From positions 31,303 to 95,302 of the forward strand of contig JAHDFM010000006.1 in NCBI GenBank assembly GCA_020628165.1: a stretch of 64,000 nucleotides of DNA, given 5' to 3'. Below the pieces are notes generated by a model. The model had not been told where the DNA came from. It saw nothing but the letters and a program-made list of their open reading frames with translations, and ran no database searches. A program made the position numbers and the translations under genes. This DNA comes from Bdellovibrionales bacterium (GTDB lineage: Bacteria > Bdellovibrionota > Bdellovibrionia > Bdellovibrionales > UBA1609). Shown piece after piece: positions 1 through 64,000 of this stretch. Within the stretch, counting starts at the first letter, position 1; the number at the start of each line of letters is the position of its first letter.

Positions 1-1
1 T

Positions 2-226
2 TTTGGTGGCGACTTGGGAGATGCAAGAACTCATAAAGGCAATGAACTACCGATGTTCTCTATCGGTAGTGCCGGTGGTAGAATCCAAACAAACACAGTT
101 AAAAATATGTCTAATAAAAAGCTTTCTAGTTTACACAAATCTTTGTTGCAAGCACTTGGAAGTAAAATTGAAACATTTGGTGACAGTGGGACTGGTGGCG
201 TGCAAGTGTCAGATGTGGCTGCGTAA
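2..226 (+). CDS. C-terminal fragment of a DUF1552-family protein (5' end outside window)
   Basis: Frame open from the window edge to TAA at 224-226. The tail ...NELPMFSIGSAGGRI...LLQALGSKIETFGDSGTG resembles the tail of the full-length paralog at 31533-33008 (...MLVSGNMGGLKPGKH...ALKALGVNINTQGEISG). Confidence 0.55.
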   Translation, partial: FGGDLGDARTHKGNELPMFSIGSAGGRIQTNTVKNMSNKKLSSLHKSLLQALGSKIETFGDSGTGGVQVSDVAA

Positions 227-344
227 GCTTAAAGTCATATTTTAACATCTTGTTTTGTTCTTCTACATAAGGTCAAAAAACGGACTTATTTTATAGAGAT
301 TATTCTTGGAGAAAGTCTTTAATTATTGCTATCCTTAAGGCGCT

Positions 345-1769
345 ATGAAAGATTTCTCAGATGCCACCTATACAGCCATAATCAGTGACCTTCATTTGTG
401 CGAAGGCGAGCCTGTTAATAAAAAACATCCACTCTGGAAGAAGTACAAAACGGAGGAGTTTTTCTTTGATGAAGAATTTGCTGATTTTTTAATAGCTATA
501 GAGAAAGAAGCGGGCGATGACAAAGTAGAACTTATAATGAATGGTGATATTTTTGATTTTGATAGTGTTACTGCGATTCCAACTCATCCTATTTTTCGTG
601 TGTCCTGGTTAGAGAAAAGAAGAGGTCTTAACCCACAACAAGCCAAATCAACTTACAAGATGAATCATATTTTGAGTTTTCATAAAAAGTGGGTGCAAGC
701 TTTGAGGGAATTCATTATGCGTGGCCATCGAGTGGTTGTGATCATTGGCAACCATGATTTGGAGCTTCATTTTCCCGATGTAAAACGTGCCTTTCTCAAC
801 CACTTAGCTTTGCCTAAAGAATTTAATGATAATCTGCGATTTAACGATTGGTTCTATATTAGCAACAAAGATACTCTCATTGAACACGGTAATCAGTATG
901 ACCCTTACTGTGTGATCGAAGACCCAACGGCTCCATTCATTCGTCGCTTTAATCTCATTGAGGTCAAAGTGCCTTTTGGCAATATGGCCACACGTTATAT
1001 GATTAACGGCATGGGTTTTTTTAACCCACACGACGATCGCAACTATGTGATGTCTGCTGGACAGTATATAAAGTTTTTTCTTAAGTACATGTTGCGAGCA
1101 CAGCCTTTGTTAGTGTTTTCATGGCTGTGGGGTTCAGTGATCATTTTGTTTAAGTCATTCATTAATCGATTGCGACCTAAAGTGAAAGATCCATTCAATA
1201 TTGAAGATAACTTTAGCTACATTGCCAAAAAGTCAAATGCCACACCTAGAATGGTGCGCGAGTTGAAAGAATTATTTATAGATCCTGCTGCCAGTAATCC
1301 TATTTTAATTTTAAAAGAACTTTGGTTGGACCGTGCATTTTTAATTTTCATTACCTTGTTTATTTTATTGCAGGTGTTTTTCATTATCGAACAAGCTTAT
1401 GACATCTCATTGTTTTGGATGTTCATTCCCATTTTATTATTCTTCCCATTTTTTATGTTTTATTCAGCCTCTGTGGTTTCTAATGTGAGCTTATTTAAAG
1501 AACCAAGCGAACGTATTTTAAGTGCACAGGGTTTAATCGCCGGTGTCAGTCGCATTGTTTATGGGCACACTCACGATGCTCTTCACCAAATGATTGGCCC
1601 GATTGAGCATCTCAATAGCGGTACTTGGTCTCCTGCATTTTTAGACGTGGAGTGCACTCAAAAAGTGGGTAAAAAAACCTTTGTATGGATTCGCCCAAAT
1701 AAAGAAGGCGGCCGTGATGCTGAATTGCTTTACTTTGCCGATGACGGGATTAAATCTTACGGTTCATAA
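345..1769 (+). CDS. Calcineurin-like metallophosphoesterase with internal hydrophobic segments
   Basis: Motifs SDLHL, NGDIFDF, GNHD and GHTH in order. Three hydrophobic helices lie between GNHD and GHTH. Confidence 0.8.
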   Translation: MKDFSDATYTAIISDLHLCEGEPVNKKHPLWKKYKTEEFFFDEEFADFLIAIEKEAGDDKVELIMNGDIFDFDSVTAIPTHPIFRVSWLEKRRGLNPQQAKSTYKMNHILSFHKKWVQALREFIMRGHRVVVIIGNHDLELHFPDVKRAFLNHLALPKEFNDNLRFNDWFYISNKDTLIEHGNQYDPYCVIEDPTAPFIRRFNLIEVKVPFGNMATRYMINGMGFFNPHDDRNYVMSAGQYIKFFLKYMLRAQPLLVFSWLWGSVIILFKSFINRLRPKVKDPFNIEDNFSYIAKKSNATPRMVRELKELFIDPAASNPILILKELWLDRAFLIFITLFILLQVFFIIEQAYDISLFWMFIPILLFFPFFMFYSASVVSNVSLFKEPSERILSAQGLIAGVSRIVYGHTHDALHQMIGPIEHLNSGTWSPAFLDVECTQKVGKKTFVWIRPNKEGGRDAELLYFADDGIKSYGS

Positions 1770-2072
1770 ATTATAAAAATCTAATTATTTTAATGATTTA
1801 TGAGCCGTTAATGACCCTTTGGAGGGTTTCATTAGATGATGCTCATAAAATTGTAAAGCCTAGATTGTTTTTATGTAAAAATTTGTGAACCTAAACTTTG
1901 TAGTGACTAGAATTCTGGGCTCTATCCCCTTGCTTTTACTAAAAAAGAAATAATTACAGATCAAAATAAACCAACGCAGGGCTTAAATGGCCTTAATTTT
2001 TATTTGAGAATCAAATTATCTGGGTTAGGGTCAAAGATAGCTATTTTTACTAATTGAATAGGAGGCTACACA

Positions 2073-2267
2073 ATGGCTGAAGTTTTAGTCGTAACAAGCA
2101 AAGTTAAAAAGTATATTAAAGAAAAAGGTGGATGTAACACGTCTTCAGAGACTGTAAAAGTTTTGAGTGATGCAGTTGAAAGACTTTGTGAAAAAGGCAT
2201 TCAAAGTGCTAAGTCTGATGGCCGTAAAACGGTTATGGATAGAGATATCATCATCGATCACATCTAA
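2073..2267 (+). CDS. Small histone-fold DNA-binding protein (bacterial histone, Bd0055-like)
   Basis: 64 aa with a helix-loop-long helix-loop-helix pattern. DGRKTVMDRDII matches the archaeal histone L2/alpha3 motif GRKT(I/V)..(E/D)DI. Strong SD AGGAGG lies 7 nt upstream of the ATG. Confidence 0.8.
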   Translation: MAEVLVVTSKVKKYIKEKGGCNTSSETVKVLSDAVERLCEKGIQSAKSDGRKTVMDRDIIIDHI

Positions 2268-2342
2268 TCAAAAAGTGATTGAAAACTCCTCATAACTTCA
2301 ATTCAATAGAAATTAGATATGAGCGAAATTTAAAAATCGAAA

Positions 2343-4361
2343 TCAATCGAGCATGGCTAAAAATTGCTCGATTGATAAGACTTTGACGCCGAGATCCTCG
2401 GCTTTTTTTAATTTTGAGCCAGCAGCTTCTCCTGCAATTAAATAATCTGTATTTTTACTCACGCTCCCTGGTGAGCTACCACCATTCACTTCAATGGTTT
2501 TTTTCAAATCACTGCGTTTGTAATTATCAAAGCTTCCTGTGATAACAAACTTTAGCCCTTTTAACTTTTTAGAGGCATTAGTGACATCACTCTTTGCGAT
2601 CTTAACACCATTTTTAAGCAAGTTCTGAACTTCCTTAACGAAGTCTTTATTGCTCAAACTTGAAGTGATGGAGCTTGCTACTTTGGGTCCAATATCATTG
2701 AGAGCCAACAGGTCTTCTTCGGTGGCTTTTAAAAACGATGGCACGTCTTGATAATAATTGGCTAAGGTTTTAGCCGTTTGCTCACCGACAAAACGAATTC
2801 CAAGGGCATAAATAAAACGGCTAAGCTCTGGCTGTCGGCTGGCATCGATGCTTTTAATAATATTGTTGGCCGATTTTTCACCTTGTCGCTCCAAGGGAAG
2901 AATGTCTTCTTTTTTAAGTGTGTATATATCAGAAAAAGTTTTCACTAACCCTTCGGTCCAAAGTTGTTTGGTGATTTGCTCTCCGAGCTTATCAATGTTC
3001 ATGGCTTTTTTACTGACAAAATGTTTAAGGGACTCCTTCACAACAGCGGGGCAAAAAAGGTTTGGGCAACGATAAACAGCTTCGTCTTCATTTTTTTCAG
3101 CCTTGGTTCCACACACGGGGCATTTTTGGGGAAACTCATAAGCAACAGATGACTTTTTTCTTTTCTTTAAGACAACTTCCACAACCTCTGGAATAACATC
3201 ACCAGCTCTTTGCACCACAACGGTGTCGCCGATGCGCACGTCTTTACGAGCAATTTCACTTTCGTTATGAAGAGTGGCGTTGGTGATGGTCACGCCCCCC
3301 ACAAATACAGGTTCCATAATTGCCACAGGCGTGAGTGCGCCAGTTCGACCCACTTGTAACACAATATCTTTAATGACTGTGGTTTCTTGTTTTGGTTTGT
3401 ACTTGGCAGCCGTTGCCCAGCGCGGGCTTCTGGCGACAAAGCCAAGTTCTTGCTGTAGCTGGAAGGAGTTCACTTTCATGACCATGCCGTCGATTTCAAA
3501 CTCGAGTTGATCGCGCACACTTTCGATGAAGTGGTAGTGTGCCACTGCCTCTTCTGCGTTTTTACATTTTTTAATGATTGCAGATTTTTTAATTTTTTTT
3601 GCAATTAAATTTGGGATTTTTAATTGGTTGACGGCCTCTAAGAATTGATAGTGAGAGTCGGCACCGTGACCGTCAATCACTCCTGGGGCGTAGGCGTAAA
3701 AACGCAATGGGCGGGTGGCAGCCACTCGAGAATCGAGTTGTCTTAACGTTCCAGCGGCGGCATTGCGAGGATTGGAAAAGGTTTCAAGCCCTTGACTCAG
3801 TTGCCCCTCATTGAGTGATTCAAAGTCACTTTTGTGTAAGAGCACTTCCCCGCGCAGTTCAAAAACGTCTGGCACGGCCCCGGCATCAATTTTTAATGGA
3901 ATGGTCTTAATAGTTTTGGTGTTCAGTGTGACATCTTCGCCAGTAGTTCCATCCCCGCGAGTGATGGCTTTGGTGAGCAAGCCTTTTTCATAAACTAATT
4001 CAAGAGCTAAACCATCAAGTTTTGGCTCGCAAATGAACTCTACGTCTTCATCTGAATTTAAAAATTTTTTGATGCGCTCATCAAAGGCTAAGATATCATC
4101 TGGAGAGTAACTGTTTTGCAGTGATAGCATAGGTGTGCGATGTTTAACTTTACTGAACTTATCTAAAGGCGTTGAACCGGCGCGCTGACTTGGCGAAGTT
4201 TCGGTAACAAGCTCAGGGTGCTTGGATTCGAGCTCTAAGAGTTCATTGAAAAGTTGGTCGAACTGGTAATCACTGATGGTTGGTTTATCCAGTGAGTGAT
4301 AGTTGTAATTGTGCTGTTCAATTTCTATGGATAATTTTTTATGCTTTTCTTTGTAGTTCAA
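2343..4361 (-). CDS. ligA: NAD-dependent DNA ligase
   Basis: 672 aa. Adenylation motif EPKLDGLA, Zn-finger CPVCG...CPNLFCPA, and a C-terminal BRCT-like GLKFVITGSF. Confidence 0.97.
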   Translation of the reverse strand: MNYKEKHKKLSIEIEQHNYNYHSLDKPTISDYQFDQLFNELLELESKHPELVTETSPSQRAGSTPLDKFSKVKHRTPMLSLQNSYSPDDILAFDERIKKFLNSDEDVEFICEPKLDGLALELVYEKGLLTKAITRGDGTTGEDVTLNTKTIKTIPLKIDAGAVPDVFELRGEVLLHKSDFESLNEGQLSQGLETFSNPRNAAAGTLRQLDSRVAATRPLRFYAYAPGVIDGHGADSHYQFLEAVNQLKIPNLIAKKIKKSAIIKKCKNAEEAVAHYHFIESVRDQLEFEIDGMVMKVNSFQLQQELGFVARSPRWATAAKYKPKQETTVIKDIVLQVGRTGALTPVAIMEPVFVGGVTITNATLHNESEIARKDVRIGDTVVVQRAGDVIPEVVEVVLKKRKKSSVAYEFPQKCPVCGTKAEKNEDEAVYRCPNLFCPAVVKESLKHFVSKKAMNIDKLGEQITKQLWTEGLVKTFSDIYTLKKEDILPLERQGEKSANNIIKSIDASRQPELSRFIYALGIRFVGEQTAKTLANYYQDVPSFLKATEEDLLALNDIGPKVASSITSSLSNKDFVKEVQNLLKNGVKIAKSDVTNASKKLKGLKFVITGSFDNYKRSDLKKTIEVNGGSSPGSVSKNTDYLIAGEAAGSKLKKAEDLGVKVLSIEQFLAMLD

Positions 4362-4641
4362 CAGCTAGACCTCGGTTTTTTTGTCCGTTTGTGAAAGATT
4401 CAACGAGGGTCTAATATTAAAAAAATGAGCGAAACTCTTAGCGACCCTGAGAATAGTTATATAAAGCCAGTTGAGGATGTTCAATATTGTGAAAAGCTTT
4501 CACGCAGCTAGACATAATCGCTTTTTTGATCTTAAAATGTATGGACAAAATTTAAGCAAAAGTTTATCCCTTTGGGAGTCCTTAGAGAGTCTCTTTGGGC
4601 AGTTTATTTAAACCACATCGATCATTCTTAAAAGGTGAATT

Positions 4642-4911
4642 ATGGACATTGAAAACGTGGCGTCTCTTGCGAGATTGCAACTCTCTGAAGATGAAAAAAT
4701 TAAATTCAAAGAACAAATGGGATCCATTCTTAATTACTTTGAAGATCTTAAAGATGTGAATACTGAAGGAGTGGAGGCTTTAGTGACTCCCACAGACATA
4801 AACAAAGACTATCGAAAAGATGGTTCTGTTTCTTGGGACAAAGCCAGCGATGCACTAGAAATTGCTCCACTTAAAAAAGGCAACTTGTTTCAAGTGCCAC
4901 CGGTTGTATAG
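4642..4911 (+). CDS. gatC: Asp/Glu-tRNA amidotransferase subunit C
   Basis: 89 aa with LARLQLSEDE...F..L, directly upstream of gatA and gatB. Confidence 0.9.
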   Translation: MDIENVASLARLQLSEDEKIKFKEQMGSILNYFEDLKDVNTEGVEALVTPTDINKDYRKDGSVSWDKASDALEIAPLKKGNLFQVPPVV

Positions 4912-4919
4912 GACACCTT

Positions 4920-6389
4920 ATGAAAGATTTAACTCAATTGACCGCTAAAGAAATAAATTCAGGAATTAAAAACAAACAATTCAAAGCTAGCGAAGTAATG
5001 TCGAGCTTTTTAGAGCAGATCGATGCTAAAGACAAAGAGCTCAATGCATTCATAACATTGAATGACAAAGCAATGGACCTTGCCAATGCCGTGGATAATA
5101 AAATAGCAAGTGGCGAAGACATTGGTGCTCTCGGTGGTGTGCCCATTGCGATCAAAGACATGCTTTGTACTGAAGGTTTAAAAACCACTGCTGGCTCAAA
5201 GATGTTAGAAAACTTCATACCACCTTATTCAGCGACAGTTGTTAATAAGCTTGAACAAAGTGGTGCAATCGTTATTGGTAAATGCAATCAAGATGAATTT
5301 GCTATGGGTTCGAGTAATGAGACCTCTTATTATGGAAATTGCAAAAACCCTTGGAACACCGATTATGTACCTGGTGGATCGAGTGGTGGCTCAGCAGTTG
5401 CAGTGGCAGCAAGTATGGCACCAATTTCTATTGGAACTGATACGGGAGGCTCTATCAGGCAGCCAGCCAATTTTTGTGGCGTGGTTGGTGTGAAGCCAAC
5501 TTACGGGCGAGTGAGCCGTTATGGCATCATTGCATTTGCTTCCAGCCTTGATCAGGCGGGCCCTTTTTCTAAAACCATTGAAGATTCTGCGATGGTGCTT
5601 GAATCCATTTGCGGTGAAGATCCATTTGATGCCACAAGTTCAGCAAACACGGATTTATCATTTGTAAGTTCACTCAATAACGACCTTAAAGGTCTAAAAG
5701 TTGGTTTGCCGAAAGAATACTCCGACGGAGAAATAGACGGTGAGGTTGCAGCAGCTGTTGAGACCGCCAAAAAACAATTGGCTGACCTCGGTTGTGAGTT
5801 CGTTGAAGTGAGTTTGCCTTACACCAAATATGCCGTGCCAATTTACTACATCATTGCAACGAGTGAAGCTTCGAGTAACTTAGCTAGATACGATGGTGTG
5901 CGCTTTGGCCACAGAGCTGACTTTAAAGATAAACCGGCAGCTGATCTGTTAGATTTTTACTCCAGAAACAGAGGTGAAGGTTTTGGAACTGAAGTCAAAC
6001 GCAGAATCACGTTGGGGACTTTTACACTTTCCAGTGGTTATTATGATGCTTATTACAATAAAGCTTGCCAAGTGCGCCGCTTGCTCCAACAAAACTTCAC
6101 GGACACTTTCAAGCAGTGTGATGTTTTGTTAAGCCCAGTGACGGCAACTCCTGCATTTAAAATAGGTGAAAGAATCGCAGATCCGATCACTATGTATAAG
6201 AATGATATTTTCACAACATCAACTAACCTTGCTGGCCTTCCTGGCTTAAGTCTACCTGTAGCGTTGCACAGTAATGGTTTACCAGTAGGAGTGCAGTTGA
6301 CAGCGGGAGCCTTTCAAGAGTCACACTTGCTCAACATTGCTCACAAATTAGAACAGTCCATAGGTTTTAAAGGAGAGATCCACTCATGA
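4920..6389 (+). CDS. gatA: Asp/Glu-tRNA amidotransferase subunit A
   Basis: Amidase signature GGSSGGSAVAVAA. 489 aa. Confidence 0.97.
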   Translation: MKDLTQLTAKEINSGIKNKQFKASEVMSSFLEQIDAKDKELNAFITLNDKAMDLANAVDNKIASGEDIGALGGVPIAIKDMLCTEGLKTTAGSKMLENFIPPYSATVVNKLEQSGAIVIGKCNQDEFAMGSSNETSYYGNCKNPWNTDYVPGGSSGGSAVAVAASMAPISIGTDTGGSIRQPANFCGVVGVKPTYGRVSRYGIIAFASSLDQAGPFSKTIEDSAMVLESICGEDPFDATSSANTDLSFVSSLNNDLKGLKVGLPKEYSDGEIDGEVAAAVETAKKQLADLGCEFVEVSLPYTKYAVPIYYIIATSEASSNLARYDGVRFGHRADFKDKPAADLLDFYSRNRGEGFGTEVKRRITLGTFTLSSGYYDAYYNKACQVRRLLQQNFTDTFKQCDVLLSPVTATPAFKIGERIADPITMYKNDIFTTSTNLAGLPGLSLPVALHSNGLPVGVQLTAGAFQESHLLNIAHKLEQSIGFKGEIHS

Positions 6390-7813
6390 TTGGAGATTGG
6401 AAACCAGTAATCGGTTTAGAGATACACGCACAATTAAACACTGAAAGTAAAATGTTTTCAAACGACTCAACGGCCTTTGGGCAAGGTGATAACGCCAATA
6501 TATCACCTGTCTCCTTAGGTTTGCCGGGTGCATTGCCAGTGGTAAATAAAAAAGCCATTGAAAACTCCATCAAAACTGGTCTTGCCTTGAACTGTAAAAT
6601 TAGAGGCACTTCGGTTTTTGCCAGGAAAAATTACTTTTATCCTGATTTACCTAAAGGCTATCAAATATCACAATTTGATAAGCCGTTGTGTGAAGAAGGT
6701 TATGTTGAGTTTCATATTAATGACCAAGTGAAGAGAGTGGGTATTACTCGTGCTCATATGGAAGAAGATGCTGGCAAGTCGACTCACCATGGTGACTACA
6801 GTTTAATTAACTTAAACCGCGCTGGTGTACCGTTACTAGAGATTGTTTCTGAGCCAGAAATTGAAACACCTGCAGAAGCGGCTGAGTATGCAAGAACCGT
6901 CAGACAAATCTTAAGATTTTTAGATGTGTGTGATGGCAACCTTGAAGAGGGATCATTACGTTGTGATTGTAACGTCAGTGTGATGAAAAAAGACGCCACA
7001 GAGTTTGGCACCAAAGTGGAAATAAAAAACATCAACTCATTTCGCTTTGTTGAAAAGGCCATCGATTACGAAATCAAAAGACAGATAGAAGTGATTGAGT
7101 CCGGTGGTGAGATCATGCAGGAAACGAGATTATTTGATTCCACAAAAAACAAAACTTACTCCATGCGTAAGAAAGAACAAGCCCACGACTACAGATACTT
7201 TCCGGACCCAGATTTATTGCCTGTGCAAGTTTCAGATGAATGGGTGAGTGAAATTAAAAGTACACTTCCAGAATTACCACGCGACATGGCTAAGAGGTTC
7301 CAGCAAGATTATGGTTTGCCAGAGTATGATGCCTCTGTATTAACTCAAGAAAAGTCGTTAGCTCAGTATTTTGAACAAGCGGCTAAAGAAAGCAGTAACG
7401 CTAAGGCAGCTTCAAACTGGGTGATGGTGGAGTTACAGCGCGAACTCAATGATAAAAAAATAGATATCGAAAATTCACCCATTTCTGCGAGTCGCTTGGC
7501 GCAGTTGATTCAATTGATCGACAAAAAAGTAATCTCAGGAAAGATTGCCAAAAAAGTTTTTGCCTTCATGTTAGAGGACGATAAGAACCCTGAAGACATC
7601 GTGAAAGAAAAAAACCTTGTGCAAATAACGGACGAGTCAGCCTTAGAAAAAATGGTAGATGAGATCATTGCCAGCAACCCAGGCCAAGTCGAGCAGTATA
7701 AAGCTGGTAAAACAAAGTTGTTTGGATTTTTTGTTGGGCAAGCAATGAAAGCATCCAAAGGACAAGGAAATCCTGAAATCATTAACAAGCTTTTAAAAAG
7801 CAAGTTAGGTTAA
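6386..7813 (+). CDS. gatB: Asp/Glu-tRNA amidotransferase subunit B
   Basis: 475 aa with GLEIHAQL, NLNRAGVPLLEIVSEP and a C-terminal YqeY-like tail. ATGA overlap with gatA. Confidence 0.97.
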   Translation: MIGDWKPVIGLEIHAQLNTESKMFSNDSTAFGQGDNANISPVSLGLPGALPVVNKKAIENSIKTGLALNCKIRGTSVFARKNYFYPDLPKGYQISQFDKPLCEEGYVEFHINDQVKRVGITRAHMEEDAGKSTHHGDYSLINLNRAGVPLLEIVSEPEIETPAEAAEYARTVRQILRFLDVCDGNLEEGSLRCDCNVSVMKKDATEFGTKVEIKNINSFRFVEKAIDYEIKRQIEVIESGGEIMQETRLFDSTKNKTYSMRKKEQAHDYRYFPDPDLLPVQVSDEWVSEIKSTLPELPRDMAKRFQQDYGLPEYDASVLTQEKSLAQYFEQAAKESSNAKAASNWVMVELQRELNDKKIDIENSPISASRLAQLIQLIDKKVISGKIAKKVFAFMLEDDKNPEDIVKEKNLVQITDESALEKMVDEIIASNPGQVEQYKAGKTKLFGFFVGQAMKASKGQGNPEIINKLLKSKLG

Positions 7814-8707
7814 ATGAAAGTTGCGTCTCTTGATTTAGGCTCAAACAGCTTTTTGCTTTTGATAGCTGAGGTCAGTAACGGTAAAATAGTTAAGGTTTAT
7901 CACGACGAGCAAAAAGTCACGCGCTTGGCTCAAGGTGTTCACGTGAGTAGAGAGTTTCATCCTGAGGCCTTGCAAAGAGCTAGAGCGTGTTTTTCCTATT
8001 ACCAAAAAATCATTCAAGAAAATAACGTTGAAAAGATTCAAGCAGTTTCAACTAGCGCTGCAAGAGATGTTAAAAATAAGGAAGAGTTTTTTGCCATTGG
8101 TAATGAGTTTGGCATACCTATAGAAATTATCAGTGGTCCGAAAGAGGCAGAGCTCACTTACCATGGAACTATCGAAGATGATCAAAGCTCAGCTGCGATC
8201 ATAGATGTGGGTGGGGGTTCTACTGAGATCATTGGTAAAGAAGAGGGGGCTGTTAAGGGATGGAGCCTCGATATAGGCAGTGTCCGTTTGGCAGAAATAT
8301 TTAACGCTTTTGATAAAGTAAATGATGAAACTCTAGATAAAATAGATAACTATATAAAAACAGAAATTCTAAAAAACCAAGAAAAGTTACCAAAAATAAC
8401 TGAAGCCATCGCCGTGGCAGGAACGCCAACAACTCTTGCTTGCTTGATTCAAAAAATCCAATTTACAAAAGAAAAAATCCATGGCTTTGAAATCACAAGC
8501 TGTGAATTAACCAAACAACGAGAAAACCTTGCAAATATGACGTTAGAAGAGCGAAAATCACTAACGGGCATTCATCCCAAGCGCGCTGACGTTTTAGTTT
8601 GTGGCACAAGCATATTAAAAAATATATGCGATCACTTCTCATTACAAAAAATCAAAGTCTCCTGCGGAGGAGTCCGCTACGGACTGGCCAAGCAACTTTC
8701 AAAATAA
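7814..8707 (+). CDS. Ppx/GppA-family phosphatase (short form)
   Basis: N-terminal DLGSNSF and IDVGGGSTE ASKHA-fold motifs. Its start abuts the gatB stop (TAAATG). Confidence 0.85.
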   Translation: MKVASLDLGSNSFLLLIAEVSNGKIVKVYHDEQKVTRLAQGVHVSREFHPEALQRARACFSYYQKIIQENNVEKIQAVSTSAARDVKNKEEFFAIGNEFGIPIEIISGPKEAELTYHGTIEDDQSSAAIIDVGGGSTEIIGKEEGAVKGWSLDIGSVRLAEIFNAFDKVNDETLDKIDNYIKTEILKNQEKLPKITEAIAVAGTPTTLACLIQKIQFTKEKIHGFEITSCELTKQRENLANMTLEERKSLTGIHPKRADVLVCGTSILKNICDHFSLQKIKVSCGGVRYGLAKQLSK

Positions 8708-8791
8708 TGTCATCCTGAGCTCCAGAAAAACAGTTCCTCTATAATGCTCAAAAGAAGTGACAAAGTGATTAATTCAGATCATGCTTAAGGT

Positions 8792-9538
8792 ATGAAAATA
8801 TTGACACTATTGATGCTCATCACTTTTTCTTTTTCAGCAAGCTCAGCCTATCTCATTGAAGATCATTTAAAATTATTATCAAGTCGTAAACGTGCAAAGA
8901 AATGGACGTTAAAAGATTTTGTAACAGGTAAGAAAAAAGCACGAACTTTACCAAAAGTGAATGTGACTCCTAAAAATATTAAAGAAAACCCAAAGTCAGA
9001 ACTTTCACTAGGTGTTGAGTACGGAAACTTGGATGTAGATACAGATGGTGTTGAGGACTCGAACCAAGTATTTAGAGGAAGCTTAACTGCTTTTGTTCGT
9101 TTTGTCGGTGTACTGGGTAATTTTTATTTGAATGAAGACCCTTTTGAAAATCACGGTGATTTGTCATTAGCCCTTCGCTTGGCAGGTAACTCACAACAAA
9201 GCACACACTTAATGCTTTTTTATGGGATCAATAGAACAAAAGAACTGGATAGCGGGACTTTAACCAATATTGAAAACCACATTTGGGGAGGGGAGCTCGT
9301 GCTTTACTTTTTGGATGCATTTGCTGGCTCTTATAAGTTAACCAACATGGAAGAAAACAGAGAGGACAATGTTCTTTTGAGACGTTCAGGTCGCCGCCAT
9401 GAAATCAGAGCCTTTTTAGACTTTCAATACATGAGGCTTTTTGGTTCCCACATTTTAGAAATCTTAGAATTTCAAAACACCACATTTGCTCGAAGAGAAT
9501 CCCGCGGTATCATGGGGGGTGTTTCGATCTTTTTTTAA
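8792..9538 (+). CDS. Secreted hypothetical protein, possible outer-membrane beta-barrel
   Basis: Signal peptide MKILTLLMLITFSFSASSA, alternating-polarity strands, C-terminal ...GGVSIFF. Confidence 0.6.
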   Translation: MKILTLLMLITFSFSASSAYLIEDHLKLLSSRKRAKKWTLKDFVTGKKKARTLPKVNVTPKNIKENPKSELSLGVEYGNLDVDTDGVEDSNQVFRGSLTAFVRFVGVLGNFYLNEDPFENHGDLSLALRLAGNSQQSTHLMLFYGINRTKELDSGTLTNIENHIWGGELVLYFLDAFAGSYKLTNMEENREDNVLLRRSGRRHEIRAFLDFQYMRLFGSHILEILEFQNTTFARRESRGIMGGVSIFF

Positions 9539-9629
9539 GTCTCATATTATTTTGTTTTTGATGACTGGCTTAGCTTTTGCAAACGCAATATAGTCTGTAC
9601 TTTAAAAGTTATTGATTTGGGAGCCATTA

Positions 9630-10904
9630 GTGAAAGAGAAAATTTTTCACAGAGTGTATAAAACTTTGTCTATAAGCTTATGTTTTCTAATGGCAATCCC
9701 TATAGGAGAATATTGCTTTGCTACAGATGGAAATAAAGCAAACCAGACAGACAGTAGCTCTGTAGCTTGTGCTATGAGTGTTCCAGAAAACACTAGTCAT
9801 ATAGTTTATTTAGATACCAATTCAGCAACTGAAGATAATGAACTTTTCTACACTTTTTCTGATATGCAAACTATTTTAGGTCAAAGGCCACAAGATTATA
9901 TTTTTCCAGTACGAGATGAAGATAATTTTATAAATTTTAGATTTCCGAACGTTGTTAAAGATAGGTCGGTAAATCATCCTAGGATTATAAACACACCACT
10001 GATAGAAGGTTCTTCTGAATTGGCCTCAGCAATAGATTTATCATGGGATATGAATGTTTCTGTTAATGGTGCCAGTTTATTGTTTGGTGTTTTTTTGCCA
10101 ACAGCTTATTTTGGTCCTCGACATAAGGATACGAATTATGTTTTTAGTTCAAGTTCGGATGTTGAACATGACCTTGATAGCCGCCCTTATGGCATTTTAC
10201 AATCGACCGGTTTAACCTTGCATACTTCTGGGTATAGAGAATTAATGATATCTCGTTATTTAGAGTATGCTAAAAAAAGAGGAAATAAAAATATATTGTA
10301 TCGTGTGCAGCCGAAGACAGATCATTGGTCACTCATGTTTAGGCAGAGTGATAATAATGAACAGAGGTTGACTATTTTTAATAAATATAAACAGTACCTA
10401 ACTAAAAAACTAGAGGAACAAAATGAAAGTGCAGTTTATTTGAGTGACTTAGTTAATTTGCGAGATCCAACATTGGCTAACTTTGAAAAGCTTGAAGAGC
10501 TTGCTTCTCGATTATCTTTAAGCTCAAGTGTCCCTTATTTCTTTTTAACTCCTGACCCGAGCTGGGCCCACTTTGTAACAACAAATAATAAACATATGAT
10601 ATACGCTTATCAAGTAGACTACTCACAGTTTTCACATACATTTAGAAAAAGAATTTATATAGGTGTAGATAGCAAAGAAGATACTCGTGGTGGCTTAGGA
10701 AGTTTTGAGTTTGTTTTTCCGAGAAGTTCAAAAAGTGATTTTGACGAATTGATAAAAGGTTTTACATTTATGGGGACTGTTAAAAGGGATTTAGTTAAGT
10801 TTACTGTTGATAGGTCTAAGAGTTATCCAGAGGATAGTATAGGATTAGATGGCTGGTTTGAAGATATCCCTTTTGCGGATTTTCAAATGTTTTTAGATAA
10901 TTGA
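9630..10904 (+). CDS. Secreted hypothetical protein
   Basis: Long ORF. I prefer the GTG at 9630, preceded by GGGAG, over the TTG at 9612. N-terminal hydrophobic signal; no recognisable motif. Confidence 0.6.
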   Translation: MKEKIFHRVYKTLSISLCFLMAIPIGEYCFATDGNKANQTDSSSVACAMSVPENTSHIVYLDTNSATEDNELFYTFSDMQTILGQRPQDYIFPVRDEDNFINFRFPNVVKDRSVNHPRIINTPLIEGSSELASAIDLSWDMNVSVNGASLLFGVFLPTAYFGPRHKDTNYVFSSSSDVEHDLDSRPYGILQSTGLTLHTSGYRELMISRYLEYAKKRGNKNILYRVQPKTDHWSLMFRQSDNNEQRLTIFNKYKQYLTKKLEEQNESAVYLSDLVNLRDPTLANFEKLEELASRLSLSSSVPYFFLTPDPSWAHFVTTNNKHMIYAYQVDYSQFSHTFRKRIYIGVDSKEDTRGGLGSFEFVFPRSSKSDFDELIKGFTFMGTVKRDLVKFTVDRSKSYPEDSIGLDGWFEDIPFADFQMFLDN

Positions 10905-11017
10905 AGTTAGTTTTTCGAATTATAATACTATGAATTAAATATATGACCTCGTTCGAAGCTTTGCTCAGCATATCAATGCTTCACTCTGTATGACGTTTTT
11001 TATTTTATGGTCTAATG

Positions 11018-11473
11018 TTACTCACAATTAAATTTTAAATTGTTCATTTTAAAAATTAATTTATCCCCAACTTTTATCTTGTTGTTTGTAAACCAGCCTT
11101 GATTCACTTCAAGTGCATACTGACTTGGTTTGGCACTTGGGTATGATTTTAATATGTTTTTATCTTTGGTGGATGGTTGCATATCTTGAATATCAACAAT
11201 CACACATCCTTTATTGATGTATGCAATGCTTAAAGGAATGTATGTGTTTTTCATCCAGAAGTTTAAAGTTTGTTCGCTTTCAAAAACAAAAAGCATGCCA
11301 GTGTTTTTTTCCAGCGTTTCTCTAAACATTAATCCTTTATTTTTTTCTTGAGGTGTTATTGCAATTTCAACACCAAGTTCAATGTTGTTTATAACAACCG
11401 TGTTTTTGGGCATGTTTTTTTGCTTGCAACTGAATAAAAAAAGAACAGTGAGGGATAGACTTAAGTACTTCAT
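11018..11473 (-). CDS. DUF192-family lipoprotein
   Basis: GLMFR...GMLFVF...FWMKNT..PL..A...YALE pattern typical of DUF192. Lipobox LFSC after the MKYLSLSL start (an internal ATG of the listed ORF). Confidence 0.8.
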   Translation of the reverse strand: MKYLSLSLTVLFLFSCKQKNMPKNTVVINNIELGVEIAITPQEKNKGLMFRETLEKNTGMLFVFESEQTLNFWMKNTYIPLSIAYINKGCVIVDIQDMQPSTKDKNILKSYPSAKPSQYALEVNQGWFTNNKIKVGDKLIFKMNNLKFNCE

Positions 11474-11655
11474 AATATTTAATTTAATTAAATATATCAG
11501 AAAAGTGTACAAAACTAAGGTCTAGAAGATGAGTCCTGTAAAGAAAATATATAAGCCAATGGACTTGCTTTTACACATATCTGTACTCATCAATAATTCG
11601 TTATGATCTAATTGTTAATGAATGACTTCATAAGCGAACGCAAAGGATTGCAGTT

Positions 11656-13146
11656 ATGATTAGAATATTCTTAGGGTTATTACTTTCAATGTTTTTGGGA
11701 ATGAGTGTCGTCTCTTGTTCTTTTTTTGGATCAGGTTCAGAAGAAACGACGGAAGAGGTTACTGAAGCCGACGAAGATTTTGGCGAAGATGAAGATTACG
11801 ACCCTCTAACAGATGAAGATGAAGATGTTGCGAGTTTAGATTCTGAAAGCGATGAAAAACTTTTTGATGATGGTGACACCGCTGATTTTGATACGGAAGA
11901 AGGCTTTGATGATGATTTTGAAGAAGAAGCCATAGCTGATGCTGGTGATGATATAGAAGAAGTAACAGACGACGAGTTGCTAGATGATTCTGACCCAATT
12001 GACACAGCTAACAATGCATCTGAAGATGTTGAGTTTGAAGATGACACTGATACTTTAGATACAGCTGCATCAACAATTTCGGAAGAAGAGGTCGTTGCTT
12101 CAACAGACGATATTATTGAAGAAGAAAATAATTCACTTGTAGACACAGCTGATTATTCAACAGCAGACTCTTCGTTCAGTGATGGAGCCACAAAATCTTG
12201 GGTGCCGGTCAGAAAAATGCGTGCAGAGCCATTTAATAAAAATGGTGTTCTTGCCAATGCTATTTATATAGTTAGGCAAGGGGATACACTTGGCAGCATC
12301 AGTAGCAAAATCTACGGTAATGATAGAACCAGTGATCTTTTAAAAGTGAATACAACTTTAGGAAATGGTGTCAAAGTTGGAGATAAGGTTTACTACAATT
12401 CTCCACAACGACCAACGGACAGCTCAACGTTACTCACTTACTATGAAGATCTGAATTTAAGCCCGCAGTCTTATACGATACAACCGGGTGAAAATATTAG
12501 AACCGTTTCGAAAAATTTATTAGGTCACAGTTCAAGTTGGAAAGAAGTTTGGGCGACAAACCCAGAAATACAATCTAAATGGACTGTGAGCGAAAGTTAC
12601 AACTTAAGATATTGGTCTGATGGTGGACCAGAAGTTGGCCAGCAAATCGCACAAAACGACTTCACGCCACCACCACAAGAAAATTTCGATCCGCCGCCAC
12701 CACCGCCGCCAGTTGAGGACACTTTCGATGCTCCTCCGCCACCACCACCGATTGATACGGCTGCAGTCCCACCTCCTCCGCCGATTGAGCAGAAATTTGA
12801 TGAGCAATTGCCGCCACCGCCACCTCCCATTGAAGAGCCGGCACCGCCTCCACCACCTCCTGTGGCCAACGTAGCACCGCCGCCGCCTCCACCACCAACG
12901 GTGAATGCGCCGCCACCGCCACCACCTCTTCCAAAAAAGGTTGCCAAGAAAAAAGATTTTAAAAATAAAAAAGGCAAGAACAAGAAGAAGAAAAGGTTAG
13001 CATCGACCGCGGATAAAGATAAAAAGATGATGTTAGGGGCTTCTGCCATTGGATTGTTTGCCCTCGTGTTATTGTTCATCATCTGGCGCAAGAAAAAATC
13101 CAGACGAGCGATCGACTTTAACACCTCGACAACTCAGATTGAATAA
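11656..13146 (+). CDS. Lipoprotein with acidic region, two LysM-like domains, polyproline tracts and a C-terminal TM anchor
   Basis: Lipobox VVSC. D/E-rich aa 27-175. LysM-like YIVRQGDTLGSIS and YTIQPGENIRTVS. Seven P5-P7 tracts (aa 338-425), a K-rich patch, then TM GASAIGLFALVLLFIIW. Confidence 0.85.
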   Translation: MIRIFLGLLLSMFLGMSVVSCSFFGSGSEETTEEVTEADEDFGEDEDYDPLTDEDEDVASLDSESDEKLFDDGDTADFDTEEGFDDDFEEEAIADAGDDIEEVTDDELLDDSDPIDTANNASEDVEFEDDTDTLDTAASTISEEEVVASTDDIIEEENNSLVDTADYSTADSSFSDGATKSWVPVRKMRAEPFNKNGVLANAIYIVRQGDTLGSISSKIYGNDRTSDLLKVNTTLGNGVKVGDKVYYNSPQRPTDSSTLLTYYEDLNLSPQSYTIQPGENIRTVSKNLLGHSSSWKEVWATNPEIQSKWTVSESYNLRYWSDGGPEVGQQIAQNDFTPPPQENFDPPPPPPPVEDTFDAPPPPPPIDTAAVPPPPPIEQKFDEQLPPPPPPIEEPAPPPPPPVANVAPPPPPPPTVNAPPPPPPLPKKVAKKKDFKNKKGKNKKKKRLASTADKDKKMMLGASAIGLFALVLLFIIWRKKKSRRAIDFNTSTTQIE

Positions 13147-13149
13147 AAA

Positions 13150-13183
13150 CAAAAAAACCACTCTCGATGAGTGGTTTTTTTTA
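13150..13183. terminator. Bidirectional rho-independent terminator
   Basis: A-run, stem ccactc/gagtgg, loop tcgat, T-run. Lies between convergent genes. Confidence 0.7.
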
Positions 13184-13211
13184 TTATATTTAAATTATAA
13201 TTGTAGGAGAA

Positions 13212-13580
13212 TTACGAAACTTTACTAAATATAGATTGTAGTAAATCTTTCTTAGTTTCTTTGTTTTCATTTACAAAATAAATCAGATCATCAATGAGTT
13301 GCACGTCAGTTCTGTTGAAAGGTAAAAAGTTAACACCGTAACCAACATCATTTTTCCATACGACCTTTGCTTCTATCTTGCGTTGGCGACCACTGACTTC
13401 CATGTGGAATATAAGCTTATCGTTCCTTATGTAGTTGTCATTTGTGGACTGTAAAAAAGCTCCTGTTAGACTGATGTTCTTTAATAAGCCGTTTTCATCT
13501 CTGCGACCATATGTTTTACGAAACCTTACTGGTAGACTCAGTTGAACCCTTGGTGCGACTTCAGAGTTTGCTATATCCAT
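13212..13580 (-). CDS. Single-domain PilZ-like protein
   Basis: 122 aa. NISLTGAFL matches the (D/N)xSxxG half of the PilZ motif. The N-terminal RxxxR half is not clean. Confidence 0.7.
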   Translation of the reverse strand: MDIANSEVAPRVQLSLPVRFRKTYGRRDENGLLKNISLTGAFLQSTNDNYIRNDKLIFHMEVSGRQRKIEAKVVWKNDVGYGVNFLPFNRTDVQLIDDLIYFVNENKETKKDLLQSIFSKVS

Positions 13581-13980
13581 AATATCTCCCGTTTAAATAC
13601 AGATAAGTAACTGACTTAGCTTTCAAAAAATATATCGGTATTGATCTAGAATTATTAAGGAATTTTAACAAAATCAGAATCTTTAGTGGCTGAGTGAATA
13701 GAAATTTTACAAAAATCACAGAAAAGTGTATTTATTTGAAGCACTGGTTTTCAAGATTCTAGATTTTGGTCTTGCTATTCAAATCAAAATCAAGCAGTAT
13801 AGAAATGCAGCATACGTTTATCTTTGAGACCCAAATTCCGAGAAGATATCATCATTAGCTGCATACTCTGTAAATCATTAAATATCTTATACTGTCGTTA
13901 GTAAGGACTGTTAAAATCCATTTTATTCAAAGGTTTCATTCTTATAAAAATTAAAATTCAAGAAAGAGGAAATAATACAT

Positions 13981-15660
13981 ATGGCGAAAGCTACAGAAGA
14001 AGCAGATGCAAAGTCTGTCAAAAAGAAGAAAAAAGTCACTAAGAAAACCACCAAAAAAGTTACTAAAAAGGCCACAAAAAAAGAGCCTGAAGTTGAAATC
14101 GAAGTGGAAGAGGTAAAAGCTGTTGCAGCTCCAGAAGTCAAAGAAGAAATCAAACAAGAGACAAAATCTGACGATGCCTCTGGCGACAAAGATAAAAAAG
14201 AAGGCAAAAAAACCTACAAAGAAGTAAAATACGAAGGGCGCGGCCATAGAGGAAGTGGTGGTAAAAACGATTATCGTCGCAATAATAAAAACGGCAAGCA
14301 CCGCGGATATAGAAATGGTGGAGGCAATGGTAACTCGGGACGATCTGAAAATTCTGAGCCAGAAGTTGAAATTGACTTGAGCGATATTAACTTAACCGAA
14401 GAAGAACAACAAAGTTTAAACTCTAAAAACTTAAAATCTAAGAACATTCAAGAGATCATCGAACTTGGCGTTAAACTAAAGATAGAAAACGCAGCCGGCA
14501 TGAGACGCCAGGACTTAGTCTTTAATGTTTTGAAACGTGCGGCTATGCTGGGAGACATCTACGGAAGTGGTTGTCTAGAAATATTACCTGATGGTTATGG
14601 TTTTTTAAGGTCTCCAGACTACAATTATTTACCAGGACCAGATGATATATATGTAAGTCCTTCACAAATCAGACGTATGGGTCTGCGCACAGGTGACACA
14701 GTTTCTGGAACAGTGAGGCCTCCTAAAGATAATGAAAGATACTTTGCTTTATTAAAACTAGAGACTTTGAATCACGCTCCTCCAGAAAAGAGCAAAGACA
14801 AAGTTTTGTTTGATAACTTAACTCCACTTTACCCGGAACAAAGACTCAACTTAGAGCACAAGCCTAATGAATACACAACGCGTGTGATCGACCTTATGGC
14901 TCCTCTAGGAAAAGGTCAGCGTGCTTTGATCGTGGCCCCACCAAGAACGGGTAAAACGGTCATTATGCAAAACATTGCTCAAGCTCTTTCCGAAAATCAT
15001 CCTGAGGTGAAATTGATAGTATTGCTTATTGATGAGCGACCAGAAGAAGTCACTGATATGTCTAGAAACGTTGACGGTGAAGTGGTGAGTTCTACATTTG
15101 ATGAACCCCCAACTCGTCACGTGCAAGTGGCTGAGATGGTCATTGAAAAAGCTAAGCGCTTGGTTGAGCAAAAGCACGATGTTGTTATTTTACTCGATTC
15201 TATTACACGCTTGGCTCGCGCTTACAACACAGTGGTTCCACCATCTGGAAAGATCTTATCTGGTGGTGTTGATTCCAATGCCCTACACAAACCAAAACGC
15301 TTTTTTGGTGCCGCTAGAAACATCGAAGAGGGCGGCAGTTTAACTATTATTGCAACGGCTCTTGTGGATACTGGCTCTCGTATGGATGAAGTTATTTTTG
15401 AGGAGTTCAAAGGAACTGGTAACGCTGAAATCCACTTGGATCGCAAACTCATGGAAAAAAGAACATTCCCATGTATGGACATCAATAAATCTGGAACAAG
15501 AAAAGAAGATCTTCTTATCGATAAGGGTGATTTAAATCGCTTGTGGATTTTAAGAAAAGTTCTCGCTCCGATGAATGTGGTCGATAGTATGGAATTCTTG
15601 TTAGATAAATTAAAGAATGCCAAAACCAATGATGAATTTATGTCATCAATGTCTGGGTGA
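13981..15660 (+). CDS. rho: Transcription termination factor Rho with a roughly 145-aa low-complexity N-terminal extension
   Basis: Walker [18 protein letters not shown], and the canonical N-terminal helix bundle starting near aa 147. Residues 1-145 are K/E-rich, then RG/N-rich. Confidence 0.97.
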
Positions 15661-15675
15661 TTTGTTTAGGTCATT

Positions 15676-16743
15676 ATGTTTAAGAAGTTAGAAGAAGTTG
15701 AAAACACCTATGATCATTTGCAAATGAAATTGCAAGACCCAGATATTACTTCTGATCCTAAAAAATACACACAACTCATGAAAGACATCGCTGAAGTGGA
15801 AGATGTTGTTAAAACTTACCGTGAGTACAAACAGTGTGAAAAAGGAATCGAGTCGAGCAAACAAATGCTCGACACTGAAAAAGATGAAGAGATGCGTGCT
15901 CTCGCAAAAGAAGAGCTCGCAGAACTCAATAAACAAGTGGAAGAACTGCAAGATCAATTAAAAATCCTTCTTTTGCCAAAAGACCCTAACGACAATAAAA
16001 ATATCATTTTAGAAATTCGAGCGGGAGCCGGTGGAGATGAAGCCAGTCTTTTTGCTGAAGAGCTATTCCGTGCCTATTCACTTTTTAGTTCTGATAAGAA
16101 CTGGCGAATGCAGTTAATTTCTATTTCGCCAGGGAATGCCGGTGGCTATAAAGAAGTCATAGCCAGTATTTCTGGTCAAAGTGTCTATAGTTTGATGAAA
16201 TATGAAAGTGGCGTTCATCGCGTGCAGCGTGTGCCAAAAACAGAATCGCAAGGTCGAGTGCACACCTCTACAATCACAGTTGCTGTGATTCCAGAAGTTG
16301 AAGATGTCGATATTCAGATCAGTCAGAATGATTTGCGCATTGATACTTATAGATCAAGTGGGAATGGTGGGCAGTCAGTAAACACTACAGATTCTGCAGT
16401 GAGAATCACTCATATTCCGTCAGGTATAGTTGTTACCTGTCAGGATGGAAAGTCTCAGATTTCTAATAAAGAACAAGCCATGAAAGTTCTTTACGCTCGC
16501 CTTCACGCCATTGAAGAAGAAAAGAAAATGAAAGAAGCCTCTGATGATCGCCTTTCACAGATTGGTACTGGTGATCGTTCTGAAAGAATCAGAACTTATA
16601 ACTTCCCGCAATCTCGCATAACTGATCATCGTATAGGTTTCACGACTCATGCTATTAATGACATTATGGGTGGCAAAGTGTCTATTGTTTTAGATCCTTT
16701 AATTTCACATTTTCAAGCGGAAGCTCTGAAAAAACAATCGTAA
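15676..16743 (+). CDS. prfA: Peptide chain release factor 1
   Basis: GGQ motif ([11 protein letters not shown]) and a PxT-type motif ([14 protein letters not shown]). Confidence 0.97.
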
Positions 16744-17598
16744 ATGACCTTTAAAAAACTTTACGATCAACTGTTTAACCAATTAAAAAAAAATCAGATT
16801 GATAACTGCCAACTTGATCTCGACCTCATTTTTTGTGAAGTTCTAGAACTACAACGGCATCAAATCATACTGCAAGACTACGCTCTTCTTTTACCGAGTG
16901 AACAGGTGTTAACGTTACAATCAATGGTTAATAGACGTTCACAAGGTGAGCCTTTGGCTTACATCTTTGGGTACAAACACTTTTATAAAAGTAAATTCAA
17001 AGTGAACTCCAATGTCTTAGTGCCTAGACCAGAAACAGAACTCATCGTTGAAAAAGCGTTGAGTTTATTTTCAGACAAAGAGCCAATGAAATTACTAGAT
17101 ATGGGCACGGGATCCGGATGTTTGGGTTTGAGTTTGTTAAAGGAATGGCCACTAACTCAATTGATTGCTGTTGATAAAAGCAATGAGGCTTTAGCTGTGG
17201 CCCGTGAAAACGCAATCTGTCTTGGCTTAGAAGAGAGATCTACGTTTCATGGTATAGACCTCATTAACTATCAAAACGAATCTTGGCTTGAATATTTTGA
17301 TTGTATCGTGGCAAATCCACCTTATATCGATCAAGTCACCGGCTTTGTTCAAGAGCACGTGAAAAAATATGAACCAAACATGGCCCTTTTTTCAGATGAA
17401 GACGGATTTAAAGATATTAGAATTTGGACAGAACTTGCCCACAAGTTTTTAAAAAAGGGCGGATATTTTTTGATGGAGTTTGGTGATGACCAATGTCAAC
17501 GAGTGGTTAACTTTTATAAACAGACTGATTTTTTTATAGAATATTCAATTCATAATGATTATGCTGGAATTCCAAGATACGTTTGTGCTCAAAAATAG
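16744..17598 (+). CDS. prmC: Release-factor glutamine N5-methyltransferase
   Basis: DMGTGSGC SAM-binding motif and NPPY. Abuts the prfA stop. Confidence 0.93.
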   Translation: MTFKKLYDQLFNQLKKNQIDNCQLDLDLIFCEVLELQRHQIILQDYALLLPSEQVLTLQSMVNRRSQGEPLAYIFGYKHFYKSKFKVNSNVLVPRPETELIVEKALSLFSDKEPMKLLDMGTGSGCLGLSLLKEWPLTQLIAVDKSNEALAVARENAICLGLEERSTFHGIDLINYQNESWLEYFDCIVANPPYIDQVTGFVQEHVKKYEPNMALFSDEDGFKDIRIWTELAHKFLKKGGYFLMEFGDDQCQRVVNFYKQTDFFIEYSIHNDYAGIPRYVCAQK

Positions 17599-17606
17599 GA
17601 GATCTC

Positions 17607-18860
17607 ATGGATAAAATGAAAATTATAGGTGGAAAAAAACTAAACGGTGAGGTCAGTGCCGGAGGTGCTAAAAACGCCGCTCTACCTATTTTATTTTCAA
17701 CATTGTTAGCTGATGGGGAGCACGTGTTCACCAATGTTCCAGACCTTCGCGATATTAAATCAGCTATGCTTCTGTTAGATTCTTTTGGGTGTGAAACTCA
17801 CTTTGCTAACAACACTTTAAAGGTGAAAGTGAACAAAATTAAAACCATTGAAGCTCATTACGATTTGGTTCGTAAAATGCGAGCGAGTATTTTATGCCTT
17901 GGTCCACTTCTAGCTCGTCATAAAAAAGCTAAGGTGAGTTTGCCGGGAGGATGTGCCATCGGTAGTCGCCCGATCAATTACCACTTAGATGCACTGACTT
18001 TATTAAAAACCGAGCATCGTATTGAGTCGGGATATGTTGTGGCAGAAACTACAGGGCTAGTAGGTGACCGCGTGATTTTTGATATGCCATCAGTTGGTGC
18101 TACAGAAAATATTATGATGGCGGCCTCTCTCGCGAAAGGTGTGACTATTATTGAAAATGCAGCTAAAGAGCCTGAGATAGTTGATCTGGCTGATTACTTG
18201 ATAAAAATGGGTGCTAATATAGAGGGAGCGGGCACAAGTATTATTAAAATCACCGGTGTGGATTCGTTGTCTCCAGCTGAACACAGCATTATCCCCGATA
18301 GAATTGAAGCGGGAACTTTATTAATCGCTGGAGCAATCACAGGTGGGTCTGTTAAAGTGAATAATTGTGATCCCACTCACATCGAAGCATTGATTGCTAA
18401 AATGCGTGAATCGGGATTTAACATAGAAGCAGGCGCTGATTTTGTAAGTGTGACCGAGACCAGCAACTGGAAAGCCATAGATGTTACCACAGCTCCTCAT
18501 CCTGCTTTCCCTACGGATTTGCAAGCTCAGTATATGGTTTTAATGACCCAAGCTGAGGGCTCAAGTATTGTAACGGAGACTATTTTTGAAAATCGTTTTA
18601 TGCACGTGCAGGAGCTTCTTCGTATGGGTGCTGAATTATCTCCTAAGACTCGCGTTTGTATTGTTCGCGGTAAAAAAGGCGGCCTTAATGGGGCTCCTGT
18701 GATGGCGACTGACTTAAGGGCGAGCGCTTCTTTAGTGTTGGCAGGTCTTGTCGCTGAAGGTGAAACTGTTGTGAACCGTATTTACCATTTAGACCGCGGT
18801 TATGAGAAATTAGAAGATAAATTATCGAATTTAGGTGCGTCTATACAAAGAATCGAATAA
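17607..18860 (+). CDS. murA: UDP-N-acetylglucosamine 1-carboxyvinyltransferase
   Basis: [16 protein letters not shown] start with AGGAG 5 nt upstream (an internal ATG of the listed ORF). Active-site [12 protein letters not shown]. Confidence 0.96.
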
Positions 18861-18872
18861 AATATAGGTGTC

Positions 18873-21737
18873 ATGGATGATAATAAATGGATTCTTCGCT
18901 CTGAAAAAGGGAAAATAACTGGCCCTTTCACTACTCGTGAAATTTTGCAAAAAATTAAAAGAAACGAGATCAGTGGTGCAGAGAGCATTTCAAAATATCC
19001 AGGCGGTGAGTGGCGACCGATCAGTCACAACTCAGAGTTTTATGATTTTTTGTTATCGCATTTGAGTCAGGCCAAGGTCTTTGACGATGATGAAACCAAC
19101 TGGGACATCACGCCAGATACAAAATCACTTAAATCAAAAAGTAATATTCCTGAGAAGTCTTTGTCGAAAGATGATGTCGAAGAAACTCCTGAGTTTCCAA
19201 AAGACGATGAGCTAATACCTTCAAAAGTTACTCACAAGCAACAAGTTTTTAAAGATAGCGACGGTTTCGATTTTTCAAAAAACATTGTTGATAAAATAAA
19301 AAAAGAAGAAAAACACCGAGAAAGAAAACAGGCGGCATCGAGCCAAAAATCAAAAAAACACAAAAAACCTAAGAAAAAAAAGAAAAGTCTTTTACCACTT
19401 ATTACAATTATAGCTGTTGCAGCTGCCATCATTTATGTTTTAGGCACTGTAAAACTTGAGACACTCGTCGAGAACCATGTGCAGTTGTTAGTGCCCGTAG
19501 AAAATATTCAGATGAAGCCTGAAGATGTAAAAGAAGTGGCCGAACAAGGAATCCGTGACTTCACTAAAGACACTTTTCAAGGATATATGAGTGCGCAAAA
19601 AAAATTCGTGCAAGTGTTAGAAGCCGACAAAACTTATGGTGATATTTTTTCACTTTTATGCTTATCACATTATAATCTTTGGAATTTCACTAGTAAAAAT
19701 GCAACGGCTCTTAAAAAAATCATTTCAGTTGTTAAACTGGTTGAACAATTCGACCCAAGAAGTCTTAATTTTTATAATTGCAATAATTCTTATTTGATAT
19801 TGAGTGGCAACACAGAAAAAGCTTATGAGAATTTAAAAAGCATCATAGATAAAAATGCTGACAGTCAGTCGCAACCCACGTTTTCTTATTATTTATTAAC
19901 TAAATTACTACAAAAAGATCAAAAGTACAGTGAAGCCATTGAGTATGCAGAAAGACTTAATAGTGTTTGGTCAGAGTGGGCTGCTGGTGATTTTTTAAAA
20001 GCCCAGCTTTATTTTGAGTTTGGTGAGCGCGATAAGGCCATACAAAGTTTTAAGAACATTTTGTCGGTGAATCCAAACAACAAAAAAGCTAGAGTTTATA
20101 TTGGCATGATGCGGAATAAATTCTATAAGCAGTTTGAAAAGTCGCAGGAAGAAATCAAGGCTTCATTAAAAATGCGAGGTCGTTTAGATCCCAATATTAT
20201 GGGCTTAGCTAATTATTATTTAGCAGACTCAAGCCTACAAATGGATAAAATGGAGGCTGCTCAAAAATATTCTGAGATGGCTTATAAGTTTTTTCCGACA
20301 GATAAAAAAATAGAAAGTCTTTATGTGAATTTTTTTGGAGAAGAAGGCAAGGTCACTTTGTCAGACATTTCTTATGTACAGCAAGGTGATCAGTTGTTTG
20401 CTAGCAAAGATTACAACGCAGCTCAAGCTTACTATAAAGAGGCTCTAAAAATTAATAACAAAAACACTGAGGCCGCTATAAAAGCTGCAAAGAGTTTGGA
20501 GAAACTCAACTTGGGTGAAGAGTCTGTTGAAATTCTCAAGCGCTCATTAAGCATAAACCCTGAAAGTGTTTATGTTTCAGTTTTACTTGCACGCTTTTAT
20601 ATGAAGCAATTTAAGTATCAAGAGGCGTTTGAAGTTTTAAACACAACCCACAAAAAGGTGAGGGGGCATTACAAAATATATCTAATGTTTGCTGAGGTTG
20701 AGTTAGAGCAACAGCATTTTATAGGCGCTATTAAATATGCCGACAAATCATTAAAAATTTATGGCGAAAACGCACAAGCCTTTGTCATTAAAGGACGGAC
20801 GTATTTGCTTATGAATGAAAATAAAAAAGCTTATTCAGAGTTTTTGCGGGCTATTGATCTTGAACCTAGTAATACTACTGCTAATGCTTATTTCATAAAA
20901 GCCTACTACCGAGTGCTCGGTATGGACGCAGCAGTACGTCGAGCAAAAAAACTCATCGCTCAAGACGAGACTCAATTGGCTTATCACCAAGTTTTAGGAG
21001 AGCTTTATTACGAAGACGAGCAGTTTACCCAAGCCGAGAGAAAATTTAAGCAGATCATAGAGATCGATAATAAATATGTAAAAGCCTATATTTGGCTAGC
21101 AGACACATATAGACAATTGCGCCAGCTGAACGATGCAAAGGTGAATTACTTTAAAGCTGTAAATATTGACTTACAAAATTCTGAGCCACAGTTAAAACTA
21201 GGGTTGCTCTACCTGGAAACTAAGAATTTCAAAAAAGCCATAGATCAGTTTAAAAACATCATGCGTTTGAATGAGAATGTGCCAAAGGTTAAATTCTATT
21301 ATGCCAAATCACTTTTTCATTTAAAGCAATATCAGAAAGCTCTTGAGCTTTTGAAAAAAGAAAAAATTGCCAACCCAAGCAATGTGGAGTCTTACTTGCT
21401 TGCTGGAGAGATTTACGAAATTTTGGGGCAGTATTTACTTTGCAAACGTGAATTTCAACAAGCGCTCAAATATCGTGAGTTTGGGCCGGCTTTTTATATT
21501 CTTGTGTCCAGGTGTCATAGGAAGTCGGGGTCTTTAGATGTAGCGGTGAATATGCTTGAAAAGGCGCGTGGGTTGTCTCCTAATTTGCCAGACATTTACC
21601 GTGAGCTTGGGGCTGTTTATGAAGCGAAATCTGACACTGAAAAAGCGGTTTGGTCTTATGAGCGGTATTTGTTTTTGGCTCCTACGGCGGTGGACTTTAA
21701 TCAGATTTCTAATAAAGTCCGCAATCTTTCTAATTGA
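18873..21737 (+). CDS. GYF_2-like N-terminal domain, TM helix, long TPR-repeat protein
   Basis: N-terminus W.L....G...GPFT..E....I......ISGAE.....GGEWRPI is GYF_2-like. K-rich linker, TM LLPLITIIAVAAAIIYVLG, then about 700 aa of TPR-like repeats. Confidence 0.85.
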   Translation: MDDNKWILRSEKGKITGPFTTREILQKIKRNEISGAESISKYPGGEWRPISHNSEFYDFLLSHLSQAKVFDDDETNWDITPDTKSLKSKSNIPEKSLSKDDVEETPEFPKDDELIPSKVTHKQQVFKDSDGFDFSKNIVDKIKKEEKHRERKQAASSQKSKKHKKPKKKKKSLLPLITIIAVAAAIIYVLGTVKLETLVENHVQLLVPVENIQMKPEDVKEVAEQGIRDFTKDTFQGYMSAQKKFVQVLEADKTYGDIFSLLCLSHYNLWNFTSKNATALKKIISVVKLVEQFDPRSLNFYNCNNSYLILSGNTEKAYENLKSIIDKNADSQSQPTFSYYLLTKLLQKDQKYSEAIEYAERLNSVWSEWAAGDFLKAQLYFEFGERDKAIQSFKNILSVNPNNKKARVYIGMMRNKFYKQFEKSQEEIKASLKMRGRLDPNIMGLANYYLADSSLQMDKMEAAQKYSEMAYKFFPTDKKIESLYVNFFGEEGKVTLSDISYVQQGDQLFASKDYNAAQAYYKEALKINNKNTEAAIKAAKSLEKLNLGEESVEILKRSLSINPESVYVSVLLARFYMKQFKYQEAFEVLNTTHKKVRGHYKIYLMFAEVELEQQHFIGAIKYADKSLKIYGENAQAFVIKGRTYLLMNENKKAYSEFLRAIDLEPSNTTANAYFIKAYYRVLGMDAAVRRAKKLIAQDETQLAYHQVLGELYYEDEQFTQAERKFKQIIEIDNKYVKAYIWLADTYRQLRQLNDAKVNYFKAVNIDLQNSEPQLKLGLLYLETKNFKKAIDQFKNIMRLNENVPKVKFYYAKSLFHLKQYQKALELLKKEKIANPSNVESYLLAGEIYEILGQYLLCKREFQQALKYREFGPAFYILVSRCHRKSGSLDVAVNMLEKARGLSPNLPDIYRELGAVYEAKSDTEKAVWSYERYLFLAPTAVDFNQISNKVRNLSN

Positions 21738-21799
21738 GTCCCTTTCTTTCTTTGTTTGCTTTTGTTCTTTCTGGTGGGAGTTGAGTGCTATCACCCAAA

Positions 21800-21907
21800 G
21801 AATTCAAACCCTTATGTCTCGTACTCAGACAGCCATGGGCAGCACCGCTCACCGATGGCGAGCAGCGCACCCATGGAACTGCGTGCGAGACATAAGGCTT
21901 TGATTTC
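21800..21907. other. 108-nt GC-rich extended hairpin (candidate structured RNA or terminator)
   Basis: The 22-nt outer arms are 20/22 complementary. Inner helices ccatggg/cccatgg and gctc/gagc. The core is far more GC-rich than its surroundings. Confidence 0.45.
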
Positions 21908-22235
21908 TTTTAGTGTTTAGATCCTATTTTTTTGGAAAGAACAAAGGGGGCGCACCTGTGAACAAGTTCTCGGTTGGGTGGGGTGTGATGTGGGTTTGCG
22001 GTGGTGAGTGGTAGTATTGTAGTTTTTATGGGTTTTGGGTTTGAGTTGTTTTGGTTGGATATCTTTCTTGGGGATGATTTTTGGTGTTGGGTTATGGCTT
22101 TTTATGTAATTTTTTTATTTCTTTTTTGTTAGGTTCTTGGTTTCTTATTTTTGGTCTTGTTAGTTCGAGATTGGCTTTCTTTTATTGGTCTCAATTGTTG
22201 CCTTTTTAATTGAGCTAGACTTATTTGCTTGAATC

Positions 22236-22541
22236 ATGCAAACTAGTTGCATGCAAGATTTATTGAGTGCGCCTCCTAAGAAGAAGATTAATTTTAATGA
22301 GATGTTTTGTTATGCCTTCAGGCTAACTATTGGTATGGGGCTTGGGATCATTTTGTCGGTTGCCAGTCAGGAGATCTGGGGTTTTGGTCAGATGTTGAGT
22401 ATTTTTATTGTCTTGTCCTGTGTGTTTTTAGTTTTGCGTATCACTAGGAAGTGGAGCCTAGCCAAGGTTTCCATTTTGGGTGTGAATTTTGTTTTATTTT
22501 TTGTGTTTTTACAAACTTATATCAGTGTGGCTCCGGAATAA
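22236..22541 (+). CDS. Hypothetical small membrane protein (uncertain)
   Basis: 101-aa ORF with three hydrophobic stretches. No SD sequence. Its composition continues the G+T-rich tract upstream. Confidence 0.35.
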   Translation: MQTSCMQDLLSAPPKKKINFNEMFCYAFRLTIGMGLGIILSVASQEIWGFGQMLSIFIVLSCVFLVLRITRKWSLAKVSILGVNFVLFFVFLQTYISVAPE

Positions 22542-22544
22542 AAA

Positions 22545-23864
22545 ATGATTGATTTTAAAAAACTAACTGCAGATACCGTCGACGAAAAGTATGGAGAGGT
22601 TTTTTTCAAAGCCTATAAAAATAATTTAATCCATCGTGGTGATAATGCCGACGATTTAGATGTCATTATGGGTTTAATTGCTGAGCGCAAAAAAGCCATC
22701 AATGATTTTGAAACTTCTAAGGCGGAGCAAAATAAGTTTGGTCAAGAAATAGCTCAGCTTAAAAAAGCAGGGGAAGACGCTGCGTCTGCAATTCAAGGCT
22801 TGCAGGAGATCAAACAAAAAAATAAGTATCTTGAAAAAAAACTGGAAGACATTGAAGTGCAGTTTAACGACAAACTTGCGCGCATTCCTAATATGTGTCA
22901 TCCGGATGTTCCTGTAGGAAAAGATGAAACTGAGAATGTTGAAGTCAAAACTGTCGGTGAAAAAAAGAGTTTTGCTTTTCCGGTTAAAAATCACATTGAG
23001 CTGGGACAAGACTTAGACATCATTGACTTTGAAAGAGCGGCTAAAGTAACTGGAGCTCGTTTTGCTTACTTAAAGGGTGCGGGTGCTGCTCTTGAGAGAG
23101 CTTTGATTCAGTTTATGTTAGACATTCATGTGAGCCAACACGGTTATCGTGAGATCATTCCGCCTTACATCGTTAATAGCAATAGCCTTTATGGCACAAG
23201 TAACTTTCCAAAGTTCAAAGAGGATGTGTTTCATTTAGAAGGCACTGATTATTATTTAATTCCTACATCTGAAGTTTCTGTGACTAATATTTATGGTAAC
23301 GAAATTTTAAAGGAAGAGCAGTTGCCACAAAAGTATGTGGCCTTTTCACCGTGTTTTCGTTCTGAGGCTGGTAGTTACGGAAAAGACACTCAAGGTCTTA
23401 TTCGACAACATCAGTTTCATAAGGTAGAGCTATTAAAGTTCACTCATCCTGATAAATCTTATGAAGAGCATGAGCTCCTTACTAAAAATGCTGAGAAGAT
23501 TTTAGAAGATCTTGAGATTCCTTATAAAAGAATGCTTTTGTGCACTGGGGATATCTCGTTTGGGGCGGCCAAGTGTTTTGATTTAGAGGCTTGGTTACCG
23601 GGGCAAGAGAAGTACCGCGAGATTTCTTCGTGTTCAAACTTTGAAGACTTTCAAAGTAGGCGAGCTAATATTCGTTTTCGACCAAGTGGTGAAAAGGCAA
23701 AGCCTCAGTTTGTTCACACCTTGAATGGGTCAGGGCTTGCTGTGGGCCGAACTTTAATTGCCGTATTAGAAAATTATCAACAAGAAGATGGATCTATTAA
23801 AATTCCAGACGCATTAAAAAACTATATGGGCGGTCGGGAGTTTATTAAAAAGGAAACACCATGA
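22545..23864 (+). CDS. serS: Seryl-tRNA synthetase
   Basis: 439 aa. N-terminal coiled-coil arm and class II core ([33 protein letters not shown]). Confidence 0.97.
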
Positions 23865-24088
23865 GAGCTGTATTAGTATTACTGATGAGTTTATTTTTAA
23901 TATCTTGTGCTGGAATGAGTGAACAAGAGTGCACCACAATGAATTGGTACAAAAAAGGAATCTCTGACGCCAAAGCGGGCTTGCCACCAAGCACCTATGG
24001 TGCTCACAAAGAGACTTGTTTAAGGTTCGGTATTTCCTTTGACAAAGACGCCTATATTGACGGCTATGAGAGCGTAAAGAACAAATAA
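23861..24088 (+). CDS. Small lipoprotein (DUF2799-like)
   Basis: Lipobox LISC, then W..G..D...G pattern. ATGA overlap with the serS stop. Confidence 0.65.
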
Positions 24089-24166
24089 AAATTTTTTGAT
24101 TCTGTTCAATATAACTAAACGTCAATTTAGAATTTAATAATGATCCTTATAAAGATTCAACAGAAT

Positions 24167-24814
24167 TTAATTATTACTTTTAATTTTAACCAGGACTTCA
24201 TTTCGTCTTAAAAAAGGCAAAGTGAAGGGTGGGTCGTAGCCGGCAAATACGGGTGGCGAGATCATTTGATATTTTTGTTGAGTGTTTAACCATTCGAGCA
24301 GCTTTTTCTTATTCGCTTTTCTGGACTCCAGAGAATCAAAAGAGCCTGTGTATCTAACAACTGCATATAGGGTTTCGTCGTTTTGAATGATTTGAACATT
24401 GTTGCTGAGAGGCTGAGGTAAAGTTTCGAGAGTGTACTTTTTGGGCATGCTGAACGACATGGTCCATTCGTTGTTATCATTGCTTTCAAGCACAACTGGA
24501 GCCGTCATTGCGATCTTTTCACTTTTATTTGAGTCTGGTTTGTTCATGACTACAGGTGCCGTCATAGCAATTTTTTCTTTTTGTTTATTCTTACCAAAGA
24601 TATAGCCAGCTAATTCACCAAAAAGTTGCCCATCAATTTCATCATAGTCGCCGCGCATAGTTGCTTGTGCAGAGATATAAGGGTTGTACTTTCTGATTTC
24701 AACATCATTGATTTTTTCAATCACAGTGTAATCAAGTTCTTCAGCTGTGCGAACACCAAACACAGAACAAGATGATGATAATAAACTCACTAAGATTAAT
24801 AGACCTTTTTTCAT
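24167..24814 (-). CDS. SOUL/HEBP-family heme-binding-like lipoprotein
   Basis: Two IAMTAPV motifs, Y.V.......E.R.Y, lipobox LSSSC after the MKKGLLIL start (an internal ATG of the listed ORF). Confidence 0.8.
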   Translation of the reverse strand: MKKGLLILVSLLSSSCSVFGVRTAEELDYTVIEKINDVEIRKYNPYISAQATMRGDYDEIDGQLFGELAGYIFGKNKQKEKIAMTAPVVMNKPDSNKSEKIAMTAPVVLESNDNNEWTMSFSMPKKYTLETLPQPLSNNVQIIQNDETLYAVVRYTGSFDSLESRKANKKKLLEWLNTQQKYQMISPPVFAGYDPPFTLPFLRRNEVLVKIKSNN

Positions 24815-24937
24815 GATGAATCCTTTTTTATATTCTAAACTGACGTCATAGAAGTTCAAGCTTCATTTCTAATGATCATAAAATAGTAAAAACTAGAAGG
24901 AAAAATATATTTCTTAAAAGACACAAAGCGTATGTGC

Positions 24938-25879
24938 TTATCTGTAAGGTCTGTTATTGGGGGTTAAAGACTTGTAGTCTTTCTCGGTCATTAGTTTTAC
25001 CCGCACTCCTTCATTTAGAAGTAAACTGACCAATCCGTTTCTACCAAATAAATGAAGTTGGCCAACTGAGATAAAGGCATCACCTTGAACACATAAATTT
25101 TTGATTGTTGGTAGCCAATGTTTGTTTCGATAAATCATGTCATCACTATCTGATCCATGAAAGTAATCCTCAATCGAGATTTGGCCTTTCTTGTATTGTT
25201 CTATGCTTTGTTTGAAACTGTCTAAATAATTTTTAAGTTTTTCGCCATCATTTTTCAGCCAATAAGAACTTGGCATTATAAAGCTGTCATCTCCAAATTC
25301 TTTTAGCTCTTTTTGTCTTGCAACTTGGCGGATATGATCATCTTCAAGATAAGTGACGGTTTTATTAAGTGCCGTGCTCGTAGTATGAAGTTCTAAGTCT
25401 AACTGGGTTATTGACTTTGTCTGAATTAGGTACAATGTTGGTATAAATTCTAAGAATTTTTCTTTTATATCTTTCGGGCAAGTTTTTAGTTCAAAACCAA
25501 TGTTGGCAAGAATTTGCAGCTCTGTTTTGTCTAGGACTTGAGAACAAGGCGCAACGTTTTCATTGTTCGCTTTGCCAACTCTGCCAGTTTTAAGAAAATC
25601 TGCAAACATAACTTTTCTTTCATTGTATTTAACTGGATTTTCATAAGTCTGATAATGTTCATAGGCATGAAAACGTGTTTGGTCATGTAGTGAGGTTATC
25701 CAAGGTTCTAAATCTGTAGGCGCTACTTCTATATGAATAGTACCAAGGAGATAACTTAGCTTCCCGTTACAGTTAAGGGAATAAATGAAAGAGCCATGGT
25801 GAAATATATTATCTGAACCAGACGATGCATACATTGGTAATGCACAAATTAAAGATATTAAGAACAATAGGTATTTCAT
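24938..25879 (-). CDS. TraB/GumN-family protein
   Basis: LLGTIH near the N-terminus and VGQLHLFGRNGLVSLL near the C-terminus. Signal peptide after the MKYLLFL start. Confidence 0.7.
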   Translation of the reverse strand: MKYLLFLISLICALPMYASSGSDNIFHHGSFIYSLNCNGKLSYLLGTIHIEVAPTDLEPWITSLHDQTRFHAYEHYQTYENPVKYNERKVMFADFLKTGRVGKANNENVAPCSQVLDKTELQILANIGFELKTCPKDIKEKFLEFIPTLYLIQTKSITQLDLELHTTSTALNKTVTYLEDDHIRQVARQKELKEFGDDSFIMPSSYWLKNDGEKLKNYLDSFKQSIEQYKKGQISIEDYFHGSDSDDMIYRNKHWLPTIKNLCVQGDAFISVGQLHLFGRNGLVSLLLNEGVRVKLMTEKDYKSLTPNNRPYR

Positions 25880-26359
25880 TACATAAATTATTTGCAACTT
25901 GTAGGCCAGAATCTATTGAAAAACACATCCTTATTAACAGAGTTTTATCGATAAGACTTTAACAATTGACAAAAAATGGCACTATTTATCGATCTAAATC
26001 TTAGTAAAAATAAGTAGTTAAATTAAATAATAAGCAGGGTTAAGCCGCAGGTCATGAAGCTCGGAAGAGTGATGGAAATCATTGGATTCGCCTCTCCCAA
26101 ATGACTCCTTTTTTTATTTTGGGAACTAAATTTTAGAAAGGATTTTACATTAGAACTCACTATCCCAAAATTTACCCTTTTACATAAAATTTATTAAATG
26201 TGTTTTGATCCAAACTCAAATCATTTTCTTATTCTGTTAAAGATTTAGACCTTTCAAAACAAATAATGAGAATAGGAGTAAAAGACACTAAGCAAAAAAT
26301 TAATAAATTCTATTTGTATCAGGATTGATTCTACAAAAGATTAGGAAATACAACCTTAG

Positions 26360-26449
26360 TGGCGGAGAGCGGGGGATTCGAACCCCCGAAACCCGTGAAG
26401 GTTTGCCAGTTTTCAAGACTGGTGCATTCAACCGCTCTGCCAGCTCTCC
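26360..26449 (-). tRNA. tRNA-Ser (anticodon UGA)
   Basis: Hand-folded cloverleaf: acceptor GGAGAGC/GCTCTCC, anticodon loop CTTGAAA, long variable arm, TTCGAAT T-loop, encoded CCA. Confidence 0.9.
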
Positions 26450-26739
26450 GTCGACCAATCTATTGGTTTGTTACGCACTAGGCAAGTGAATTGATTTCAA
26501 TCAAATCAACATATTGCGACGAGTAAATAACTAAAAATATATTAAATTTTTAATCTCAACGCTTCTGTGCTTGATACATAAGTAACTGTAATAACTAATT
26601 ATTTTTAAATCACCGAGCTATTTTCATTAAGGGCGCTTCCGATAGTCTTCAGTGATAGTTGAGTTCGCTGCTCATAGAGGATAAATAGCCCAGATGAAAG
26701 CAATAAATATTATTCATTGCCATTGAAGGAGCATCATCT

Positions 26740-27066
26740 TTGGAGCAGAAAAAATCATTAAACCTCATTGTGCCTGCGTTGATATTGTTTACGCTGGTTT
26801 TTGTTTATTATTTTCCCCGTTTTTTAATTGATAGCCTAGGCGAAGCAAATCCATGGACGAGCTATCTCTACCTTTATGGTTTTGGTGGTTACTTTTTTAT
26901 GATTGGTCTTTTACTCATAACTAAAACAGGGTCGTGCAAGTTTGGTCGAGGTAGAGACACTAAGTGGTTCACCATTTTGTGCTCTGGTTTTATTGCGCTT
27001 ATGACTTTGCACGCCGTTTGGATCCATTTGGCCTTAAGTATTCCAGTAAAAAGTGGGGTGAACTAA
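26740..27066 (+). CDS. Small membrane protein coupled to the SSS transporter
   Basis: TTG start with GAAGGAG upstream, three hydrophobic helices. Its stop abuts the transporter ATG. Confidence 0.6.
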   Translation: MEQKKSLNLIVPALILFTLVFVYYFPRFLIDSLGEANPWTSYLYLYGFGGYFFMIGLLLITKTGSCKFGRGRDTKWFTILCSGFIALMTLHAVWIHLALSIPVKSGVN

Positions 27067-28998
27067 ATGAAAGATTTAAGCAGTTTAAAAGATCTTGGTT
27101 TAGAAACAAGTGACACGATCATTATTGGTGTTGTTGTTTTAGCTTTCATTTTAACCGTACGAGCTTTCGGAAGTTACTTCGCGAGATTTAATAACAACAT
27201 CAATGATTTCTTTTTCAGTGGTCAAAGATTTTCATGGTGGTTGCCTGCTGCTAGTATGGTGGCTACGGGCATTGGTTCTTATAGTTTTTTAAAATACTCT
27301 GAGCAGGGCTACAATACCGGCATGAGTAGCACCATGACATACATGAACGATTGGTTTGCCGTTCCGTTTTTTGTTTTTGGTTGGTTGCCGATCATTTATT
27401 TTTCGCGCATCAAATCTGTCCCTGAATATTTTGAACGTCGTTTTAACACCTTTGCAAGATACATCGCTTTAGTGATTCTTCTTGCTTATATGTTCTTTTA
27501 TATTGGATACAACTTCTTTACATTGGGTTTGGTTTTCGATGAGCTTTTTGGCATTAGCCAGATGTACTCTATTCCGATCATTGGAATTTTCATTGGTGCT
27601 TATGTGACCTTCGGTGGTCAAACAGCCGTGATCTTCACCGATTTATTTCAGGGGATCATGCTTTATGTGGCAGGCTTTATTGCTGTGTTTGCAGGTATCT
27701 ATGCCCTTGGTGGATTTACTGAGTGGTGGGGTTGGTTGCCAGAAAGTCACCGACTTCCATTTGTACATTTAACAGACAATCCAAAGTTTAATACCGCTGG
27801 TTTATTCTGGGGAGAAGCTCTCGCAGGAAGTATCGCCTTTGGTTTTATGAACCAAGGATTCTTAATGCGTTACTTAAGTATCAAAAGTGTAGATGAAGGC
27901 AGAAAGGCTGCGTTCTTTAACGTGCTTGTAACATTGCCAGTGTCAGCGATCATTGTTGGTGCCGTTGGTTGGATCGCAAAATCATTGATTATGAAACAAG
28001 CCGCAGAAGGCGGAATCTCAGGTTATGAGTCATTTCAAATCACAGATACTTTCGTAACTTTTTTAATCGTGTGCTGGACAACAGTGAAACAAAATCCATG
28101 GGTTTTTGGTTTTGTTTTATCAGCACTTTTAGCTGCACTGATGTCAACAACAGACACTTTGATCAACGCCTGCGCTGCTGTCGGAATTTACGATCTATAT
28201 AAACCCCTCGTTAAAAAAGACGCCGACGATGCCCATTACTTAAAAGCAGCAAGATGGGTGTCAGTAGTGACAACAATCATTGGTATGTTGTTGGTCGTCT
28301 GGTTCGTTAACCAAGACGGCAGTTTGATGTCGATTCACTATAAAGGAATCATGATCATCATCCCAGCCATTGTAACCACCATTTTCTTAGGCGCTTTCTG
28401 GCGTAACTTCACTGCCTTAGCAGCCTGTGTGTCCATGATCGTGGGCAGTGTAGTAACAGTGATGAGTGTTTGGTCCCCAGAGTGGATCGATGGTTTAGCC
28501 GCATTTGTATCTGGCCCACAAAATGGAAAATATTATTATATGCGCGCCTTATTTGGAATGCTACTAACAGGCACAGTGGGTGTTGCCGTCACGTTAGTGC
28601 AACATTGGTTTTTTCCAAAATCAGTTAAAGATAATCTAGAGCGCTCAAATGGTTTAACCATAGACACCCTAGATAAAGCCATGGAAAATTACAAAGACGG
28701 TATACCAAACCACGAAATTGGTGAAAAAGTTTACGAGCTCAACATACAAATCGATGATAGCTTAGAAAAAAACTACGTCTCCATGAACGCCGCCAATTTA
28801 GAAACCCTGAAGGCAAAAGATGAAGACCTAGTTTATATAGCAGACAGCAGATGGTATCTAGGAGGCTTAAGATCTAACCACGTAAAAGTAAAACTAGACA
28901 ACACCCTAGAAAACCAAACAATAAAAATGTCAAAAGCAACTCACACAGAGGCTTATTTATTGGAAGGTAAAAAACTAAACATAGAAAAAATCTTCTAA
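27067..28998 (+). CDS. Sodium:solute symporter (SSS) family transporter with an extra C-terminal soluble domain
   Basis: 643 aa with about 13 hydrophobic helices and SSS-like motifs (GGQTAVIFTDLFQG). The last 110 aa or so are hydrophilic. Confidence 0.9.
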   Translation: MKDLSSLKDLGLETSDTIIIGVVVLAFILTVRAFGSYFARFNNNINDFFFSGQRFSWWLPAASMVATGIGSYSFLKYSEQGYNTGMSSTMTYMNDWFAVPFFVFGWLPIIYFSRIKSVPEYFERRFNTFARYIALVILLAYMFFYIGYNFFTLGLVFDELFGISQMYSIPIIGIFIGAYVTFGGQTAVIFTDLFQGIMLYVAGFIAVFAGIYALGGFTEWWGWLPESHRLPFVHLTDNPKFNTAGLFWGEALAGSIAFGFMNQGFLMRYLSIKSVDEGRKAAFFNVLVTLPVSAIIVGAVGWIAKSLIMKQAAEGGISGYESFQITDTFVTFLIVCWTTVKQNPWVFGFVLSALLAALMSTTDTLINACAAVGIYDLYKPLVKKDADDAHYLKAARWVSVVTTIIGMLLVVWFVNQDGSLMSIHYKGIMIIIPAIVTTIFLGAFWRNFTALAACVSMIVGSVVTVMSVWSPEWIDGLAAFVSGPQNGKYYYMRALFGMLLTGTVGVAVTLVQHWFFPKSVKDNLERSNGLTIDTLDKAMENYKDGIPNHEIGEKVYELNIQIDDSLEKNYVSMNAANLETLKAKDEDLVYIADSRWYLGGLRSNHVKVKLDNTLENQTIKMSKATHTEAYLLEGKKLNIEKIF

Positions 28999-29077
28999 AA
29001 AAAGAATCCAACACGCCCAGCACAACCCGCCTGTTTTAAGCGACTAAAAAGAGTTAAAAATTAAAAAACAGGCTTAT

Positions 29078-29170
29078 TTCTATCTCTGCGAAGAAACATT
29101 CATCCATTCCCGCTTCCGGCGGAGCAACGGCTCTAAGGGAATGGATGAATGTTTCTTCGTAGAGATAGAA
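29078..29170. repeat. Inverted repeat with 34-nt arms and a 25-nt loop
   Basis: Arms at 29078-29111 and 29137-29170 are complementary at 33/34 positions; the single exception would be a G:U pair in RNA. Lies between convergent genes. Confidence 0.85.
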
Positions 29171-29195
29171 TGCAATCTCACAAAAATAAATGAAC

Positions 29196-29771
29196 TCACA
29201 AGATAGTCCGCTTCAAAACAGGAATGTGCCCCGTTTCGCCGACACTCTTAACAACAATTTTCCCCTGACTGCTCACTTTAACAATAGATAAACTGCACTC
29301 AAAGATCTCAAAATTCGACCAGGCTTCAATGGGAACTCCAAGGCACTTACAAATAAAGTAGCGAATGATATTGCCGTGACAGATAAGAACTTCATGTTTT
29401 TCTGTCTCTTTTTTGTTAGGCGCGAAGAAAACATTAAAAGCTTGATCCATGCGTTCCTTGTCCATTTTGATTTGCACCTTGTCCAATTTTTTTTGTTTAA
29501 TAAGAGGAGCAGGAACATAGGGAAGCCCTTCTTTTAAAAGGTGATGACTCTTGAGTTGTAAGTTAGAAAACTTTTCAATGACAGAAAGGGCAGTTTCTTT
29601 GGCTCTTAACAGTGAGCTTGAGTGAATTTTATCAACGGGGTAGTCAGTTAAACGTTTAGCGATGCAGTTGGCTTGATAGTGCCCTAAGCGCGTGAGAGAG
29701 CCGTAGGTGTCACTGTCTTTGTCCATGTCATACTGACCATGTCTAACAAGATAAATATATTTTAGAGCCAC
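29196..29771 (-). CDS. Histidine phosphatase (SixA/PGAM) family protein
   Basis: LVRHGQ catalytic motif and a downstream CHGN. Confidence 0.85.
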   Translation of the reverse strand: MALKYIYLVRHGQYDMDKDSDTYGSLTRLGHYQANCIAKRLTDYPVDKIHSSSLLRAKETALSVIEKFSNLQLKSHHLLKEGLPYVPAPLIKQKKLDKVQIKMDKERMDQAFNVFFAPNKKETEKHEVLICHGNIIRYFICKCLGVPIEAWSNFEIFECSLSIVKVSSQGKIVVKSVGETGHIPVLKRTIL

Positions 29772-29960
29772 GTTGCATTCACCGGTTTCTTTCCTTTACT
29801 TATGTTACTGATCGGAAAAATACCTAGAGTTGTAGAGAACTTACAGCACAATCTAGACATAGGTCTGCGCATCCGTTGTAGAAAATCTAATCAAATAGAC
29901 AGTGACAAAATCATGCAATAAAATTAAAGAGTTATTTTAATTAGAACAATAGGCGATACA

Positions 29961-31487
29961 TTGCACACTCTAGGTACCACAGCACTTAAAATAATAATTA
30001 CGTTCACTTTTTTTATTCCTGTTTTGTCTCAATCTGAGCCATGGTTGTCTAACCGATTTGCCCAAAACTGTGCTGGTTGCCACGCCCCTGGACGTTTAAA
30101 TTTGCCGCCCAAAAGAAGACGCTGCACACTATCTTGTCAAGGGTGTCATGTGAACCCCAATGGTGGTGGGATGCGTAGTGATTACGGCAAGTGGACACAA
30201 CAGCGTTGGTTAAAAACATTTCATGTTAAAGGTTATAAGTTTAGCAAAAACGCTCCTGCTCCCGACTTTGCTCAAGATTACATGAGAAAAAGTAAAAATT
30301 TAAAATACTCAAAACGCAGTAAAAAACTTCGCAAGAAAAATAAAAAAAGAAGAAAGAAAACAGCTAAGAAAAATTTAATTCCAAAAATGTACACAACCAC
30401 GTCGTTGGATCACAAAGAAGAGCATTACGATCACTTTTCAAATTCTGACTGGCGCAAGATCAACGCCACTTCAATGAAACAATTTTTAACCAGAGTTCCT
30501 GCAGGAGACCCGTGGAGAACTGAAAGAGCGGAGCTAGTTACTGCGGGTACGGACCTGAGATATTTTTTTGGTTCAGTAACAGACAACAATGATGACAACC
30601 CTGAAACACAGTCGACGGATTTAAATTTATTAATGGCCGCTGACATTGGAGTGCGCTTGAAGCCTGTGAAAGAGCACTTTTCATTGGTTCTTGAAGGCCG
30701 ATTTTTAGGCTACCCAGGACAAAATACGGGGCTTTTGGAGCCGTTCAACAACGGTGCGGCAATTAGGTCTGCTTATGTGTTTTCAGACAACTTACCTTAC
30801 AACACTTGGTTCATGGCAGGGAAGTACCGACCCAACTTTGGGTACTACACTGCCGACCATGATTCTTTGATAGCAGATCTATCAGGAATGAATCAGTTTT
30901 CAACTTACAATGCGGTAGGTTTTGGTGGATCACCGAATGTTCCGTTCTTTGATATGCATTATATATTTAAAAAAGAATCAACAAGAGGAGATACCTTACA
31001 AACGGGTGGTTCCTCCGTGAATTTCGCTGAAGAAAAAGGTTTTAACGTCAATGTTGGTGGTCGCGCGATCACTCTTGGTTTGAGTGGTAAGTTATCATAC
31101 TGGGCTACAAAATTAGATTCTGGTGAAACACGAACGATGATTTCTGCCATCGGTGGAGCTAAGTGGAAGCGTCTTGTTGGTAATTTAGAGTTCTTAAGAT
31201 GGGCTGTAGAAGCCCCGTTAGAAACAGCAGGCAATGTCACAACTGTTGATTTAAAATATAGAGCATGGCGAGAAAACTATTTATCGTTAGTCTACTCGAG
31301 TGCCAACACCGGTGACAAAGGGCACCCTGGTAGTGCTTACGAATACACATTAGGTGTAAAAAGCTATTTACTTTCCGGCGTAAAGATGGAGCTCATGTAC
31401 AAAAACAGAATCTCCGACACCACCAGTAACACTGTCGATGACGAAGACATGACAACCTACTACCTACAACTACACACCTACTTCTAA
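29961..31487 (+). CDS. Predicted outer-membrane beta-barrel with an N-terminal 2xCXXCH module
   Basis: TTG start and signal peptide. CAGCH and CQGCH motifs within aa 37-63. K/R-rich insert. C-terminal beta-strand-like periodicity ending ...YYLQLHTYF. Confidence 0.7.
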   Translation: MHTLGTTALKIIITFTFFIPVLSQSEPWLSNRFAQNCAGCHAPGRLNLPPKRRRCTLSCQGCHVNPNGGGMRSDYGKWTQQRWLKTFHVKGYKFSKNAPAPDFAQDYMRKSKNLKYSKRSKKLRKKNKKRRKKTAKKNLIPKMYTTTSLDHKEEHYDHFSNSDWRKINATSMKQFLTRVPAGDPWRTERAELVTAGTDLRYFFGSVTDNNDDNPETQSTDLNLLMAADIGVRLKPVKEHFSLVLEGRFLGYPGQNTGLLEPFNNGAAIRSAYVFSDNLPYNTWFMAGKYRPNFGYYTADHDSLIADLSGMNQFSTYNAVGFGGSPNVPFFDMHYIFKKESTRGDTLQTGGSSVNFAEEKGFNVNVGGRAITLGLSGKLSYWATKLDSGETRTMISAIGGAKWKRLVGNLEFLRWAVEAPLETAGNVTTVDLKYRAWRENYLSLVYSSANTGDKGHPGSAYEYTLGVKSYLLSGVKMELMYKNRISDTTSNTVDDEDMTTYYLQLHTYF

Positions 31488-31532
31488 AAAAGTGGTCCGT
31501 ACTTTTTTGCGAAACGGTGTGTTAGTTTTTGG

Positions 31533-33008
31533 TTATGAGAAGAGCTCGTCAATGCGGCCACTAATTTCACCTTGAGTGTTTATATTTACACCCAAAGCTT
31601 TGAGAGCTGAAATAAATACCTTTGTTGGGTGTTGTTTGTTGGCGTTAAAGTGTTTTCCAGGCTTTAAACCGCCCATATTTCCCGAAACTAACATAATCAT
31701 ATTTTCAGCAGAGTGAGCATAGTGGGTTTCGTTGGCACTTTGATAAAATTTATCTGAATAATAATTTCGTCCTTTGCCAGCTTCACAAAAGTACACACCG
31801 ACAGTTTGATCATAAAGAGATCCGGTACCAATGTTAGTGTCTTTAAGTTTTTTAATTAAACTGGCATACATATTAATCTGCCAAGCATGGGCTTTGTGCA
31901 ATGCCTCGATGTTTTTTTGTGATGATGAACACGCGGACCCACAACCATGAGTTAGGTTATGAAAATCTGTGTAAACACCAGTGATGGGGCCTGCATTTAA
32001 CCATGGGTGGTTATATGTTGCGACTAAGTTCACCACATTATTAATTCCACAGGACATAGCCATGTAGGCGAGATCAACTGCGACTTTAGCGCGCTCGATT
32101 TCATTGGAATAATTTTCATTCCCGCGAACTTGCTGGCCTCTTTCATTGCGCCACTTATTTATGTCTAAAATATTCCCTCTTGCTTGGTCAGGGCCAGGGT
32201 CTTTCATTTTATAACAGCTTACAATTTCTTTTTGATCGATATTGCTCAACTGAGTTTCTAAGTCTCGCAGTGAAGAGATGTGTCGATCCATTTTAACTTG
32301 GTCTGAACGACCAAGTTTTTTCTTAAATTGATTAAGGTCGTCTTTGACTAAGTCTAAAACTGTACCTCTTTTTTTAAATTCAAATAAGCGACGTTGTTCT
32401 TGAGCTTGATCACTTGAGCTAACATTGCTAACTAAGTCTAGATAAAGTTTGTGAAGGTCAGTTTTGGGCATGAGCTTCACTTTTTTCTTTATACTGACTG
32501 TAGATGTTCCACCAGTATAACCTGAAGCTTGCACACCAATTGTTAGTGGTGTTTTACCACCTGTGCTGTTGGCAAAAATCACATCGGGAGAGTCATAAGA
32601 TTTTATTGCATCAGTTTTAACCTTGCGGCTTCCACTGAGTTGGATGGTATGACAGTTTCCGTGGATGTTAGAAACCCCACCGGGCTTATCTTTGTAAGGC
32701 ATAAATAAATTGGAGGCTATTTGTACAAGGTTACGCACTCCGTGGTCATTGAGGGGTTGCAATGAAATTGGCAAATTTGTTCCAATCGGGCCTGTTGAAT
32801 AGGGCATGAGTACAGGGTCTTTTTGAGACTTATGCCCTGAGGCCAAAGCAATGCCTGAAAAAACAGTGAAGTAATTTTTGGGAATCGCCGAGCCTTGAGC
32901 AAAAGCTTCCCCATGACTGTTTAACATGAGATCTAATATAGGTAGCTTTATTGCTGTTGAATAAAGTCCTCTTAAAAATGTTCTACGGTCTAAAAAATGT
33001 TTTTTCAT
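31533..33008 (-). CDS. DUF1552-family protein with Tat signal
   Basis: MKKHFLDRRTFLRG twin-arginine signal (an internal ATG of the listed ORF). Its start is 1 nt after the upstream stop. Family-typical C-terminal tail. Confidence 0.85.
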   Translation of the reverse strand: MKKHFLDRRTFLRGLYSTAIKLPILDLMLNSHGEAFAQGSAIPKNYFTVFSGIALASGHKSQKDPVLMPYSTGPIGTNLPISLQPLNDHGVRNLVQIASNLFMPYKDKPGGVSNIHGNCHTIQLSGSRKVKTDAIKSYDSPDVIFANSTGGKTPLTIGVQASGYTGGTSTVSIKKKVKLMPKTDLHKLYLDLVSNVSSSDQAQEQRRLFEFKKRGTVLDLVKDDLNQFKKKLGRSDQVKMDRHISSLRDLETQLSNIDQKEIVSCYKMKDPGPDQARGNILDINKWRNERGQQVRGNENYSNEIERAKVAVDLAYMAMSCGINNVVNLVATYNHPWLNAGPITGVYTDFHNLTHGCGSACSSSQKNIEALHKAHAWQINMYASLIKKLKDTNIGTGSLYDQTVGVYFCEAGKGRNYYSDKFYQSANETHYAHSAENMIMLVSGNMGGLKPGKHFNANKQHPTKVFISALKALGVNINTQGEISGRIDELFS

Positions 33009-33009
33009 A

Positions 33010-34692
33010 TTACTTCCAAACAATTTGTTTAAATTCGTTAGACATAATAATGTCGCGAATTAAATTTTTGTAACTCCCATGAAGAGTAAAACTTCGTTGC
33101 AATGATTTTAAATAAACGGGGTTCACTTCTTTAGTATCAAAGCCAAAAGCAAATAAACTGGCTTTTTCAACGAGGCAATTTTGCACAATAGTTCTTTCGT
33201 TATAAAGAGCGTTACTAAAACCAATAAGACCTGTGAACTTGCCAATGTTGTAAATCTCGCCTTCACCATCTATTTGGCAGGACTTATCTAAGTGTTCGAC
33301 AGTGCGGTATTGTCCTAGGTGGTTGAAGTTTTCTAATCCGAGACCAATGCCATCCATTTTTATGTGGCAGCTTGCGCAGGCAGGGTTCGTCATTAAAGCA
33401 AGATGACTGTCTTTCTTACATTTGCCACCGTTAGTTGGTGGCGGAAGTTCATCGAGGTCTACATTTGCAGGAGGCTGTCCAATTTTATCACAAAGAAGTC
33501 CTTTGATAAGGTTATAGCCTCGTTTACTTGGGCTAGAATCTCCAATCTTAGGAAAAGCTGACAAAAATGTAGCGTGAGAAAAAATTCCCATGCGTGGTTG
33601 ATTGGTGGTTTTGTAATTGATTTTATAAAAATCTTTCGACCCCTGTGTTGGAAAGCCATAATGTGCGGCAAGGGCATCATTCACATAGGTATAATCTAAT
33701 TTTAACAGATCGATCCAACTTTTGTTTTGATCTATGATGTGTTCTTTTAAAACCTTCTGAGTTTCCTGAATGGCATTCACTGCAATGACCGGGGGCAATT
33801 GCGATTGATAGTAACCAAACCACATAGAATGAAAATTTAATAGCTGGCGAGTGGCCTCAGGCTTATCAAACAGGCGTTCAATTTCAAAAGCAAGCGTAGA
33901 TGAATCCTGCAAGCTATTGGTGAGCGCTTTGTCGATGAGCTGACTGTCTGCTGGTGCTCCTGTGATTAAATAAGACATTTTGTTAGCAAACTCAATATCA
34001 CTTAAGGTGTATACAGTTCCGCTTACACTGCCTGATCCGTACTCTGTATATACAAACCTTGGAGACTGAAAGGTGAACATTAAAATAGAGTCCACAGCAG
34101 TATCAAAATTTCCAGATTCTTTTGAAAGCTCTATGGCCTTTAAGTTGAGTTGGTTGGTGGTTGAACTTGCTGGACGAGTTGTAAAGGCTTTATCAAACAC
34201 GTTGCTAGTGATTTTTGATAAACAATTTAAGTCAGTTGCGCTTTGGGGGTTACAGACAAAGACTTCTTTTTTAGCTTGATCTGATTTAAATATCTCTTCA
34301 CTCAACCGACGAGCAAAAAACTCAAGGTTATTAATTAGGTTTTCAGAAATAATTTGATCTTTGATAGTATTATTAAAAGGAGAGAGTGTTTCTTCACCTA
34401 AAAAGGACTCTACATTAATGTCGATTTTGAATCCAACTTTGATTTTGTTGTAAAGCTCATTATTAGTAAGCTTTCTGAAGCTAGTTGCTGGCATGACCCC
34501 TTCAGGTGCATTTTTAAAAGCAGGACTGTCGCCTCCGCCAAAGCTTCCATCTGAGCCGTCACCAAATCCACCGGTGTCACCATTGGTTGCGAAGTCTCCG
34601 TTAGCAATAAAACTAGGGGCACAGTTATTATAGGTTCCTATAATAAGAAATAATAGTAAGAAGTGTGTAATGTGTTTTTTCATCGCTAACAT
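33010..34692 (-). CDS. DUF1588/DUF1592-type protein with a single CXXCH motif
   Basis: 560 aa with a signal peptide and NPACASCHIKMDGIGLGLENF. The pairing with a downstream DUF1552 gene is the usual arrangement for these families. Confidence 0.8.
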   Translation of the reverse strand: MLAMKKHITHFLLLFLIIGTYNNCAPSFIANGDFATNGDTGGFGDGSDGSFGGGDSPAFKNAPEGVMPATSFRKLTNNELYNKIKVGFKIDINVESFLGEETLSPFNNTIKDQIISENLINNLEFFARRLSEEIFKSDQAKKEVFVCNPQSATDLNCLSKITSNVFDKAFTTRPASSTTNQLNLKAIELSKESGNFDTAVDSILMFTFQSPRFVYTEYGSGSVSGTVYTLSDIEFANKMSYLITGAPADSQLIDKALTNSLQDSSTLAFEIERLFDKPEATRQLLNFHSMWFGYYQSQLPPVIAVNAIQETQKVLKEHIIDQNKSWIDLLKLDYTYVNDALAAHYGFPTQGSKDFYKINYKTTNQPRMGIFSHATFLSAFPKIGDSSPSKRGYNLIKGLLCDKIGQPPANVDLDELPPPTNGGKCKKDSHLALMTNPACASCHIKMDGIGLGLENFNHLGQYRTVEHLDKSCQIDGEGEIYNIGKFTGLIGFSNALYNERTIVQNCLVEKASLFAFGFDTKEVNPVYLKSLQRSFTLHGSYKNLIRDIIMSNEFKQIVWK

Positions 34693-34905
34693 GTCTATAA
34701 ATTACTTTACATTAAGTTATCGTATAACCATGGAAAAACATTAATATTTCTCAAATTGAGATGACTTGAATTTATAAAAAAATGACACTTCCAAAATTTT
34801 GTAAACTATATATTCACTTTGCTCTTCGAACTCACGAAAGAGTGTTTCAATTTGATATACAAAAAAGTAAAGTCATGTTTAAAATAAATAACTGGGGAGT
34901 AGAAC

Positions 34906-35577
34906 ATGAAGTTTTTCTTTTACACATTTTTAATTATTTGTTCATCTTATGCTGTTGGCACATTTGCTAATACTACTTTAATTGAGGGCACAAAAGGCGA
35001 TGAAAGTAAAAAAGAATCGCTTATACAATCACGAAAAATTATAGAACAACAAAATGCACAGATTAAAAATCAACAGAGAGTATCGATAATAAACTCAGCA
35101 AATGAATCCTTAAAAACATCTTTCCAAGACGAAAACACCACTCAAACTGAACAAAATAAAGATAAATTTTTAAACAACAGTTGTGTTCAAGATGCCTGTG
35201 AGTTTATATCAGGCTCATGGTGTGCCGACGAATCAAGACAATTGAATCTTGCCATCGAATGCAACAAAGTCAAAGCTAAAGGCTGTCTGCGCTCAGTTTG
35301 TCAAAAGCTAGGTCCTTTTGATTGTGACGAAAACAAGGAAATTGTTGGTGTGCTTTCATTGTGTCAAAAAAACATTCAACCGAGTTGTTTAAATCTTGTA
35401 TGTGATAGTTCAGGTCCTTTTGCATGCGACCAGTTCAAAGAATTACAAAAGGTGGCAAAAACCTGTGAAAACACAAGTTCAAGCTGTCTTGCGCTATCGT
35501 GTCAAACGAGAGGCCCTTTTGCTTGCAACGAAGCTCGTGATTTTGAGAGCTTAAGCAAAGAATGCAGCATGCAATGA
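34906..35577 (+). CDS. Secreted cysteine-rich repeat protein
   Basis: Signal peptide and SD GGGGAG. Four tandem units of about 33 aa with spacing C-x4-C-x6-C-x12/13-C; three carry GPF(A/D)C. Confidence 0.75.
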   Translation: MKFFFYTFLIICSSYAVGTFANTTLIEGTKGDESKKESLIQSRKIIEQQNAQIKNQQRVSIINSANESLKTSFQDENTTQTEQNKDKFLNNSCVQDACEFISGSWCADESRQLNLAIECNKVKAKGCLRSVCQKLGPFDCDENKEIVGVLSLCQKNIQPSCLNLVCDSSGPFACDQFKELQKVAKTCENTSSSCLALSCQTRGPFACNEARDFESLSKECSMQ

Positions 35578-35709
35578 GTCTAATTTTTTCACCTTAATGC
35601 TAATTTTTGAAATACAAACCATAAATATTTAAGTTTCGCCTATAATAACTATTCTTAATAGACGTTGTTCTCAGTTTCAGATATTCAAACTTAATTGGGG
35701 GGATGTTCA

Positions 35710-37230
35710 ATGAACTGGAATGATGAATTTAACCGTTTTGTTGGTCACTATTCAAAATACCAAGACTTATCTGGCAGAGATCAGCCAGCTGAGAATTTCA
35801 TTAAGTTTATAGACGCAGATATTGGTCGAAAAGTGGACTTCAACCGTATAGCTGTTCATCACATGGTTATTCCTGCATATAGTCGCTCATCGTCCCCACA
35901 TGCAGAAAGTCATGAAGAAGAATTTGTTTTAGTTCTGCAAGGTCAAATAGATTTGTGGCTCAATGGATTTATTTACCCTTTAAAAGAGGGACACGCCGTT
36001 GGTTTTCCGGCAGGAACAGGTATTTCACATACATTCATCAATAACTCTGACCAAGATGTTCAACTTATTGTTGCAGGTGAAAAAACCAAGGATGAGAATT
36101 TATGTTATTTTCCAATCAATCTGGAGTTCAAAGAGACTTGTGGTATTTGGTGGGAAAATGCTCCTCGACACCAACTAGGTTTTCATGATGGTAAACCTAA
36201 AAAAGTTAAAAATGATGAACTTGGAAAAGATAAACCAGGCTGTGTTGTTTATTGCCCTGAAGTTAGAATAGGTGAATCATTTCATTACCCAAGTGACAAC
36301 GAAACCTTTGGTGAGGGTTTTAGAATCACTGACAAGGTTGGTTTAAAGGCTCTTGGCGTAAATTACGAGCACTTGCCACCGGGCCGAAGGAGTGCCTTCC
36401 CTCATGCTCATACCCATGAAGAGGAGTTTGTATTTGTCATTAAGGGTAAGCCAACTCTTTGGATGAATGGATATACGAAGACTCTTGAGGAAGGGTGCTT
36501 TGCTGCATTTCCATCAAATACCGGTATTTCTCACGCAATTATTAATGAGACTGAAGAGCCGGTAGAGTATTTGTGCATAGGGGAAACTGCAGACTTTCCT
36601 GACGAAAAAATTATATACCCATTCAATCCATTGAGAAATAAAGAGTGCGATCGCAAGGGTTGGTTTTGGAAAGATGCCCCCAAAGTGGAATTTGGAAAAC
36701 ATAACGGTCAATCAAAAATACCTTTTCAAGGGCATCTCAAACTAAGGTTAGTAACCAAGGAAAATGTAGACGAAGTTCATCAAATCTGTAAGGACTTTCC
36801 TCAGTACTTTATTAAAGTTGAAGGCTGTGAACCAACAAAGGAAATGACTTTCAAAGAAATTGTTGAAAAACCTAAAGAGCAAAGCCAACAATACTTTAAA
36901 GAGTTTTTGATTATTGAAGCTGAAGGTCAAGCAGTTGGTGTTGTTGATCTTCATGTAAATCATCCTGAACAAGAAACATGTTATATTGGTTTGCTGCTTT
37001 TAAAAGAGAGTTTACAAAGAAAAAGGTTAGGAACTCGAGCTTATAAATTTATTGAAAATTATATTAAAACAGCTTTGTCGTGTGAGAAAATAAAGTTGGG
37101 TGTGTCAGAAGAAAACGATGTTTCAATTTTTTGGCAAAAGTTTGGATTTAAGCCAAGTGGTAAAACATATAACTGGCATGGTGAGAAAAAAACTGCAAAG
37201 GTCATGGAGTTTCAAAAATCACTCAATTAA
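35710..37230 (+). CDS. Bicupin-GNAT fusion protein
   Basis: Two cupin cores (HAESHEEEFVLVLQG, HAHTHEEEFVFVIKG) followed by a GNAT-like tail (QRKRLGTRAY). ATG preceded by GGGGGGA. Confidence 0.8.
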   Translation: MNWNDEFNRFVGHYSKYQDLSGRDQPAENFIKFIDADIGRKVDFNRIAVHHMVIPAYSRSSSPHAESHEEEFVLVLQGQIDLWLNGFIYPLKEGHAVGFPAGTGISHTFINNSDQDVQLIVAGEKTKDENLCYFPINLEFKETCGIWWENAPRHQLGFHDGKPKKVKNDELGKDKPGCVVYCPEVRIGESFHYPSDNETFGEGFRITDKVGLKALGVNYEHLPPGRRSAFPHAHTHEEEFVFVIKGKPTLWMNGYTKTLEEGCFAAFPSNTGISHAIINETEEPVEYLCIGETADFPDEKIIYPFNPLRNKECDRKGWFWKDAPKVEFGKHNGQSKIPFQGHLKLRLVTKENVDEVHQICKDFPQYFIKVEGCEPTKEMTFKEIVEKPKEQSQQYFKEFLIIEAEGQAVGVVDLHVNHPEQETCYIGLLLLKESLQRKRLGTRAYKFIENYIKTALSCEKIKLGVSEENDVSIFWQKFGFKPSGKTYNWHGEKKTAKVMEFQKSLN

Positions 37231-37315
37231 AAAAAATCTCTAAAAAAAGTTTGTCGCGTAAAATTAATTAAATTAGATTTTTGCTTTTGAAATTATTTGA
37301 GCCATTTAGAATAAA

Positions 37316-37391
37316 TGGCTCAGGTGGAGGGACTCGAACCCCCGACAAGGTGATTAACAGTCACCTGCTCTACCAACTGAGCTACACCTGA
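37316..37391 (-). tRNA. tRNA-Asn (anticodon GUU)
   Basis: Hand fold: acceptor TCAGGTG/CACCTGA, D-arm GCTCAGTTGGTAGAGC, anticodon loop CTGTTAA, encoded CCA. Confidence 0.9.
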
Positions 37392-37465
37392 ACGGATTTA
37401 TATAATTAGATATTTACGCAATTATTGTCAAATGAATGTTTTACCAAACAAGTGTTCAGCCGAAT

Positions 37466-37957
37466 TTAATTTATAATTTTTTTGAGGTCTTTAAGGGCTT
37501 GAGCAAGCTGTGGCGATTCAAAATAACGCTCTTTCCATTTATAGATACTAAGACCTTGGCCCTTCATAAAGGTGGCCTGTTTGCCACTGATAAATTGAAT
37601 GCCTAAGAGATTACTATAGACAGAGCCAATCGGGCGCTCATCAGTAAAATGCACAGTAAGTCGGCAGTACTCGCTGAACCATTTTTCAACGGCGATGGTG
37701 TTGAGCTTTCTTTCCTGAACGCCAACTTTAGCGTACCAGTCTTTGTCTTTTTGAAAGAGAGTGATGCTATCGTTAACTAGTAATTTTTCAGCGCGCGTGT
37801 CGCACCAAGTTAAAAAGCTTTTGTTTTGGCCAGGTAACCCAAATAAGTGATTTATAGATTGTGGTAGCCCGTCATTTTTTAAGCAATACATAGCGTAAGC
37901 ACAAAGGCAGGTACCAAGAATAAGGAAGTTGAGTTTTACAATGAGGTTTACGTTCAA
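37466..37957 (-). CDS. Hypothetical signal-anchored protein
   Basis: The listed ORF runs into tRNA-Arg. The TTG at 37957, with GGAG 5 nt upstream, avoids the overlap and keeps the hydrophobic N-terminus. Confidence 0.5.
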   Translation of the reverse strand: MNVNLIVKLNFLILGTCLCAYAMYCLKNDGLPQSINHLFGLPGQNKSFLTWCDTRAEKLLVNDSITLFQKDKDWYAKVGVQERKLNTIAVEKWFSEYCRLTVHFTDERPIGSVYSNLLGIQFISGKQATFMKGQGLSIYKWKERYFESPQLAQALKDLKKIIN

Positions 37958-37977
37958 AACATCTCCAAAGTAAAAAA

Positions 37978-38054
37978 TGGCACGCCCGGAAGGAGTCGAA
38001 CCTCCGACCACTTGATTCGTAGTCAAGTACTCTATCCAGCTGAGCTACGGGCGC
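37978..38054 (-). tRNA. tRNA-Arg (anticodon ACG)
   Basis: Hand fold: GCGCCCG acceptor, GCTCAGCTGGATAGAGT D-arm, anticodon loop CTACGAA, TTCGACT T-loop, encoded CCA. Confidence 0.9.
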
Positions 38055-38173
38055 ACACTTGAGGCCTGTTTTAGACTTAATTCTATGATAAATCAACTAT
38101 TCACAACTTAAATGGACAAATTTTCTCCACTTCAGTAGTATCTGGAAACAATTTTTTAAAAAGGCTCATAATT

Positions 38174-38761
38174 ATGCAGTTGCAAGATGTTTGGAAAAGT
38201 AACTTTGAAGAAGCTAAAGACCTCCTCGTTCAGTGTTTTGAGAGTGAGCCTTTTGTGAAATCACTTGAAGAGCTCACAGCTCTAGGTATCGAGTGTTACA
38301 AAAACCAAGGAAAATTAATGGCTTGTGGTAATGGCGGCAGCCACTGTGATGCCATGCACTTGTGTGAGGAGCTGACGGGCAAGTACCGTAAGGACCGCAA
38401 ACCACTTGGCGCCATCGCTTTGGGTGATGCCAGCCATGTTACTTGTGTGAGCAATGACTATGGATACGAGTATGTATTTTCTAGACAGGTTGAGGCATTG
38501 GGTAAAAAAGAAGATCTTTTTGTTGGTATTTCCACTAGTGGCTATTCACAAAATGTGATTCTAGCAGCCGAAAAAGCTAAAGCACTCGGTATGAAAACGG
38601 TGGCTTTGACTGGAAAATCTGGCGGCACTTTAAAAGATATAGTCGATTTAGCAATCATAGTGCCTTCACAGGTGACCGATAGAATCCAAGAAGTGCACAT
38701 TAAGATCATTCACACACTCATCCAAAGTATCGAACGTCATTTTTTTCCTGAAAATTATTAA
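38174..38761 (+). CDS. gmhA: Phosphoheptose isomerase (SIS domain)
   Basis: CGNGGSHCDAMHLCEELTG, ISTSGYSQNV and DRIQEVHIKIIH closely follow the GmhA pattern. Confidence 0.9.
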   Translation: MQLQDVWKSNFEEAKDLLVQCFESEPFVKSLEELTALGIECYKNQGKLMACGNGGSHCDAMHLCEELTGKYRKDRKPLGAIALGDASHVTCVSNDYGYEYVFSRQVEALGKKEDLFVGISTSGYSQNVILAAEKAKALGMKTVALTGKSGGTLKDIVDLAIIVPSQVTDRIQEVHIKIIHTLIQSIERHFFPENY

Positions 38762-38837
38762 CAAATATTGCCGCCGTCATAAATTTGTGGCAGATTTTGC
38801 TTTAGTTATATAAATTCAGCTTTAAATAACTCTACGC

Positions 38838-38929
38838 GGAGAAGTGGGTGAGTGGCTGAAACCAGCAGATTGCTAATTTGTCGTACGATTAAGGTCGTAC
38901 CGAGAGTTCGAATCTCTCCTTCTCCGCCA
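38838..38929 (+). tRNA. tRNA-Ser (anticodon GCU)
   Basis: Hand fold: acceptor GGAGAAG/CTTCTCC, anticodon loop TTGCTAA, long variable arm, TTCGAAT T-loop, encoded CCA. Confidence 0.85.
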
Positions 38930-38971
38930 TTCAGTTTCAGATCCTCTCTTCCGCCACAAAATGATTTAATG

Positions 38972-39037
38972 AATAAAACCTATGACAGATAAGAAAGGCA
39001 AATTAGAAATGATTTGATCGTGGTTGCCATTGGGAGC
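38972..39037. repeat. 66-nt intergenic repeat, copy A
   Basis: 56/66 identical, without gaps, to 41265-41330. Lies just 3' of the minus-strand gene ending at 39069. Confidence 0.8.
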
Positions 39038-39068
39038 CCTGAATCAATGTGGAACACATTTTATACTA

Positions 39069-41063
39069 TTATTTTTTAGACTGTCTGATCATGATCATGT
39101 CTTTAAGGTTGTTGTATAAATGGTGACTAGGAACCCAGATATCAAATTTACCATCATCAGTGACTTCGAGCCATTTCGATTTTTGTAAAGTTTGATTGTA
39201 GTTGGAATACTTGCCCCAGCTGTTTCTAAGTTTATATTCACACTGCTTTAGTTGAGAGTCGTACCTCATGTCGCTAAGTAGGTAAGTGTGCCCGCCACAT
39301 TGATTGTGTAGTTTAGAACCGTACTTGTTGTACCTAAAGTTTGTATCATAGTTATTTATCATATAAAGGGTGTCGGAGTAATTTCTATCTAAATCAACGA
39401 TATATTGTTTAGTCACTTCATGTATTAAACCTTGGTTACATACAGATATACCAACGCCCATGAACTGACGGCTATTAATGTTTTCTTGAATTCCATTAAT
39501 CATATCATGGTAATTGTAGTCATCTTTAAAGTTACGATCAAAAAGTTCGCTTACGTATCCATTGCGTGGATATATGATCTTATTACCTGCAGGGAAGTAA
39601 TCAAAATTCTCTAAATCAAATTTCAGTGCATCAAGTTTAAATTCTTCACCACGTAAGTAAGCTGCGTTTCCACACGTCATCATCGACGTATTTCTTAAGA
39701 GTACTTTTTGAAGTAATTCAACATTAATCTTTTCACGAACTTGTTTGATCGCAGCAACAGGGTCGTTTTCTATCATTTCAAAAACTTCAGTATCTCTTCT
39801 ATTTTCCGTAAATGAACTAATGGCTCCAAATAAACCAGAGAATGTTTTTAGTAGATCAATCATTTCTTCTTTTGGAGTGTCACCATTATAGTTGTCTGGG
39901 TCTTTCAATAAGCGAATCAAATCAAAAGTTTGATAATACTGTTTTGTTTTAGTTGGATTAGTTGCACCCATTTCCCATGAGGATTGTGGGCAGGCACCAA
40001 AGCCGAGTGCGGATTTAATAGATAAGTCTGTGTGACCACCATCAAAATCATTTATCTTTTCATCTTTACCTTCATTTTGAAAAGTGTATAAAGCTGAAAT
40101 AAAATAGGCTGAAGTGTCTCCTTGCCAAGTTTTCCTCATAGTATTGAGGTCGTTTTCAGGTATGTTAAATTGACCGCTGGTCCAATACCAAGGGTTTGCA
40201 TAGTTGGATTCAAAACGGACAACTTGTCTATAAATATCCAACATCTCTGCAGCTAAATTAGCATAACAAGTTCCACCAATTTGATCTCGAACTTCGCGGT
40301 GCTCTAAAATTGTATTAACAATAGATTGTCTTGAAAGTATAGGCATGTTTCCTGGACTTAAACTGGGCTTGGTGCAATCTTGTTCGTCATCAAAAATGGG
40401 AGCTGGGACATTTAAATTAAAAGTTTTTATATAGTTCCCCTCATTGATGCCTTTAACAAAATCAATGGGAATGGGCTGAGAATATCTATTATAAAAATTA
40501 GTTGGGATCTCAAAATTAGAATTGAGTGTTAGACTTTTTTTCATGAGTTCCAATTCATAAGGGAGATCTAAACTTCTAATATTCTGAATCAATTTTTGTT
40601 TATCAGGTTCTATTAATAATAAGTATCTATAGGCATAAGAAATTCTGAATTTATATGAGGCATAGGAAAAGATATTATCTTCATTGGAGTTAAGAAAAGG
40701 TTTAACGTCGAATTTCCAATCTTGAGCGTATCGACTCCATGTTTTACCAACAGTATTCGCATCAAAAAGGTCAGAAGCGATAGAATACCAAACAACATAG
40801 CGTATCAGAGCACGCATAATTATTTTTTTGTCATTTGGAAAGTTTGCATCATCAAAAGATGTTAACGCATACTTGATGCCTTCTTTATCATAATTATTAA
40901 TGGCCTTGTATATATTGTAATTTAAATTTTCATCAGGTTTTTTTAAATAAGTACTGTGTAATAAAAAACCTTTGATTGAATGATAAATACTTTGATCAAT
41001 AGGCTCAGCAGAAACTGAAAAATTTGAAAAAGTGAGGACTAATAGTAGTATTAATTTTTTCAT
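39069..41063 (-). CDS. Secreted papain-like (C1-like) cysteine peptidase with a large N-terminal region
   Basis: DQIGGTCYANLAA (Gln/Cys), CGGHTYLL (His) and RNSWG (Asn-Ser-Trp) in papain order. Signal peptide after the MKKLILLL start. Confidence 0.65.
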   Translation of the reverse strand: MKKLILLLVLTFSNFSVSAEPIDQSIYHSIKGFLLHSTYLKKPDENLNYNIYKAINNYDKEGIKYALTSFDDANFPNDKKIIMRALIRYVVWYSIASDLFDANTVGKTWSRYAQDWKFDVKPFLNSNEDNIFSYASYKFRISYAYRYLLLIEPDKQKLIQNIRSLDLPYELELMKKSLTLNSNFEIPTNFYNRYSQPIPIDFVKGINEGNYIKTFNLNVPAPIFDDEQDCTKPSLSPGNMPILSRQSIVNTILEHREVRDQIGGTCYANLAAEMLDIYRQVVRFESNYANPWYWTSGQFNIPENDLNTMRKTWQGDTSAYFISALYTFQNEGKDEKINDFDGGHTDLSIKSALGFGACPQSSWEMGATNPTKTKQYYQTFDLIRLLKDPDNYNGDTPKEEMIDLLKTFSGLFGAISSFTENRRDTEVFEMIENDPVAAIKQVREKINVELLQKVLLRNTSMMTCGNAAYLRGEEFKLDALKFDLENFDYFPAGNKIIYPRNGYVSELFDRNFKDDYNYHDMINGIQENINSRQFMGVGISVCNQGLIHEVTKQYIVDLDRNYSDTLYMINNYDTNFRYNKYGSKLHNQCGGHTYLLSDMRYDSQLKQCEYKLRNSWGKYSNYNQTLQKSKWLEVTDDGKFDIWVPSHHLYNNLKDMIMIRQSKK

Positions 41064-41264
41064 ATCTGAATGTAAAAGCAAAGTTAGCGCCAATTTTCAA
41101 CAGATAAATTAAGTAAAATTATCTGTAAGTAGCTGAGAACACTTGAAAAGCTAGATTGTTAAAAAGTTAGATTTTGACTTAAGTGTGTCTGCTAAAAAAT
41201 TGATCTTCAGCTGTATACTTTCTATACATTTAGTGGACTTCGCTTTTTCCCATGAGGTGTAATA

Positions 41265-41330
41265 AATAGAACCTATGACAAAAAAGCAAGCCAAATTAGA
41301 ACTGATTTGATCTGACTTGCCATTGGGAGC
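41265..41330. repeat. 66-nt intergenic repeat, copy B
   Basis: 56/66 identical to 38972-39037. Lies just 3' of the minus-strand gene ending at 41347. Confidence 0.8.
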
Positions 41331-41346
41331 TTGGATCCTTCAGTGA

Positions 41347-42405
41347 TCATTTGAGAGTATAAAAGTAATCAACACCCATATAGATTCTTTCTAAAAACTG
41401 GCTGTCTAATTTAGGAGATAGGCCAACTTTATTAATATCAGTAGTGTAACTTCTAGCTGCATGTTGTATCCATATTCTTGCGTTGTCTTCTCTGAGCAAG
41501 TTATCCATTTCTTTGTATGATTCAACAGTTCTTTCATGATCAAAATTAAAATATGGAACAGGAAATTTAGCTTTACGTTCTGGGTAGGTAAACTTCATGA
41601 AGTTACTGACAGATGCATAGAGATCACCAGAAAGATAACGAACTCCTGCATTTAAATTTAATCGGAGGATTTGATGCCCAGGAGTGTGACCAGGAGATTT
41701 TATGAGCATGGCACTGCCGTCTCCAAAAACATCAGCATTATCTTCAGTCACTATCTGAACCTGATTAGGTAATGTCGTTAAGATGTCCATGTCGTAATGA
41801 TAGTCTTTTGCTGGGGTAGGGCTATTGTATGCATCGAGCTCTTCTTTTTGGATAAGAATTTGTGCGTTTGGAAACAGCTCCATATTGCCAGCATGATCGT
41901 AATGCAAATGTGATAAGGCAATATAATTAACATCTTCTGGCTTTACGCCCAAATCATCTAATTGGCGAATTAAACCATACTCAGTGACATAAAAACGGAA
42001 CAAGAAGCGAGTCAAATATCCGATAAAACCATCTTTTTCTTTACCCTTACCTTTGGGGCCATATTCATCAATGATAGAGTCAGGGTTTCCGGCTTCCCAC
42101 AATAAGTACTTGCCATTATTTCTTACGAGCAGGCATGGGTTGGTTTTGTATATACTATTTGATCCAGTGGGAAGCTTGTAATTTAAACTGAGTAACACTC
42201 TAACTATGTCCATTGGGATATCGGTCCACAATTTAGTGTGTAAATATTTGGACTTATTACGAATGGTTCCGCAATTTAGAACATGGACAGTTTTATCATA
42301 GGAATTCAGTGATTCTAATTTGTCCATTTCTTCAACAGACATGCCATAAACTGGCAGAAAAAAAACGAATATTAAAGGTAAAATTACTGCTTTAACTAAA
42401 CTCAT
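41347..42405 (-). CDS. Secreted MBL-fold metallo-hydrolase (lactonase-like)
   Basis: SHLHYDHAGN (HxHxDH) and a downstream PGHTPGH. Signal peptide present. Confidence 0.85.
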   Translation of the reverse strand: MSLVKAVILPLIFVFFLPVYGMSVEEMDKLESLNSYDKTVHVLNCGTIRNKSKYLHTKLWTDIPMDIVRVLLSLNYKLPTGSNSIYKTNPCLLVRNNGKYLLWEAGNPDSIIDEYGPKGKGKEKDGFIGYLTRFLFRFYVTEYGLIRQLDDLGVKPEDVNYIALSHLHYDHAGNMELFPNAQILIQKEELDAYNSPTPAKDYHYDMDILTTLPNQVQIVTEDNADVFGDGSAMLIKSPGHTPGHQILRLNLNAGVRYLSGDLYASVSNFMKFTYPERKAKFPVPYFNFDHERTVESYKEMDNLLREDNARIWIQHAARSYTTDINKVGLSPKLDSQFLERIYMGVDYFYTLK

Positions 42406-42602
42406 GCGTCTGTTCTCCTATATTTTATAAAGAAGAGCAATTACAATGCCATATAATTAGCGGTAGCATGGCTTATTTCAAAGCTTATAAATGGCGACAT
42501 GGTCAGATATAGGCTTCTGTAAATAGTTTTTTAAATATGCAAAAGTTGAACTTTAGGGTTTTAAATTGCAAAGTGATAGAGGTCACTTTGCAACAAAGTG
42601 AT

Positions 42603-42983
42603 TTAAATTTTTGAATGCAATCCAAACATATTCCCGTCGGGATCTATCGCCAAAGAAATAAAGCCATGAGGGCCAATTGAAAATTTACTTTGCTTGATCT
42701 GACCACCATTTTCGGTGACTCGCTTTTCTTCAGTGGCACAGTCATCGCATGAGAAGTAAATGAGGGTACTGTTTTGCCCAACAGGAGCTCCTTCCATTCT
42801 GACCAATGCACCAGTGGCTCCGTAAGTTTCCATGCTGCCTTCAAAGCATAGCATCTCAACGTGCATTTCAGGGTTTGGGTTTTCTAATTTCTCAAGCTTT
42901 GTGTTGAGTACTGATTCGTAAAAAGTTTGTGCCTTATTTAAATCAGACACATAGATTTCAAACCATCCAACTGGATTTGTCAT
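42603..42983 (-). CDS. VOC/glyoxalase-family protein
   Basis: The MTNPVGWFEIYVSDLNKAQTFYE start is typical of the family (an internal ATG of the listed ORF). Confidence 0.85.
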   Translation of the reverse strand: MTNPVGWFEIYVSDLNKAQTFYESVLNTKLEKLENPNPEMHVEMLCFEGSMETYGATGALVRMEGAPVGQNSTLIYFSCDDCATEEKRVTENGGQIKQSKFSIGPHGFISLAIDPDGNMFGLHSKI

Positions 42984-43110
42984 ATTCACTCCTTTGTTTG
43001 TGCATTTATTTTTGCGCAACAGACAATATATTCAAGTTTTATTTTGATTTTATTAGGACGGAGATAATATAACTTTTTAGATGCACTCATTTTAAAAAAG
43101 TAGGTGATTT

Positions 43111-43962
43111 ATGAGTATCAAGTTAAGTCATTTCCCAACTCCCTTTTCAGATTTAAAAAACAAAACAGGCAAACACAAAGATTGGTTTGGTCTAGAGTTC
43201 TTTCAAATATTTTGCGAACAGATTAATGCAAATAATAAGTTGTTTGATAATAAAAAAATATTAAGTGCTTACAAGAAAGATTATAAAAAATGTGAGCTCA
43301 AAGAGCGTTTGAATCTTCTGGCGGAGCTTTTAAACAATCACCTCGATATGAGTTACAAAAAAAAAGTAAAAACATTTGAATCTGTTTTGGGAAAGCCCCT
43401 GCCTTTTGAAGAAGGTATGTTCACCCACTGTTTTTTTCTTTACCCAGTTTCTCAATTTATTGAAAACTACGGTCACCAAGATTTAGAGACCAGCTTAAAG
43501 TTTATAGAAAAACTGACCATGCGATTTACCGGGGAGTGGGCCATTCGGCCACTGGCCAATCAAAACCCTAAAAAAGTACTGATCCAAATGAAGGAGTGGT
43601 CAAAGCATAAAAACTTTCATGTGAGAAGGTTGTCTTCTGAAGGTTTACGCGCACGACTACCATGGGGAAAAAAGATCACTTGGATTGATGAAACCCCAGA
43701 AAAAAGCCTTCCTATCTATACTAAATTACGCAATGACAAAGTGTTATATGTTAGAAGGTCGGTCGCAAACTCAATGGGCGATGTGATTAAAATTAACGAT
43801 GACCTCGCTTATGCTACGTTTGAAAACTGGCTCAGCAAACGACTTACTAAAAATAACCTTTGGGTCATTAAGCATGCTATTCGTACACCAGTTAAAAAAG
43901 GTGACAAAAAGTATGTTGCTTTGAAAAACAAAGTTACAAAACTTGAAAAAGGACTTAGCTAA
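43111..43962 (+). CDS. DNA alkylation repair (AlkC/AlkD-like HEAT-repeat) protein
   Basis: HVRRLSSEGLRARLPWG and YVRRSVANSMGD motifs. Confidence 0.7.
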   Translation: MSIKLSHFPTPFSDLKNKTGKHKDWFGLEFFQIFCEQINANNKLFDNKKILSAYKKDYKKCELKERLNLLAELLNNHLDMSYKKKVKTFESVLGKPLPFEEGMFTHCFFLYPVSQFIENYGHQDLETSLKFIEKLTMRFTGEWAIRPLANQNPKKVLIQMKEWSKHKNFHVRRLSSEGLRARLPWGKKITWIDETPEKSLPIYTKLRNDKVLYVRRSVANSMGDVIKINDDLAYATFENWLSKRLTKNNLWVIKHAIRTPVKKGDKKYVALKNKVTKLEKGLS

Positions 43963-44355
43963 CTATTGAAACAAAACTTTAACAGCTGTTCTTAGCGCTA
44001 GTCCTATAATGGGTATTAAACTAAAAAACATTCCTGGAAAACGGAGCTTCACTTTATTTTGTAAGACAGCTACAGCGTGAATGTGGCGAGCCACGATAAA
44101 CACTCCAGCAAAAATAAATAGAGTGGTCTGTCCAAGCCCTTGCAGCTCAGCCATGAGTAAAATAATTAAGAATAGCGGCGTATATTCCATAAAGTTGCCG
44201 TGAGCTCGTACACGGTACAAAAGCTCGTCATTGCCATCAAGCCCAAGTGAGACTCTTTTGGATCTACGATAACGAATCACTCGCAAGGTTAAAAACATAA
44301 AAAGGGGGAGCAACAATGTTAGTGTTAAAGTTGTAACCGGAAGATGAAAACTCAT
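43963..44355 (-). CDS. MAPEG-family membrane protein (YecN-like)
   Basis: 130 aa, four hydrophobic helices, RAHGNFMEYTP motif. Confidence 0.8.
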   Translation of the reverse strand: MSFHLPVTTLTLTLLLPLFMFLTLRVIRYRRSKRVSLGLDGNDELLYRVRAHGNFMEYTPLFLIILLMAELQGLGQTTLFIFAGVFIVARHIHAVAVLQNKVKLRFPGMFFSLIPIIGLALRTAVKVLFQ

Positions 44356-44372
44356 GGTGATGTCCTTGTTTC

Positions 44373-45188
44373 TTACAAATAGTCAGTGAAGCCGGCATTA
44401 AGATTCACCTTAAGGCTTGGTGTGATTAACTTGGGCTCATTGAGGCCTGCATCTTTTGTGGTCCTAAATTTTATAAAGTCTTCTTTCGTGGTTGTTTGAT
44501 TGATAGCTTTATTACTAGTTTTTTGTTCTAAAACAGTGCTTGAATATTTTAAAGCACGCCCCTCAGGTGGGTAATCATGTCCAGTGCAGGTTAAGTAGTC
44601 CTCTGGAAAGTCATAGATCTTTTGAATGGAGTTATATAACTCTTCAGCACTTCCTCCAGGGAAGTCACAGCGACCGCAGCCAATGTCAGGCATAAAGAGG
44701 GCATCACCAACAAAGAGGTACTTGCCAATACTAAATGTTGTACAAGCGGGTGTGTGACCTGGAGTGAAGAGTACTGTTACTTGAATGACATCATCAAGGC
44801 TAAGTATCTGACCATCAGAAAGCAGCAGATCAAATTGTCTTCCATCAGCTCCCAGTTGATCAGCTAAGTTTAAATTTTGAGCTAATAACTTTTGAACCTC
44901 CGCAATGTTCTTATTTATCGCAATGGAAGCTTCTGGAAATTTTTCTTTTAAAACCTGACTGGCAGAAAGATGATCAGCATGCACGTGAGTTTCAAGGATA
45001 TATTTTACATTGAGTTGATTTGACTTAAGATAAGCAATGACATCATTGATGCTATTGTTCTCCGTGGAGTTTGTCTCGGCATTGTAGTCTAACACAGGGT
45101 CGATCACTAGGGCTGCGTTGGTTATTTCATTGCTGATAACGTAGGTAAAAGTAGATGTTTGTGGGTCGAAAAACTCTTTTAATTGCAT
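44373..45188 (-). CDS. MBL-fold hydrolase (glyoxalase II / persulfide dioxygenase-like)
   Basis: ETHVHADH motif, TPGHTP, GDALF. Confidence 0.85.
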   Translation of the reverse strand: MQLKEFFDPQTSTFTYVISNEITNAALVIDPVLDYNAETNSTENNSINDVIAYLKSNQLNVKYILETHVHADHLSASQVLKEKFPEASIAINKNIAEVQKLLAQNLNLADQLGADGRQFDLLLSDGQILSLDDVIQVTVLFTPGHTPACTTFSIGKYLFVGDALFMPDIGCGRCDFPGGSAEELYNSIQKIYDFPEDYLTCTGHDYPPEGRALKYSSTVLEQKTSNKAINQTTTKEDFIKFRTTKDAGLNEPKLITPSLKVNLNAGFTDYL

Positions 45189-45422
45189 ATTGTCCTTCTT
45201 CTGTTTTACTTCTCAATCACATACTTTTGCCAACTGTTCAAACCATTGCATGAATCTAAATAAAAATAATTTAAGTTAACATTGTTTTATCTAGTCGAGT
45301 GTCAAGTTTAACCAGATCAAAGTCTACCAAAAAAAACAAATTAGTTAAAATAATCAAGAACTTAAATTAAATTGAAAAGACAGTGTTAAAACAATGACTT
45401 TATATTCTACTAGGAGAGTTCA

Positions 45423-45893
45423 ATGAGTAAGTTGTTTATAGTTATAGTGGCGTTCACATTCACCAATGTTTCATTTGCGTTTATGGGCAAAGGCAAGGGC
45501 AAAGGAGAATGCGCACAGAAGTATTCTTGTAAAGATAAAAAAGATGAAGAGAAAATATCTTGCTGGACAGAGCGTTTGGCTTGCAACAAAGGCAAACATC
45601 AAGAAAAACTGGCTAAACTAAAAACCAAAGTGGGCAATAAAAACTTTGCTAAACTTAAAGAGAAAAAAATAAGTCGACTTAATAAAAGAGTTGAAAAGTC
45701 AGAAGAGAAACTCAAAAAAGTTCAAAGTAAGTTGGCTGAAATGAAAGACGGTATGGCAAAGATGTCAGGCGATCAAGGTTTAAAAGACGCAATGGCTAAA
45801 AAAATCAAAATGAAAGAAGCCAGAGTAAATCATATCAACGAGCGTATTAAAATGTTGAATGATTATAAATCACAAATAGAAGCACTAAATTAA
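45423..45893 (+). CDS. Secreted lysine-rich coiled-coil protein
   Basis: SD AGGAG and a signal peptide. Four Cys near the N-terminus, then a K/E-rich heptad-like sequence. Confidence 0.6.
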   Translation: MSKLFIVIVAFTFTNVSFAFMGKGKGKGECAQKYSCKDKKDEEKISCWTERLACNKGKHQEKLAKLKTKVGNKNFAKLKEKKISRLNKRVEKSEEKLKKVQSKLAEMKDGMAKMSGDQGLKDAMAKKIKMKEARVNHINERIKMLNDYKSQIEALN

Positions 45894-45943
45894 TCAAAAA
45901 TAAATAAAAATTGGGGTTCATCAACGTGCTTTTTAAAAGTATC

Positions 45944-45986
45944 GGCGGTGAGCCTCGCAATAGTCGACTTATAGCGAGGCTCCGCC
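45944..45986. terminator. GC-rich hairpin between convergent genes
   Basis: ggcggtgagcctcgc / gcgaggctccgcc arms (one bulge) around a loop containing GTCGAC. Confidence 0.6.
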
Positions 45987-46048
45987 TGTTTGAAATTATA
46001 AACTGTGAAGAGCCACTACTAAACAGATTATTTTTCATTGTGGGGGGT

Positions 46049-47353
46049 CTATGCATCTGGGGCTTTTTCCTCGATGATCTCAAGTTCTTGCCCGAGTCCT
46101 TCTGGTAAATTCTTATGGCTTTTGGCACCGAGTTTTTCAAGACGTCGCGCTTGTGTGAGCACTCGGCTTTCAAGGCGAGTCATGCCGGCGTGGTATTCAT
46201 TTTGTGCTTTGTCTAGAAACTTACCAACATTTGTATAAGCATCTACAAAATCACAGATTCTTTTGTGCAGCTCAGTCCCCGCTTTGGAAATGAGTTTGGC
46301 ATTTTCAGAAAGAACTTGTTCGTTCCATCCGTAGCGAATGACTTTTAACAAGCCAATGAGTGTGGGGGGCGTTGCTATCAGGATCTTTTTATCTAAAGCA
46401 TAATCAATAAGGTCTGCTTGAGTTTCTAAAGCGGCATACAAAAAACTCTCATTAGGTAGAAACATCACTGTAAAGTCAGCAGAGTCTTGCAAATTTTGCG
46501 CATAAGCTTTACTTGAAAGTTGCTTGATGTGGTTTTTCACATGCTGACCGTGACGTAACATTTGAGCTTCTTTATCTTTCTCGTTGTTACTTTCTAAAGA
46601 TTGCAAGAAGGCATCAATGGGTGTTTTTGCATCAACGTAGATGTATTTATTGCCAGGCATCTTTACGCTCATATCAGGGATGTACCGTTTACCATCAGAT
46701 GTTGTCGTTGACTCTTGAAAACTGACATCGGCAAACTCGGACATGCCAGCAAGCTCTATACAGTTTTTTAATTGCACTTCCCCCCAGCGGCCACGCACAT
46801 GGGGTTTTTTGAGGGCATTTTTTAAAGCTGCTGTTTCTTTAGTGAGATTAACGTTGATCTCGTTGATTTTCTTAAGCTCAGACTCTACCAGTGAGTAAGA
46901 CTTTTCGCGGTTAATTTCAAGATGCCTGACTTGGTCTTTGTATTCTTTTAATGTGTCTTTAAGTGGGGAGACGATTTCATTAAAGGATTGGAAGTTTTTT
47001 TCAAGGTGTGATTGGTTTTTAAGGCTTTCTTTTTCAATGGAGTTTCTAGCCATCTGTAAAAAGCTCTCGTTGTTTTGAGTCAGAGCATCGGCTGCAAGAC
47101 CTTTAAAGATGTCTGAAAAACTATCTTTAAGGTTTTGGGCATTTTGTTCTTGGTCACTGATATTTTTTTGTAAGAGCTCGTTTTCTGTTTTTATGCGTAT
47201 GAGTTCATTAATTAATTGTTGGTTTTCTTGATGAAGATGGTTTTTTTGATCTGTTAGGTTCTTAAATTTAAAAAACTTAAGGATGTATAAAATAACAACA
47301 GCCAACAAGGTGAAAATAGTAAAATAAAATAAAAATTGAAAACTGATCTGCAT
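46049..47353 (-). CDS. rmuC: DNA recombination protein RmuC
   Basis: N-terminal TM, long coiled coil, then the RmuC core RGRWGEVQL...PDMSV...YVDAK...FLP. Confidence 0.9.
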   Translation of the reverse strand: MQISFQFLFYFTIFTLLAVVILYILKFFKFKNLTDQKNHLHQENQQLINELIRIKTENELLQKNISDQEQNAQNLKDSFSDIFKGLAADALTQNNESFLQMARNSIEKESLKNQSHLEKNFQSFNEIVSPLKDTLKEYKDQVRHLEINREKSYSLVESELKKINEINVNLTKETAALKNALKKPHVRGRWGEVQLKNCIELAGMSEFADVSFQESTTTSDGKRYIPDMSVKMPGNKYIYVDAKTPIDAFLQSLESNNEKDKEAQMLRHGQHVKNHIKQLSSKAYAQNLQDSADFTVMFLPNESFLYAALETQADLIDYALDKKILIATPPTLIGLLKVIRYGWNEQVLSENAKLISKAGTELHKRICDFVDAYTNVGKFLDKAQNEYHAGMTRLESRVLTQARRLEKLGAKSHKNLPEGLGQELEIIEEKAPDA

Positions 47354-47449
47354 AGGTAAAAAGTTCTAGCACTAAAAAAAACTTTTTCAAAAGAAAAAAA
47401 CAAAAACTCGACCTGTAAGTCATTAATATTTTTTAAGAAATTTTTAAAA

Positions 47450-47502
47450 TGTGGATAAAATTGTGACTAACTTGTGATTAAAATGTGAGTAACTGTGGAG
47501 AA
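47450..47502 (+). promoter_or_regulatory. Array of five direct DnaA-box-like 9-mers
   Basis: TGTGGATAA (perfect complement of TTATCCACA), TGTGACTAA, TGTGATTAA, TGTGAGTAA, TGTGGAGAA. They start at 47450, 47462, 47473, 47484 and 47494. Confidence 0.6.
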
Positions 47503-47742
47503 AAAAAGTCTTATTTAACCAATGAATATGGAACTGAATTTTTTGTAAATTGTTGTTAAGAGTCAAATCGATCTAAAAATTTGTTTACGTGAATTTAATA
47601 ATTATAAATCAAATACTTTTTAAAATGAACTAGTTATAAATGCTTCTATTATTCAGATGTTTTACATAAATGGAAAAATTATAACTTTAAGACTTTTGAT
47701 GTCTTAAATATACCAACCTCATCGATTATTTTGAGACTTTCA

Positions 47743-48132
47743 TTAACGACACTTAAATTTAACTTCTGTGGAATAAGGGTCACCCAAGTACTTATCGGCG
47801 GCTTTATTAATTTTGCCAGCCTCAGGAGCATCTCCTAGGAAAACGGAGGCCGCTTCTTTGATTTTTCTCGATTGTTTGTAGATCTCTTCGTCGATGTCGC
47901 CTTGATACTTTTTACCTTCACTTGTTATTTTTGGAACCTTATCAAATTGCTTGCAGTAGCTTGTGGCTTGAGCGATGGCGTCTCTAACACCTTCTTCCTG
48001 GGATTTTGACTTAATAATAACAGAATGTTCGCCTCCAAAACCTCCGGGCCTGACATCCCTATGGTGCGCGCACGACGATAAAGTGAAAGCTGTTACCAAA
48101 AATAAAGATAGGTTAAAAAGCAGTTTCTGCAC
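47743..48132 (-). CDS. Hypothetical lipoprotein
   Basis: Lipobox LSSC. 129 aa. Confidence 0.65.
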   Translation of the reverse strand: MQKLLFNLSLFLVTAFTLSSCAHHRDVRPGGFGGEHSVIIKSKSQEEGVRDAIAQATSYCKQFDKVPKITSEGKKYQGDIDEEIYKQSRKIKEAASVFLGDAPEAGKINKAADKYLGDPYSTEVKFKCR

Positions 48133-48356
48133 TTTGTAGCTCCTTAGGTCATGTTTAATTTATAAAGCGACTGATTGGTAATATACAAGAAAGAATTTTG
48201 AACTCAACCATTAGGTAAATAATAGGATATAAATTATGTGGGTTTTGGAGTTGATGACTCACCTTAATTATTAGTGTGTGAATATACGCACACGCTAAAG
48301 TATTGCTTTAGAGGGTACTGAAGGTGTTAGATACCATCTCTAAAGGCTCAGTATTT

Positions 48357-49439
48357 TTATTCATTAGCTGCAGGTAAAATTCCGACGCTATGGCAAAAAA
48401 TATCTTCGTTTTGAGCTTCACCGAGAAGATCCATTTTCAATTCAAACTCTTCGAGTTTTATTTCATGAATTTCTGGTTCTTCTAATTCTGCAACTGCATT
48501 AATGGCGCTAATGTGATAATTATCATAATGGACAGTTAAATTAGTAATTCGTTGGCTAAAAAGACCGTTACGAGAGACTTGATATATAAAAATAGGTTGT
48601 CCAACAAAGGCAAAACTGTCTAAAACTCCTGACATCATGCCAATATGATGAGATGCTATGTTTTCTTCACTGAGATTACTAAATACTTTTATGGGTTCTG
48701 TGATCACTTGATCGGCCTCAGAGTTATAATCAGGCTGAAACAACTCCCAGTGTGTTGTGAAATCAACAACTTGATTTTTGTCGATAAGTTCATTAATTAG
48801 ATGCCATTCTGCTGGAAGTGCATCACCCATTATGAATATCTCATAGTGTTCTAAATGAGCCCTGATAACATTAACGAGTGCTTTTTGAGTGAACTCTCTG
48901 TATGTGCCATTACGCTCTTTGCGAACCCAAATAAAAGCGATTTGTTTCTCTGTTTGACGTCTTTTTATGATTTCTTTTTTAAATTGTCGTCCTGCTGGCG
49001 ATAAGTTTGGTCCCTTTAAAAAGATGCTGTTTCTAAATTCATCTTTGTAAGTGTCAGGTGCATTTTCTATATTTTTGACAAGTTCTTGAGTTGAAAGTGC
49101 AAGGTTTAATTTGAATGGGTTTGTGAGCAATAAAAAGTCTCCAGACAATAGCGGCACGGTCGCATATACAAGATTGTAGAAGCAGTCATCTTTGCAACGT
49201 GTGTTTAATGAGGCAACGATGATACGATGACCTAATCGTCTGACCTGAAAAAATGAAATAGCAACTTCACTAAAGTTTAAGAAGTTTAATTCAGTGGTTA
49301 TTTTTTTTATTTGTTTGCGAATTTGAGAGGGTCTTTTTTCAGAGTTTTCTAAATCTTGATACAGAAGGTTTAACTCATTTAGGATTTTTTGTTTGCGTTG
49401 TTCTCGCTCGCTTAGAGTAGTGGGAATATTAATGTGCAC
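48357..49439 (-). CDS. Hypothetical cytoplasmic protein (weak GT-B/heptosyltransferase-like C-terminus)
   Basis: GTG start 6 nt after the upstream small-ORF stop. IFIMGD and HHIGMMSGVLDSFAFVGQPIFIY are loosely reminiscent of the GT9 C-terminal motif. Confidence 0.6.
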   Translation of the reverse strand: MHINIPTTLSEREQRKQKILNELNLLYQDLENSEKRPSQIRKQIKKITTELNFLNFSEVAISFFQVRRLGHRIIVASLNTRCKDDCFYNLVYATVPLLSGDFLLLTNPFKLNLALSTQELVKNIENAPDTYKDEFRNSIFLKGPNLSPAGRQFKKEIIKRRQTEKQIAFIWVRKERNGTYREFTQKALVNVIRAHLEHYEIFIMGDALPAEWHLINELIDKNQVVDFTTHWELFQPDYNSEADQVITEPIKVFSNLSEENIASHHIGMMSGVLDSFAFVGQPIFIYQVSRNGLFSQRITNLTVHYDNYHISAINAVAELEEPEIHEIKLEEFELKMDLLGEAQNEDIFCHSVGILPAANE

Positions 49440-49445
49440 ATAGCT

Positions 49446-49631
49446 TTATTGGCTAGCCAACAAGGCACCAAGCAAATGAAACAGTTCACCTATAGAGTAT
49501 TTGTGTTGGTTCAGAACATAAATGTTCTGGCTGTCATTTACGGTGTTTTCAGGCACGTCTTCTGCTGCTTGTGCTCCAGCTAATAAAGTATGCAGTAAAA
49601 AGAAGGTGAGTAATAAAATACGGACTGTCAT
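49446..49631 (-). CDS. Small secreted protein (61 aa)
   Basis: Internal ATG gives the signal peptide MTVRILLLTFFLLHTLLAGAQA. Tightly coupled to the downstream gene. Confidence 0.45.
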   Translation of the reverse strand: MTVRILLLTFFLLHTLLAGAQAAEDVPENTVNDSQNIYVLNQHKYSIGELFHLLGALLASQ

Positions 49632-49961
49632 ATCAGATGACTTTTGCAATAACGAGGCCGCCGTAGTCGCAATAAAATACGAGCTTATATACAGTTTACA
49701 CAGAGTTATGCACATTCTAGTCGGTTATAATATTTAACCTTATTGATAGTCTCAGCTTTGATAGCTAAGTGTCTAAATTTCAATAGCTATTTTCGATAAG
49801 ATGTTTTTTGTAAACGACATGCACACTTTATGAAAAATCTATAGGGCCGATTAAAATTATCTTTATTGGATTTGAGAGCATGTAAATAATTGTAGTGCGA
49901 ATTTTTTGGGAAGTAGTTGTCTGCAAAGGAAGGAAGTAAATAAATATTATTTATGCACAGC

Positions 49962-49991
49962 ATTGTAAATATTCGGTGGAATATTTACAAT
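49962..49991. promoter_or_regulatory. Perfect 13-bp inverted repeat (candidate operator)
   Basis: attgtaaatattc-ggtg-gaatatttacaat. A third half-site, aatatttaca, lies at 50095-50104. Confidence 0.5.
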
Positions 49992-50179
49992 TGAAAGTTG
50001 TGAAAGCAGGCGACTGTTTTGTTGAGGGAGTGTTAACATTAGTTGGAATATGCGAACGTTTTTAAGAGGCGCGGCAAAAAATGTAACTGATTAAAATATT
50101 TACACTATTTATACCTCCTAAATCATTGTATGAGCTTTGGAAAGGGAACAGTTTTTGTATACTAATTTCGAGAGGAGTG

Positions 50180-50680
50180 ATGATGAAAATCTGGTTGTGT
50201 GCAATTTTAGTGTTGGTCGGAGCTATAGACGCTCTCAGTGCGAGCGAACTGCCCAAGCACCCCCTGACATTTAAACACTGGAAACGAGTTCAAATTCACA
50301 ATTCACAAAGCGACGTCGTCAGTAAGTCCTCAGTTATTCAGAAAATCTACAAAAAACTCAACGATCAACATTTACCTAAAGATGTGCACGATGACTTGGC
50401 TAGATCACTCAAAGGCCATGAAAAAGAACAAAAAACAAACCTCGAAAGACTGCAGTTTTCAAAAGAACTCACTTTTGCAGATTACTTTGATGTTTATCTG
50501 AAGCAATTTTCTGGGAACAAAGAAGCCTTGCAATTCATAGCACAAAGGCTTTCAAAAACATCGGTTGCTTACCTTTTAGAGAAATCAATGGACGAAGAGG
50601 TGGCCAAACCCGAGCAGGCTGAAGCGGCCGTTAAAATCTCTGAAAATACCAGTGAAGATGTCGAACAAAGCCCTAAGTAA
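50180..50680 (+). CDS. Secreted hypothetical protein
   Basis: GAGGAG SD then ATGATG (internal start of the listed ORF). Signal peptide MMKIWLCAILVLVGAIDALSA. Confidence 0.65.
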   Translation: MMKIWLCAILVLVGAIDALSASELPKHPLTFKHWKRVQIHNSQSDVVSKSSVIQKIYKKLNDQHLPKDVHDDLARSLKGHEKEQKTNLERLQFSKELTFADYFDVYLKQFSGNKEALQFIAQRLSKTSVAYLLEKSMDEEVAKPEQAEAAVKISENTSEDVEQSPK

Positions 50681-50836
50681 TTAATTTCAAAGGCTTTATT
50701 TGCTATACCTAGCCAATCCTAAAAGTCTACAACTTTAAGAAAATTTCATTTAACCCATATCTACAAAAGCATTGTCATATTATGAGCTTAGAGAGCTGTT
50801 TGATTTTCACTGGGGAAATAAACATCTTTTTTTAGG

Positions 50837-50871
50837 TCCTCACCTTGACTCACCTGTGTACGGCCCCATAT
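50837..50871 (+). promoter_or_regulatory. Sigma-32 (RpoH)-type heat-shock promoter of groESL
   Basis: tcctcaCCTTGAC-14 nt-CCCCATAT, compared with the consensus CCCTTGAA-N13-15-CCCCATNT. About 60 nt upstream of groES. Confidence 0.7.
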
Positions 50872-50933
50872 TAGACACGTTTTATATGTAATATTTTATA
50901 TTTAACAATCATTTATCTATCGGAGGTAAAAAA

Positions 50934-51236
50934 ATGGCTAATGCAGAGCTAAACGTGCGCCCTCTCCACGACAGAATTCTTGTAAAAAGAATGACAGAAG
51001 AGGAAAAAACAGCTGGTGGTATCATTATCCCAGATTCAGCTAAGGAAAAACCACAACGAGGAAAAGTTGTTGCTACTGGTAAAGGCCGAGTGACTGAAGA
51101 TGGTAAGGTTTTACCTCTTGAAGTGAAGTCAGGTGACTCTATTCTTTTCGGCAAGTACTCAGGCACAGAGCTTAAGCTTGAAGGCGAAGAGTTTTTAATG
51201 ATGCGCGAAGAAGATGTTTTAGGTGTTTTAAATTAA
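50934..51236 (+). CDS. groES: Co-chaperonin GroES
   Basis: 100 aa with [11 protein letters not shown]...[13 protein letters not shown]. Confidence 0.97.
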
Positions 51237-51240
51237 TTAA

Positions 51241-52905
<1,665 letters not shown>

Positions 52906-52940
52906 AAACATTCCCATCCAAAAAAAATAATTCACCAAAA

Positions 52941-52972
52941 AACCCTGAGTTCAAAAAACTCAGGGTTTTTTA
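52941..52972 (+). terminator. Rho-independent terminator of groESL
   Basis: 11-bp stem aaccctgagtt/aactcagggtt, loop caaaa, T-run. Confidence 0.85.
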
Positions 52973-52985
52973 TTACGCACCCCAC

Positions 52986-53030
52986 AAAGGTGGTCCGCAC
53001 TTTTTTGCGAAACGACGCGTTGTCGTTGGT
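52986..53030. repeat. About 45-nt intergenic module, copy B (copy A at about 31488-31532)
   Basis: Shared core gtggtccgYacttttttgcgaaacg..g.gtt...ttgg. Confidence 0.6.
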
Positions 53031-53153
53031 ATATATTCAAAAATTCGAAACAGTTTGCTGTGCATTAAAAAGTGTTTCCACTTGCGAACTGGGGCATTTC
53101 TCCATAAATCTTGTTTAAACAAAAATAGCAAAGACACTACAAGGGAGATAAGT

Positions 53154-54296
53154 ATGCTTCGTTTATTGATAATATTGTTAACATTAACTTCATTTGAGGT
53201 GGCCAATGCTGTGACCCACTTGATGAAAAATCAATATAAAAACAGATGGACACGTGACCTTCAATTTAATGACTTTCATCGCAATTCAGTTGTATGGAAT
53301 GATAGAAAAGAAGTTGAGTTGCAAATTTTTACTGAAACTGCAGAAGATGAATATACTCCGAACAACTCTGGCTCAGTCGAGGATGATGATAGGCTGAGAT
53401 TAGATGGGATCTACTATCATAAATTTAATGATCAATTTAGCTTAGAGTCTGAAGTACTTTATAACTCAACAGATACTGATGTTAAAAACTCAACAGACAG
53501 TTCAGAATTTGCCTATCTAACTATAAATAATAATTTGGGTTATAGGTTGAGCGATTCAATTGGTTTCTCATTCAACCTTGCTTACTTAGGTCTTTCTTTT
53601 ACTAGCAAATCAACAAGTAAATCTGAAAGTGAGTACGATTATTTAATTCTTGGACCTGGTGCCACAATTAAACTGAATGATACGTTTTATGCTGGAGCGA
53701 GCATTGAGCATTTTGAAGCCAAAAGAAAAGTAAAAGTAAACTCTGTTAGTATCAATTTGGACAATGAAAAATTCAGACAAACTCAGTTGTCTTTTAACGG
53801 TGGTATGCTCATTGGCACTGAAGATGACATGAACGGGTTTGTTGAAGTTAGAAAGTCATATATGTTTAGCAGTGATAACACTTACCTGAATTTGTCTGTA
53901 AATGGCTTATTGAATTTTTCTAAATCAATTCAAGGTTATACACTTTTATCATACAATAGAAATTTGACGAGCAGTAAAGATGAGGATTCATTTAGATTAG
54001 GAGTAACAAATGACAAACGTTTCTCACAGCTTGTAGGAATGGATTGGGAATTTAATAACTTTTATTTGAATCCTGAACTTAGCTACACAGTAGTGTCTAG
54101 TGCTGATAATCAAATCGATAGTGAGGGAAGTGCTGGTGTAGGGTTAAGATTCGGTTATCGTTATCAAGACATGGCTGACGCATACATTGGCTTCAACATT
54201 GATCAAGATAGTACTGAATATAAAGACAGCTCTTCTATTGATGAGTATAACCTCGATACACAAACTATCTATATAGGTGGAAAGTATCAGTTTTAA
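53154..54296 (+). CDS. Predicted outer-membrane beta-barrel protein
   Basis: GGAG SD then the MLRLLIILLTLTSFEVANA signal (an internal ATG of the listed ORF). Ends ...IYIGGKYQF. Confidence 0.7.
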   Translation: MLRLLIILLTLTSFEVANAVTHLMKNQYKNRWTRDLQFNDFHRNSVVWNDRKEVELQIFTETAEDEYTPNNSGSVEDDDRLRLDGIYYHKFNDQFSLESEVLYNSTDTDVKNSTDSSEFAYLTINNNLGYRLSDSIGFSFNLAYLGLSFTSKSTSKSESEYDYLILGPGATIKLNDTFYAGASIEHFEAKRKVKVNSVSINLDNEKFRQTQLSFNGGMLIGTEDDMNGFVEVRKSYMFSSDNTYLNLSVNGLLNFSKSIQGYTLLSYNRNLTSSKDEDSFRLGVTNDKRFSQLVGMDWEFNNFYLNPELSYTVVSSADNQIDSEGSAGVGLRFGYRYQDMADAYIGFNIDQDSTEYKDSSSIDEYNLDTQTIYIGGKYQF

Positions 54297-54313
54297 TTTC
54301 TAATTGAGTTAAC

Positions 54314-54349
54314 AAGAAGCCTCAGTTTATTCTAGAGGCTTCTTTTTTA
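54314..54349 (+). terminator. Rho-independent terminator
   Basis: aagaagcctc / gaggcttctt stem followed by a T-run. Confidence 0.8.
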
Positions 54350-54567
54350 TTAAATTCAATAATCGTATATTGTTAGCGGCAATCTCTTAGTAGTCAGAAA
54401 AAAGCTTAGATAAAAATATATCTATATTGACCACCCTAAAAATCTAGATCTCAATATTCGCAAATAATAATTAAACCCCTAAAATCATTAATTAATACGC
54501 CCACAAAGAGTGGAATAGAACTTGCTATGTTCTATTTATATTAACTCAAGTCGAACGTGGAGCGTTT

Positions 54568-55344
54568 ATGGGCAAAGTCTTTGTACTTATTACATTCTTG
54601 TTTACCGTATTTACAAATGCCTATGCGAACTCTTATTTGGACGAGGAGTCAGCGCCAGTCGAATACGAAAATCCTTATTACCAAGACGAGTATGGTGATG
54701 ACGAAAGCTCAGATCAACGCGATATCAGAGTCAGAAATAACTTAGATGACTCCAGATACGATGATGGCTATGAAGACGATCCTTATTACGATTATGAAGA
54801 TGGAGATACCATCACTCGTAAATACAAACCAAAAGCAAGAATAGACTTTAAAAATAAAAAGAAAAACAATAAGAAAAAATCAACTACAGCTGCCAAGAGT
54901 CGTGTTAATAACATACAAAGTGGCGAGGTTCCCAATTACGATCGTGACTTCAACGATGATAGAGATCGTTATAACGATAATAGGGACAGAGACTTTAAGA
55001 AAACGTCTTTAATTAAAAACAAGAAGCCAAGAACCAAGAAAAAGTACCGAGCTAGGAACACTGGGCAGTCAGATATGACTTTCGGAAACTCTACCACTCA
55101 GCCAACAAAGGCAGAAAGCTTTTCTAAAACTGAAAGTCGATTCAAACCAACAAGTCTATCTAAAGTAGCTACTGTTGTTGATAAGACTGAGTCAGACGTG
55201 GATTGTGAACAACTAAAACGTTACTACGAAAAGACTGAAGGAAAAGGCGAAGAATCCGCGAACGCTGATAAGAACGTTGAATTTGCCCAAATATTCCCGC
55301 TCATGATTTTACGAAGCGCCTGTGAAAAAAAATTAAATCTTTAA
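54568..55344 (+). CDS. Secreted low-complexity (D/E/Y-rich then K/R/N-rich) protein
   Basis: Signal peptide, then YQDEYGDDESSD, DDPYYDYEDGD, DRDRYNDNRDRD. Two Cys near the C-terminus. Confidence 0.6.
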   Translation: MGKVFVLITFLFTVFTNAYANSYLDEESAPVEYENPYYQDEYGDDESSDQRDIRVRNNLDDSRYDDGYEDDPYYDYEDGDTITRKYKPKARIDFKNKKKNNKKKSTTAAKSRVNNIQSGEVPNYDRDFNDDRDRYNDNRDRDFKKTSLIKNKKPRTKKKYRARNTGQSDMTFGNSTTQPTKAESFSKTESRFKPTSLSKVATVVDKTESDVDCEQLKRYYEKTEGKGEESANADKNVEFAQIFPLMILRSACEKKLNL

Positions 55345-56903
55345 AAGTAGTAATCAATACCTAAATTAACTGAGACAGTTCGCTCACCTAGGCTAGATGC
55401 GGTGATCTCTCTAGCAAAAGACGTTGAAAAGTTGTCATACTTTAAGATCCCTTTAAAATAAAAGTTCTCTTGCCATTTTTTTAACCCGTAAACCCTGAAT
55501 TGTGTGACCGAATTATCACTCGATGAACCACTTGGGCCCGGACGTTCTTTTAATTTTGGTTTTAAAAACAAGAACAATGAAGCTCCGACGAGTATGTCAT
55601 TGCCAGTGATTGGAGTGATCACATCTCCGCCTACTTTAATGCCAGAGTATCTCAGTGTTGAGAACTTGCTTGGGTTGGCGTTTTCAACAGAGGAGGTGAA
55701 GCGAGAGTAACCAGCAAGAAGTTCAAATTTAGTGCCGTAAACCCCTCCTAAACGGAAGTTAAAACCGCCAAGAAGCTCATAGGCTGATTGATTAAGGGAA
55801 AGGTTAGCTTGGTTATCAGGGTCGCCGATGCTTGTGATTCCTTGGTGTATAAGAGCGTGAGCAGACCATTGGTTATTGATCCAGACCTCGCCGTCAAGAG
55901 TAATGCTAGGAATAATGTTATCTTCAGAAAAAGCACTGCCACTGTCTTTTTTCATAAGGCCGATGCCACCGCTGATACCAACTTTACCAAATGTAGGTGG
56001 TGGGACTGGTTTCCAGCGCTCACCGACGGTACTTCCACTCATGGAGTGTTCGTTGGCCGGTTTTGCGCCAGGAATATAGTTTTGCATAGCTTTGGTAGAC
56101 GTGATTTTGTTGGAAAAGCTTGCTAAGTGAGAACCAACGATCTTAGCATTTTTCTGAATGCTGCCTTTTTCTTTTTCAACAACAATCTCAGCAAAGGTCA
56201 AACTATCATCCACTTTTTTAACGCGTAATTTTCCAAGTATGGTTTTTTCACTGTTAATAAGGAAGTTAAACTTTGGGTGTCGTTTAATTTTTATGATCGC
56301 AGCCACGGTGAGATCTTGTCCGTTGAGAATGCCATCAGACTTAGAAAGGTTTAAAGTGACCAAGTTGTCTTTGCGACTCAGGATCATTCCATCATAAGGA
56401 ATTTGTTGGAACAGTTTATCCAGCAAACTTTTCATCGGAGCTCGTAAATCGCTGAAGTTGGTTTCTTGAATGTTAAGTGATTCTTCTTTGGCAAACAGAA
56501 GTCCATCTTTTGCTAGGAAAAGAGCAAGAGTCATGGCAATGGAGTTTTCTGTTTTATTCACTCGCCCAACAATGAACGCATCTGAACTTACATTTTTAGA
56601 ATAACCTAAAAGTATGTTTGGATCTTTTTCAAGGTCACTTAAAAAAGGAGTGCGACCAATGAGTTCAATCTTTTCATGCCTCCACTTTGGATTGTTCTCA
56701 ACTTGTTCGGTGACAAACTCGTTAAAAGATTTTGCGTAAATGCCTTTGGTGTTATCAGTGAAAGGTAAAACAGTGATTGCTTTTATAGTTACTAGTTTAT
56801 CGACAGGGCTTTGATAATAATTGTCTAAGTGAAAGTTGGATTGAGCCAAACTGTTTTGGCAGAAAAACAAAACAAAGATTAGAACAAATAAATTTAAATT
56901 CAT
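55341..56903 (-). CDS. Predicted outer-membrane protein with a C-terminal beta-barrel
   Basis: Signal peptide MNLNLFVLIFVLFFCQNSLAQ (an internal ATG of the listed ORF). Ends ...VNLGIDYYF. Confidence 0.7.
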   Translation of the reverse strand: MNLNLFVLIFVLFFCQNSLAQSNFHLDNYYQSPVDKLVTIKAITVLPFTDNTKGIYAKSFNEFVTEQVENNPKWRHEKIELIGRTPFLSDLEKDPNILLGYSKNVSSDAFIVGRVNKTENSIAMTLALFLAKDGLLFAKEESLNIQETNFSDLRAPMKSLLDKLFQQIPYDGMILSRKDNLVTLNLSKSDGILNGQDLTVAAIIKIKRHPKFNFLINSEKTILGKLRVKKVDDSLTFAEIVVEKEKGSIQKNAKIVGSHLASFSNKITSTKAMQNYIPGAKPANEHSMSGSTVGERWKPVPPPTFGKVGISGGIGLMKKDSGSAFSEDNIIPSITLDGEVWINNQWSAHALIHQGITSIGDPDNQANLSLNQSAYELLGGFNFRLGGVYGTKFELLAGYSRFTSSVENANPSKFSTLRYSGIKVGGDVITPITGNDILVGASLFLFLKPKLKERPGPSGSSSDNSVTQFRVYGLKKWQENFYFKGILKYDNFSTSFAREITASSLGERTVSVNLGIDYYF

Positions 56904-57156
56904 AAGTATATTTTGATAGTTACGCTTTGTTCGGTCAATATCTCCGAAAGCAAGGAACAATCAGTTGTATTTGGATTCAACTATTAGTCTTAGGCCGAGT
57001 GGTTGGCTTAAATATAGAGTAGATGAATTACAACTAACACGACTTAAGTAAGTGAAAAAAAATATAAAACTTAACTCTAAAAACTCACAAAAAAACAAAC
57101 TTTAATAATTTCAAATAAGAGAGCACTAAAAAATATTGAATTTTGCTTAGAAGAAA

Positions 57157-57813
57157 CTAATTAGCTTTTTTATTATTTAAATAACGTTTTACAAAAAAGT
57201 AACCAACAGCAAGAATGACAATTCCAATAATGATAGCCATGTGCATTTTTTTAATAATGGCCATGCTTTCATCCCACTTATCACCAATGAACCAGCCAAC
57301 GTAGATCCAAACGGGAACACTGATCAAAGCTGCAAACCCATCGAGCAATATAAAGGTGCTTGGTTTGACGCCCATGGCACCCGCTGTGAGGTAAGTGGGT
57401 GCCCTCAACCCAGGTAAAAAGCGAGCAACAAAACAAATAAATTTAGAGTTGTTGAGAACTTTTTCTTTGGCGAGTTTTTTTCGTTTTTCGGTCATGATCT
57501 TGCGGATGATTGGTAAATTAAAAGCATTATCGCCAAGTTTTCGCCCTAAGAAAAACAACAAGCCATCACCTGCTAAAACGCCCACCATACAAACAACAAA
57601 TGCACCCCAGATTGAGATTTTGCCCAAAGCAGCTAAAATACCGGAGGCAATGATGGTGATGTCTTCGGGAATAGGCAATCCCATGCCACAAGCGAATAAA
57701 ACTCCACAAATAATGGCGTACGCGCTGGCACCACTAAAGCTCGCTAAGCAGCCAATAAGAGCTGATTTGCTAGATACACAGGCTAGAATGGTTTGAAAAG
57801 GTGACGCGCTCAT
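57157..57813 (-). CDS. DedA/VTT-family membrane protein
   Basis: LPIPEDITIIASG, FFLGRKLG, RFLPGLR motifs. Confidence 0.9.
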   Translation of the reverse strand: MSASPFQTILACVSSKSALIGCLASFSGASAYAIICGVLFACGMGLPIPEDITIIASGILAALGKISIWGAFVVCMVGVLAGDGLLFFLGRKLGDNAFNLPIIRKIMTEKRKKLAKEKVLNNSKFICFVARFLPGLRAPTYLTAGAMGVKPSTFILLDGFAALISVPVWIYVGWFIGDKWDESMAIIKKMHMAIIIGIVILAVGYFFVKRYLNNKKAN

Positions 57814-57871
57814 ATGGATTAATATGTAATTTTATTTGGGTTTATTTTAAATTGACCCTATACTAATAGCC

Positions 57872-58255
57872 ATGGCGATTAAACTGATTATTGCTGATGA
57901 CGCACCATTTATACTGCAAGTGACACGCTCTCTTTTAGAAGGTGAGTCCGTTGATATTGTTGCTGAAGCCAGTGATGGTGATGAGGTGGTGAAGTTAGCG
58001 CTCGAGCACAAGCCAGATGCCATATTTATGGACATGGTTATGCCGAATAAGAACGGCGTGGATGCCACTCGCGAAATTCTCTTGCAATTGCCAGAAACCA
58101 AGATCATAGCTTTTTCCACTCTTGATGAAGATTTGATGAAAGACAAGGCACTCGCCGCAGGGTGTGTGGCTTACATTACTAAGCCCTTTAATCGCAACGA
58201 TTTAGTGAATAGCCTTAAAGAAGCCTTCGCCGATTCGCCAGAGGCACAGTTATGA
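57872..58255 (+). CDS. Single-domain CheY-like response regulator
   Basis: ADDAP, DMVMPNKNG, FSTLD, TKPF: the full receiver residue set. Confidence 0.9.
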   Translation: MAIKLIIADDAPFILQVTRSLLEGESVDIVAEASDGDEVVKLALEHKPDAIFMDMVMPNKNGVDATREILLQLPETKIIAFSTLDEDLMKDKALAAGCVAYITKPFNRNDLVNSLKEAFADSPEAQL

Positions 58256-58476
58256 AAGAATTTATTTTTATAGCAAGAGTGATGATACTGACTGTTTTAA
58301 TTGTCGTTGTTTTGCAATTGAAGTGGGGCGAAGACACTTTAGAAACACGAGCGAGTTCTTTTGTAACAAACTCATCAACAGTAAAGATGATTAGAGAGTC
58401 TTCGCAAAAAATTGCAAGAATCATTAAAAAAAGTTTTGCCGAAAAACCAGAACCGGCTAAAGAGAATAATCAATAA
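58252..58476 (+). CDS. Small membrane protein
   Basis: ATGA overlap with the receiver gene. One TM helix. Confidence 0.5.
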   Translation: MKEFIFIARVMILTVLIVVVLQLKWGEDTLETRASSFVTNSSTVKMIRESSQKIARIIKKSFAEKPEPAKENNQ

Positions 58477-58499
58477 TCAATAATCAATAATCAATAATC
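58465..58499. repeat. Tandem heptamer (AATAATC) x5
   Basis: Five perfect units, counted directly. They span the stop codon of the 58252-58476 ORF and precede the hairpin aagtgg/ccactt. Confidence 0.95.
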
Positions 58500-58540
58500 A
58501 AGTGGCCAAGAAACCACTTGTTACTTTTATTGTAATAAAA

Positions 58541-58702
58541 TTATTTTTTAGTATCGCCGGTTGAACTCTTAACAGTAGTAGTGCTTGTTGGCGTTGAGTT
58601 ACCAGTTCTTTCTATACTGTTATTTTCAGCACAGTTCCCGCCACCAGCGATAGCAGTATTAGCAAAGAAAGCAATCATTATGATTAATGCTAAATGTTTC
58701 AT
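58541..58702 (-). CDS. Small secreted Thr/Ser-rich peptide (53 aa)
   Basis: An internal ATG with GGAGG 6 nt upstream gives MKHLALIIMIAFFANTAIAGGGNC... Confidence 0.5.
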   Translation of the reverse strand: MKHLALIIMIAFFANTAIAGGGNCAENNSIERTGNSTPTSTTTVKSSTGDTKK

Positions 58703-59535
58703 AAGGTCCTCCCTAATTTGATTCACTTTACATACATAGACATAGCGAGAAGCGTGCCAAATTGAGTGTCTCATTTTGAGATACTGATCATATAATTTCA
58801 ATAACTTACAATAACAGGGGTGTAGTCTGTTGTTGAACCCTTTTAGAAAAATAAGACAAAATTGCGCTTGTATAGAGTGTTTACAGTACCCTATTAGTTC
58901 ATATTGATTTTTAGAATTCAATCATACGATGGCAACAATTATTAAATATTAAGGAATTAAAAATTTAAGTAAATCAGAGTTGTAAATTTAATCTATTATT
59001 TTCTGAGAATTTAACTACTGAAGTACTTATAAAGACTTATTTCTAGGGTCAGCTTTTGATTATAATTGCTTAGTAGTGTTCCGTTCATTTAAACTTGTGT
59101 CTCGTTGGAGCTCTAAAGAAGTAAAGTAGCATTTAAAGATTCGAACGCCTAATAACTATGAGAAACTAAAGGCTTATCTTTTTATTTGAGATTGTTAATT
59201 ATAAGAAAATGGATAAAAGCTTTTAGAGTTAAGGAGTAATTGATGATTATAATTTTATATCTATTTTATAAAGTGTCTAAACATTAACTTTAACCCATCT
59301 GTTTTAACAGTTTAAATTATGTATCAATCTAAGATTATTATAAATGAAATTGGGTTTATGATCATTATATTAGGCAATTAGTTAATGTAAGATTATTAGT
59401 GTAAGAAAATGATACGTGTAAAAAACCAACACAAATGTTTCCATCTTGTCTCAAAAATAAAATATTTTTACAAAAACACGACTAAGTTACTGATCTTACA
59501 TTAAGTTTATGAATGGTCTTTAAATTGCTTAAAAC

Positions 59536-59556
59536 TTATTATTATTATTATTATTA
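59536..59556. repeat. Trinucleotide microsatellite (TTA) x7
   Basis: Seven units, counted directly. Ends about 8-10 nt upstream of the SD and about 22 nt upstream of the ATG at 59580. Confidence 0.95.
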
Positions 59557-59579
59557 TTTCCATCAAGGAGAAATTATAA

Positions 59580-60707
59580 ATGAAACTTAATAAAACTAAA
59601 AATATAATGATTGCGATCACTGGTTTATTACTTGTTGTCTCTTTCCAAAACTGTGGCAATAGTTTTGAAACAACCTCAGATCAAAACGAATCAATGACAG
59701 AATCATTTGCATTAGGTAGTGCAGAATTAGGAACTAACATTGAAAGCTCAACAAATGATGAAGATCGTGTTTCAGAAAAGTTATCTACTAATTTATACAG
59801 ACAATCTGCTTTAGAAGCGATTTACAGTTATACTCACCCTAATAAAGGTCCTGGAGCACTTTTGGTTGTGAGAAAAGGTCAAGCATTAAATGGCTCATTG
59901 GGCCCAGGCAAATATCTTGATCAATTTCGCGTTTCTTCTGACGATAGGTTTTTGTTTGTTTCAGCTTGTTCAAATCAAGCTCAGCCGAGATGTTATGTAT
60001 TTGTAGAAGCCCGACGCTTTAGACGCAATCAAGTTGTGAATTTTTCAGTTAGGGGAATTGCAACATCTCCTACAGGTGTTACATCGTTTGGTAACCACAC
60101 AAATAAAAAAACATACGCCTTTAACTATAGCTGTGCACAAGTTAACTCAAACTATTATTGTCCAGAAACTAATAATAGCGGACAAGTTGTACCACAGTTA
60201 GGTCATCATTTCCGTGCTGATGGTTTGTTTTTCATGTATTTAGGCTCAAATGGAAGTGGTCATAATTGTCGTTTAGCTAGAGATAAATTTGATCCTGCTA
60301 AAGAAATTCCACGCCCTTCAGATGTTGAGAGGCTTAGGTATCATGTCCCATGTAATAATTTATCTTATGATGTTGTTGGGACTGCTGGACTAGATAATAC
60401 CAGTTCTAGCTCTGTAGATAGTCCTACGACAATTCCAACAATTATTGGTGAAGGAGTTAAAAACTTAAGGTTCAAAAGATATGGACAATCGGGTGAAGTT
60501 TTTTGGGAAAATCCAGCTAATATTAAGTGGGTTCTTGTTGATTGTAGAGTTAATGGTGAAAAGTTCGCAAAATCTTTTGGTAATGGTGAAACTAGCTTTT
60601 ATATACCCAATTTAAAGTCTAATTTGGGCGGCTGGTGTGATGTAGCGACAGCTTACCAAGATGGAAGAAGAACAGAGGAGAAAAAAGTTTTAATTCCTGT
60701 CAGATAA
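59580..60707 (+). CDS. Hypothetical lipoprotein
   Basis: Lipobox FQNC and SD GGAG. 375 aa with several Cys pairs. Confidence 0.7.
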   Translation: MKLNKTKNIMIAITGLLLVVSFQNCGNSFETTSDQNESMTESFALGSAELGTNIESSTNDEDRVSEKLSTNLYRQSALEAIYSYTHPNKGPGALLVVRKGQALNGSLGPGKYLDQFRVSSDDRFLFVSACSNQAQPRCYVFVEARRFRRNQVVNFSVRGIATSPTGVTSFGNHTNKKTYAFNYSCAQVNSNYYCPETNNSGQVVPQLGHHFRADGLFFMYLGSNGSGHNCRLARDKFDPAKEIPRPSDVERLRYHVPCNNLSYDVVGTAGLDNTSSSSVDSPTTIPTIIGEGVKNLRFKRYGQSGEVFWENPANIKWVLVDCRVNGEKFAKSFGNGETSFYIPNLKSNLGGWCDVATAYQDGRRTEEKKVLIPVR

Positions 60708-60725
60708 TTTAAATGAAGTTTTATT

Positions 60726-60764
60726 TAGAGGTGAGCACTAATGAATATAGCTGCTTCACCTCTA
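60726..60764. terminator. Hairpin between convergent genes
   Basis: 9-bp stem tagaggtga/tcacctcta with a 21-nt loop. Confidence 0.45.
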
Positions 60765-60809
60765 ACGTCGTTAAGAGAGGTTACTATTAATATAGTTTCC
60801 ATAAAAAAT

Positions 60810-61094
60810 TTAAGATGGAATCTCAATAACCAAGCCAGCAATGACATGATTTTGACAAGCAAGTCGTTCGCTCGGAAGAAATCCGCGATCATCAGCCATC
60901 TCTTGTTCAATAGATTCACGTGATTCTAAAATCTCGTAGTTTTTAACAAAAACCCGGCAAGTTCCACAAGTACCAAACCCACCACATGAGTGGTTAATGT
61001 CGACTTTTTTTTTGATTAAAAAATCAAGCAGGCTGGTACTTTCTTGATCGATGGGTAAGTCTTTGTTGTTAACTGATATCGTTGAGCTTTTCAT
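60810..61094 (-). CDS. 2Fe-2S ferredoxin
   Basis: HSCGGFGTCGTCRV plus a downstream LACQ. Confidence 0.85.
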   Translation of the reverse strand: MKSSTISVNNKDLPIDQESTSLLDFLIKKKVDINHSCGGFGTCGTCRVFVKNYEILESRESIEQEMADDRGFLPSERLACQNHVIAGLVIEIPS

Positions 61095-61216
61095 GGTCTT
61101 TAGAATATTTCACTATTTCAGCTTTTAAACAAACGCTGAGCATAAAAAATGTTCTTTTTAATAACATCCTCAGTAAAGACTAGAGTTTTTAGGGAGATTT
61201 TACTAATCTTAAAATT

Positions 61217-61834
61217 ATGAGATTTATAGCTTTTGACTTAGAAACAACGGGGACCCTAGCGGGTGTGGATAGGATTGTAGAGATCGGAGCTGTGCGCTTT
61301 GAGCAGGGGCAGGTTGAAGGTGTTTACTCCACTCTTGTTGACCCCAAAATACCAATGCCTGAAGGTGCTTCTCGCGTGAACGGTATCACTGATGAGATGT
61401 TAGCAGGCAAACCAATCATCGAGGACTTGTTGCCGTCATTTGCAGACTTTTGTGGGTCAGATATTATCGTCGCTCACAATGCCAACTTTGACTATCAGTT
61501 TTTATTAGCCGCTGTGAAAAAGCATGAGTCTCCTGCCCCAAAAGGTGTGGTGATTGATACTTTGGCTCTAGCAAGAAAAATTATTCCTGGCTTACCTAAT
61601 TACAGGTTGGGAACTTTAGTGCAACATCTGGATATTCCAGCGGGGGAGTTTCATAGAGCCGAAGAGGATGCTTCTTATTGTGGTCAGTTATTTTTAAAAC
61701 TAATCAATAAAGTTTATGGTGGACATGAGCAACCTCCAGTTGAAAACTTGATTGCACTGACTGGAAAGCCAAGGTTAGATTTTCCACAAATCATTCCCCA
61801 GCCGAAGCAATTAGATTTATTTGCAGGCTTATAA
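61217..61834 (+). CDS. DEDDh 3'-5' exonuclease (DnaQ/epsilon-like)
   Basis: FDLETTG, AHNANFDYQFL, HRAEEDA. Confidence 0.9.
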   Translation: MRFIAFDLETTGTLAGVDRIVEIGAVRFEQGQVEGVYSTLVDPKIPMPEGASRVNGITDEMLAGKPIIEDLLPSFADFCGSDIIVAHNANFDYQFLLAAVKKHESPAPKGVVIDTLALARKIIPGLPNYRLGTLVQHLDIPAGEFHRAEEDASYCGQLFLKLINKVYGGHEQPPVENLIALTGKPRLDFPQIIPQPKQLDLFAGL

Positions 61835-61968
61835 GTTTTAAACTGTAAACAGTGCTTCATAAAATGTTATTTCATTTTTAAATCATTTTGTTCATTACAC
61901 TATGAGTAAAGCTGTAGCTATGAAAATATCAAAATAGGCTCATTTATTTAAAGTTTGAATCACTCAGA

Positions 61969-63576
61969 TTAATAAATCGCATTGTGAGCAATTGGCATTC
62001 TGCGACCTTGTCCAAAAGCGTGAGACGAAACTCGTAAAATTGGTGGCGCTTGCCAACGTTTGAACTCACTGCGATTGAGCATTTTTAAAACTCGTTTTTC
62101 GGTGGCAGTGCGTGCTGGTTTTTTGTCGACGACCAACTTATTAACAATTTTGTCGAGAGTTTCATAAGATGGCAGGCTATCGCTGTCTTTTTGATTAGGG
62201 CGAAGTTCAGCCGTTGGCGGGCGTGTGATGATTTGCCTTGGAATGAGTTCTTCATCTTTGTTGTAGTGTTCACAAAGTTTTACAACTTGTTGTTTAGTTA
62301 AGTCACCAATGGGTGAGATGCCCCCGCAAAGATCTCCGTAAAGAGTGCTGTAGCCAACGGCGAGTTCACTTTTATTGGACGTATTTATGAGCAAGCTATT
62401 TTTAAAGTTTGAAAAAGCCATAAGTATGTCACCCCTCAGGCGAGCTTGCATATTCTCGTGAACTAAGCCAAATGAAAGTTTGCCGAACTCTAACTCAAAG
62501 TCTTTCACTAAACTTTTATAACTGTTATTAAAGTTAACTTGATGAAAGGGTGTCCCTAAGTTACTAGCAAGTTTTTTTGCTAAGTTAAAACTGAGTTTTG
62601 AGCTATAGGGTCCTGGCAAAGCAATGCTAGTGACATTCTCAGCTCCGAGAGCATCAGCGGCTAAGCAGGCCACAAGTGCTGAATCAATACCTCCACTCAA
62701 ACCAAAGTGAGCCTTACTCATGCCTATTTTTTTACAAAAATCTTTTAACCCTAACACCAAAGCTTGCCTAAGTTCTTCGTATTCACTTGTTCTTTTAGTT
62801 CTCATCGGTTTTACTTGGTCGACCTCTATGTAGGAGAGGGCTTCTTTGAAATCTGGAAGTTGAGCGATGAGTTCTCCTTTTTTATTGAGGGCAAAGCTAC
62901 CACCATCAAAGATAATCTCATCCTGACCACCGACCTGGTTGACGTAAACGATTGGACTTTTAGTTTTAGCTATGCACTTGCGCGCAATTTTAAGACGAAG
63001 ACTGCTTTTTTTGAGACTGAACGGGGAGGCATTTAGAGCTAAAGTTATGTCGACCTTGCCTTTGAATTTGAGCAACGGGTTTTCTACATGTTGAAATGGG
63101 TTAAGCTCTTTCCAGGCCCATAAGTCTTCGCAGATGGCGATAAATATTTTTTTGTTACCAATTTTTAGAATATTTTTATTGAGATCTCCAGCTTCAAAGT
63201 GTCGTTCTTCATCAAAGACGTCATAAGTTGGTAACAGTTGCTTAGCGAAAGATTTTATAATTTTTTGATTGTGCACAACGATGGCTGAATTTAAATATCT
63301 TTTGCCTTTTCCCTTATTGTGGGTGATGGCTCCAAAGATAATATGTATCTTTGAGGGAAGTCTTTTTACGAGCTGATTTAAAACTTTTGTTTGTTCTTTA
63401 ACGACACTGTCACGTTCGAGGAGGTCAGCCGGAGTATAACCAAAAAGAGCGCATTCTGGGAAAAGAATAACATCACAATTGTTACTGACTGCTTCTTTTG
63501 AAAACTTTAAGATGTTAGCAGCATTGGTTTTAAAGTCACCTAGGTGGGTATTCAGTTGAGCCATAGCAATTTTCAT
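61969..63576 (-). CDS. nadE: Glutamine-dependent NAD+ synthetase
   Basis: N-terminal CN-hydrolase domain (FPECALFGY, ICEDLW) and C-terminal GLSGGIDSAL. Confidence 0.95.
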   Translation of the reverse strand: MKIAMAQLNTHLGDFKTNAANILKFSKEAVSNNCDVILFPECALFGYTPADLLERDSVVKEQTKVLNQLVKRLPSKIHIIFGAITHNKGKGKRYLNSAIVVHNQKIIKSFAKQLLPTYDVFDEERHFEAGDLNKNILKIGNKKIFIAICEDLWAWKELNPFQHVENPLLKFKGKVDITLALNASPFSLKKSSLRLKIARKCIAKTKSPIVYVNQVGGQDEIIFDGGSFALNKKGELIAQLPDFKEALSYIEVDQVKPMRTKRTSEYEELRQALVLGLKDFCKKIGMSKAHFGLSGGIDSALVACLAADALGAENVTSIALPGPYSSKLSFNLAKKLASNLGTPFHQVNFNNSYKSLVKDFELEFGKLSFGLVHENMQARLRGDILMAFSNFKNSLLINTSNKSELAVGYSTLYGDLCGGISPIGDLTKQQVVKLCEHYNKDEELIPRQIITRPPTAELRPNQKDSDSLPSYETLDKIVNKLVVDKKPARTATEKRVLKMLNRSEFKRWQAPPILRVSSHAFGQGRRMPIAHNAIY

Positions 63577-63744
63577 AATCTAAACCTTGGACTAAAATTA
63601 TAGAGTTTATATACATTTTTTTTGTTAAAAAATCATTTTAATTATTAGCAGAATGTGAGGCTTAGGTAGAGGCTTTTTATGAATGTTTTTAGATATTTAA
63701 TTTTTTAGTTTACTTGCTGATCCATGAAAATCTAAAATATCTAT

Positions 63745-64000
63745 ATGAAATTGCTATTGATCATTTTATTGCTTCCTGTTCACATACTAATGGCATCAAC
63801 TTTAACAGATCAGATCATTCCCGATGTAAAGCCACGGCCAAAAGATAATTTGACTGAAAAAGAGAAGAAAAAGCTCCTCCCTCTCTATGATTTGGGAGTG
63901 GCTTCGATCAGTTCTATTAATCCAGACTATCCAGGGTCCTCTGAATACCAATTCACTCCGATCATTGTCCCTGTATTTACCTACAGAGGGAAACACTTCC
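63745..64000 (+). CDS. MipA/OmpV-like outer-membrane protein, N-terminal fragment (continues past the window)
   Basis: ATG at 63745, signal peptide MKLLLIILLLPVHILMA, then LGVASISSINPDYPGSSEY...PVFTYRGKHF, which fits the MipA pattern. Not in the ORF track because no stop falls inside the window. Confidence 0.55.
   Translation, partial: MKLLLIILLLPVHILMASTLTDQIIPDVKPRPKDNLTEKEKKKLLPLYDLGVASISSINPDYPGSSEYQFTPIIVPVFTYRGKHF

Follow-up and report, generated by a model that had tools for sequence, protein, structure and literature searches.

An orthologue of the Bdellovibrio histone Bd0055/HBb at its conserved place beside ligA in an uncultured Bdellovibrionales bacterium

The window (the whole 64-kb stretch of DNA analysed here) carries on its + strand a small gene, with its ATG at 2073 and its stop codon at 2265-2267, whose translation is the 64-aa protein that a first-pass annotation had singled out as a histone (Table 1). 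This annotation had described a stand-alone gene with a strong AGGAGG Shine-Dalgarno (SD) sequence, and both points hold. The SD lies 7 nt before the start codon, the metallophosphoesterase gene upstream ends at 1769, leaving a spacer of 303 nt, and the next gene downstream, ligA, runs in the opposite direction, its stop codon (2343-2345) being reached after a gap of 75 nt. The long upstream spacer and the convergent ligA indicate that the histone gene is monocistronic.

Table 1. Coordinates of the histone gene, its neighbours and the candidate signals around it (positions in the window)
Feature	Position	Strand	Basis or remark
Calcineurin-like metallophosphoesterase, 474 aa, upstream neighbour	345..1769	+	PF00149
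Conserved upstream block AAATGGCCTTAATTTTTATTTGAGA, candidate promoter/operator element	1985..2009	+	Motif conservation
Shine-Dalgarno AGGAGG	2060..2065	+	7-nt spacer to histone ATG
Histone gene, 64 codons and stop	2073..2267	+	Bd0055/HBb orthologue by PDB match, 75% identity, Foldseek and dN/dS
Perfect 12-bp inverted repeat, 11-nt loop, candidate ligA terminator	2342-2353 / 2365-2376		Fold
NAD-dependent DNA ligase LigA, convergent neighbour	2343..4361	-	All LigA domains found
GC hairpin GCCGAG-ATC-CTCGGC and T7, candidate intrinsic histone terminator	2388..2409	+	Inside ligA 3' coding end
gatC-gatA-gatB operon, in conserved neighbourhood	4642..7813	+	Domain matches and synteny

The surroundings are those of an ordinary core chromosome, with ppx also among the housekeeping genes around the histone and with rho, prfA, prmC, a murA-like gene, serS, groEL, nadE, rmuC and four tRNAs in the rest of the window. 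The GC content is 37.7%, and the host lineage is one of lower GC. A search of the 64-kb window found neither a second histone of the Bd3044 type nor any homologue of HU, IHF, Fis or H-NS, a result that applies to the window only. Rfam returned nothing credible around the histone gene at E<=1, and over the whole window only the four tRNAs.

Some further features of the window can be recorded here. The metallophosphoesterase has a hydrophobic C-terminal part, as read from its sequence. Rho (559 aa, 13981-15660, + strand) has an N-terminal extension of about 150 aa with no Pfam match, Rho_N starting only at residue 151. At 31533-34692 on the - strand lie adjacent DUF1552 (HXXSHH) and DUF1588/DUF1592 (PSCyt3/PSD4) genes, a pair that we take to represent Planctomycete-type domains of unknown function. 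A 511-aa protein (35695-37230, + strand) combines two cupin domains with a C-terminal GNAT acetyltransferase domain. Finally, an (ATT)n microsatellite of about 8 units (59541-59565), just ahead of the SD for the gene at 59580, could be phase-variable.

The histone has many relatives. A search of 5.8 billion proteins gave 740 homologues at E<=1e-3, nearly all of exactly 64 aa, and those with a name belong to MAGs of Bdellovibrionales, Pseudobdellovibrionaceae or 'Oligoflexia'. Relatives are encoded by 379 GTDB species genomes, of which the best 80 are all Bdellovibrionota. In 73 of these best 80 loci the same order is found, that is, histone (+), ligA (-), gatC-gatA-gatB (+) and a ppx-like gene (+); several of the seven loci with no ligA match are on short contigs. 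The arrangement is also seen in Bdellovibrio sp. MAGs (L070, L075 and L076). The upstream metallophosphoesterase is less constant, being present on the same strand in 31 of the 74 loci whose upstream DNA is long enough. Of the same best 80 loci, 78 have a GGAGG-type SD no more than 20 nt from the start.

The histone is under strong purifying selection. In comparisons with 78 orthologous genes the median dN was 0.15 and dS was saturated (finite in only 32 pairs, with a median of 2.2), which sets dN/dS at about 0.07 or less. Across loci the histone is 75-84% identical, against 50-56% for LigA, 48-66% for GatA and 57-76% for GatB, so that it appears more constrained than the essential enzymes encoded beside it. 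High expression is only suggested by this pattern of selection together with the strong SD and the monocistronic layout.

Histone-fold genes are patchily distributed in bacteria and some of the cases may be contaminants (Hocher et al., 2023; PMC10627809), which makes it pertinent to ask whether the present gene is an assembly contaminant, was acquired from an archaeon by recent horizontal transfer or is a spurious ORF. We consider the probability of this negligible. Synteny and selection together exclude contamination or recent transfer, and several other observations point away from them: the housekeeping genes around the histone are bacterial (ligA, gatCAB, ppx, rho, prfA), its N terminus and S9-K10 motif are bacterial-specific, and the exact protein is found with its neighbours on a single NCBI contig of 154,306 bp. 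Nor is the ORF a product of chance, given the 740 homologues, the purifying selection and an identity above that of the flanking LigA.

The proposal that the protein has a histone fold and is very close to the Bdellovibrio bacteriovorus histone Bd0055 was borne out by a phmmer search against PDB chains. The best matches were two crystal structures of Bd0055/HBb obtained independently, 8FVX and 8CMP (E~2e-26), aligned from residue 1-64 to residue 1-64 with no gap and with 48 of the 64 residues identical (75%). The remaining, weaker matches were all histones as well, namely HTkC (9F2C, E=1.4e-4), HLp (9QT0, E=2.5e-4), HMk, the Asgard HHoB, HPhA and HMfA. The predicted pI is also similar (8.6 vs 8.9 for Bd0055). 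Domain models were less telling for the single sequence. The Pfam family CBFD_NFYB_HMF, with which the first-pass annotation had suggested checking the fold, was indeed found but below threshold (19.4 bits vs a GA of 21.4), as was NCBIfam archaea_histone (28.1 bits vs a cut-off of 50), and this check alone would be marginal. At the level of the family the signal is clearer: PF00808 is matched by 48 of 50 members, and hhalign aligned the family profile to HMfB (sequence from PDB 1A7W) at E=4e-5. The profile alignment also reproduced the likeness noticed earlier around L2 and alpha3, by placing DGRKTVMDRDII on AGRKTIKAEDI of HMfB. It contains a 4-residue gap within alpha2. An alpha2 shorter by one turn is a diagnostic feature of the singlet histones of bacteria (Hocher et al., 2023; PMC10627809), and we take the gap to be this shortening. 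The DUF1931 pseudodimers do not provide a better home for the protein, which is a single 64-aa fold with its DNA-binding residues present and matches PF09123 weakly (E=0.027, below GA).

AlphaFold2, given an alignment of 50 sequences, produced a monomer model of low confidence (pLDDT 62, pTM 0.41), as is to be expected when one half of an obligate dimer is modelled by itself. The low-confidence model predicts alpha1 at about residues 9-18, L1 at 19-23, alpha2 at 24-49, L2 at 50-55 and then a one-turn alpha3 truncated to the three residues 56-58, followed by an extended C terminus; only nine residues remain after L2. The five best PDB matches of this model in Foldseek were HBb entries without exception, and other histones came next. 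The helix-loop-long helix-loop-helix topology is thus present in both the model and the Foldseek matches, and the ungapped 75% identity to a protein of known crystal structure is the stronger argument.

The published work on Bd0055 allows the comparison to be taken to individual residues. Its DNA contacts are K12, T23, S24, A25, K52, T53 and R57, with a second interface at T8, S9 and K10; R51 and D58 form an RD clamp that D49 strengthens, and the core of the dimer consists of V11, L31, I35, L38 and I59 (Hu et al., 2024; PMC11317129). An RKTV motif, the S9-K10 motif, an N-terminal AEVL engaged in filament contacts and the lack of a sprocket arginine have been described as well (Hocher et al., 2023; PMC10627809). 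All the published contact, clamp and dimer-core positions are identical in the window protein (K12, T23, S24, D49, R51, K52, T53, V54, R57, D58 and I59 among the shared residues), with the exception of the conservative replacements A25S and I35V. The named residues are invariant or at least 90% conserved among 50 diverse family members, in which 27 of the 64 positions do not vary at all. The L2 motif RKT(V) (R51-K52-T53-V54) and D58 of the RD clamp are among the invariant positions. The hydrophobic N terminus MAEVLVVTSKVKK is identical to that of Bd0055, the first 13 residues with AEVL and T8-S9-K10 being common to both proteins, and T8, S9, K10, K12, K13 and K16 are the same in all 50 members.

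The window protein and Bd0055 from B. bacteriovorus HD100 (8FVX, 8FW7, 8CMP, 9EZZ, 9F0E) have the same length of 64 aa and differ by 16 substitutions. Most of these are located on the surface of alpha2 (D29K, K33D, Q37R, L40E, E44Q and A48S, from Bd0055 to the window protein), and another, A56D, adjoins R57. The surface charge swaps D29K, K33D, L40E, E44Q and A56D could alter dimer-dimer packing in the proposed filament. Unlike B. bacteriovorus, the host is uncultured, and its housekeeping proteins are only about 50-75% identical to those of the sampled relatives. Position 21 also differs, with a cysteine in the window protein and a methionine in Bd0055; here Bd0055 is the exception, C21 being the norm of the HBb family (at least 90% conserved). 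C39 does not vary at all in the family. Small nucleoid proteins seldom have conserved cysteines, and we know of no role for C21 or C39 in the HBb family. A disulfide between them was considered and dropped, since they would stand some 15 residues apart along alpha2, a distance reckoned along the chain.

The histone fold and the L2 motif with its RKTV and RD clamp are common to the window protein and to histones that wrap DNA, and the weak matches to HLp and HTkC could be read in the same sense. The protein might then form tetramers or hypernucleosomes, like the archaeal HMfB and HTkA or the face-to-face HLp of Leptospira. The residues on which such assemblies depend are, however, not there, and we regard this as extremely improbable. 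The archaeal Phe/His/Leu positions of the four-helix bundle hold S45, S48 and I61, with S48 in the place of His49. Precisely these three positions had to be mutated (A48H/S45F/I61L) in order to obtain DNA wrapping by Bd0055 (PMC10627809), and the window protein shares its non-tetramerising residues there; position 48 differs between the two, but the serine is still not a histidine. The sprocket arginine of HMfB (R19) aligns with N22, an invariant residue of the family, and the predicted alpha3 makes a single turn, not three. The tetramer of HLp relies on R49, N53 and R55 (PMC12701072); in the alignment of the PDB search, Arg49 and Asn53 (HLp numbering) correspond to S45 and D49, so that this face-to-face (FtF) interface is also missing.

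These differences are best seen against the likenesses. With HLp (Leptospira perolatii) and HTkC (Thermococcus kodakarensis; 9QT0-2, 9F2C) the window protein has in common a short alpha2, a one-turn alpha3, the RD clamp, an alpha1 start rich in lysine and serine and a sequence similarity of E~1e-4, but those two FtF histones build stable tetramers through R49/N53/R55 and wrap about 60 bp. With HMfB and HTkA (1A7W, 5T5K) it shares the fold, the RKT motif of L2, the RD clamp and the DNA contacts by paired L1-L2 loops, but its alpha2 is 4 residues shorter and its alpha3 has one turn vs three. Given the short alpha2 and alpha3, the lack of a His49-type four-helix bundle and N22 in place of the sprocket arginine, hypernucleosomes are not expected. 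HU and IHF can be considered functional analogues, being small, abundant, dimeric and nonspecific DNA-bending proteins whose fold and sequence are unrelated, and the behaviour of HBb has been explicitly likened to that of HU (Hu et al., 2024; PMC11317129).

A different role would be that of a sequence-specific regulator, or of an adaptor between proteins, that makes use of a histone fold, as in the eukaryotic NF-Y and TAFs, rather than that of a global nucleoid protein. Pfam CBFD_NFYB_HMF does include transcription factors, some prokaryotic histone-fold proteins may have roles other than in chromatin (Schwab et al., 2024; PMC11390915), and the literature still describes what Bd0055 does in vivo as unknown. 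We find this very unlikely for the window protein. Bd0055, 75% identical to it, binds throughout the genome with no sequence specificity in DAP-seq (PMC11317129), and no other protein is as abundant in the nucleoid fraction (PMC10627809). All the residues that contact the phosphate backbone are conserved in the window protein, which has no extra domain, and its gene is solitary with no partner gene.

Sequence clustering has been used to define a 'bacterial dimer' category among the alpha3-truncated histones (Schwab et al., 2024; PMC11390915), and the window protein clusters by sequence with Bd0055/HBb (75% identity over 64 of 64 residues). We are highly confident that the product is a singlet bacterial histone of this class, orthologous to Bd0055/HBb; orthology, residues, selection and genomic position are directly observed, and the activity expected by analogy is that of a nonspecific, non-wrapping nucleoid dimer. 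Two chains would pair through antiparallel alpha2 helices around a core of V11, L31, V35, L38 and I59, giving an obligate handshake homodimer. This dimer would hold the DNA backbone across the minor groove with its paired L1-L2 loops, probably with an additional central contact by T8-S9-K10 at the N terminus of alpha1, and irrespective of sequence. The residues found at the archaeal (S45/S48/I61) and face-to-face (S45/D49) positions would make tetramers impossible and leave the DNA unwrapped. By the same analogy, single dimers would bend DNA at low occupancy, as described by Hu et al. (2024), and at very high occupancy dimers may coat straight DNA as a filament, as described by Hocher et al. 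(2023). Again by analogy, the product of this monocistronic gene with its strong SD would be an abundant and probably essential protein of the nucleoid.

Which of the two modes prevails has been debated for HBb itself. An end-on 'nucleohistone filament' on straight DNA, with one dimer per 2.5 bp, was described in vitro (Hocher et al., 2023; PMC10627809) and is contested by the finding, also in vitro, that individual dimers bend DNA much as HU does (Hu et al., 2024; PMC11317129); later papers mostly take the bending model (PMC11390915, PMC12701072). The statement of the first-pass annotation that Bd0055 is a major nucleoid protein of unusual binding mode agrees with Hocher et al. (2023); the unusual mode, the end-on filament, is the contested part. 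The window protein preserves the AEVL tail as well as the basic ridge, and both models make use of them. As a rough weighting for the situation in vivo, bending dimers seem to us somewhat probable, a filament rather unlikely and any other mode more unlikely still.

The 3' side of the gene is compact. The perfect inverted repeat listed in Table 1 (2342..2376 overall) spans the stop codon and last codons of ligA and is followed on the minus strand by a T-rich run, and the region 2265-2415, which also includes the GC hairpin, folds at -38.5 kcal/mol (z = -4.56). In other genomes, a hairpin followed by T5 occurs within 220 nt downstream of the histone in 53 of 78 loci. Of 73 loci, 45 have at most 150 nt between the stops of histone and ligA, and in a few the genes overlap, by up to 17 nt. 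With so small a tail-to-tail gap, histone transcripts must often end inside or against ligA, and the convergent overlap appears to be lineage-wide.

Upstream of the gene, the spacers of the different loci are otherwise unalignable, with the exception of a block of 23-27 nt conserved within a sub-clade of Bdellovibrionales. Near-identical copies (AAATGGCTTCCCTTTTAATTTGAGATG) are found in 13-15 of the best 80 loci, about 60-95 nt before the histone ATG. When its 23-nt core ATGGCTTCCCTTTTAATTTGAGA was searched for with up to 5 mismatches, 15 matches appeared in 840 kb, against about 0.2 in shuffled sequence, and for 14 of the 15 a histone ATG followed 59-95 nt downstream. The copy in front of the window histone, at 1987, is one of these and is diverged (5 mismatches). 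The only match elsewhere is at 59169 of the window, within the block 59167-59191 (TAAAGGCTTATCTTTTTATTTGAGA). The block is probably a promoter or operator element. As a sigma-70 promoter it has no acceptable -10 element 16-18 nt from TTGAGA, as a sigma-54 promoter it lacks the -12 GC, and a hairpin is not kept in the other loci, so that none of these three readings was adopted; Rfam had no match for the block.

Two further observations concern the same DNA. A weak terminator-like hairpin, AGGGCTTAAATGGCCTT, with a T-rich run (1978-1994, + strand) overlaps the block. The second copy, 59167-59191, is followed after 41 nt by an SD (TAAGGAG) and a 14-codon mini-ORF (ATG at 59244, MIIILYLFYKVSKH and a stop); copy and mini-ORF (59167-59290) sit in an AT-rich spacer of about 660 bp ahead of a gene for 375 aa with no Pfam match and a lipoprotein-like N terminus.

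Block and overlap might together form a cis-regulatory module that has escaped description, with the upstream block (core ATGGCTTCCCTTTTAATTTGAGA), diverged at 1985-2009 and recurring at 59167-59191, on one side and, on the other, an obligatory 3' overlap with ligA that places the terminator inside this gene. The main texts of Hocher et al. (2023; PMC10627809) and Hu et al. (2024; PMC11317129) mention neither synteny nor a ligA neighbour nor a bd0055 promoter. We consider such a module distinctly unlikely; if real, it might link histone dosage with the predatory cell cycle, or else with replication and repair.

Bacterial histones have entered chromatin biology recently, and to our knowledge only HBb and HLp have been characterised so far. 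The description of bacterial histones as rare needs some qualification here. Histone folds do occur in only 1.86% of bacterial genomes overall, but 67% of Bdellovibrionota genomes have a homologue of Bd0055 (PMC10627809) and a histone is therefore expected in this lineage. Homologues of Bd0055 are now routinely reported in comparative-genomics papers, and the first-pass annotation had itself regarded the family as described. Its call was correct and already known, an orthologue found at the locus and in the lineage where one would be expected, and with family, structure, abundance, likely essentiality and distribution all published, its novelty is low. Only the upstream block and the tight tail-to-tail arrangement with ligA may be new, and modestly so.

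What the orthologue does show is the uniformity of the HBb family, which evolves more slowly than the essential enzymes encoded next to it and keeps a position that is fixed across the order. Its natural variants (the surface charge swaps, C21 and A56D) are useful for the question of which residues favour filament formation or bending. We are not aware of any description of how histone expression is controlled, and the conserved upstream block would provide a handle on this control.

Follow-up and report, generated by a model that had tools for sequence, protein, structure and literature searches.

The window, a 64,000-nucleotide stretch of Bdellovibrionales DNA, contains an open reading frame at nucleotides 11656–13146 (+ strand) which specifies a protein of 496 amino acids. 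The ATG start codon is preceded, 8 nt upstream, by the sequence AAAGGA, and NCBI holds an identical protein (P0001). A promoter-like –35/–10 pair (TTTACA-16-AATAAT; 11570–11597, + strand) agrees at 10 of 12 positions; sites of this quality arise equally often in shuffled sequences, making it weak evidence. Downstream, a bidirectional terminator hairpin with a 13-bp stem and flanking T runs (13151–13181) separates the gene from a convergent, conserved neighbour (13212–13580, – strand) which specifies a 122 amino acid protein with a PilZ domain (Pfam, E=1e-10). On the other side lies the gene for a DUF192 (COG1430) protein possessing its own lipobox (11018–11512, – strand; Pfam DUF192, E=7e-32). 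A 175 amino acid poly-Gly reading frame on the minus strand (12597–13124) mirrors the proline tracts described below, and was rejected as a gene.

Architecture of the LysM protein

From its N- to its C-terminus the protein possesses a lipobox, a D/E-rich region, two LysM domains, seven proline runs, a lysine-rich patch, a transmembrane helix and a short tail. These are the parts, and the order, given in the original prediction, and every detail was confirmed. The signal peptide (residues 1–21; 11656–11718, + strand) ends in the lipobox VVSC (V18-V-S-C21); Cys21, which is predicted to carry the lipid, would be the first residue of the mature protein. Bacterial lipoprotein signals were recognized by the pattern [LVI][ASTVI][GAS]C with the Cys at positions 15–35 and K/R in the n-region; the window protein agrees in having R3, a hydrophobic stretch and the VVSC box ending at Cys21, which suggests that Cys21 is lipidated. 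All 36 aligned homologs (alignment A1) have this Cys. The strict PROSITE-type pattern, which the window protein fits, was found in 65 of 120 sequences; the other full-length sequences inspected retain [GAS]-C after a hydrophobic core, with N, H or P at –3/–4, and the remainder are truncated or mis-started. At positions +2/+3 after the Cys the family has S/T-S/F, and Asp was never seen. In E. coli, a residue other than Asp at +2 directs the lipid end to the outer membrane. Outer membrane placement by this rule is a guess for the Bdellovibrionota, whose Lol sorting may follow other rules.

Residues 22–177 (11719–12186, + strand) form a disordered acidic arm of 156 amino acids with 67 D/E residues and a single K/R (43% acidic), for which the AlphaFold2 (AF2) model shows pLDDT values below 50. 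Across the family the length of this arm (147 ± 23 amino acids, CV 0.15) and its charge (net –16 to –100) are conserved, and its sequence is not.

The arm is followed by a compact tandem-LysM module (residues 183–322; 12202–12621, + strand), which begins with a beta-hairpin and contains 21 invariant columns. LysM1 (residues 202–247; 12259–12396, + strand) is matched by Pfam PF01476 at residues 204–244 with 23.9 bits, against a gathering score of 20.9. A linker conserved throughout the family, NSPxRPxD..LTYYED, connects it to LysM2 (residues 271–320; 12466–12615, + strand), which was recognized with the family profile and the AF2 model. As a single sequence LysM2 is faint (E=0.23 to LysM2_NFP); the corresponding part of the family profile (positions 86–147) matched the PDB chains of the gp61 LysM domain (E=2.7e-5) and the TsaP LysM domain (3jc8; E=0.004), and both halves of the core profile matched LysM chains of solved structures. 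The AF2 model, with pLDDT values of 91–98 over residues 190–320, contains two beta-alpha-alpha-beta units, the LysM2 elements being strand 271–274, helices 281–289 and 292–301, and strand 316–319 (pLDDT >90). The best Foldseek matches of the modelled core are tandem-LysM structures (4uz2, 8rhf and plant LysM receptors). Both LysM segments of the original prediction are thereby upheld, the first above the Pfam threshold by HMM and the second through family profile, model and structural matches. From sequence and model, the pair is predicted to bind peptidoglycan.

The proline-rich linker (residues 338–424; 12667–12927, + strand) contains, by residue count, seven runs of 5–7 prolines, at residues 346–352 (7), 360–365 (6), 372–376 (5), 386–391 (6), 397–402 (6), 408–414 (7) and 419–424 (6), and one PPP at 338–340. 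The runs are not due to chance, because even one run of five or more prolines was reached in just 21 of 2000 shuffles of the protein. An origin by DNA repeat expansion was rejected, the DNA containing only two 2-copy repeats of 9 nt and mixed proline codons. In the family the linker measures 107 ± 16 amino acids (CV 0.15), with a proline fraction of 0–0.5 and 0–8 tracts; one deep clade carries an acidic, proline-poor linker in place of polyproline. Since the polyproline rod is dispensable in that clade, its rigidity is not essential to the function of the family. With 30 overlapping PPP triplets the window protein has the most among 317 complete relatives, from which, together with general knowledge, dependence on EF-P may fairly be inferred.

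The lysine-rich patch (residues 426–457; 12931–13026, + strand) belongs to a wider segment, residues 426–461, with 17 K/R and 3 D/E. It is specific to the small clade of the window protein: the last 35 linker residues before the membrane carry a charge of +14, versus a family median of –3. The C-terminal transmembrane helix, MMLGASAIGLFALVLLFIIW (residues 458–477; 13027–13086, + strand), has a best 19-residue Kyte-Doolittle window of 2.63, is modelled by AF2 as a helix at residues 453–484, and is present in all complete relatives.

According to family alignments, the predicted cytoplasmic end (13087–13143, + strand) consists of a basic stop-transfer sequence, RKKKSRR (residues 478–484), and the tail AIDFNTSTTQIE-COOH (residues 485–496). 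The tail motif, xDFxTxTxTQIE-COOH and variants, is conserved to the same degree as the LysM core. Deep clades preserve its "DF" and, at the very end, T-(Q/H)-(I/V), the tail types including TQIE, TQV, THVGT and DFDYTA, and the tail persists in the deep clade which has no proline linker. This most conserved of the non-LysM features was absent from the original account, and may be a docking peptide for a putative cytoplasmic partner. When 5.8 billion proteins were searched with a profile (A2) built on the C-terminal ~47 residues, three short fragments were returned and even known members of the family were missed, so that the search says nothing on whether other proteins carry the tail.

Family, distribution and gene neighbourhood

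The protein belongs to an unnamed family of at least 454 clusters at 50% identity. All named relatives are from the Bdellovibrionales, and this is an envelope protein family specific to that order. Of 352 relatives whose core is complete, 317 have both anchors, a lipobox-type N-terminus and the C-terminal helix; the remaining 35, several of them truncated or partial sequences, lack a detectable anchor. The double anchoring originally predicted for this protein thus extends to its orthologs, as does the invariant Cys.

The gene order is almost fixed: gatA-gatB-ppx-DUF192-[LysM gene]-PilZ-rho-prfA. Over 80 loci the neighbours are gatAB, ppx, DUF192, PilZ, rho, prfA, prmC and murA, a housekeeping block which indicates a core cellular gene, neither mobile nor of phage origin. 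The conserved order of this block as a whole carries nothing specific on the function of the LysM gene. The DUF192 gene was found in 67 of the 80 loci; it is on the same strand and directly upstream in most relatives, and is inverted in the window.

In B. bacteriovorus the very probable ortholog of the LysM gene is Bd0063, which in the literature is named solely as a flank of a neutral integration site. In the genome of strain HD100 (NC_005363) Bd0063 ends a little before nt 58,741. The widely used "neutral" site, between Bd0063 and Bd0064, lies in the short terminator region right past the part of the gene which codes for the tail. The 122 amino acid PilZ protein appears, on sequence and genomic context, to be the ortholog of Bd0064; an orthologous sequence is present in Bdellovibrio locus L083. 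No partnership is claimed on this basis. The PilZ gene was matched in 60 of the 80 loci and is mostly adjacent. No partner of the tail was found. The PilZ protein was the obvious candidate, and its adjacency was rejected as evidence for this role, which it may nonetheless have: the loci without an adjacent PilZ form one clade, in which both ...TQI and other tails occur, so that its loss is a single event which does not track the tail type and there is no coupling. A Bd0064-mCherry fusion in B. bacteriovorus is described as diffuse in the cytoplasm (PMC6606864).

Topology and a proposed tether

The topology was predicted from motif rules and charge patterns. Throughout the family an acidic "DPDQTM" precedes the C-terminal helix and a basic RKKR follows it, a pattern which fits an orientation with the periplasm before the helix and the cytoplasm after it. 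The bulk of the protein is thus placed outside the cytoplasm, where the original prediction had it. In the window protein itself the positive-inside signal is ambiguous, with 17 K/R in residues 426–461, running into the helix, versus 6 in RKKKSRR; this ambiguity is absent in the relatives.

On this topology, the chain would be exported through Sec by its lipoprotein signal peptide, and Cys21 would then be lipidated. The C-terminal helix would halt transfer and remain in the inner membrane, leaving about 19 residues in the cytoplasm. In the periplasm the tandem-LysM module would sit on the glycan strands of the wall, held by two disordered arms of constrained length: the acidic arm (~150 amino acids), leading to the lipid anchor, and the linker (~105 amino acids, proline-rich in most lineages), leading to the inner membrane helix. 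The tail would dock a putative cytoplasmic partner, and a position on the peptidoglycan would in this way be linked both to the inner membrane and to some component of the cell interior. Were the lipid end to reach the outer membrane through the Lol system, all three layers of the envelope would be stapled together.

The wall is probably tied to the membrane, or membranes, by this double-anchored LysM protein. To the fuller reading, a peptidoglycan-to-membrane tether or spacer which also presents a docking peptide to a putative cytoplasmic partner, we assign a probability of about one half. Membrane-peptidoglycan connections are a feature of Lpp, Pal, OmpA and OutB/GspB as well, and the length of Lpp sets the spacing between the outer membrane and the wall. 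These proteins differ in attaching covalently through Lys or by OmpA-like domains rather than by LysM, in having one membrane anchor each, and in having no conserved cytoplasmic tail. For OutB, two reports describe an inner membrane protein attached to the wall (PMC12274547, PMC9239104).

Searches of Pfam, NCBIfam and PHROG, together with the gene neighbourhood, placed the protein in none of the FimV/HubP, TonB, NlpD, FtsN, LPXTG or spanin families. The match of the LysM2 profile is the sole likeness to TsaP, a protein which predatory and gliding relatives possess; TsaP is soluble in the periplasm, has domains that bind the secretin, and lacks a lipobox, helix or tail. A FliO protein with a LysM domain (PMC12403147) was also set aside as a model, since neither its cytoplasmic beta-sheet core nor its flagellar context applies here.

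A more ambitious form of the tether would make the one polypeptide a three-layer staple or "spanin-like ruler": the lipid would be embedded in the outer membrane, the LysM pair would sit on the peptidoglycan and the helix would cross the inner membrane. The two arms of constrained length would set the distances from outer membrane to wall and from wall to inner membrane, and through the tail this geometry would be signalled, or fixed, to a partner of the cytoskeletal or polarity type. We hold this form only tentatively and think it unlikely. The unimolecular spanin of phage T1, gp11, has an N-terminal outer membrane lipoprotein signal together with a transmembrane domain at its C-terminal end (PMC6139136). 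Its topology shows that a single protein of this kind can bridge both membranes. The same two-ended topology on one polypeptide is seen here at the level of sequence. Spanins, however, are small proteins not known to possess LysM, which belong to the lysis cassettes of phages and break the outer membrane during lysis, whereas the LysM protein has 496 residues and is specified within a housekeeping block conserved across an order. No spanin PHROG was matched, the PHROG matches being confined to LysM, and holin or endolysin neighbours of a lysis cassette were not found at the 80 loci.

The idea of a spacer or ruler, already part of the original prediction, gains some support from the narrow lengths of both disordered arms (CV 0.15 each); the polyproline rod on which it was built is not a defining feature, the tracts numbering from 0 to 8. 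A trade-off between the two arms was sought as a test of the ruler and no negative correlation was found, N-arm and linker lengths being weakly and positively correlated (Spearman 0.28, kinship ignored). A hairpin anchored in the inner membrane at its two ends accounts for the positive correlation no less well, so that the correlation does not discriminate between the models.

Alternative readings

The protein may instead be a positional landmark or hub working in the manner of FimV/HubP, in which the LysM pair reads a particular wall, such as glycan with few peptide stems at the pole or septum, and the tail recruits a polarity, pilus or division factor, tethering being secondary. The conservation of the tail at the level of the LysM core, which outlasts the loss of the proline linker, speaks for this, as do the conserved PilZ neighbour and the strong polarity of Bdellovibrio cells. 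The resemblance to FimV/HubP/TspA lies in a periplasmic LysM, a single helix and a long stretch of low complexity and strong acidity, and a link from a place on the wall to the cytoplasm is proposed for both. In FimV/HubP, however, the acidic region and the TPR and C-terminal partner motifs make up a large cytoplasmic part; the acidic arm of the window protein is predicted to lie in the periplasm, the opposite of FimV, with just ~19 residues in the cytoplasm, and TPR or FimV motifs were not found. The lipobox and the packing of two LysM units into one module set the protein further apart, and the B. bacteriovorus PilZ protein is described as diffuse. The original prediction had suggested a "FimV/HubP or TonB-like type"; as a family assignment this was not borne out, there being no FimV core or C-terminal model (none in NCBIfam or Pfam at E ≤ 1), no TonB_C, and so short a cytoplasmic portion. 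A hub strikes us as unlikely.

Rather improbable is a regulator of wall remodelling or division, either an "inverted FtsN/DamX" or an NlpD/DipM-like LysM lipoprotein without LytM, in which LysM would sense remodelled glycan and the tail would signal to the divisome or elongasome. Read backwards, the layout is that of FtsN, DamX and DedD: a short conserved cytoplasmic peptide, a helix, a long, disordered, proline-rich linker and a wall-binding domain. Those proteins, however, have the opposite chain order and SPOR in place of LysM, the acidic arm and the lipid anchor are extra here, and SPOR (PF05036) gave no match in the window protein. With NlpD, ActS (YgeR) and DipM it shares a disordered region and wall binding by a periplasmic LysM, and with NlpD and ActS also the lipobox. 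These act through LytM (M23) and have no C-terminal helix or cytoplasmic tail; no M23 match was obtained for the window protein. Weak, sub-threshold similarity to MltD and ActS (ActS, E=0.12) was limited to their LysM parts, and amidase and transglycosylase domains were not found. The presence of murA within the conserved block is in keeping with a role in remodelling, but most of that block is concerned with translation and transcription and shows no tie to fts or mre genes.

It is very improbable that the C-terminal helix and basic cluster constitute a sorting signal that is cleaved off (of sortase, exosortase or rhombosortase type), which would leave a simple wall-binding lipoprotein as the mature product. 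Bdellovibrio orthologs are called "LPXTG cell wall anchor domain-containing protein" by NCBI, the TIGR01167 score of 17 bits lies above the cut-off (15.9), and there are weak matches to several CTERM sorting models. TIGR01167, however, aligns at model positions 9–34 only, that is with the helix and basic part, and not with a signature motif; the LPx[TSA]G motif occurs in 3 of 317 relatives, and not in the window protein. Past the basic cluster runs a conserved tail of 12–20 amino acids (12 in the window protein), which sorting signals do not have. In an hmmsearch of the 64-kb window and the 80 loci, the C-terminal module was found once per locus, always in this gene, with no second copy. The NCBI name is an artefact.

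Close to refuted is a TonB/TolA-like force transducer, in which energy from an inner membrane motor would pass along a rigid proline rod to the wall or outer membrane: a proline-rich periplasmic segment does adjoin the inner membrane helix, but the polarity is reversed (helix C-terminal, not N-terminal), no TonB_C (PF03544) or TolA domain was found, no exbBD or tolQR genes lie in the conserved neighbourhood, the proline segment is missing from one clade, and a paper on TonB/TolA evolution (PMC12204202) holds nothing bearing on this architecture.

The LysM protein is a real, uncharacterised envelope protein of Bdellovibrio-type predators. In diderm bacteria a detailed picture of how the distances between envelope layers are controlled exists for only a handful of proteobacterial tethers (Lpp, Pal, OmpA and Tol). 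Bdellovibrio-type predators undergo strong deformation on entering their prey, and their envelope tethers are largely unstudied. Since the gene is single-copy, order-wide, syntenic and very probably represented by Bd0063 in the tractable B. bacteriovorus, the proposed tether is directly testable with imaging and with the CRISPRi tools already available (PMC12448681). If the three-layer staple were true, it would constitute a new class of envelope-architecture protein, and might bear on how Bdellovibrio-type cells squeeze into their prey.

Architecture and the LysM module

The reading frame at 11656–13146 (+) is a real one: it opens with ATG, carries AAAGGA 8 nt 5' of the start codon and has a promoter-like site at 11570–11597, while a 13-bp bidirectional terminator hairpin (13151–13181) lies between it and the convergent gene. 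NCBI holds an identical 496-aa protein. The product possesses a VVSC lipobox (Cys21), an acidic stretch with 67 D/E and 1 K/R (aa 22–177), seven runs of 5–7 prolines from aa 346 to 424 plus a PPP at 338–340, a K-rich patch (17 K/R within aa 426–461; the patch proper is aa 426–457, 12931–13026), a hydrophobic helix (aa 458–477) and a post-helix end (aa 478–496, 13087–13143) in which RKKKSRR is followed by the tail AIDFNTSTTQIE. All lie where the original prediction, which proposed a periplasm-spanning tether, had placed them. Chance is very unlikely to account for the proline runs: when the protein was shuffled 2000 times, at least one run of five or more prolines arose in just 21 cases. A DNA repeat artefact was ruled out, long tandem repeats being absent and the proline codons mixed, and the tracts have their mirror image in a poly-Gly ORF of the opposite strand.

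Both LysM segments of that proposal were recovered. LysM1 (aa 204–244) passes the Pfam curated threshold; LysM2, faint when searched as a single sequence, was recognised through a core profile, an AlphaFold2 model and Foldseek. The profile was built from 33 relatives and compared with solved LysM domains; its positions 23–69 match the LysM of Kbp and positions 86–147 those of phage gp61 (E=2.7e-5) and TsaP (E=0.004). The AlphaFold2 model, with 36 homologs as input, predicts for aa 190–320 (pLDDT 91–98) two beta-alpha-alpha-beta units preceded by a short beta-hairpin, which the highly conserved segment NSPxRPxD..LTYYED would link into one compact module; the regions flanking the core are predicted to be disordered and aa 453–484 helical. 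The top Foldseek matches in the PDB are tandem-LysM structures, namely the T. thermophilus NlpC/P60 protein with 2xLysM (4uz2), plant LysM receptor ectodomains and MltD. Twenty-one core positions are invariant in the family alignment.

Family range and conserved features

The first search returned 296 relatives at E ≤ 0.001 among 8000 candidates scored, and an exhaustive core-profile search gave 880 clusters (50% identity) at E ≤ 1e-10, of which 454 reached E ≤ 1e-30. Nearly all of the best 150 profile matches are 300–750 aa long, with the core at a constant relative position. In the GTDB set, with one genome per species, 212 relatives were found, the closest sharing just 60% identity with the window protein; of the 80 kept, three carry older 'Proteobacteria/Pseudomonadota' labels and the rest are Bdellovibrionales, Pseudobdellovibrionaceae, Bdellovibrionia or Bdellovibrionota MAGs. 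A third search, seeded with a Bdellovibrio MAG protein, found members in cultured strains: B. bacteriovorus W (BDW_00265), another B. bacteriovorus (ACES2L_00295), B. svalbardensis and Bdellovibrio sp. NC01. Their source names are 'hypothetical', 'LysM peptidoglycan-binding domain-containing' and 'LPXTG cell wall anchor domain-containing'. The last, which NCBI gives to P0245, P0249 and other Bdellovibrio orthologs, is an artefact: TIGR01167 (17 bits; cut-off 15.9) covers only the helix and basic cluster, these orthologs have no LPXTG motif, and an LPxTG-like one occurs in 3 of 317 members. The family is uncharacterised, and assembled from known parts.

In 317 of 352 full-core proteins a C-terminal helix accompanies a hydrophobic N-terminal segment that terminates in [GAS]-Cys; in the remaining 35 an anchor went undetected, several being visibly truncated or partial. 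The lipobox Cys is invariant in the homolog alignment. The N arm, from this Cys to the LysM core, has no conserved sequence, yet its strong acidity is constant, with net charges of −16 to −100. Its length is 147 ± 23 aa and that of the linker between core and helix 107 ± 16 aa, a coefficient of variation of 0.15 for both, which is a narrow spread for regions that resist alignment. Tracts of four or more prolines number 0–8 per relative and PPP triplets 0–30, the maximum of 30 being that of the window protein; one deep clade (loci L022, L031, L033, L041, L046, L047, L053 and L062) has an acidic, proline-poor linker. The interpretation originally offered is supported in part: the evidence favours a wall binder with an anchor at each end and arms that resemble spacers, but the polyproline rod does not hold up as an essential part of it.

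The K-rich patch is restricted to the small clade of the window protein (P0001–P0005), a clade that also carries an unusually acidic N arm; other relatives have acidic residues before the helix, typically D-P-D-Q-T-M. In the window protein the 35 residues that lead up to the helix have a net charge of +14, and the N arm is at −66 against a family median of −38. Judged from the sequence, the patch is contrary to the positive-inside rule, an awkward point for the window protein alone: it makes the flank of the helix predicted to face the periplasm more positively charged than the cytoplasmic flank. Possible counterparts of the patch are this exceptionally acidic N arm and the anionic head groups of lipids.

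After the helix the family order is an RKKR cluster and then xDFxTxTxTQIE-COOH. Conservation of this tail, which the original prediction did not bring out, is as strong as that of the LysM core (window and loci L001–L088). Variants include ...NFSQTQV, ...MNTHTQI, ...DLGQTQV, ...FDFGGETTIEExQTKTQIDL and, in the genus Bdellovibrio, ...MDNTHVGT; one clade carries ...DFDYTAANFELD in place of the usual tail. The 'DF' and the near-terminal T-(Q/H)-(I/V) persist in clades altered everywhere else outside the LysM core. Presumably the tail resembles a C-terminal beta-strand-addition or PDZ-type ligand (T-x-I/V).

Genomic neighbourhood

The gene order – ligA (−), gatA gatB ppx DUF192 and the window gene (+), PilZ (−), rho prfA prmC murA (+) – is near-invariant across 80 loci, contig ends allowed for. 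Synteny extends over the entire block, so mere adjacency is no argument for a functional link. No phage-like genes were found near the window gene. The order is identical in a complete 3.77-Mb Bdellovibrio genome (locus L083, CP168968.1 56,518–58,310), with the gene at 56.5–57.9 kb and the convergent PilZ at 57.9–58.3 kb. Because the gene adjoins PilZ, which in B. bacteriovorus HD100 is Bd0064 (PMC6606864), we infer that it is the ortholog of Bd0063, for which no functional study was found in the literature. The 'Bd0063-Bd0064 intergenic locus' (nt 58,741/58,742) is the standard, widely used neutral integration site (PMC8445325, PMC12448681). It lies in a short convergent terminator region between the putative ortholog of the window gene and PilZ; insertions there come directly 3' of the conserved tail codons, and the published strains predate normally.

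The convergent PilZ-domain protein (122 aa; 13212–13580 (−), L083 5425–5793 (−)) is a conserved neighbour and the probable ortholog of Bd0064, which is used in B. bacteriovorus to label the cytoplasm diffusely (PMC6606864). The neighbour retains N-I-S-L-T-G, whereas its canonical RxxxR motif is disrupted (..SEVAPRVQL..; in Bdellovibrio ..KVPAPRTPL..), so its binding of c-di-GMP may merit a check. The DUF192 (COG1430) protein (11018–11512 (−)) has its own lipobox, LFSC, and could be a periplasmic partner of the LysM protein. Its gene lies directly upstream on the same strand in most relatives and overlaps ppx by 35 nt in Bdellovibrio; in the window, as in L001 and L002, the two closest relatives, it has the reverse orientation, and a pair of lineage-specific ORFs separates it from ppx. 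The ORF at 8792–9538 (+), matched only in L001 and L002, has a signal peptide and an end, ...GGVSIFF, resembling that of an outer-membrane beta-barrel; that at 9612–10904 (+) is matched in 0 of 80 loci. Neither has a family match in Pfam, NCBIfam or PHROG. In Rho (13981–15660 (+)) some 150 additional N-terminal residues, rich in K, E, G and N, precede Pfam Rho_N, which starts at aa 151; the protein is also long in Bdellovibrio relatives (581–584 aa in L081–L088). A DUF1552 (HXXSHH) protein and a DUF1588/DUF1592 protein next to each other at 31533–34692 (−) are unconnected with the LysM protein.

Probable mechanism and placement in the envelope

The invariant lipobox suggests that the protein is exported and lipidated, and the family pattern of acidic residues before and basic residues after the C-terminal helix points to a stop-transfer anchor with a cytoplasmic tail. 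LysM domains bind the glycan strands of the wall, and the tandem module would do likewise, kept by the two arms, to judge from their conserved lengths, at set distances from the anchors. The tail probably binds a cytoplasmic partner, since a passive anchor would not need such conservation.

The lipobox Cys is followed by S/T residues and no Asp. In E. coli this combination directs lipoproteins to the outer membrane, although Lol rules in Bdellovibrionota may differ; if it applies, the lipid end would lie in the outer membrane. Phage unimolecular spanins (PMC6139136) show that a lipoprotein can connect the two membranes by way of a C-terminal transmembrane domain; topology is all that the window protein has in common with them. 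A staple and ruler through all three layers, the most striking interpretation, is given a probability of roughly one in five. A hairpin with lipid and helix ends both in the inner membrane would account just as well for the weak positive correlation between N-arm and linker lengths.

Among known systems, NlpD/ActS is alike but has a LytM domain that the window protein lacks, and FtsN resembles it read backwards, though the window protein has no SPOR domain. FimV/HubP shares LysM, one helix and an acidic region; the window protein lacks the large cytoplasmic region of TPR and FimV motifs that defines that family, so the suggested membership of it was not borne out. Nor was that of TonB, where proline richness is the sole likeness.

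The unusual architecture is conserved across the order and the proposed function, deduced only from sequence and predicted structure, is testable in a model predator.

Follow-up and report, generated by a model that had tools for sequence, protein, structure and literature searches.

What is the stretch of DNA that precedes the small gene next to serS in this Bdellovibrionales genome, and how did one of its strands come to consist of four-fifths G and T? We addressed both questions within a window of 64,000 nucleotides, which is the whole stretch of DNA that was analyzed. Between positions 21961 and 22200 we counted A 28, C 16, G 72 and T 124, or 81.7% G+T. These are exactly the figures given in an earlier sequence-only reading, and the GGG and GGGG runs named there are present as well. 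Over the wider interval 21940-22235, G+T is 76.7%. We placed the core of the tract at 21952-22201 on the + strand (A 29, C 20, G 75, T 126; 80% G+T). It is non-repetitive, G-rich in its 5' third and T-rich in its 3' part.

The sequence-only reading had proposed a sliding-window check for recurring tracts across the genome. Run over the 64 kb in 240-nt sliding windows, it returned this tract as the single outlier, about 6 sd out (peak 0.829 in the window starting at 21966; mean 0.510, sd 0.054). Elsewhere in the 64 kb, G+T reaches 0.68 or more only in the adjoining small ORF, and no 240-nt window has a G+T of 0.32 or less. Among 165 other bacterial loci (1.52 Mb) the highest 240-nt value was 0.696, below that of the tract, and our search of the literature for comparable GT-rich bacterial tracts found nothing specific. 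Two independent Logan assemblies (SRR14415273 and SRR14415274) contain the tract with no indels and only two T/C differences; it is thus not an assembly artefact.

We asked whether the tract encodes protein. As had been stated earlier, no ORF of at least 60 aa lies in it; the + strand offers no more than three ORFs, of 33, 43 and 42 aa, and the - strand one of 30 aa, and in the core the short ORFs are broken and fall in two frames (22001-22132 and 22081-22209). An SD-like run, AAAGGGGG (21943-21950, + strand), is followed after 7 nt by a GTG at 21958 (feature 21943-21960), which opens an ORF of 18 codons ending at TAG 22012-22014. Similar G-run ribosome-binding sites are used by real genes in the window, and this resemblance favors a coding origin: the tract could be a membrane-gene remnant, frameshifted, that came from the insertion described below, or a set of tiny hydrophobic peptides, for instance a type I toxin-like one starting at GTG 21958. 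Two further observations point the same way. The best frame in a home-made codon model tracks the order of the ORFs (frame 1, then 2, then 1), and the peptides are rich in Phe, Leu, Val, Gly and Trp in all frames. However, peptides of this kind, and a scarcity of stops in every frame, come with any G+T-rich sequence, and peptide composition is therefore no evidence for coding. The periodic Markov codon score of the tract never rises above background, although that of the real 101-aa gene is likewise about 0, and no 3-periodicity was seen in these small samples. The tract peptides are also nearly free of K and R, unlike those of the adjoining real membrane gene.

The homology searches were uniformly negative, whether exhaustive or indexed. 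No homologue was found for the GTG 21958 ORF. The ORF at 22001-22129 had no match at E≤0.001 among 1.84 billion representative proteins, and a fusion of all three ORFs had none at E≤1 in an index of 5.8 billion proteins. Among the tract peptides there was no NCBIfam match and no Pfam match near threshold, and gene callers called nothing in the tract in two independent assemblies. Relatives have no gene at the orthologous position, and an antisense promoter or partner RNA was looked for and not found. We therefore regard a coding tract as very unlikely; the tract is non-coding DNA and makes up the bulk of a segment of about 476 nt.

The ORF that follows the tract is a different matter. It had been called doubtful, yet this 101-aa reading frame (22236-22541, + strand) belongs to a real, conserved family with orthologues immediately upstream of serS throughout the Bdellovibrionales. 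It encodes a small three-helix membrane protein and leans towards G and T at synonymous sites. Alignment places its start probably at ATG 22251, giving 96 aa. Six nucleotides ahead of this ATG stands a promoter-like pair, TAGACT-N17-CAAACT (22216-22244, + strand), which we take as a putative promoter. The pair scores below the threshold of the consensus scan. Its layout is shared with relatives (TAGACT-N17-CATAAT-N6-ATG in L163, TAGACA-N17-CATAAT-N5-ATG in L164 and TTGTCA-N17-CATACT-N6-ATG in L167), and the -10 hexamer is weaker here (CAAACT) than in these relatives (CATAAT or CATACT). Sigma-54 and sigma-70 scans of both strands found nothing in the tract or facing it.

Comparison with relatives shows that the segment is an addition. 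The 12 orthologous loci have a conserved gene order, with a TPR gene followed by the membrane gene of about 100 aa and then serS. After the TPR stop codon and ahead of the small gene abutting serS, our genome carries about 476 nt (21739-22214) that are lineage-specific and absent from all 12. In eight Bdellovibrionales genomes the TPR gene runs slightly into the small ORF or ends up to about 60 nt before it, and in four closer relatives the gap is 47-160 nt, with a normal G+T of 0.45-0.48 where measured. The best SerS identity of the relatives was 60-62% in genome and metagenome scans; a protein search added four relatives at 70-73%, none of which has the insertion. As a word-index query the small ORF matched itself only.

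These comparisons bear on the earlier suggestion that the tract is a decayed ancestral gene. The sequence-only reading had named an intact gene at the orthologous loci as a refuting result, and none was found at the 12 loci. There is in fact neither a gene or ORF nor room for one between the TPR gene and the small ORF at any of them, and the ORFs of the tract have no homologues, so the suggestion is not supported.

The edges of the segment suggest how it arrived. A 13-nt direct repeat, identical at 12 of 13 positions, has its copies exactly at the two edges, and only 0.25 direct-repeat matches with at most one mismatch are expected in the whole window on both strands. The left copy, CTTTCTAATTGAG (21726-21738, + strand), takes in the final codons of the TPR gene (18873-21737) together with its TGA stop (21735-21737). 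The right copy, CTTTTTAATTGAG (22202-22214, + strand), has one C>T relative to the left copy and marks the right edge of the extra DNA; the sequence beyond it (CTAGAC...) aligns with the ancestral intergenic sequence of the relatives. We infer that a discrete insertion event created the segment and that the repeat is a target-site or attachment-site duplication; a flanking target-site duplication is what a MITE- or transposon-derived insertion should show, and the repeat agrees with this. Against this reading, the repeat comes without terminal inverted repeats or an integrase: the segment ends, GTCCCTTTC... and ...CAATTGTTGC, are not complementary, the only inverted repeat is internal, and there is no transposase or integrase near the segment. 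No second copy of the tract or of the hairpin described below occurs in the 64-kb window or in the 165 other loci. At this junction L163 has a small insertion of another kind, bearing 17-nt terminal inverted repeats, which indicates that the site accepts foreign DNA.

The segment consists of a GC-rich hairpin of 124 nt within about 350 nt of spacer in which the sense strand is poor in A and C. The left part of the spacer (21739-21791, + strand) has 3 A in 53 nt, 77% G+T and a degenerate CTTT run. The hairpin is formed by an imperfect inverted repeat (21792-21915; 52% GC vs 38% GC in the window) and is predicted to be very stable, at -66.3 kcal/mol (z -10.7), or about -95 kcal/mol on either strand when the outer G.U pairs are counted. 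With a G+T of 0.45 it stands outside the skew. A U-rich tail (CUUUGAUUUCUUUU) follows it on the + strand, which makes it terminator-like in that direction. We tried the decay of the hairpin arms as an internal clock of mutation bias and rejected it, because G.T mismatches are not in excess over A.C mismatches (1 vs 3 in the core; 7 vs 5 in total). Either the hairpin is younger or there is no strong ongoing bias, and the hairpin may be a separate, later element.

We searched for a local source of the extra DNA and rejected each candidate. A decayed duplicate of the 101-aa gene gave negative bit scores against the family HMM in all six frames, and its DNA alignment was no better than shuffles. 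A tandem duplication of the TPR 3' end at the 476-nt offset showed no similarity and no purine/pyrimidine-collapsed match in the window. Smith-Waterman scores of the tract against the neighboring small gene and the TPR 3' end stayed at shuffle level (z -0.81, 0.01 and -0.04). No match turned up for a hypermutated copy of another part of the window. The variable region of a diversity-generating retroelement, an A-depleted gene 3' end with a hairpin after it, would call for a template repeat, and neither 21250-21740 nor 22215-22545 recurs in the window.

Our preferred reading, to which we assign a probability of about 45%, is that the tract is a non-coding remnant of this lineage-specific insertion whose composition was skewed by strand-asymmetric loss of A and C. 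After the insertion, the unconstrained spacer would have been driven to G+T by loss of A and C from the sense strand, which would be the non-template and probably also the leading strand. The changes involved would be A>G and C>T, the deamination-type transitions of single-stranded DNA; an excess of both on the non-template strand is a known effect of single-stranded DNA and transcription (PMC2927911). The spacer may alternatively have arrived in part with a G+T-rich composition.

Several observations point to a mutation bias acting at the level of nucleotides. The two copies of the direct repeat differ by a C in the coding copy and a T in the unconstrained one, both strain differences inside the tract are T/C, and the left spacer, on the far side of the hairpin, is also G+T-rich. 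The skew also extends into the 101-aa ORF, as the sequence-only reading had observed: third-position G+T is 0.77 there, against a window mean of 0.506 (sd 0.074, maximum 0.762, 1261 windows) and 0.53-0.58 in its orthologues, with A3 at 0.05-0.07 and G3 at 0.35-0.38. At codons for the same amino acid, A>G outnumbers G>A by 10 to 0 against L163 and by 8 to 3 against L167.

Other results count against skewing in place. A paired synonymous test of the last 102 codons of the TPR gene showed no shift (12 vs 11), the high G3 at the TPR 3' end is partly common to relatives, and the synonymous shift of domain versus control was not significant (Fisher p about 0.23-0.25). Singleton substitutions against relatives showed no asymmetry; these spectra are uninformative because synonymous sites are saturated at this distance. 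The + strand genes of the window average only 0.53 in third-position G+T. A skew of 82% is far beyond ordinary transcription- or replication-linked asymmetry, and a local cause of unusual strength would be needed.

Alternatively, the composition could have been imported, with a foreign fragment whose sense strand was already G+T-rich and which arrived too recently to have changed, for instance what is left of a single-stranded-DNA element, or of some other integrating element aimed at the 3' end of the TPR gene. Site-specific integration leaves this pattern, a discrete segment whose 13-nt direct repeat overlaps the 3' end of a gene, and a hairpin embedded without asymmetric decay fits this explanation, as does the different small insertion that L163 carries at this junction. 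The sharp right edge of the skew, evident from the normal composition of serS (22545-23864, + strand; seryl-tRNA synthetase) from its first codons, fits it too. However, 72,556 plasmids and 50,697 phage records contained no match. Viral contigs gave four matches to an 18-mer pattern with 16 specified bases, all of them confined to the seed and attributable to chance, and there is no protein homologue. An import would also leave unexplained why synonymous sites are shifted, relative to all orthologues, in the small ORF, a resident gene situated outside the direct repeat. We consider it unlikely that the composition came in this way.

Does the tract form a structure? The sequence-only reading had likened it to telomere-like TG repeats, a comparison that did not hold: TRF reported no tandem repeat in 21952-22201, and repeated k-mers of 4 to 8 nt were below the means of dinucleotide-preserving shuffles (z -0.3 to -0.85). 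The G-quadruplex potential suggested at the same time survived in one place. The predictors found no four-run G3+ motif anywhere in the window, with loops of 1-7 or of up to 12 nt, and hence no G4 array; there is one two-tetrad motif, at 21992-22011. G4Hunter passed 1.5 only at 21970-21998 (1.64, the window maximum) and stayed at or below 1.24 in the rest of the tract. The peak falls in a G-cluster, GGGTGGGGTGTGATGTGGG, which with its flanking GG runs (21964-22005, + strand) is the only segment with potential for G-quadruplex formation or R-loop initiation and has no canonical four-run motif.

One could propose a structural element tuning the adjacent promoter. The candidates at 21964-22005 would be a non-canonical G-quadruplex or an R-loop starter; otherwise the tract might be bound by a protein that prefers GT-rich single strands. 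Besides the G4Hunter peak, the spacing of the cluster (GGG-N1-GGGG-N8-GGG), which we take to match the pattern of R-loop initiation, speaks for this proposal, and the tract ends 1 nt ahead of the -35-like hexamer. Yet even loops of up to 12 nt give no canonical four-run motif, T-rich sequence of low G4 potential makes up about 200 of the 250 nt, G is about 30% downstream, too low for an R-loop extension zone, no repeated motif could be read by a sequence-specific protein, and the tract is conserved in no relative. We rate such an element as highly improbable. As for known RNA families, Rfam 15 placed only four tRNAs in the window at gathering score and none in the tract. A relaxed threshold added only chance hits of hairpin shape to microRNA models, far below gathering scores. 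A T-box or other riboswitch, or any other known RNA family, was rejected on these searches.

The complementary strand raises the possibility of a role in transcription termination. It had been described as resembling Rho-utilization sites, and its composition bears this out: as antisense RNA, 21972-22049 (- strand; 36 C and 1 G in 78 nt) is the most extreme C>G stretch on either strand and the strongest rut-like composition in the window, with the hairpin immediately downstream. A published predictor, RhoTermPredict, takes as rut-like a window of at least 78 nt with C/G > 1, followed by a pause site (PMC6407284). The antisense stretch has this length and ratio, and C/G is at least 3 across 21925-22161. 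Rut sites would also have regularly spaced C residues, every 11-13 nt in YC dimers; here there are 77 C and 39 YC in 263 nt, and the largest C-free gap is 22 nt. The antisense RNA is predicted to be nearly structure-free, at -11.3 kcal/mol over 301 nt, and the inverted repeat (21915-21792) directly follows in the antisense direction, within the 150 nt allowed for a pause hairpin, an arrangement that fits the rut-plus-pause layout of the predictor (PMC6407284). In the sense direction the RNA is less rut-like than any other stretch of the window, and 98 of 100 shuffles fold better than it does.

Two consequences would follow, both probably by-products. A sense transcript would offer Rho no loading site and little structure, so that read-through from the TPR operon past the hairpin could still get as far as the small gene and serS. 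An antisense transcript, if one is made, would carry the best Rho-loading stretch of the 64 kb and then a strong hairpin.

It is also conceivable, although doubtful, that selection rather than mutation made the tract a one-way transcription insulator built on the sequence preference of Rho. In that case the insertion would have fallen within an ancestral operon feeding the essential serS, and a C-poor, G-rich sense RNA would have been selected against Rho termination in about 500 untranslated nucleotides, while the complementary RNA, C-rich and G-free, would together with the hairpin keep antisense transcription out of the TPR operon. The composition of the antisense stretch, unstructured and followed by the -66 kcal/mol hairpin, and the poor folding and rut-poor sequence of the sense RNA argue for such an insulator. 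So does the weaker -10 (CAAACT) ahead of the small ORF, since upstream read-through may matter more in this lineage, and the G shift in the small ORF lowers its C/G ratio to 0.50 (0.61-0.89 in 11 orthologues). On the other side, there is no promoter-like site on the - strand in 21500-22700. Antisense RNA arriving from convergent genes on the far side of serS would by then include at least 1.5 kb without translation and so be exposed to Rho earlier, and the hairpin with its U-rich tail may itself end sense transcription, in which case Rho-proofing would serve no purpose. It is implausible that selection would act on hundreds of single sites for so weak a benefit.

A hot spot of strand-specific damage to single-stranded DNA, for instance a persistent R-loop seeded by the G-cluster at 21964-22005, might have driven about 0.8-1.1 kb to G+T, a live gene at its synonymous sites among them, and so yielded a working one-way Rho insulator before an essential tRNA synthetase gene. 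We judge this chain distinctly unlikely. If true, it would be a natural case of a local mutation bias creating a regulatory element.

What the locus means depends on which reading holds. If the skew was made in place, as we prefer, the locus would be an unusually clean natural record of bacterial strand-specific A>G and C>T mutation, with unconstrained DNA beside a constrained gene. If the composition was selected, the preference of Rho would be used both ways, with the sense RNA immune and the antisense RNA terminated, protecting an essential gene after an insertion. If neither holds, the segment would be a harmless orphan insertion with two practical lessons: a tract of extreme G+T content looks like membrane-peptide ORFs in every frame, and the small gene beside serS is real and merits annotation.

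Finally, we compared the segment with known systems. Like the small non-autonomous insertions of bacterial intergenic regions, such as MITE- or REP-like hairpin elements and remnants of integrated elements with att-site direct repeats, it is lineage-specific and intergenic, has direct repeat flanks and holds a long hairpin-forming inverted repeat; a relative has a different TIR-bearing insertion at the same junction. It differs from them in that its inverted repeat lies internally, no second copy was seen in the 64 kb or the 165 loci, and no transposase or integrase is nearby. Most of it, moreover, is a non-palindromic keto-rich tract, which MITEs do not have. With G-quadruplexes and telomere-like TG repeats it shares a G+T-rich strand, several GGG and GGGG runs and the top G4Hunter peak of the window, but it has neither a repeat unit nor a four-run motif and is mostly T-rich. 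As in rut sites and Rho-dependent terminators, its antisense strand is C-rich and almost G-free over at least 78 nt, unstructured, and followed within 150 nt by a candidate pause hairpin. In contrast to them, this stretch is on the other strand from every local gene, and the search for a promoter that could drive it came up empty. Natural rut sites are also usually about 80-100 nt long with C/G mostly below 3, whereas the tract has about 250 nt and ratios above 20.

The closest parallel to our preferred reading is the deamination asymmetry of single-stranded DNA, known from the non-template strand of transcribed DNA and the heavy strand of vertebrate mitochondria. As there, the tract loses C and A and gains T and G on one strand, and the effect also appears at the synonymous sites of the gene adjoining it. 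It differs in having an embedded hairpin without such decay. The known transcription and replication skews of bacteria, in turn, amount to a few percent over genes or whole replichores, whereas here the skew is 82%, is confined to about 0.8-1.1 kb and has a sharp right edge.

The G+T-rich tract upstream of serS (core 21952-22201, + strand) is genuine and a statistical extreme that so far stands alone. Its composition over 21961-22200 is exactly that counted by hand in the sequence-only reading (A 28, C 16, G 72 and T 124, or 81.7% G+T). Over 240-nt sliding windows across the 64 kb, G+T averages 0.510 (sd 0.054). It peaks at 0.829 in the window starting at 21966, exceeds 0.68 elsewhere only in the adjoining small ORF, and is nowhere as low as 0.32 or less. 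By the identical statistic, the highest value across 165 other bacterial loci (1.52 Mb) is 0.696. The tract is not an assembly error, because two independent Logan assemblies (SRR14415273 and SRR14415274) reproduce it without indels, apart from two T/C differences.

The tract lies between a TPR gene (18873-21737, + strand) and a 101-aa membrane ORF (22236-22541, + strand), which is followed by serS (22545-23864, + strand). The 101-aa ORF had been called doubtful. Instead, it is a clear member of a conserved small-protein family upstream of serS and carries the family motifs GQEI.G.G, R.T+.WSLAK and a C-terminal TYI.VAP(G)E. It seemed an orphan because neither Pfam nor NCBIfam models the family and a word-index search with the small protein returned only the window's own protein. 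The gene order TPR (930-980 aa), membrane protein (~97-115 aa) and serS is the same in eight more distant Bdellovibrionales loci (L003-L010) and in four closer relatives (L163, L164, L165 and L167). Throughout the Bdellovibrionales (L003-L010, L163-L167), an uncharacterised three-helix membrane family of this size sits immediately upstream of serS. The window's SerS is 70-73% identical to those of the four relatives found by protein search, and at most 60-62% identical to those found by scans of species-representative genomes and JGI metagenomes; the source is a divergent member of the Bdellovibrionales.

Alignment of the family places the probable start of the small gene at ATG 22251. This start has an ordinary Shine-Dalgarno sequence in the more distant relatives and none in the window's clade, where a -35/-10-like pair stops 5-6 nt short of the ATG. 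This pair reads TAGACT-N17-CAAACT-N6-ATG in the window (22216-22253), TAGACT-N17-CATAAT in L163 (~3825-3862), TAGACA-N17-CATAAT in L164 (~932-968) and TTGTCA-N17-CATACT in L167 (~4669-4706). The window's CAAACT is a weaker -10-like element than the CATAAT or CATACT of its relatives. The conserved layout suggests a putative promoter and a leaderless mRNA start.

In the window, 498 nt separate the TPR gene from ATG 22236 of the small ORF; counted to its probable start at 22251, the distance is 513 nt. The corresponding gap in L163, L164, L165 and L167 is 47-160 nt, of ordinary G+T (0.45-0.48), and in L003-L010 the two genes overlap by a few bases or are separated by up to ~60 nt. At the edges of the extra DNA is a 13-nt direct repeat, CTTTCTAATTGAG at 21726-21738, which contains the TPR stop codon, and CTTTTTAATTGAG at 22202-22214. 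The copies differ at one base, which is C in the one that overlaps coding sequence and T in the unconstrained one. Because only 0.25 matches with at most one mismatch are expected by chance in the whole window (both strands), a repeat copy exactly at the predicted edge is very unlikely to be fortuitous. Directly beyond the second copy begins CTAGAC..., which includes the -35-like hexamer and corresponds to the intergenic sequence of the relatives. Together with the repeat-marked edges, this delimits the extra segment to 21739-22214 (~476 nt). It consists of an A-poor spacer (21739-21791; 3 A in 53 nt, 77% G+T), an imperfect GC-rich inverted repeat (21792-21915; 52% GC, G+T 0.45), a short spacer (21916-21951) with final bases AAAGGGGG, the core tract (A 29, C 20, G 75 and T 126) and the right copy of the direct repeat.

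A 12-mer of the direct repeat, TTTCTAATTGAG, is found again at 54296-54308, at the stop codon of ORF 53154-54296 and just ahead of a short terminator hairpin (54302-54356); this recurrence is probably due to chance. Separately, L163 (SerS identity 73%) has its own ~130-nt insertion at the same junction (3646-3805), with 17-nt terminal inverted repeats (TTGATCGTTCATCTAGT and ACTAGATGAATGGTCAA) and direct repeats ATCTAGTCA(T/C)TTAAC. That insertion is a different one; the junction evidently tolerates insertions, and it appears to be a hot spot for them.

We consider the tract to be non-coding remnant DNA of a lineage-specific insertion, with a probability of roughly three in four. As first noted, ORFs of at least 60 aa are absent; the tract has just three on the + strand (33, 43 and 42 aa; two frames) and one of 30 aa on the - strand. 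Searched exhaustively with HMMER against 1.84 billion representative proteins, the 43-aa ORF had no match at E<=0.001; a fusion of all three ORFs had none at E<=1 in a 5.8-billion-protein index. Gene finders made no call in the tract on the Logan contigs, and the small samples available show no 3-base periodicity. A window-trained codon model scores the tract no higher than background at any point, as it does the real 101-aa gene (about 0), and its preferred frame merely tracks the stop-free frames. Any G/T-rich sequence yields Phe/Leu/Val/Gly/Trp/Cys peptides with few stops in all frames, so the hydrophobic ORFs are an automatic result of composition. The tract's peptides are nearly devoid of Lys and Arg; the neighbouring genuine membrane protein has the usual positively charged loops. 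A small probability of coding is kept alive by a G run that looks like a ribosome-binding site, 7 nt ahead of GTG 21958; it resembles real sites in this genome and opens only 18 codons. The earlier proposals of a decayed membrane gene or a set of tiny peptides find no homologue or gene call, and the orthologous gap is at most 160 nt.

Other sources of the sequence were also considered. Compared with the small gene, with the 3' end of the TPR gene and with serS, the tract is no more similar than shuffles are, its purine/pyrimidine-collapsed form has no match anywhere in the window, and no template-like repeat of the flanks was found. The profile of the small-protein family scores negative in all frames. 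There is no plasmid or phage match, and a few viral-contig seed matches fail to extend. An Rfam search returned nothing for the tract.

The likeness to telomeric sequence is one of composition alone: Tandem Repeats Finder reported no tandem repeats, and k-mers of 4-8 nt recur slightly less often than in shuffles that preserve dinucleotides. The suggested G-quadruplex array is not supported: a four-run G3+ motif is absent from the tract even with 12-nt loops allowed. Only 21970-21998 passes a G4Hunter score of 1.5, with the highest score of the window (1.64). The sense RNA folds more poorly than 98 of 100 shuffles, and the antisense RNA is essentially unstructured.

The inverted repeat, by contrast with its flanks, carries no skew. 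It forms a hairpin of -66.3 kcal/mol (z -10.7), or about -95 kcal/mol with the outer, largely G.U pairs, and the - strand folds about equally well. Because CUUUGAUUUCUUUU comes after it on the sense strand, the hairpin may serve as a terminator of the TPR operon; a consensus scan did not call it, a miss that we ascribe to the stem and loop sizes the scan allows. No second copy was found in the window or in 165 other loci. Unskewed although G+T-rich spacer flanks it on both sides, the hairpin may be a separate, later element. Another very stable, near-perfect inverted repeat lies at 29078-29170 between the convergent ORFs 27067-28998 (+) and 29196-29771 (-), with 34-nt arms (97% complementary) around a 25-nt loop; it lacks U tails and folds at -64 kcal/mol (z -11). 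At its termini (TTCTATCTCT...) it is loosely like the hairpin at 21808-21899 (CTTATGTCTC...), and both may be members of a single hairpin-element family.

The skew does run on into the small ORF, as the sequence-only reading had it. Third-position G+T is 0.77 there, against a mean of 0.506 (sd 0.074, maximum 0.762) in 1261 reference windows of 101 codons, a maximum of 0.634 in hydrophobic windows, and 0.53-0.58 in the three closest orthologues. Overall G+T is 0.66 versus 0.56-0.62 in all eleven orthologues. A3 is 0.05-0.07 and G3 0.35-0.38 in the small ORF; from the first codons of serS they are 0.25 and 0.07. At codons for the same amino acid, A>G and G>A differences number 10 versus 0 against L163 and 8 versus 3 against L167, directions that are unpolarised and come from synonymous sites saturated at 70-73% SerS identity. 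Upstream, fourfold sites in the last ~100 TPR codons have A 0.06 and G 0.38 (A 0.32-0.33 in relatives). Third positions at 21423-21722, the end of that gene, are high in G and low in A and C (G3 0.35-0.40; window mean 0.147). This upstream evidence is weaker, because the high G at twofold sites is partly common to relatives, a paired synonymous test is unshifted (12 versus 11) and the comparison of domain with control is not significant (Fisher test, p about 0.23-0.25). Some of the bias could belong to the gene end itself as a conserved trait and not to the tract's skew. What is solid is a nucleotide-level shift from A on the sense strand in both spacers and the small gene, with a sharp stop at serS. 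The C/T difference between the repeat copies and the strain differences inside the tract, both T/C, point the same way; the hairpin arms, where G.T mismatches are not in excess over A.C, count against it.

The simplest explanation of the composition is strand-asymmetric loss of A and C from the sense strand, which we hold only tentatively. Deamination-type transitions, as suffered by single-stranded DNA, would remove these bases, and in transcribed DNA they fall preferentially on the non-template strand (PMC2927911). In unconstrained DNA nothing would oppose such a bias, and in the neighbouring gene it would show at synonymous sites only. Third-position G+T of + strand genes in the window averages 0.53. 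We rate the explanation as less than probable because the skew is far larger than those ordinarily found in bacteria, local single-strandedness has no evident cause and the hairpin is unbiased. The obvious alternative, a composition foreign in origin, leaves the shift in the small gene unexplained.

The proposed Rho trap stands as far as composition goes. RhoTermPredict looks over 78 nt for C/G > 1, spaced C residues and a downstream pause (PMC6407284). By its excess of C over G the antisense RNA is the most extreme candidate of the window: on that strand 21972-22049 contains 36 C and 1 G, C/G stays at 3 or more over ~240 nt, and the hairpin follows directly in the antisense direction. Antisense transcription itself is unsupported, since no promoter-like site facing the tract was found. 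The mirror image seems no less plausible: no other stretch of the window is as unfavourable to Rho as the sense RNA, and a Rho-proof sense RNA could allow transcription running on from the TPR operon to get as far as serS even though the insertion had weakened the local arrangement, a reading that the poorer -10 element would suit. That the tract is a selected insulator nevertheless seems unlikely to us; otherwise, any Rho effects would be a by-product.

Taken as a whole, the locus is an orphan insertion with a compositional island, for which a dedicated function has no evidence and neutrality is most probable. Although it falls outside the full definition of each known system, the tract resembles rut sites in its antisense composition and deamination-driven strand asymmetry in its direction, and the whole insertion resembles small hairpin-bearing intergenic insertions.

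What the first reader, a model, noticed from the sequence alone, without database searches (positions are those of the whole stretch)
31533..34692. DUF1588(CXXCH)-DUF1552(Tat) gene pair, with a second DUF1552 copy at the window edge
A 560-aa exported protein carrying PACASCHIKMDG is followed, 1 nt after its stop, by a 491-aa protein with a twin-arginine signal (DRRTFLRG) and a DUF1552-type tail. The first 226 nt of the window encode the tail of another DUF1552 protein, so the genome holds at least two copies. These paired families are widespread, for example in planctomycetes and Bdellovibrio-like bacteria, but to my knowledge have no demonstrated function. Here the operon sits between a diheme barrel candidate and a cysteine-repeat protein.
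Basis: partly seen in the sequence, partly recalled or inferred. Interest (0 to 1): 0.55.

Follow-up and report, generated by a model that had tools for sequence, protein, structure and literature searches.

The report
Heme lipoprotein plus Tat metalloenzyme pair
This is a real but ordinary example of a widespread two-gene module of unknown function: a heme-motif lipoprotein followed by a twin-arginine-exported protein with an alkaline-phosphatase-like fold, probably a two-subunit periplasmic metalloenzyme.

Summary
On the minus strand, gene A (33010-34692, 560 aa) matches Pfam PSCyt3/DUF1588 and PSD4/DUF1592 and carries one CXXCH. One base after its stop, gene B (31533-33008, 491 aa) starts; it matches HXXSHH/DUF1552 and has a DRRTFLRG twin-arginine motif. 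The first 226 bases of the window encode the tail of a second DUF1552 protein of a different, planctomycete-type subfamily; only a family profile detects it.

The A-then-B arrangement recurs in 69 of 85 evaluable related loci. It is already described in the literature as a pairing of unknown function. The diheme "barrel" gene is never syntenic. The Cys-repeat gene is syntenic only in the one close relative with enough flank.

New here:
- B's predicted fold belongs to the alkaline-phosphatase/sulfatase superfamily, but B lacks the sulfatase formylglycine motif. It conserves four His, two Asp and one Glu.
- A has a confident model with no match to any solved structure. Its CXXCH is invariant across 24 homologs, and longer homologs carry extra cytochrome c domains.

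Best reading, about 0.4 confidence: a periplasmic two-subunit redox metalloenzyme. Verdict: a new, divergent member of a known kind, of moderate-to-low interest.

The parts
33010..34692 (-). Gene A: 560-aa probable lipoprotein of the PSCyt3/PSD family (DUF1588 + DUF1592, weak DUF1585). Mostly alpha-helical.
   Evidence: ORF. Pfam hits. 45 homologs. AlphaFold model with pLDDT 85.1 and pTM 0.83. No match to any solved structure; best Foldseek E is 0.6.
34621..34692 (-). A's signal peptide, MLAMKKHITHFLLLFLIIGTYNN, ending at Cys24. It is followed by a roughly 37-residue Gly/Asp-rich linker (34510-34620) that the model treats as disordered.
   Evidence: Translation. Cys24 aligns with the Cys of canonical lipoboxes (LLTAC, LAAAC, LLTGC) in homologs. 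pLDDT is below 50 for residues 21-61. Lipidation is inferred; the YNNC box is not canonical.
33364..33378 (-). CASCH (C439, C442, H443): the c-type heme attachment motif of the PSCyt3 domain.
   Evidence: Invariant in all 24 aligned homologs, together with D447, G450 and E454. Chance occurrence is 0.24%. Heme attachment itself was not tested.
31533..33008 (-). Gene B: 491-aa DUF1552 (HXXSHH) protein with a predicted alkaline-phosphatase-superfamily fold.
   Evidence: Pfam 115.3 bits. Model with pLDDT 78.6 and pTM 0.79. The 50 Foldseek PDB hits listed are almost all alkaline-phosphatase-superfamily enzymes; best E is 1.2e-5 and TM-scores are up to 0.42.
32898..33008 (-). B's twin-arginine signal region (residues 1-37). 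It contains DRRTFLRG (32967-32990), a weakly hydrophobic stretch, and AFA before Q38.
   Evidence: Translation. An RRxFL-type motif is present in 28 of 29 family members. The Pfam TAT_signal model hits 11 of 29 members, but not this protein itself.
31947..31961 (-). H350-N-L-T-H354, this protein's version of the family's HxxSH(H) motif. The other invariant residues are H116 (32661-32663), D142 (32583-32585), D236 (32301-32303), E251 (32256-32258) and H432 (31713-31715).
   Evidence: These columns are invariant in the 29-sequence alignment A1. Coordinates were checked by translation. That they form a metal site is inferred.
2..226 (+). The last 74 codons and stop of a second DUF1552 gene of the classical subfamily. 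The rest of the gene lies outside the window.
   Evidence: Family profile E 9.8e-9. Classical-subfamily profile 33 bits, and no hit to B's own subfamily profile.
34906..35577 (+). Divergently transcribed 223-aa secreted Cys-repeat protein. It is a possible lineage-specific neighbour, not part of the conserved module.
   Evidence: A homolog sits in the same divergent position in L004 (BLASTP 6e-19). It is absent from all other loci. No Pfam or NCBIfam hit.

Best explanation
The pair is a member of the widespread two-gene module in which a PSCyt3/PSD gene is followed by a DUF1552 gene. The two genes are co-transcribed and probably translationally coupled.

A is exported through Sec, probably lipid-anchored at Cys24, and held on a flexible Gly/Asp-rich tether. 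It carries a single covalently bound c-type heme at C439/C442/H443, inside an all-alpha fold that matches no solved structure.

B folds in the cytoplasm, probably acquires its metal there, and is exported by the Tat pathway. It has an alkaline-phosphatase-superfamily fold. In place of the usual nucleophile and acidic metal ligands, it conserves a His-rich set of residues: H116, H350, H354 and H432, together with D142, D236 and E251.

In the periplasm the two proteins most likely form a two-subunit metalloenzyme. A's heme would exchange electrons with B's metal centre, so the chemistry would be redox-coupled rather than simple hydrolysis. The substrate is unknown.

What is shown: family membership, the motifs and their conservation, gene adjacency, and the fold class of B. 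What is inferred: heme attachment, lipidation, metal binding, complex formation and electron transfer.
For: **Module membership and adjacency**
- Pfam assignments.
- A lies immediately upstream of B on the same strand in 69 of 85 evaluable loci, spanning relatives down to about 21% identity.
- The gap between the genes is 1-3 bases here and in relatives, which fits co-translation of interacting subunits.

**Two export routes**
- The twin-arginine motif is conserved in 28 of 29 B homologs.
- A has a Sec-type signal with a Cys in the lipobox position.

**Fold of B**
- Foldseek hits are sulfatases, phosphonate monoester hydrolases, PafA, LtaS and EptA, with probability about 1.0.
- There is no C/S-x-P-x-R motif at any conserved position.
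- Seven invariant His, Asp and Glu residues are present.

**Heme and electron transfer**
- CXXCH is invariant across A homologs.
- Longer homologs add N-terminal cytochrome c domains, PF13442 or PSCyt1 PF07635, each with its own CXXCH. This is what an electron-transfer chain would look like.

**Known precedents**
- From established knowledge: a Tat-exported catalytic subunit paired with a Sec-exported monoheme cytochrome c subunit is the layout of periplasmic dehydrogenases such as sulfite dehydrogenase SorAB.
- Kamneva et al. 2012 reached a similar reading, electron transport plus a cofactor-bearing Tat enzyme, for the sister module built on DUF1501.
Against: - No experiment exists on any member of either family, as far as the searchable literature shows.
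- Characterised alkaline-phosphatase-superfamily enzymes are hydrolases or transferases; I know of no redox enzymes among them.
- TM-scores to solved members are modest, 0.35-0.42. The placement of the conserved His residues in the active-site cleft rests on secondary-structure order, not on coordinates.
- A shows no cytochrome fold and no invariant Met or His that could be a sixth heme ligand.
- Pfam's TAT_signal model does not score this particular protein.
- Complex formation was not modelled.
Confidence: 0.4

Rival explanations
1. B is a Tat-exported hydrolase or transferase, as other alkaline-phosphatase-superfamily enzymes are, acting on a phospho-, sulfo- or glyco-conjugate. A is its membrane-tethered, substrate-binding or scaffolding partner. 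A's heme would be structural or regulatory, and there would be no catalytic electron transfer.
For: Every solved structural neighbour of B is a hydrolase or transferase. Some PSCyt-family proteins carry carbohydrate-binding modules (He et al. 2017; PF16841 hits). A is a tethered lipoprotein with a large non-cytochrome fold.
Against: B lacks the sulfatase formylglycine motif. By sequence order, a His (H116) sits where the Ser, Thr or formylglycine nucleophile would be; this is inference. The strict invariance of CXXCH and the recurrent fusion of extra cytochrome c domains are hard to explain without electron transfer.
Confidence: 0.3
2. The CXXCH in A does not bind heme. It would instead be a metal-binding or thiol-redox motif, and the pair would be a periplasmic metal-handling or metal-acquisition system: a His-rich Tat protein plus a Cys/His lipoprotein.
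For: The 'cytochrome' name rests on the motif alone. A has no cytochrome fold match and no Pfam cytochrome domain. B is rich in conserved His residues.
Against: Homologs fuse genuine class-I cytochrome c domains (PF13442) to the same protein. The full C-x-x-C-H pattern, including the His, is invariant, as expected for covalent heme attachment.
Confidence: 0.12
3. The pair works together with its local neighbours, the diheme putative outer-membrane barrel (29961-31487) and the Cys-repeat protein (34906-35577), as a larger envelope-spanning electron conduit.
For: All four proteins have export signals. Two carry CXXCH motifs. The Cys-repeat gene keeps its divergent position in L004.
Against: The barrel gene is absent from all 102 related loci. 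In L004, B is followed directly by the histidine-phosphatase gene. The Cys-repeat gene is absent everywhere except L004. In L004 the unrelated housekeeping-type neighbour is also conserved at 64% identity, so shared ancestry is enough to explain the synteny.
Confidence: 0.05

Closest known systems
PSCyt3/PSD (group III) genes adjacent to DUF1552 genes, described in Verrucomicrobia and Planctomycetes (He et al. 2017, PMC5615132; the domains were first defined in Rhodopirellula baltica)
   Same: The same Pfam families, the same gene order (A then B), the invariant CXXCH and the Tat motif.
   Different: A is a reduced, divergent version. PSD3/DUF1587 and PSD5/DUF1595 are not detected by HMM, and PSD2 falls below its cut-off. 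The lipobox is non-canonical. B belongs to a subfamily shared with Myxococcota, at 27-36% identity, that has an extra E-G-G-H-G-type insertion. The host has low GC content (about 38%) and is not an identified member of the PVC (Planctomycetes-Verrucomicrobia-Chlamydiae) group.
DUF1501 with PSCyt1/PSCyt2/PSD1 module (Kamneva et al. 2012, PMC3542564)
   Same: The same logic: a Tat-signal protein of unknown function next to a CXXCH-bearing multidomain exported protein. The authors propose membrane targeting and electron transport.
   Different: Different Pfam families. No sequence-level link between B and DUF1501 was detectable with HMMER.
Alkaline-phosphatase superfamily: S1 sulfatases, phosphonate monoester hydrolases, PafA, LtaS, EptA
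   Same: The predicted core fold of B.
   Different: No formylglycine C/S-x-P-x-R motif. No sequence-level match to these families. A conserved His-rich residue set takes the place of the Asp/Asp/nucleophile set. B has an obligatory heme-motif partner.
Periplasmic two-subunit dehydrogenases that pair a Tat-exported catalytic subunit with a Sec-exported monoheme cytochrome c subunit, such as sulfite dehydrogenase SorAB (established knowledge)
   Same: Two adjacent genes, two export routes, and one heme c motif in the partner. This is a resemblance in how it would work, not a claim of homology.
   Different: The catalytic subunit here has an alkaline-phosphatase-type fold rather than a molybdopterin fold. 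The heme protein is a 560-aa fold with no solved match, not a small class-I cytochrome.

Membership tests
PSCyt3/PSD group III proteins (DUF1588/DUF1592 family) | The PSCyt3 (PF07627) and PSD4 (PF07631) domains both score above their Pfam gathering thresholds | tested here: met
   72.2 bits against 27, and 71.5 bits against 23.3.
PSCyt3/PSD group III proteins (DUF1588/DUF1592 family) | Accessory domains PSD2, PSD3 and PSD5 (often present, but not obligatory according to He et al. 2017) | tested here: not met
   PSD2 scores 20.2 bits, below its 25.8 cut-off. PSD3 and PSD5 are not detected. Homologs at 33% identity or less do carry them, and the N-terminal region still aligns with theirs.
PSCyt3/PSD group III proteins (DUF1588/DUF1592 family) | A conserved CXXCH in the PSCyt3 domain | tested here: met
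   C439, C442 and H443 are invariant in 24 of 24 aligned homologs.
PSCyt3/PSD group III proteins (DUF1588/DUF1592 family) | An adjacent DUF1552 gene | tested here: met
   A one-base gap in the window. The same order in 69 of 85 evaluable loci.
DUF1552 (Pfam HXXSHH, PF07586) | A Pfam score above the gathering threshold | tested here: met
   115.3 bits against 30. All 29 aligned relatives also match.
DUF1552 (Pfam HXXSHH, PF07586) | The H-x-x-S-H-H motif | tested here: inconclusive
   The window protein has H350-N-L-T-H354-G. The two His residues that are invariant across the family are present. Ser is replaced by Thr and the third His by Gly, and both positions also vary in other members.
DUF1552 (Pfam HXXSHH, PF07586) | An N-terminal twin-arginine signal | tested here: met
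   DRRTFLRG at residues 7-14, and the motif is present in 28 of 29 members. Actual export by Tat was not tested.
Formylglycine (S1) sulfatases | A C/S-x-P-x-R motif carrying the formylglycine nucleophile | tested here: not met
   B has no such motif, and the family has none at any conserved position.
Alkaline-phosphatase superfamily (fold level) | A core alpha/beta fold shared with solved members | tested here: met
   Top Foldseek hits are all superfamily members, with probability about 1.0, E down to 1.2e-5, and TM-scores of 0.35-0.42. This was run on a model with pLDDT 78.6.
Alkaline-phosphatase superfamily (fold level) | A metal-binding Asp at the end of the first strand, plus a Ser, Thr or formylglycine nucleophile | tested here: inconclusive
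   The first strand (residues 45-51) ends in Ser-Gly, with no Asp. An invariant His (H116) begins the helix where the nucleophile would be expected. No coordinates were available to confirm the superposition.
c-type cytochromes | A CXXCH motif with covalently attached heme | not testable with these tools
   The motif is present and invariant. Attachment needs biochemistry.
c-type cytochromes | A recognisable cytochrome c fold or domain | tested here: not met
   No Pfam cytochrome domain in A and no match to a solved structure. Longer homologs do carry separate PF13442 cytochrome c domains.

The most novel reading that the evidence does not exclude
DUF1552 proteins are a redox-active branch of the alkaline-phosphatase superfamily. 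A His-ligated metal centre, loaded in the cytoplasm and exported by Tat, would be reduced or oxidised by a lipoprotein that holds a single c-type heme in a previously unseen all-alpha fold. Together they would carry out oxidative rather than hydrolytic chemistry on an envelope or extracellular substrate.
Probability: 0.3. Interest if true: 0.7.

Novelty: new member of a known kind. Interest (0 to 1): 0.35.

Why it matters
The DUF1552 family alone has about 25,000 representatives at 50% identity clustering, and almost always sits next to a PSCyt3/PSD gene. No member has a known function, so any assignment would annotate tens of thousands of genes in Planctomycetota, Verrucomicrobiota, Myxococcota and related groups.

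This window adds two things. First, it is a divergent, pared-down pair in a low-GC genome that holds at least two deeply diverged copies. Second, it yields two structural observations that narrow the hypotheses: B has an alkaline-phosphatase-type fold without the hydrolytic nucleophile motif, and A has no solved structural relative. By itself, the window does not make the function testable.

Tried and rejected
**Looking for the source genome, to count paralogous pairs and read the rest of the second copy**
- Exact-protein look-ups of window proteins and of P0001 found no contig.
- Cluster look-ups show only an unnamed 154,306-bp NCBI contig. Even Rho has no relative above 90% identity.
- The one Logan contig found is 2.6 kb long.
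- The GTDB species scan did not contain the source.
- As a result, neither the organism's taxonomy nor the genome-wide copy number could be established.

**Searches that found nothing**
- The broad alignment A1 was too diverse for locus finding. The narrower A3 and A4 worked.
- The sequence search of B's family profile against PDB gave only chance hits.
- NCBIfam has no model for either protein.
- Relaxed Pfam scans gave no link to Sulfatase or DUF1501.
- Rfam finds only four tRNAs in the window and nothing near the operon.

**Other checks**
- Clustering ORFs around the pair in 46 loci found no universal third gene. The only recurrent neighbours were lineage-restricted, including a candidate sigma/anti-sigma pair (assigned by eye from the sequences) in about 8-10 loci.
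- Promoter and terminator scans around the operon were no better than shuffled sequence.
- A horizontally acquired island is unlikely. GC content across the pair (0.40) matches its surroundings, and the flanks hold housekeeping genes such as gatAB, rho, prfA and serS.
Full report
**1. What is in the sequence**

Two minus-strand ORFs fill 31533-34692.

- Gene A (33010-34692, 560 aa) ends in TAA. One base later comes the ATG of gene B (31533-33008, 491 aa).
- The mechanical ORF for B starts five codons earlier at a TTG. Homologs start at the MKK position, so I take the ATG as the start.
- A's true start could equally be Met4, which is where the close homologs begin.
- GC content across the pair is about 0.40, the same as its surroundings.
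- The rest of the window is ordinary chromosome. Pfam domains match gatA, gatB, ppx, rho, prfA, prmC, an EPSP-synthase-family enzyme, serS and a sodium:solute symporter, and a ligA-like ORF lies at 2343-4361 (assigned by eye).

**2. Family assignment**

- A matches PSCyt3/DUF1588 (72.2 bits) and PSD4/DUF1592 (71.5 bits), both well above threshold. It matches PSD2/DUF1585 just below threshold.
- B matches HXXSHH/DUF1552 at 115.3 bits.
- NCBIfam has no model for either protein.

**3. The second copy at the window edge**

- Bases 2-226 on the plus strand translate to 74 residues and a stop.
- Pairwise comparison with B finds nothing.
- A profile of 29 DUF1552 proteins matches the fragment at E 9.8e-9 among all 320 window ORFs. 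The match aligns to the C-terminal positions of the family.
- I split the profile by subfamily. The fragment scores 33 bits against the classical, planctomycete-type members and does not hit B's own subfamily.
- The genome therefore holds at least two deeply diverged DUF1552 genes. Whether the edge copy has its own PSCyt3 partner lies outside the window, and I could not retrieve that sequence.

**4. The pair is a conserved module; the neighbours are not part of it**

- I collected 102 related loci from encoding contigs, species-representative genomes and metagenomes.
- Of 85 non-redundant loci with enough upstream DNA, 69 have an A homolog immediately upstream of B on the same strand. Four more have one elsewhere in the locus (L043 was re-scored by eye).
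- The remaining 12 loci are mostly very distant B homologs. There, a single-sequence tblastn query may simply miss the A homolog.
- In relatives with called genes, the gap between A and B is 3 bases.
- Clustering ORFs around the pair found no third universal gene.
- The diheme 'barrel' gene (29961-31487) has no counterpart in any locus.
- The Cys-repeat gene (34906-35577) has one counterpart, in L004. L004 is a marine metagenome contig whose A and B are about 50% identical to the window's. The counterpart sits in the same divergent position (BLASTP 6e-19).
- In L004, B is followed within five bases by a histidine phosphatase that is 64% identical to window 29196-29771. The barrel gene is therefore an insertion in the window's lineage or a loss in L004's. 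The phosphatase also has the opposite orientation relative to the pair.
- Because an unrelated neighbour is conserved as well, common descent is enough to explain the Cys-repeat synteny.

**5. Protein A**

- The N-terminus is a Sec-type signal ending at Cys24. That Cys falls in the same alignment column as the Cys of canonical lipoboxes in Myxococcota homologs (LLTAC, LAAAC, LLTGC). The window protein and its closest relatives have an unusual YNNC or FTNC box.
- A Gly/Asp-rich stretch follows, which the model treats as disordered (pLDDT below 50 for residues 21-61).
- The rest of the protein is confidently modelled (mean pLDDT 85.1, pTM 0.83) and mostly helical. It has no significant match among solved structures; the best Foldseek E is 0.6.
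- The single CXXCH (C439, C442, H443) is invariant in 24 homologs at 19-51% identity. So are Y345, R367, R391, D447, G450, E454 and R463.
- A CXXCH arises by chance in 0.24% of shuffles.
- No Met or second His is invariant, so the distal heme ligand is open.
- Longer homologs carry one extra N-terminal CXXCH inside a genuine cytochrome c domain, PF13442 or PSCyt1.
- Some homologs carry PF16841, which I recall as a carbohydrate-binding module; I did not verify this here. He et al. 2017 also report carbohydrate-binding modules in PSCyt proteins.

**6. Protein B**

- The N-terminus reads MKKHFLDRRTFLRG..., followed by a weakly hydrophobic stretch and AFA-Q.
- An RRxFL-type motif is present in 28 of 29 family members. 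Pfam's TAT_signal model scores 11 of the 29, but not this protein.
- The AlphaFold model (pLDDT 78.6, pTM 0.79) was searched against solved structures. The 50 listed hits are almost all members of the alkaline-phosphatase superfamily: S1 sulfatases, phosphonate monoester hydrolases, choline sulfatase, PafA, LtaS and EptA. Probabilities are near 1.0, E-values go down to 1.2e-5, and TM-scores are 0.35-0.42.
- There is no sequence-level link to those families.
- There is no C/S-x-P-x-R formylglycine motif at a conserved position, so B is not a sulfatase.
- Seven residues are invariant across 29 sequences down to 21-23% identity: H116, D142, D236, E251, H350, H354 and H432.
- Reading the model's secondary-structure order against what is known of the superfamily gives the following picture. 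This is inference, because no coordinates were available.
  - H116 begins the helix where the Ser, Thr or formylglycine nucleophile normally sits.
  - H350-x-x-x-H354 resembles the D-x-x-x-H metal-ligand pair of alkaline phosphatase and nucleotide pyrophosphatase/phosphodiesterase (NPP) enzymes.
  - H432 follows a core strand, as the D-H or D-N ligand pair does.
  - The first strand ends without the usual Asp.

**7. How it most likely works**

- The secure part: this is a two-gene operon encoding two exported proteins that use different export routes. It is conserved as a unit across several phyla.
- My preferred mechanism, at about 0.4 confidence, is a periplasmic two-subunit redox metalloenzyme.
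  - B acquires a metal in the cytoplasm, which would explain Tat export, and is the catalytic subunit.
  - A is a membrane-tethered heme c subunit that passes electrons to or from B.
- Arguments in favour:
  - the invariance of CXXCH;
  - the repeated fusion of further cytochrome c domains onto A homologs;
  - the replacement of hydrolytic residues in B by histidines;
  - the precedent of periplasmic dehydrogenases that pair a Tat catalytic subunit with a Sec cytochrome c subunit (established knowledge; SorAB is an example).
- Main rival, at about 0.3: B is a hydrolase or transferase like its structural relatives, and A is a tethering or substrate-binding partner.
- Less likely: the CXXCH is not a heme site (0.12), or the local neighbours join a larger conduit (0.05, contradicted by the synteny).

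**8. Comparison with what is known**

- The pairing of PSCyt3 genes with DUF1552 genes, and the absence of any known function, is stated explicitly by He et al. 2017 (PMC5615132, text S1).
- Kamneva et al. 2012 (PMC3542564) describe the sister module of DUF1501 with PSCyt1/2/PSD1. They suggest membrane targeting, electron transport and a cofactor-bearing Tat enzyme.
- My literature searches found no functional study.
- The family is very large: 24,932 representatives at 50% identity clustering with E up to 0.001, and 15,067 with E up to 1e-10.
- B's closest relatives are four or five metagenomic proteins at 46-51% identity. After those come Myxococcota MAG proteins at 27-36%, and two Bdellovibrionales MAGs at 27%.
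- The organism itself could not be named.

**9. Verdict**

This is a new, divergent member of a known and uncharacterised kind. The fold assignments add something modest. The window does not make the open question of function directly testable, so interest is moderate to low (0.35).

Noticed in passing
window 29961-31487 (+): A 508-aa exported protein with two N-terminal CXXCH motifs (NCAGCH and SCQGCH), a Lys/Arg-rich stretch, and a C-terminal region ending ...YYLQLHTYF, which resembles an outer-membrane barrel signature. Pfam gives only a sub-threshold Cytochrome_CBB3 hit. It is absent from all 102 related loci. In L004 its position is empty, with B abutting the histidine-phosphatase gene.
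   Followed up: partly
window 34906-35577 (+); L004 906-1520 (-): A secreted 223-aa protein with about four repeats of roughly 36 aa, following the pattern C-x(3-4)-C-x(3)-G-[PS]-F-x-C-x(11-14)-C. It has no Pfam or NCBIfam hit. A homolog lies in the same divergent position next to the pair in L004.
   Followed up: partly
window 29196-29771 (-) compared with L004 4861-5436 (-): The histidine-phosphatase gene is 64% identical between the two loci, but its orientation relative to the A-B pair is flipped. This points to a local rearrangement that came with the gain or loss of the barrel gene.
   Followed up: partly
window 34621-34632 (-); homologs P0040-P0042: The low-GC clade of A proteins has a non-canonical lipobox (YNNC or FTNC). 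Myxococcota homologs have the canonical L-A-[AG]-C at the same position. This could reflect a relaxed lipobox in this lineage, or these proteins may not be lipidated.
   Followed up: no
window 35695-37230 (+): A 511-aa fusion of two cupin domains with a C-terminal GNAT acetyltransferase domain.
   Followed up: no
window 39069-41093 (-): A 674-aa exported protein with no Pfam hit at E up to 1e-5. By eye it contains GGTCYA ... H ... NSWG, which is reminiscent of papain-like cysteine peptidase motifs. This was not tested.
   Followed up: no
window 24167-24859 (-): A SOUL heme-binding family protein (Pfam 2.5e-47) lies about 7 kb from the pair. No link to the pair was examined.
   Followed up: no
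L009-L044, 3.8-4.7 kb upstream of B: In about 8-10 related loci, two recurrent ORF families lie upstream of the pair. By eye, one resembles an ECF sigma factor and the other a zinc-finger anti-sigma factor. They are lineage-restricted and absent from the window.
   Followed up: no
window 37466-38026 (-): The start of this 186-aa mechanical ORF overlaps a tRNA gene at 37981-38054. The real gene, if there is one, must start further in.
   Followed up: no
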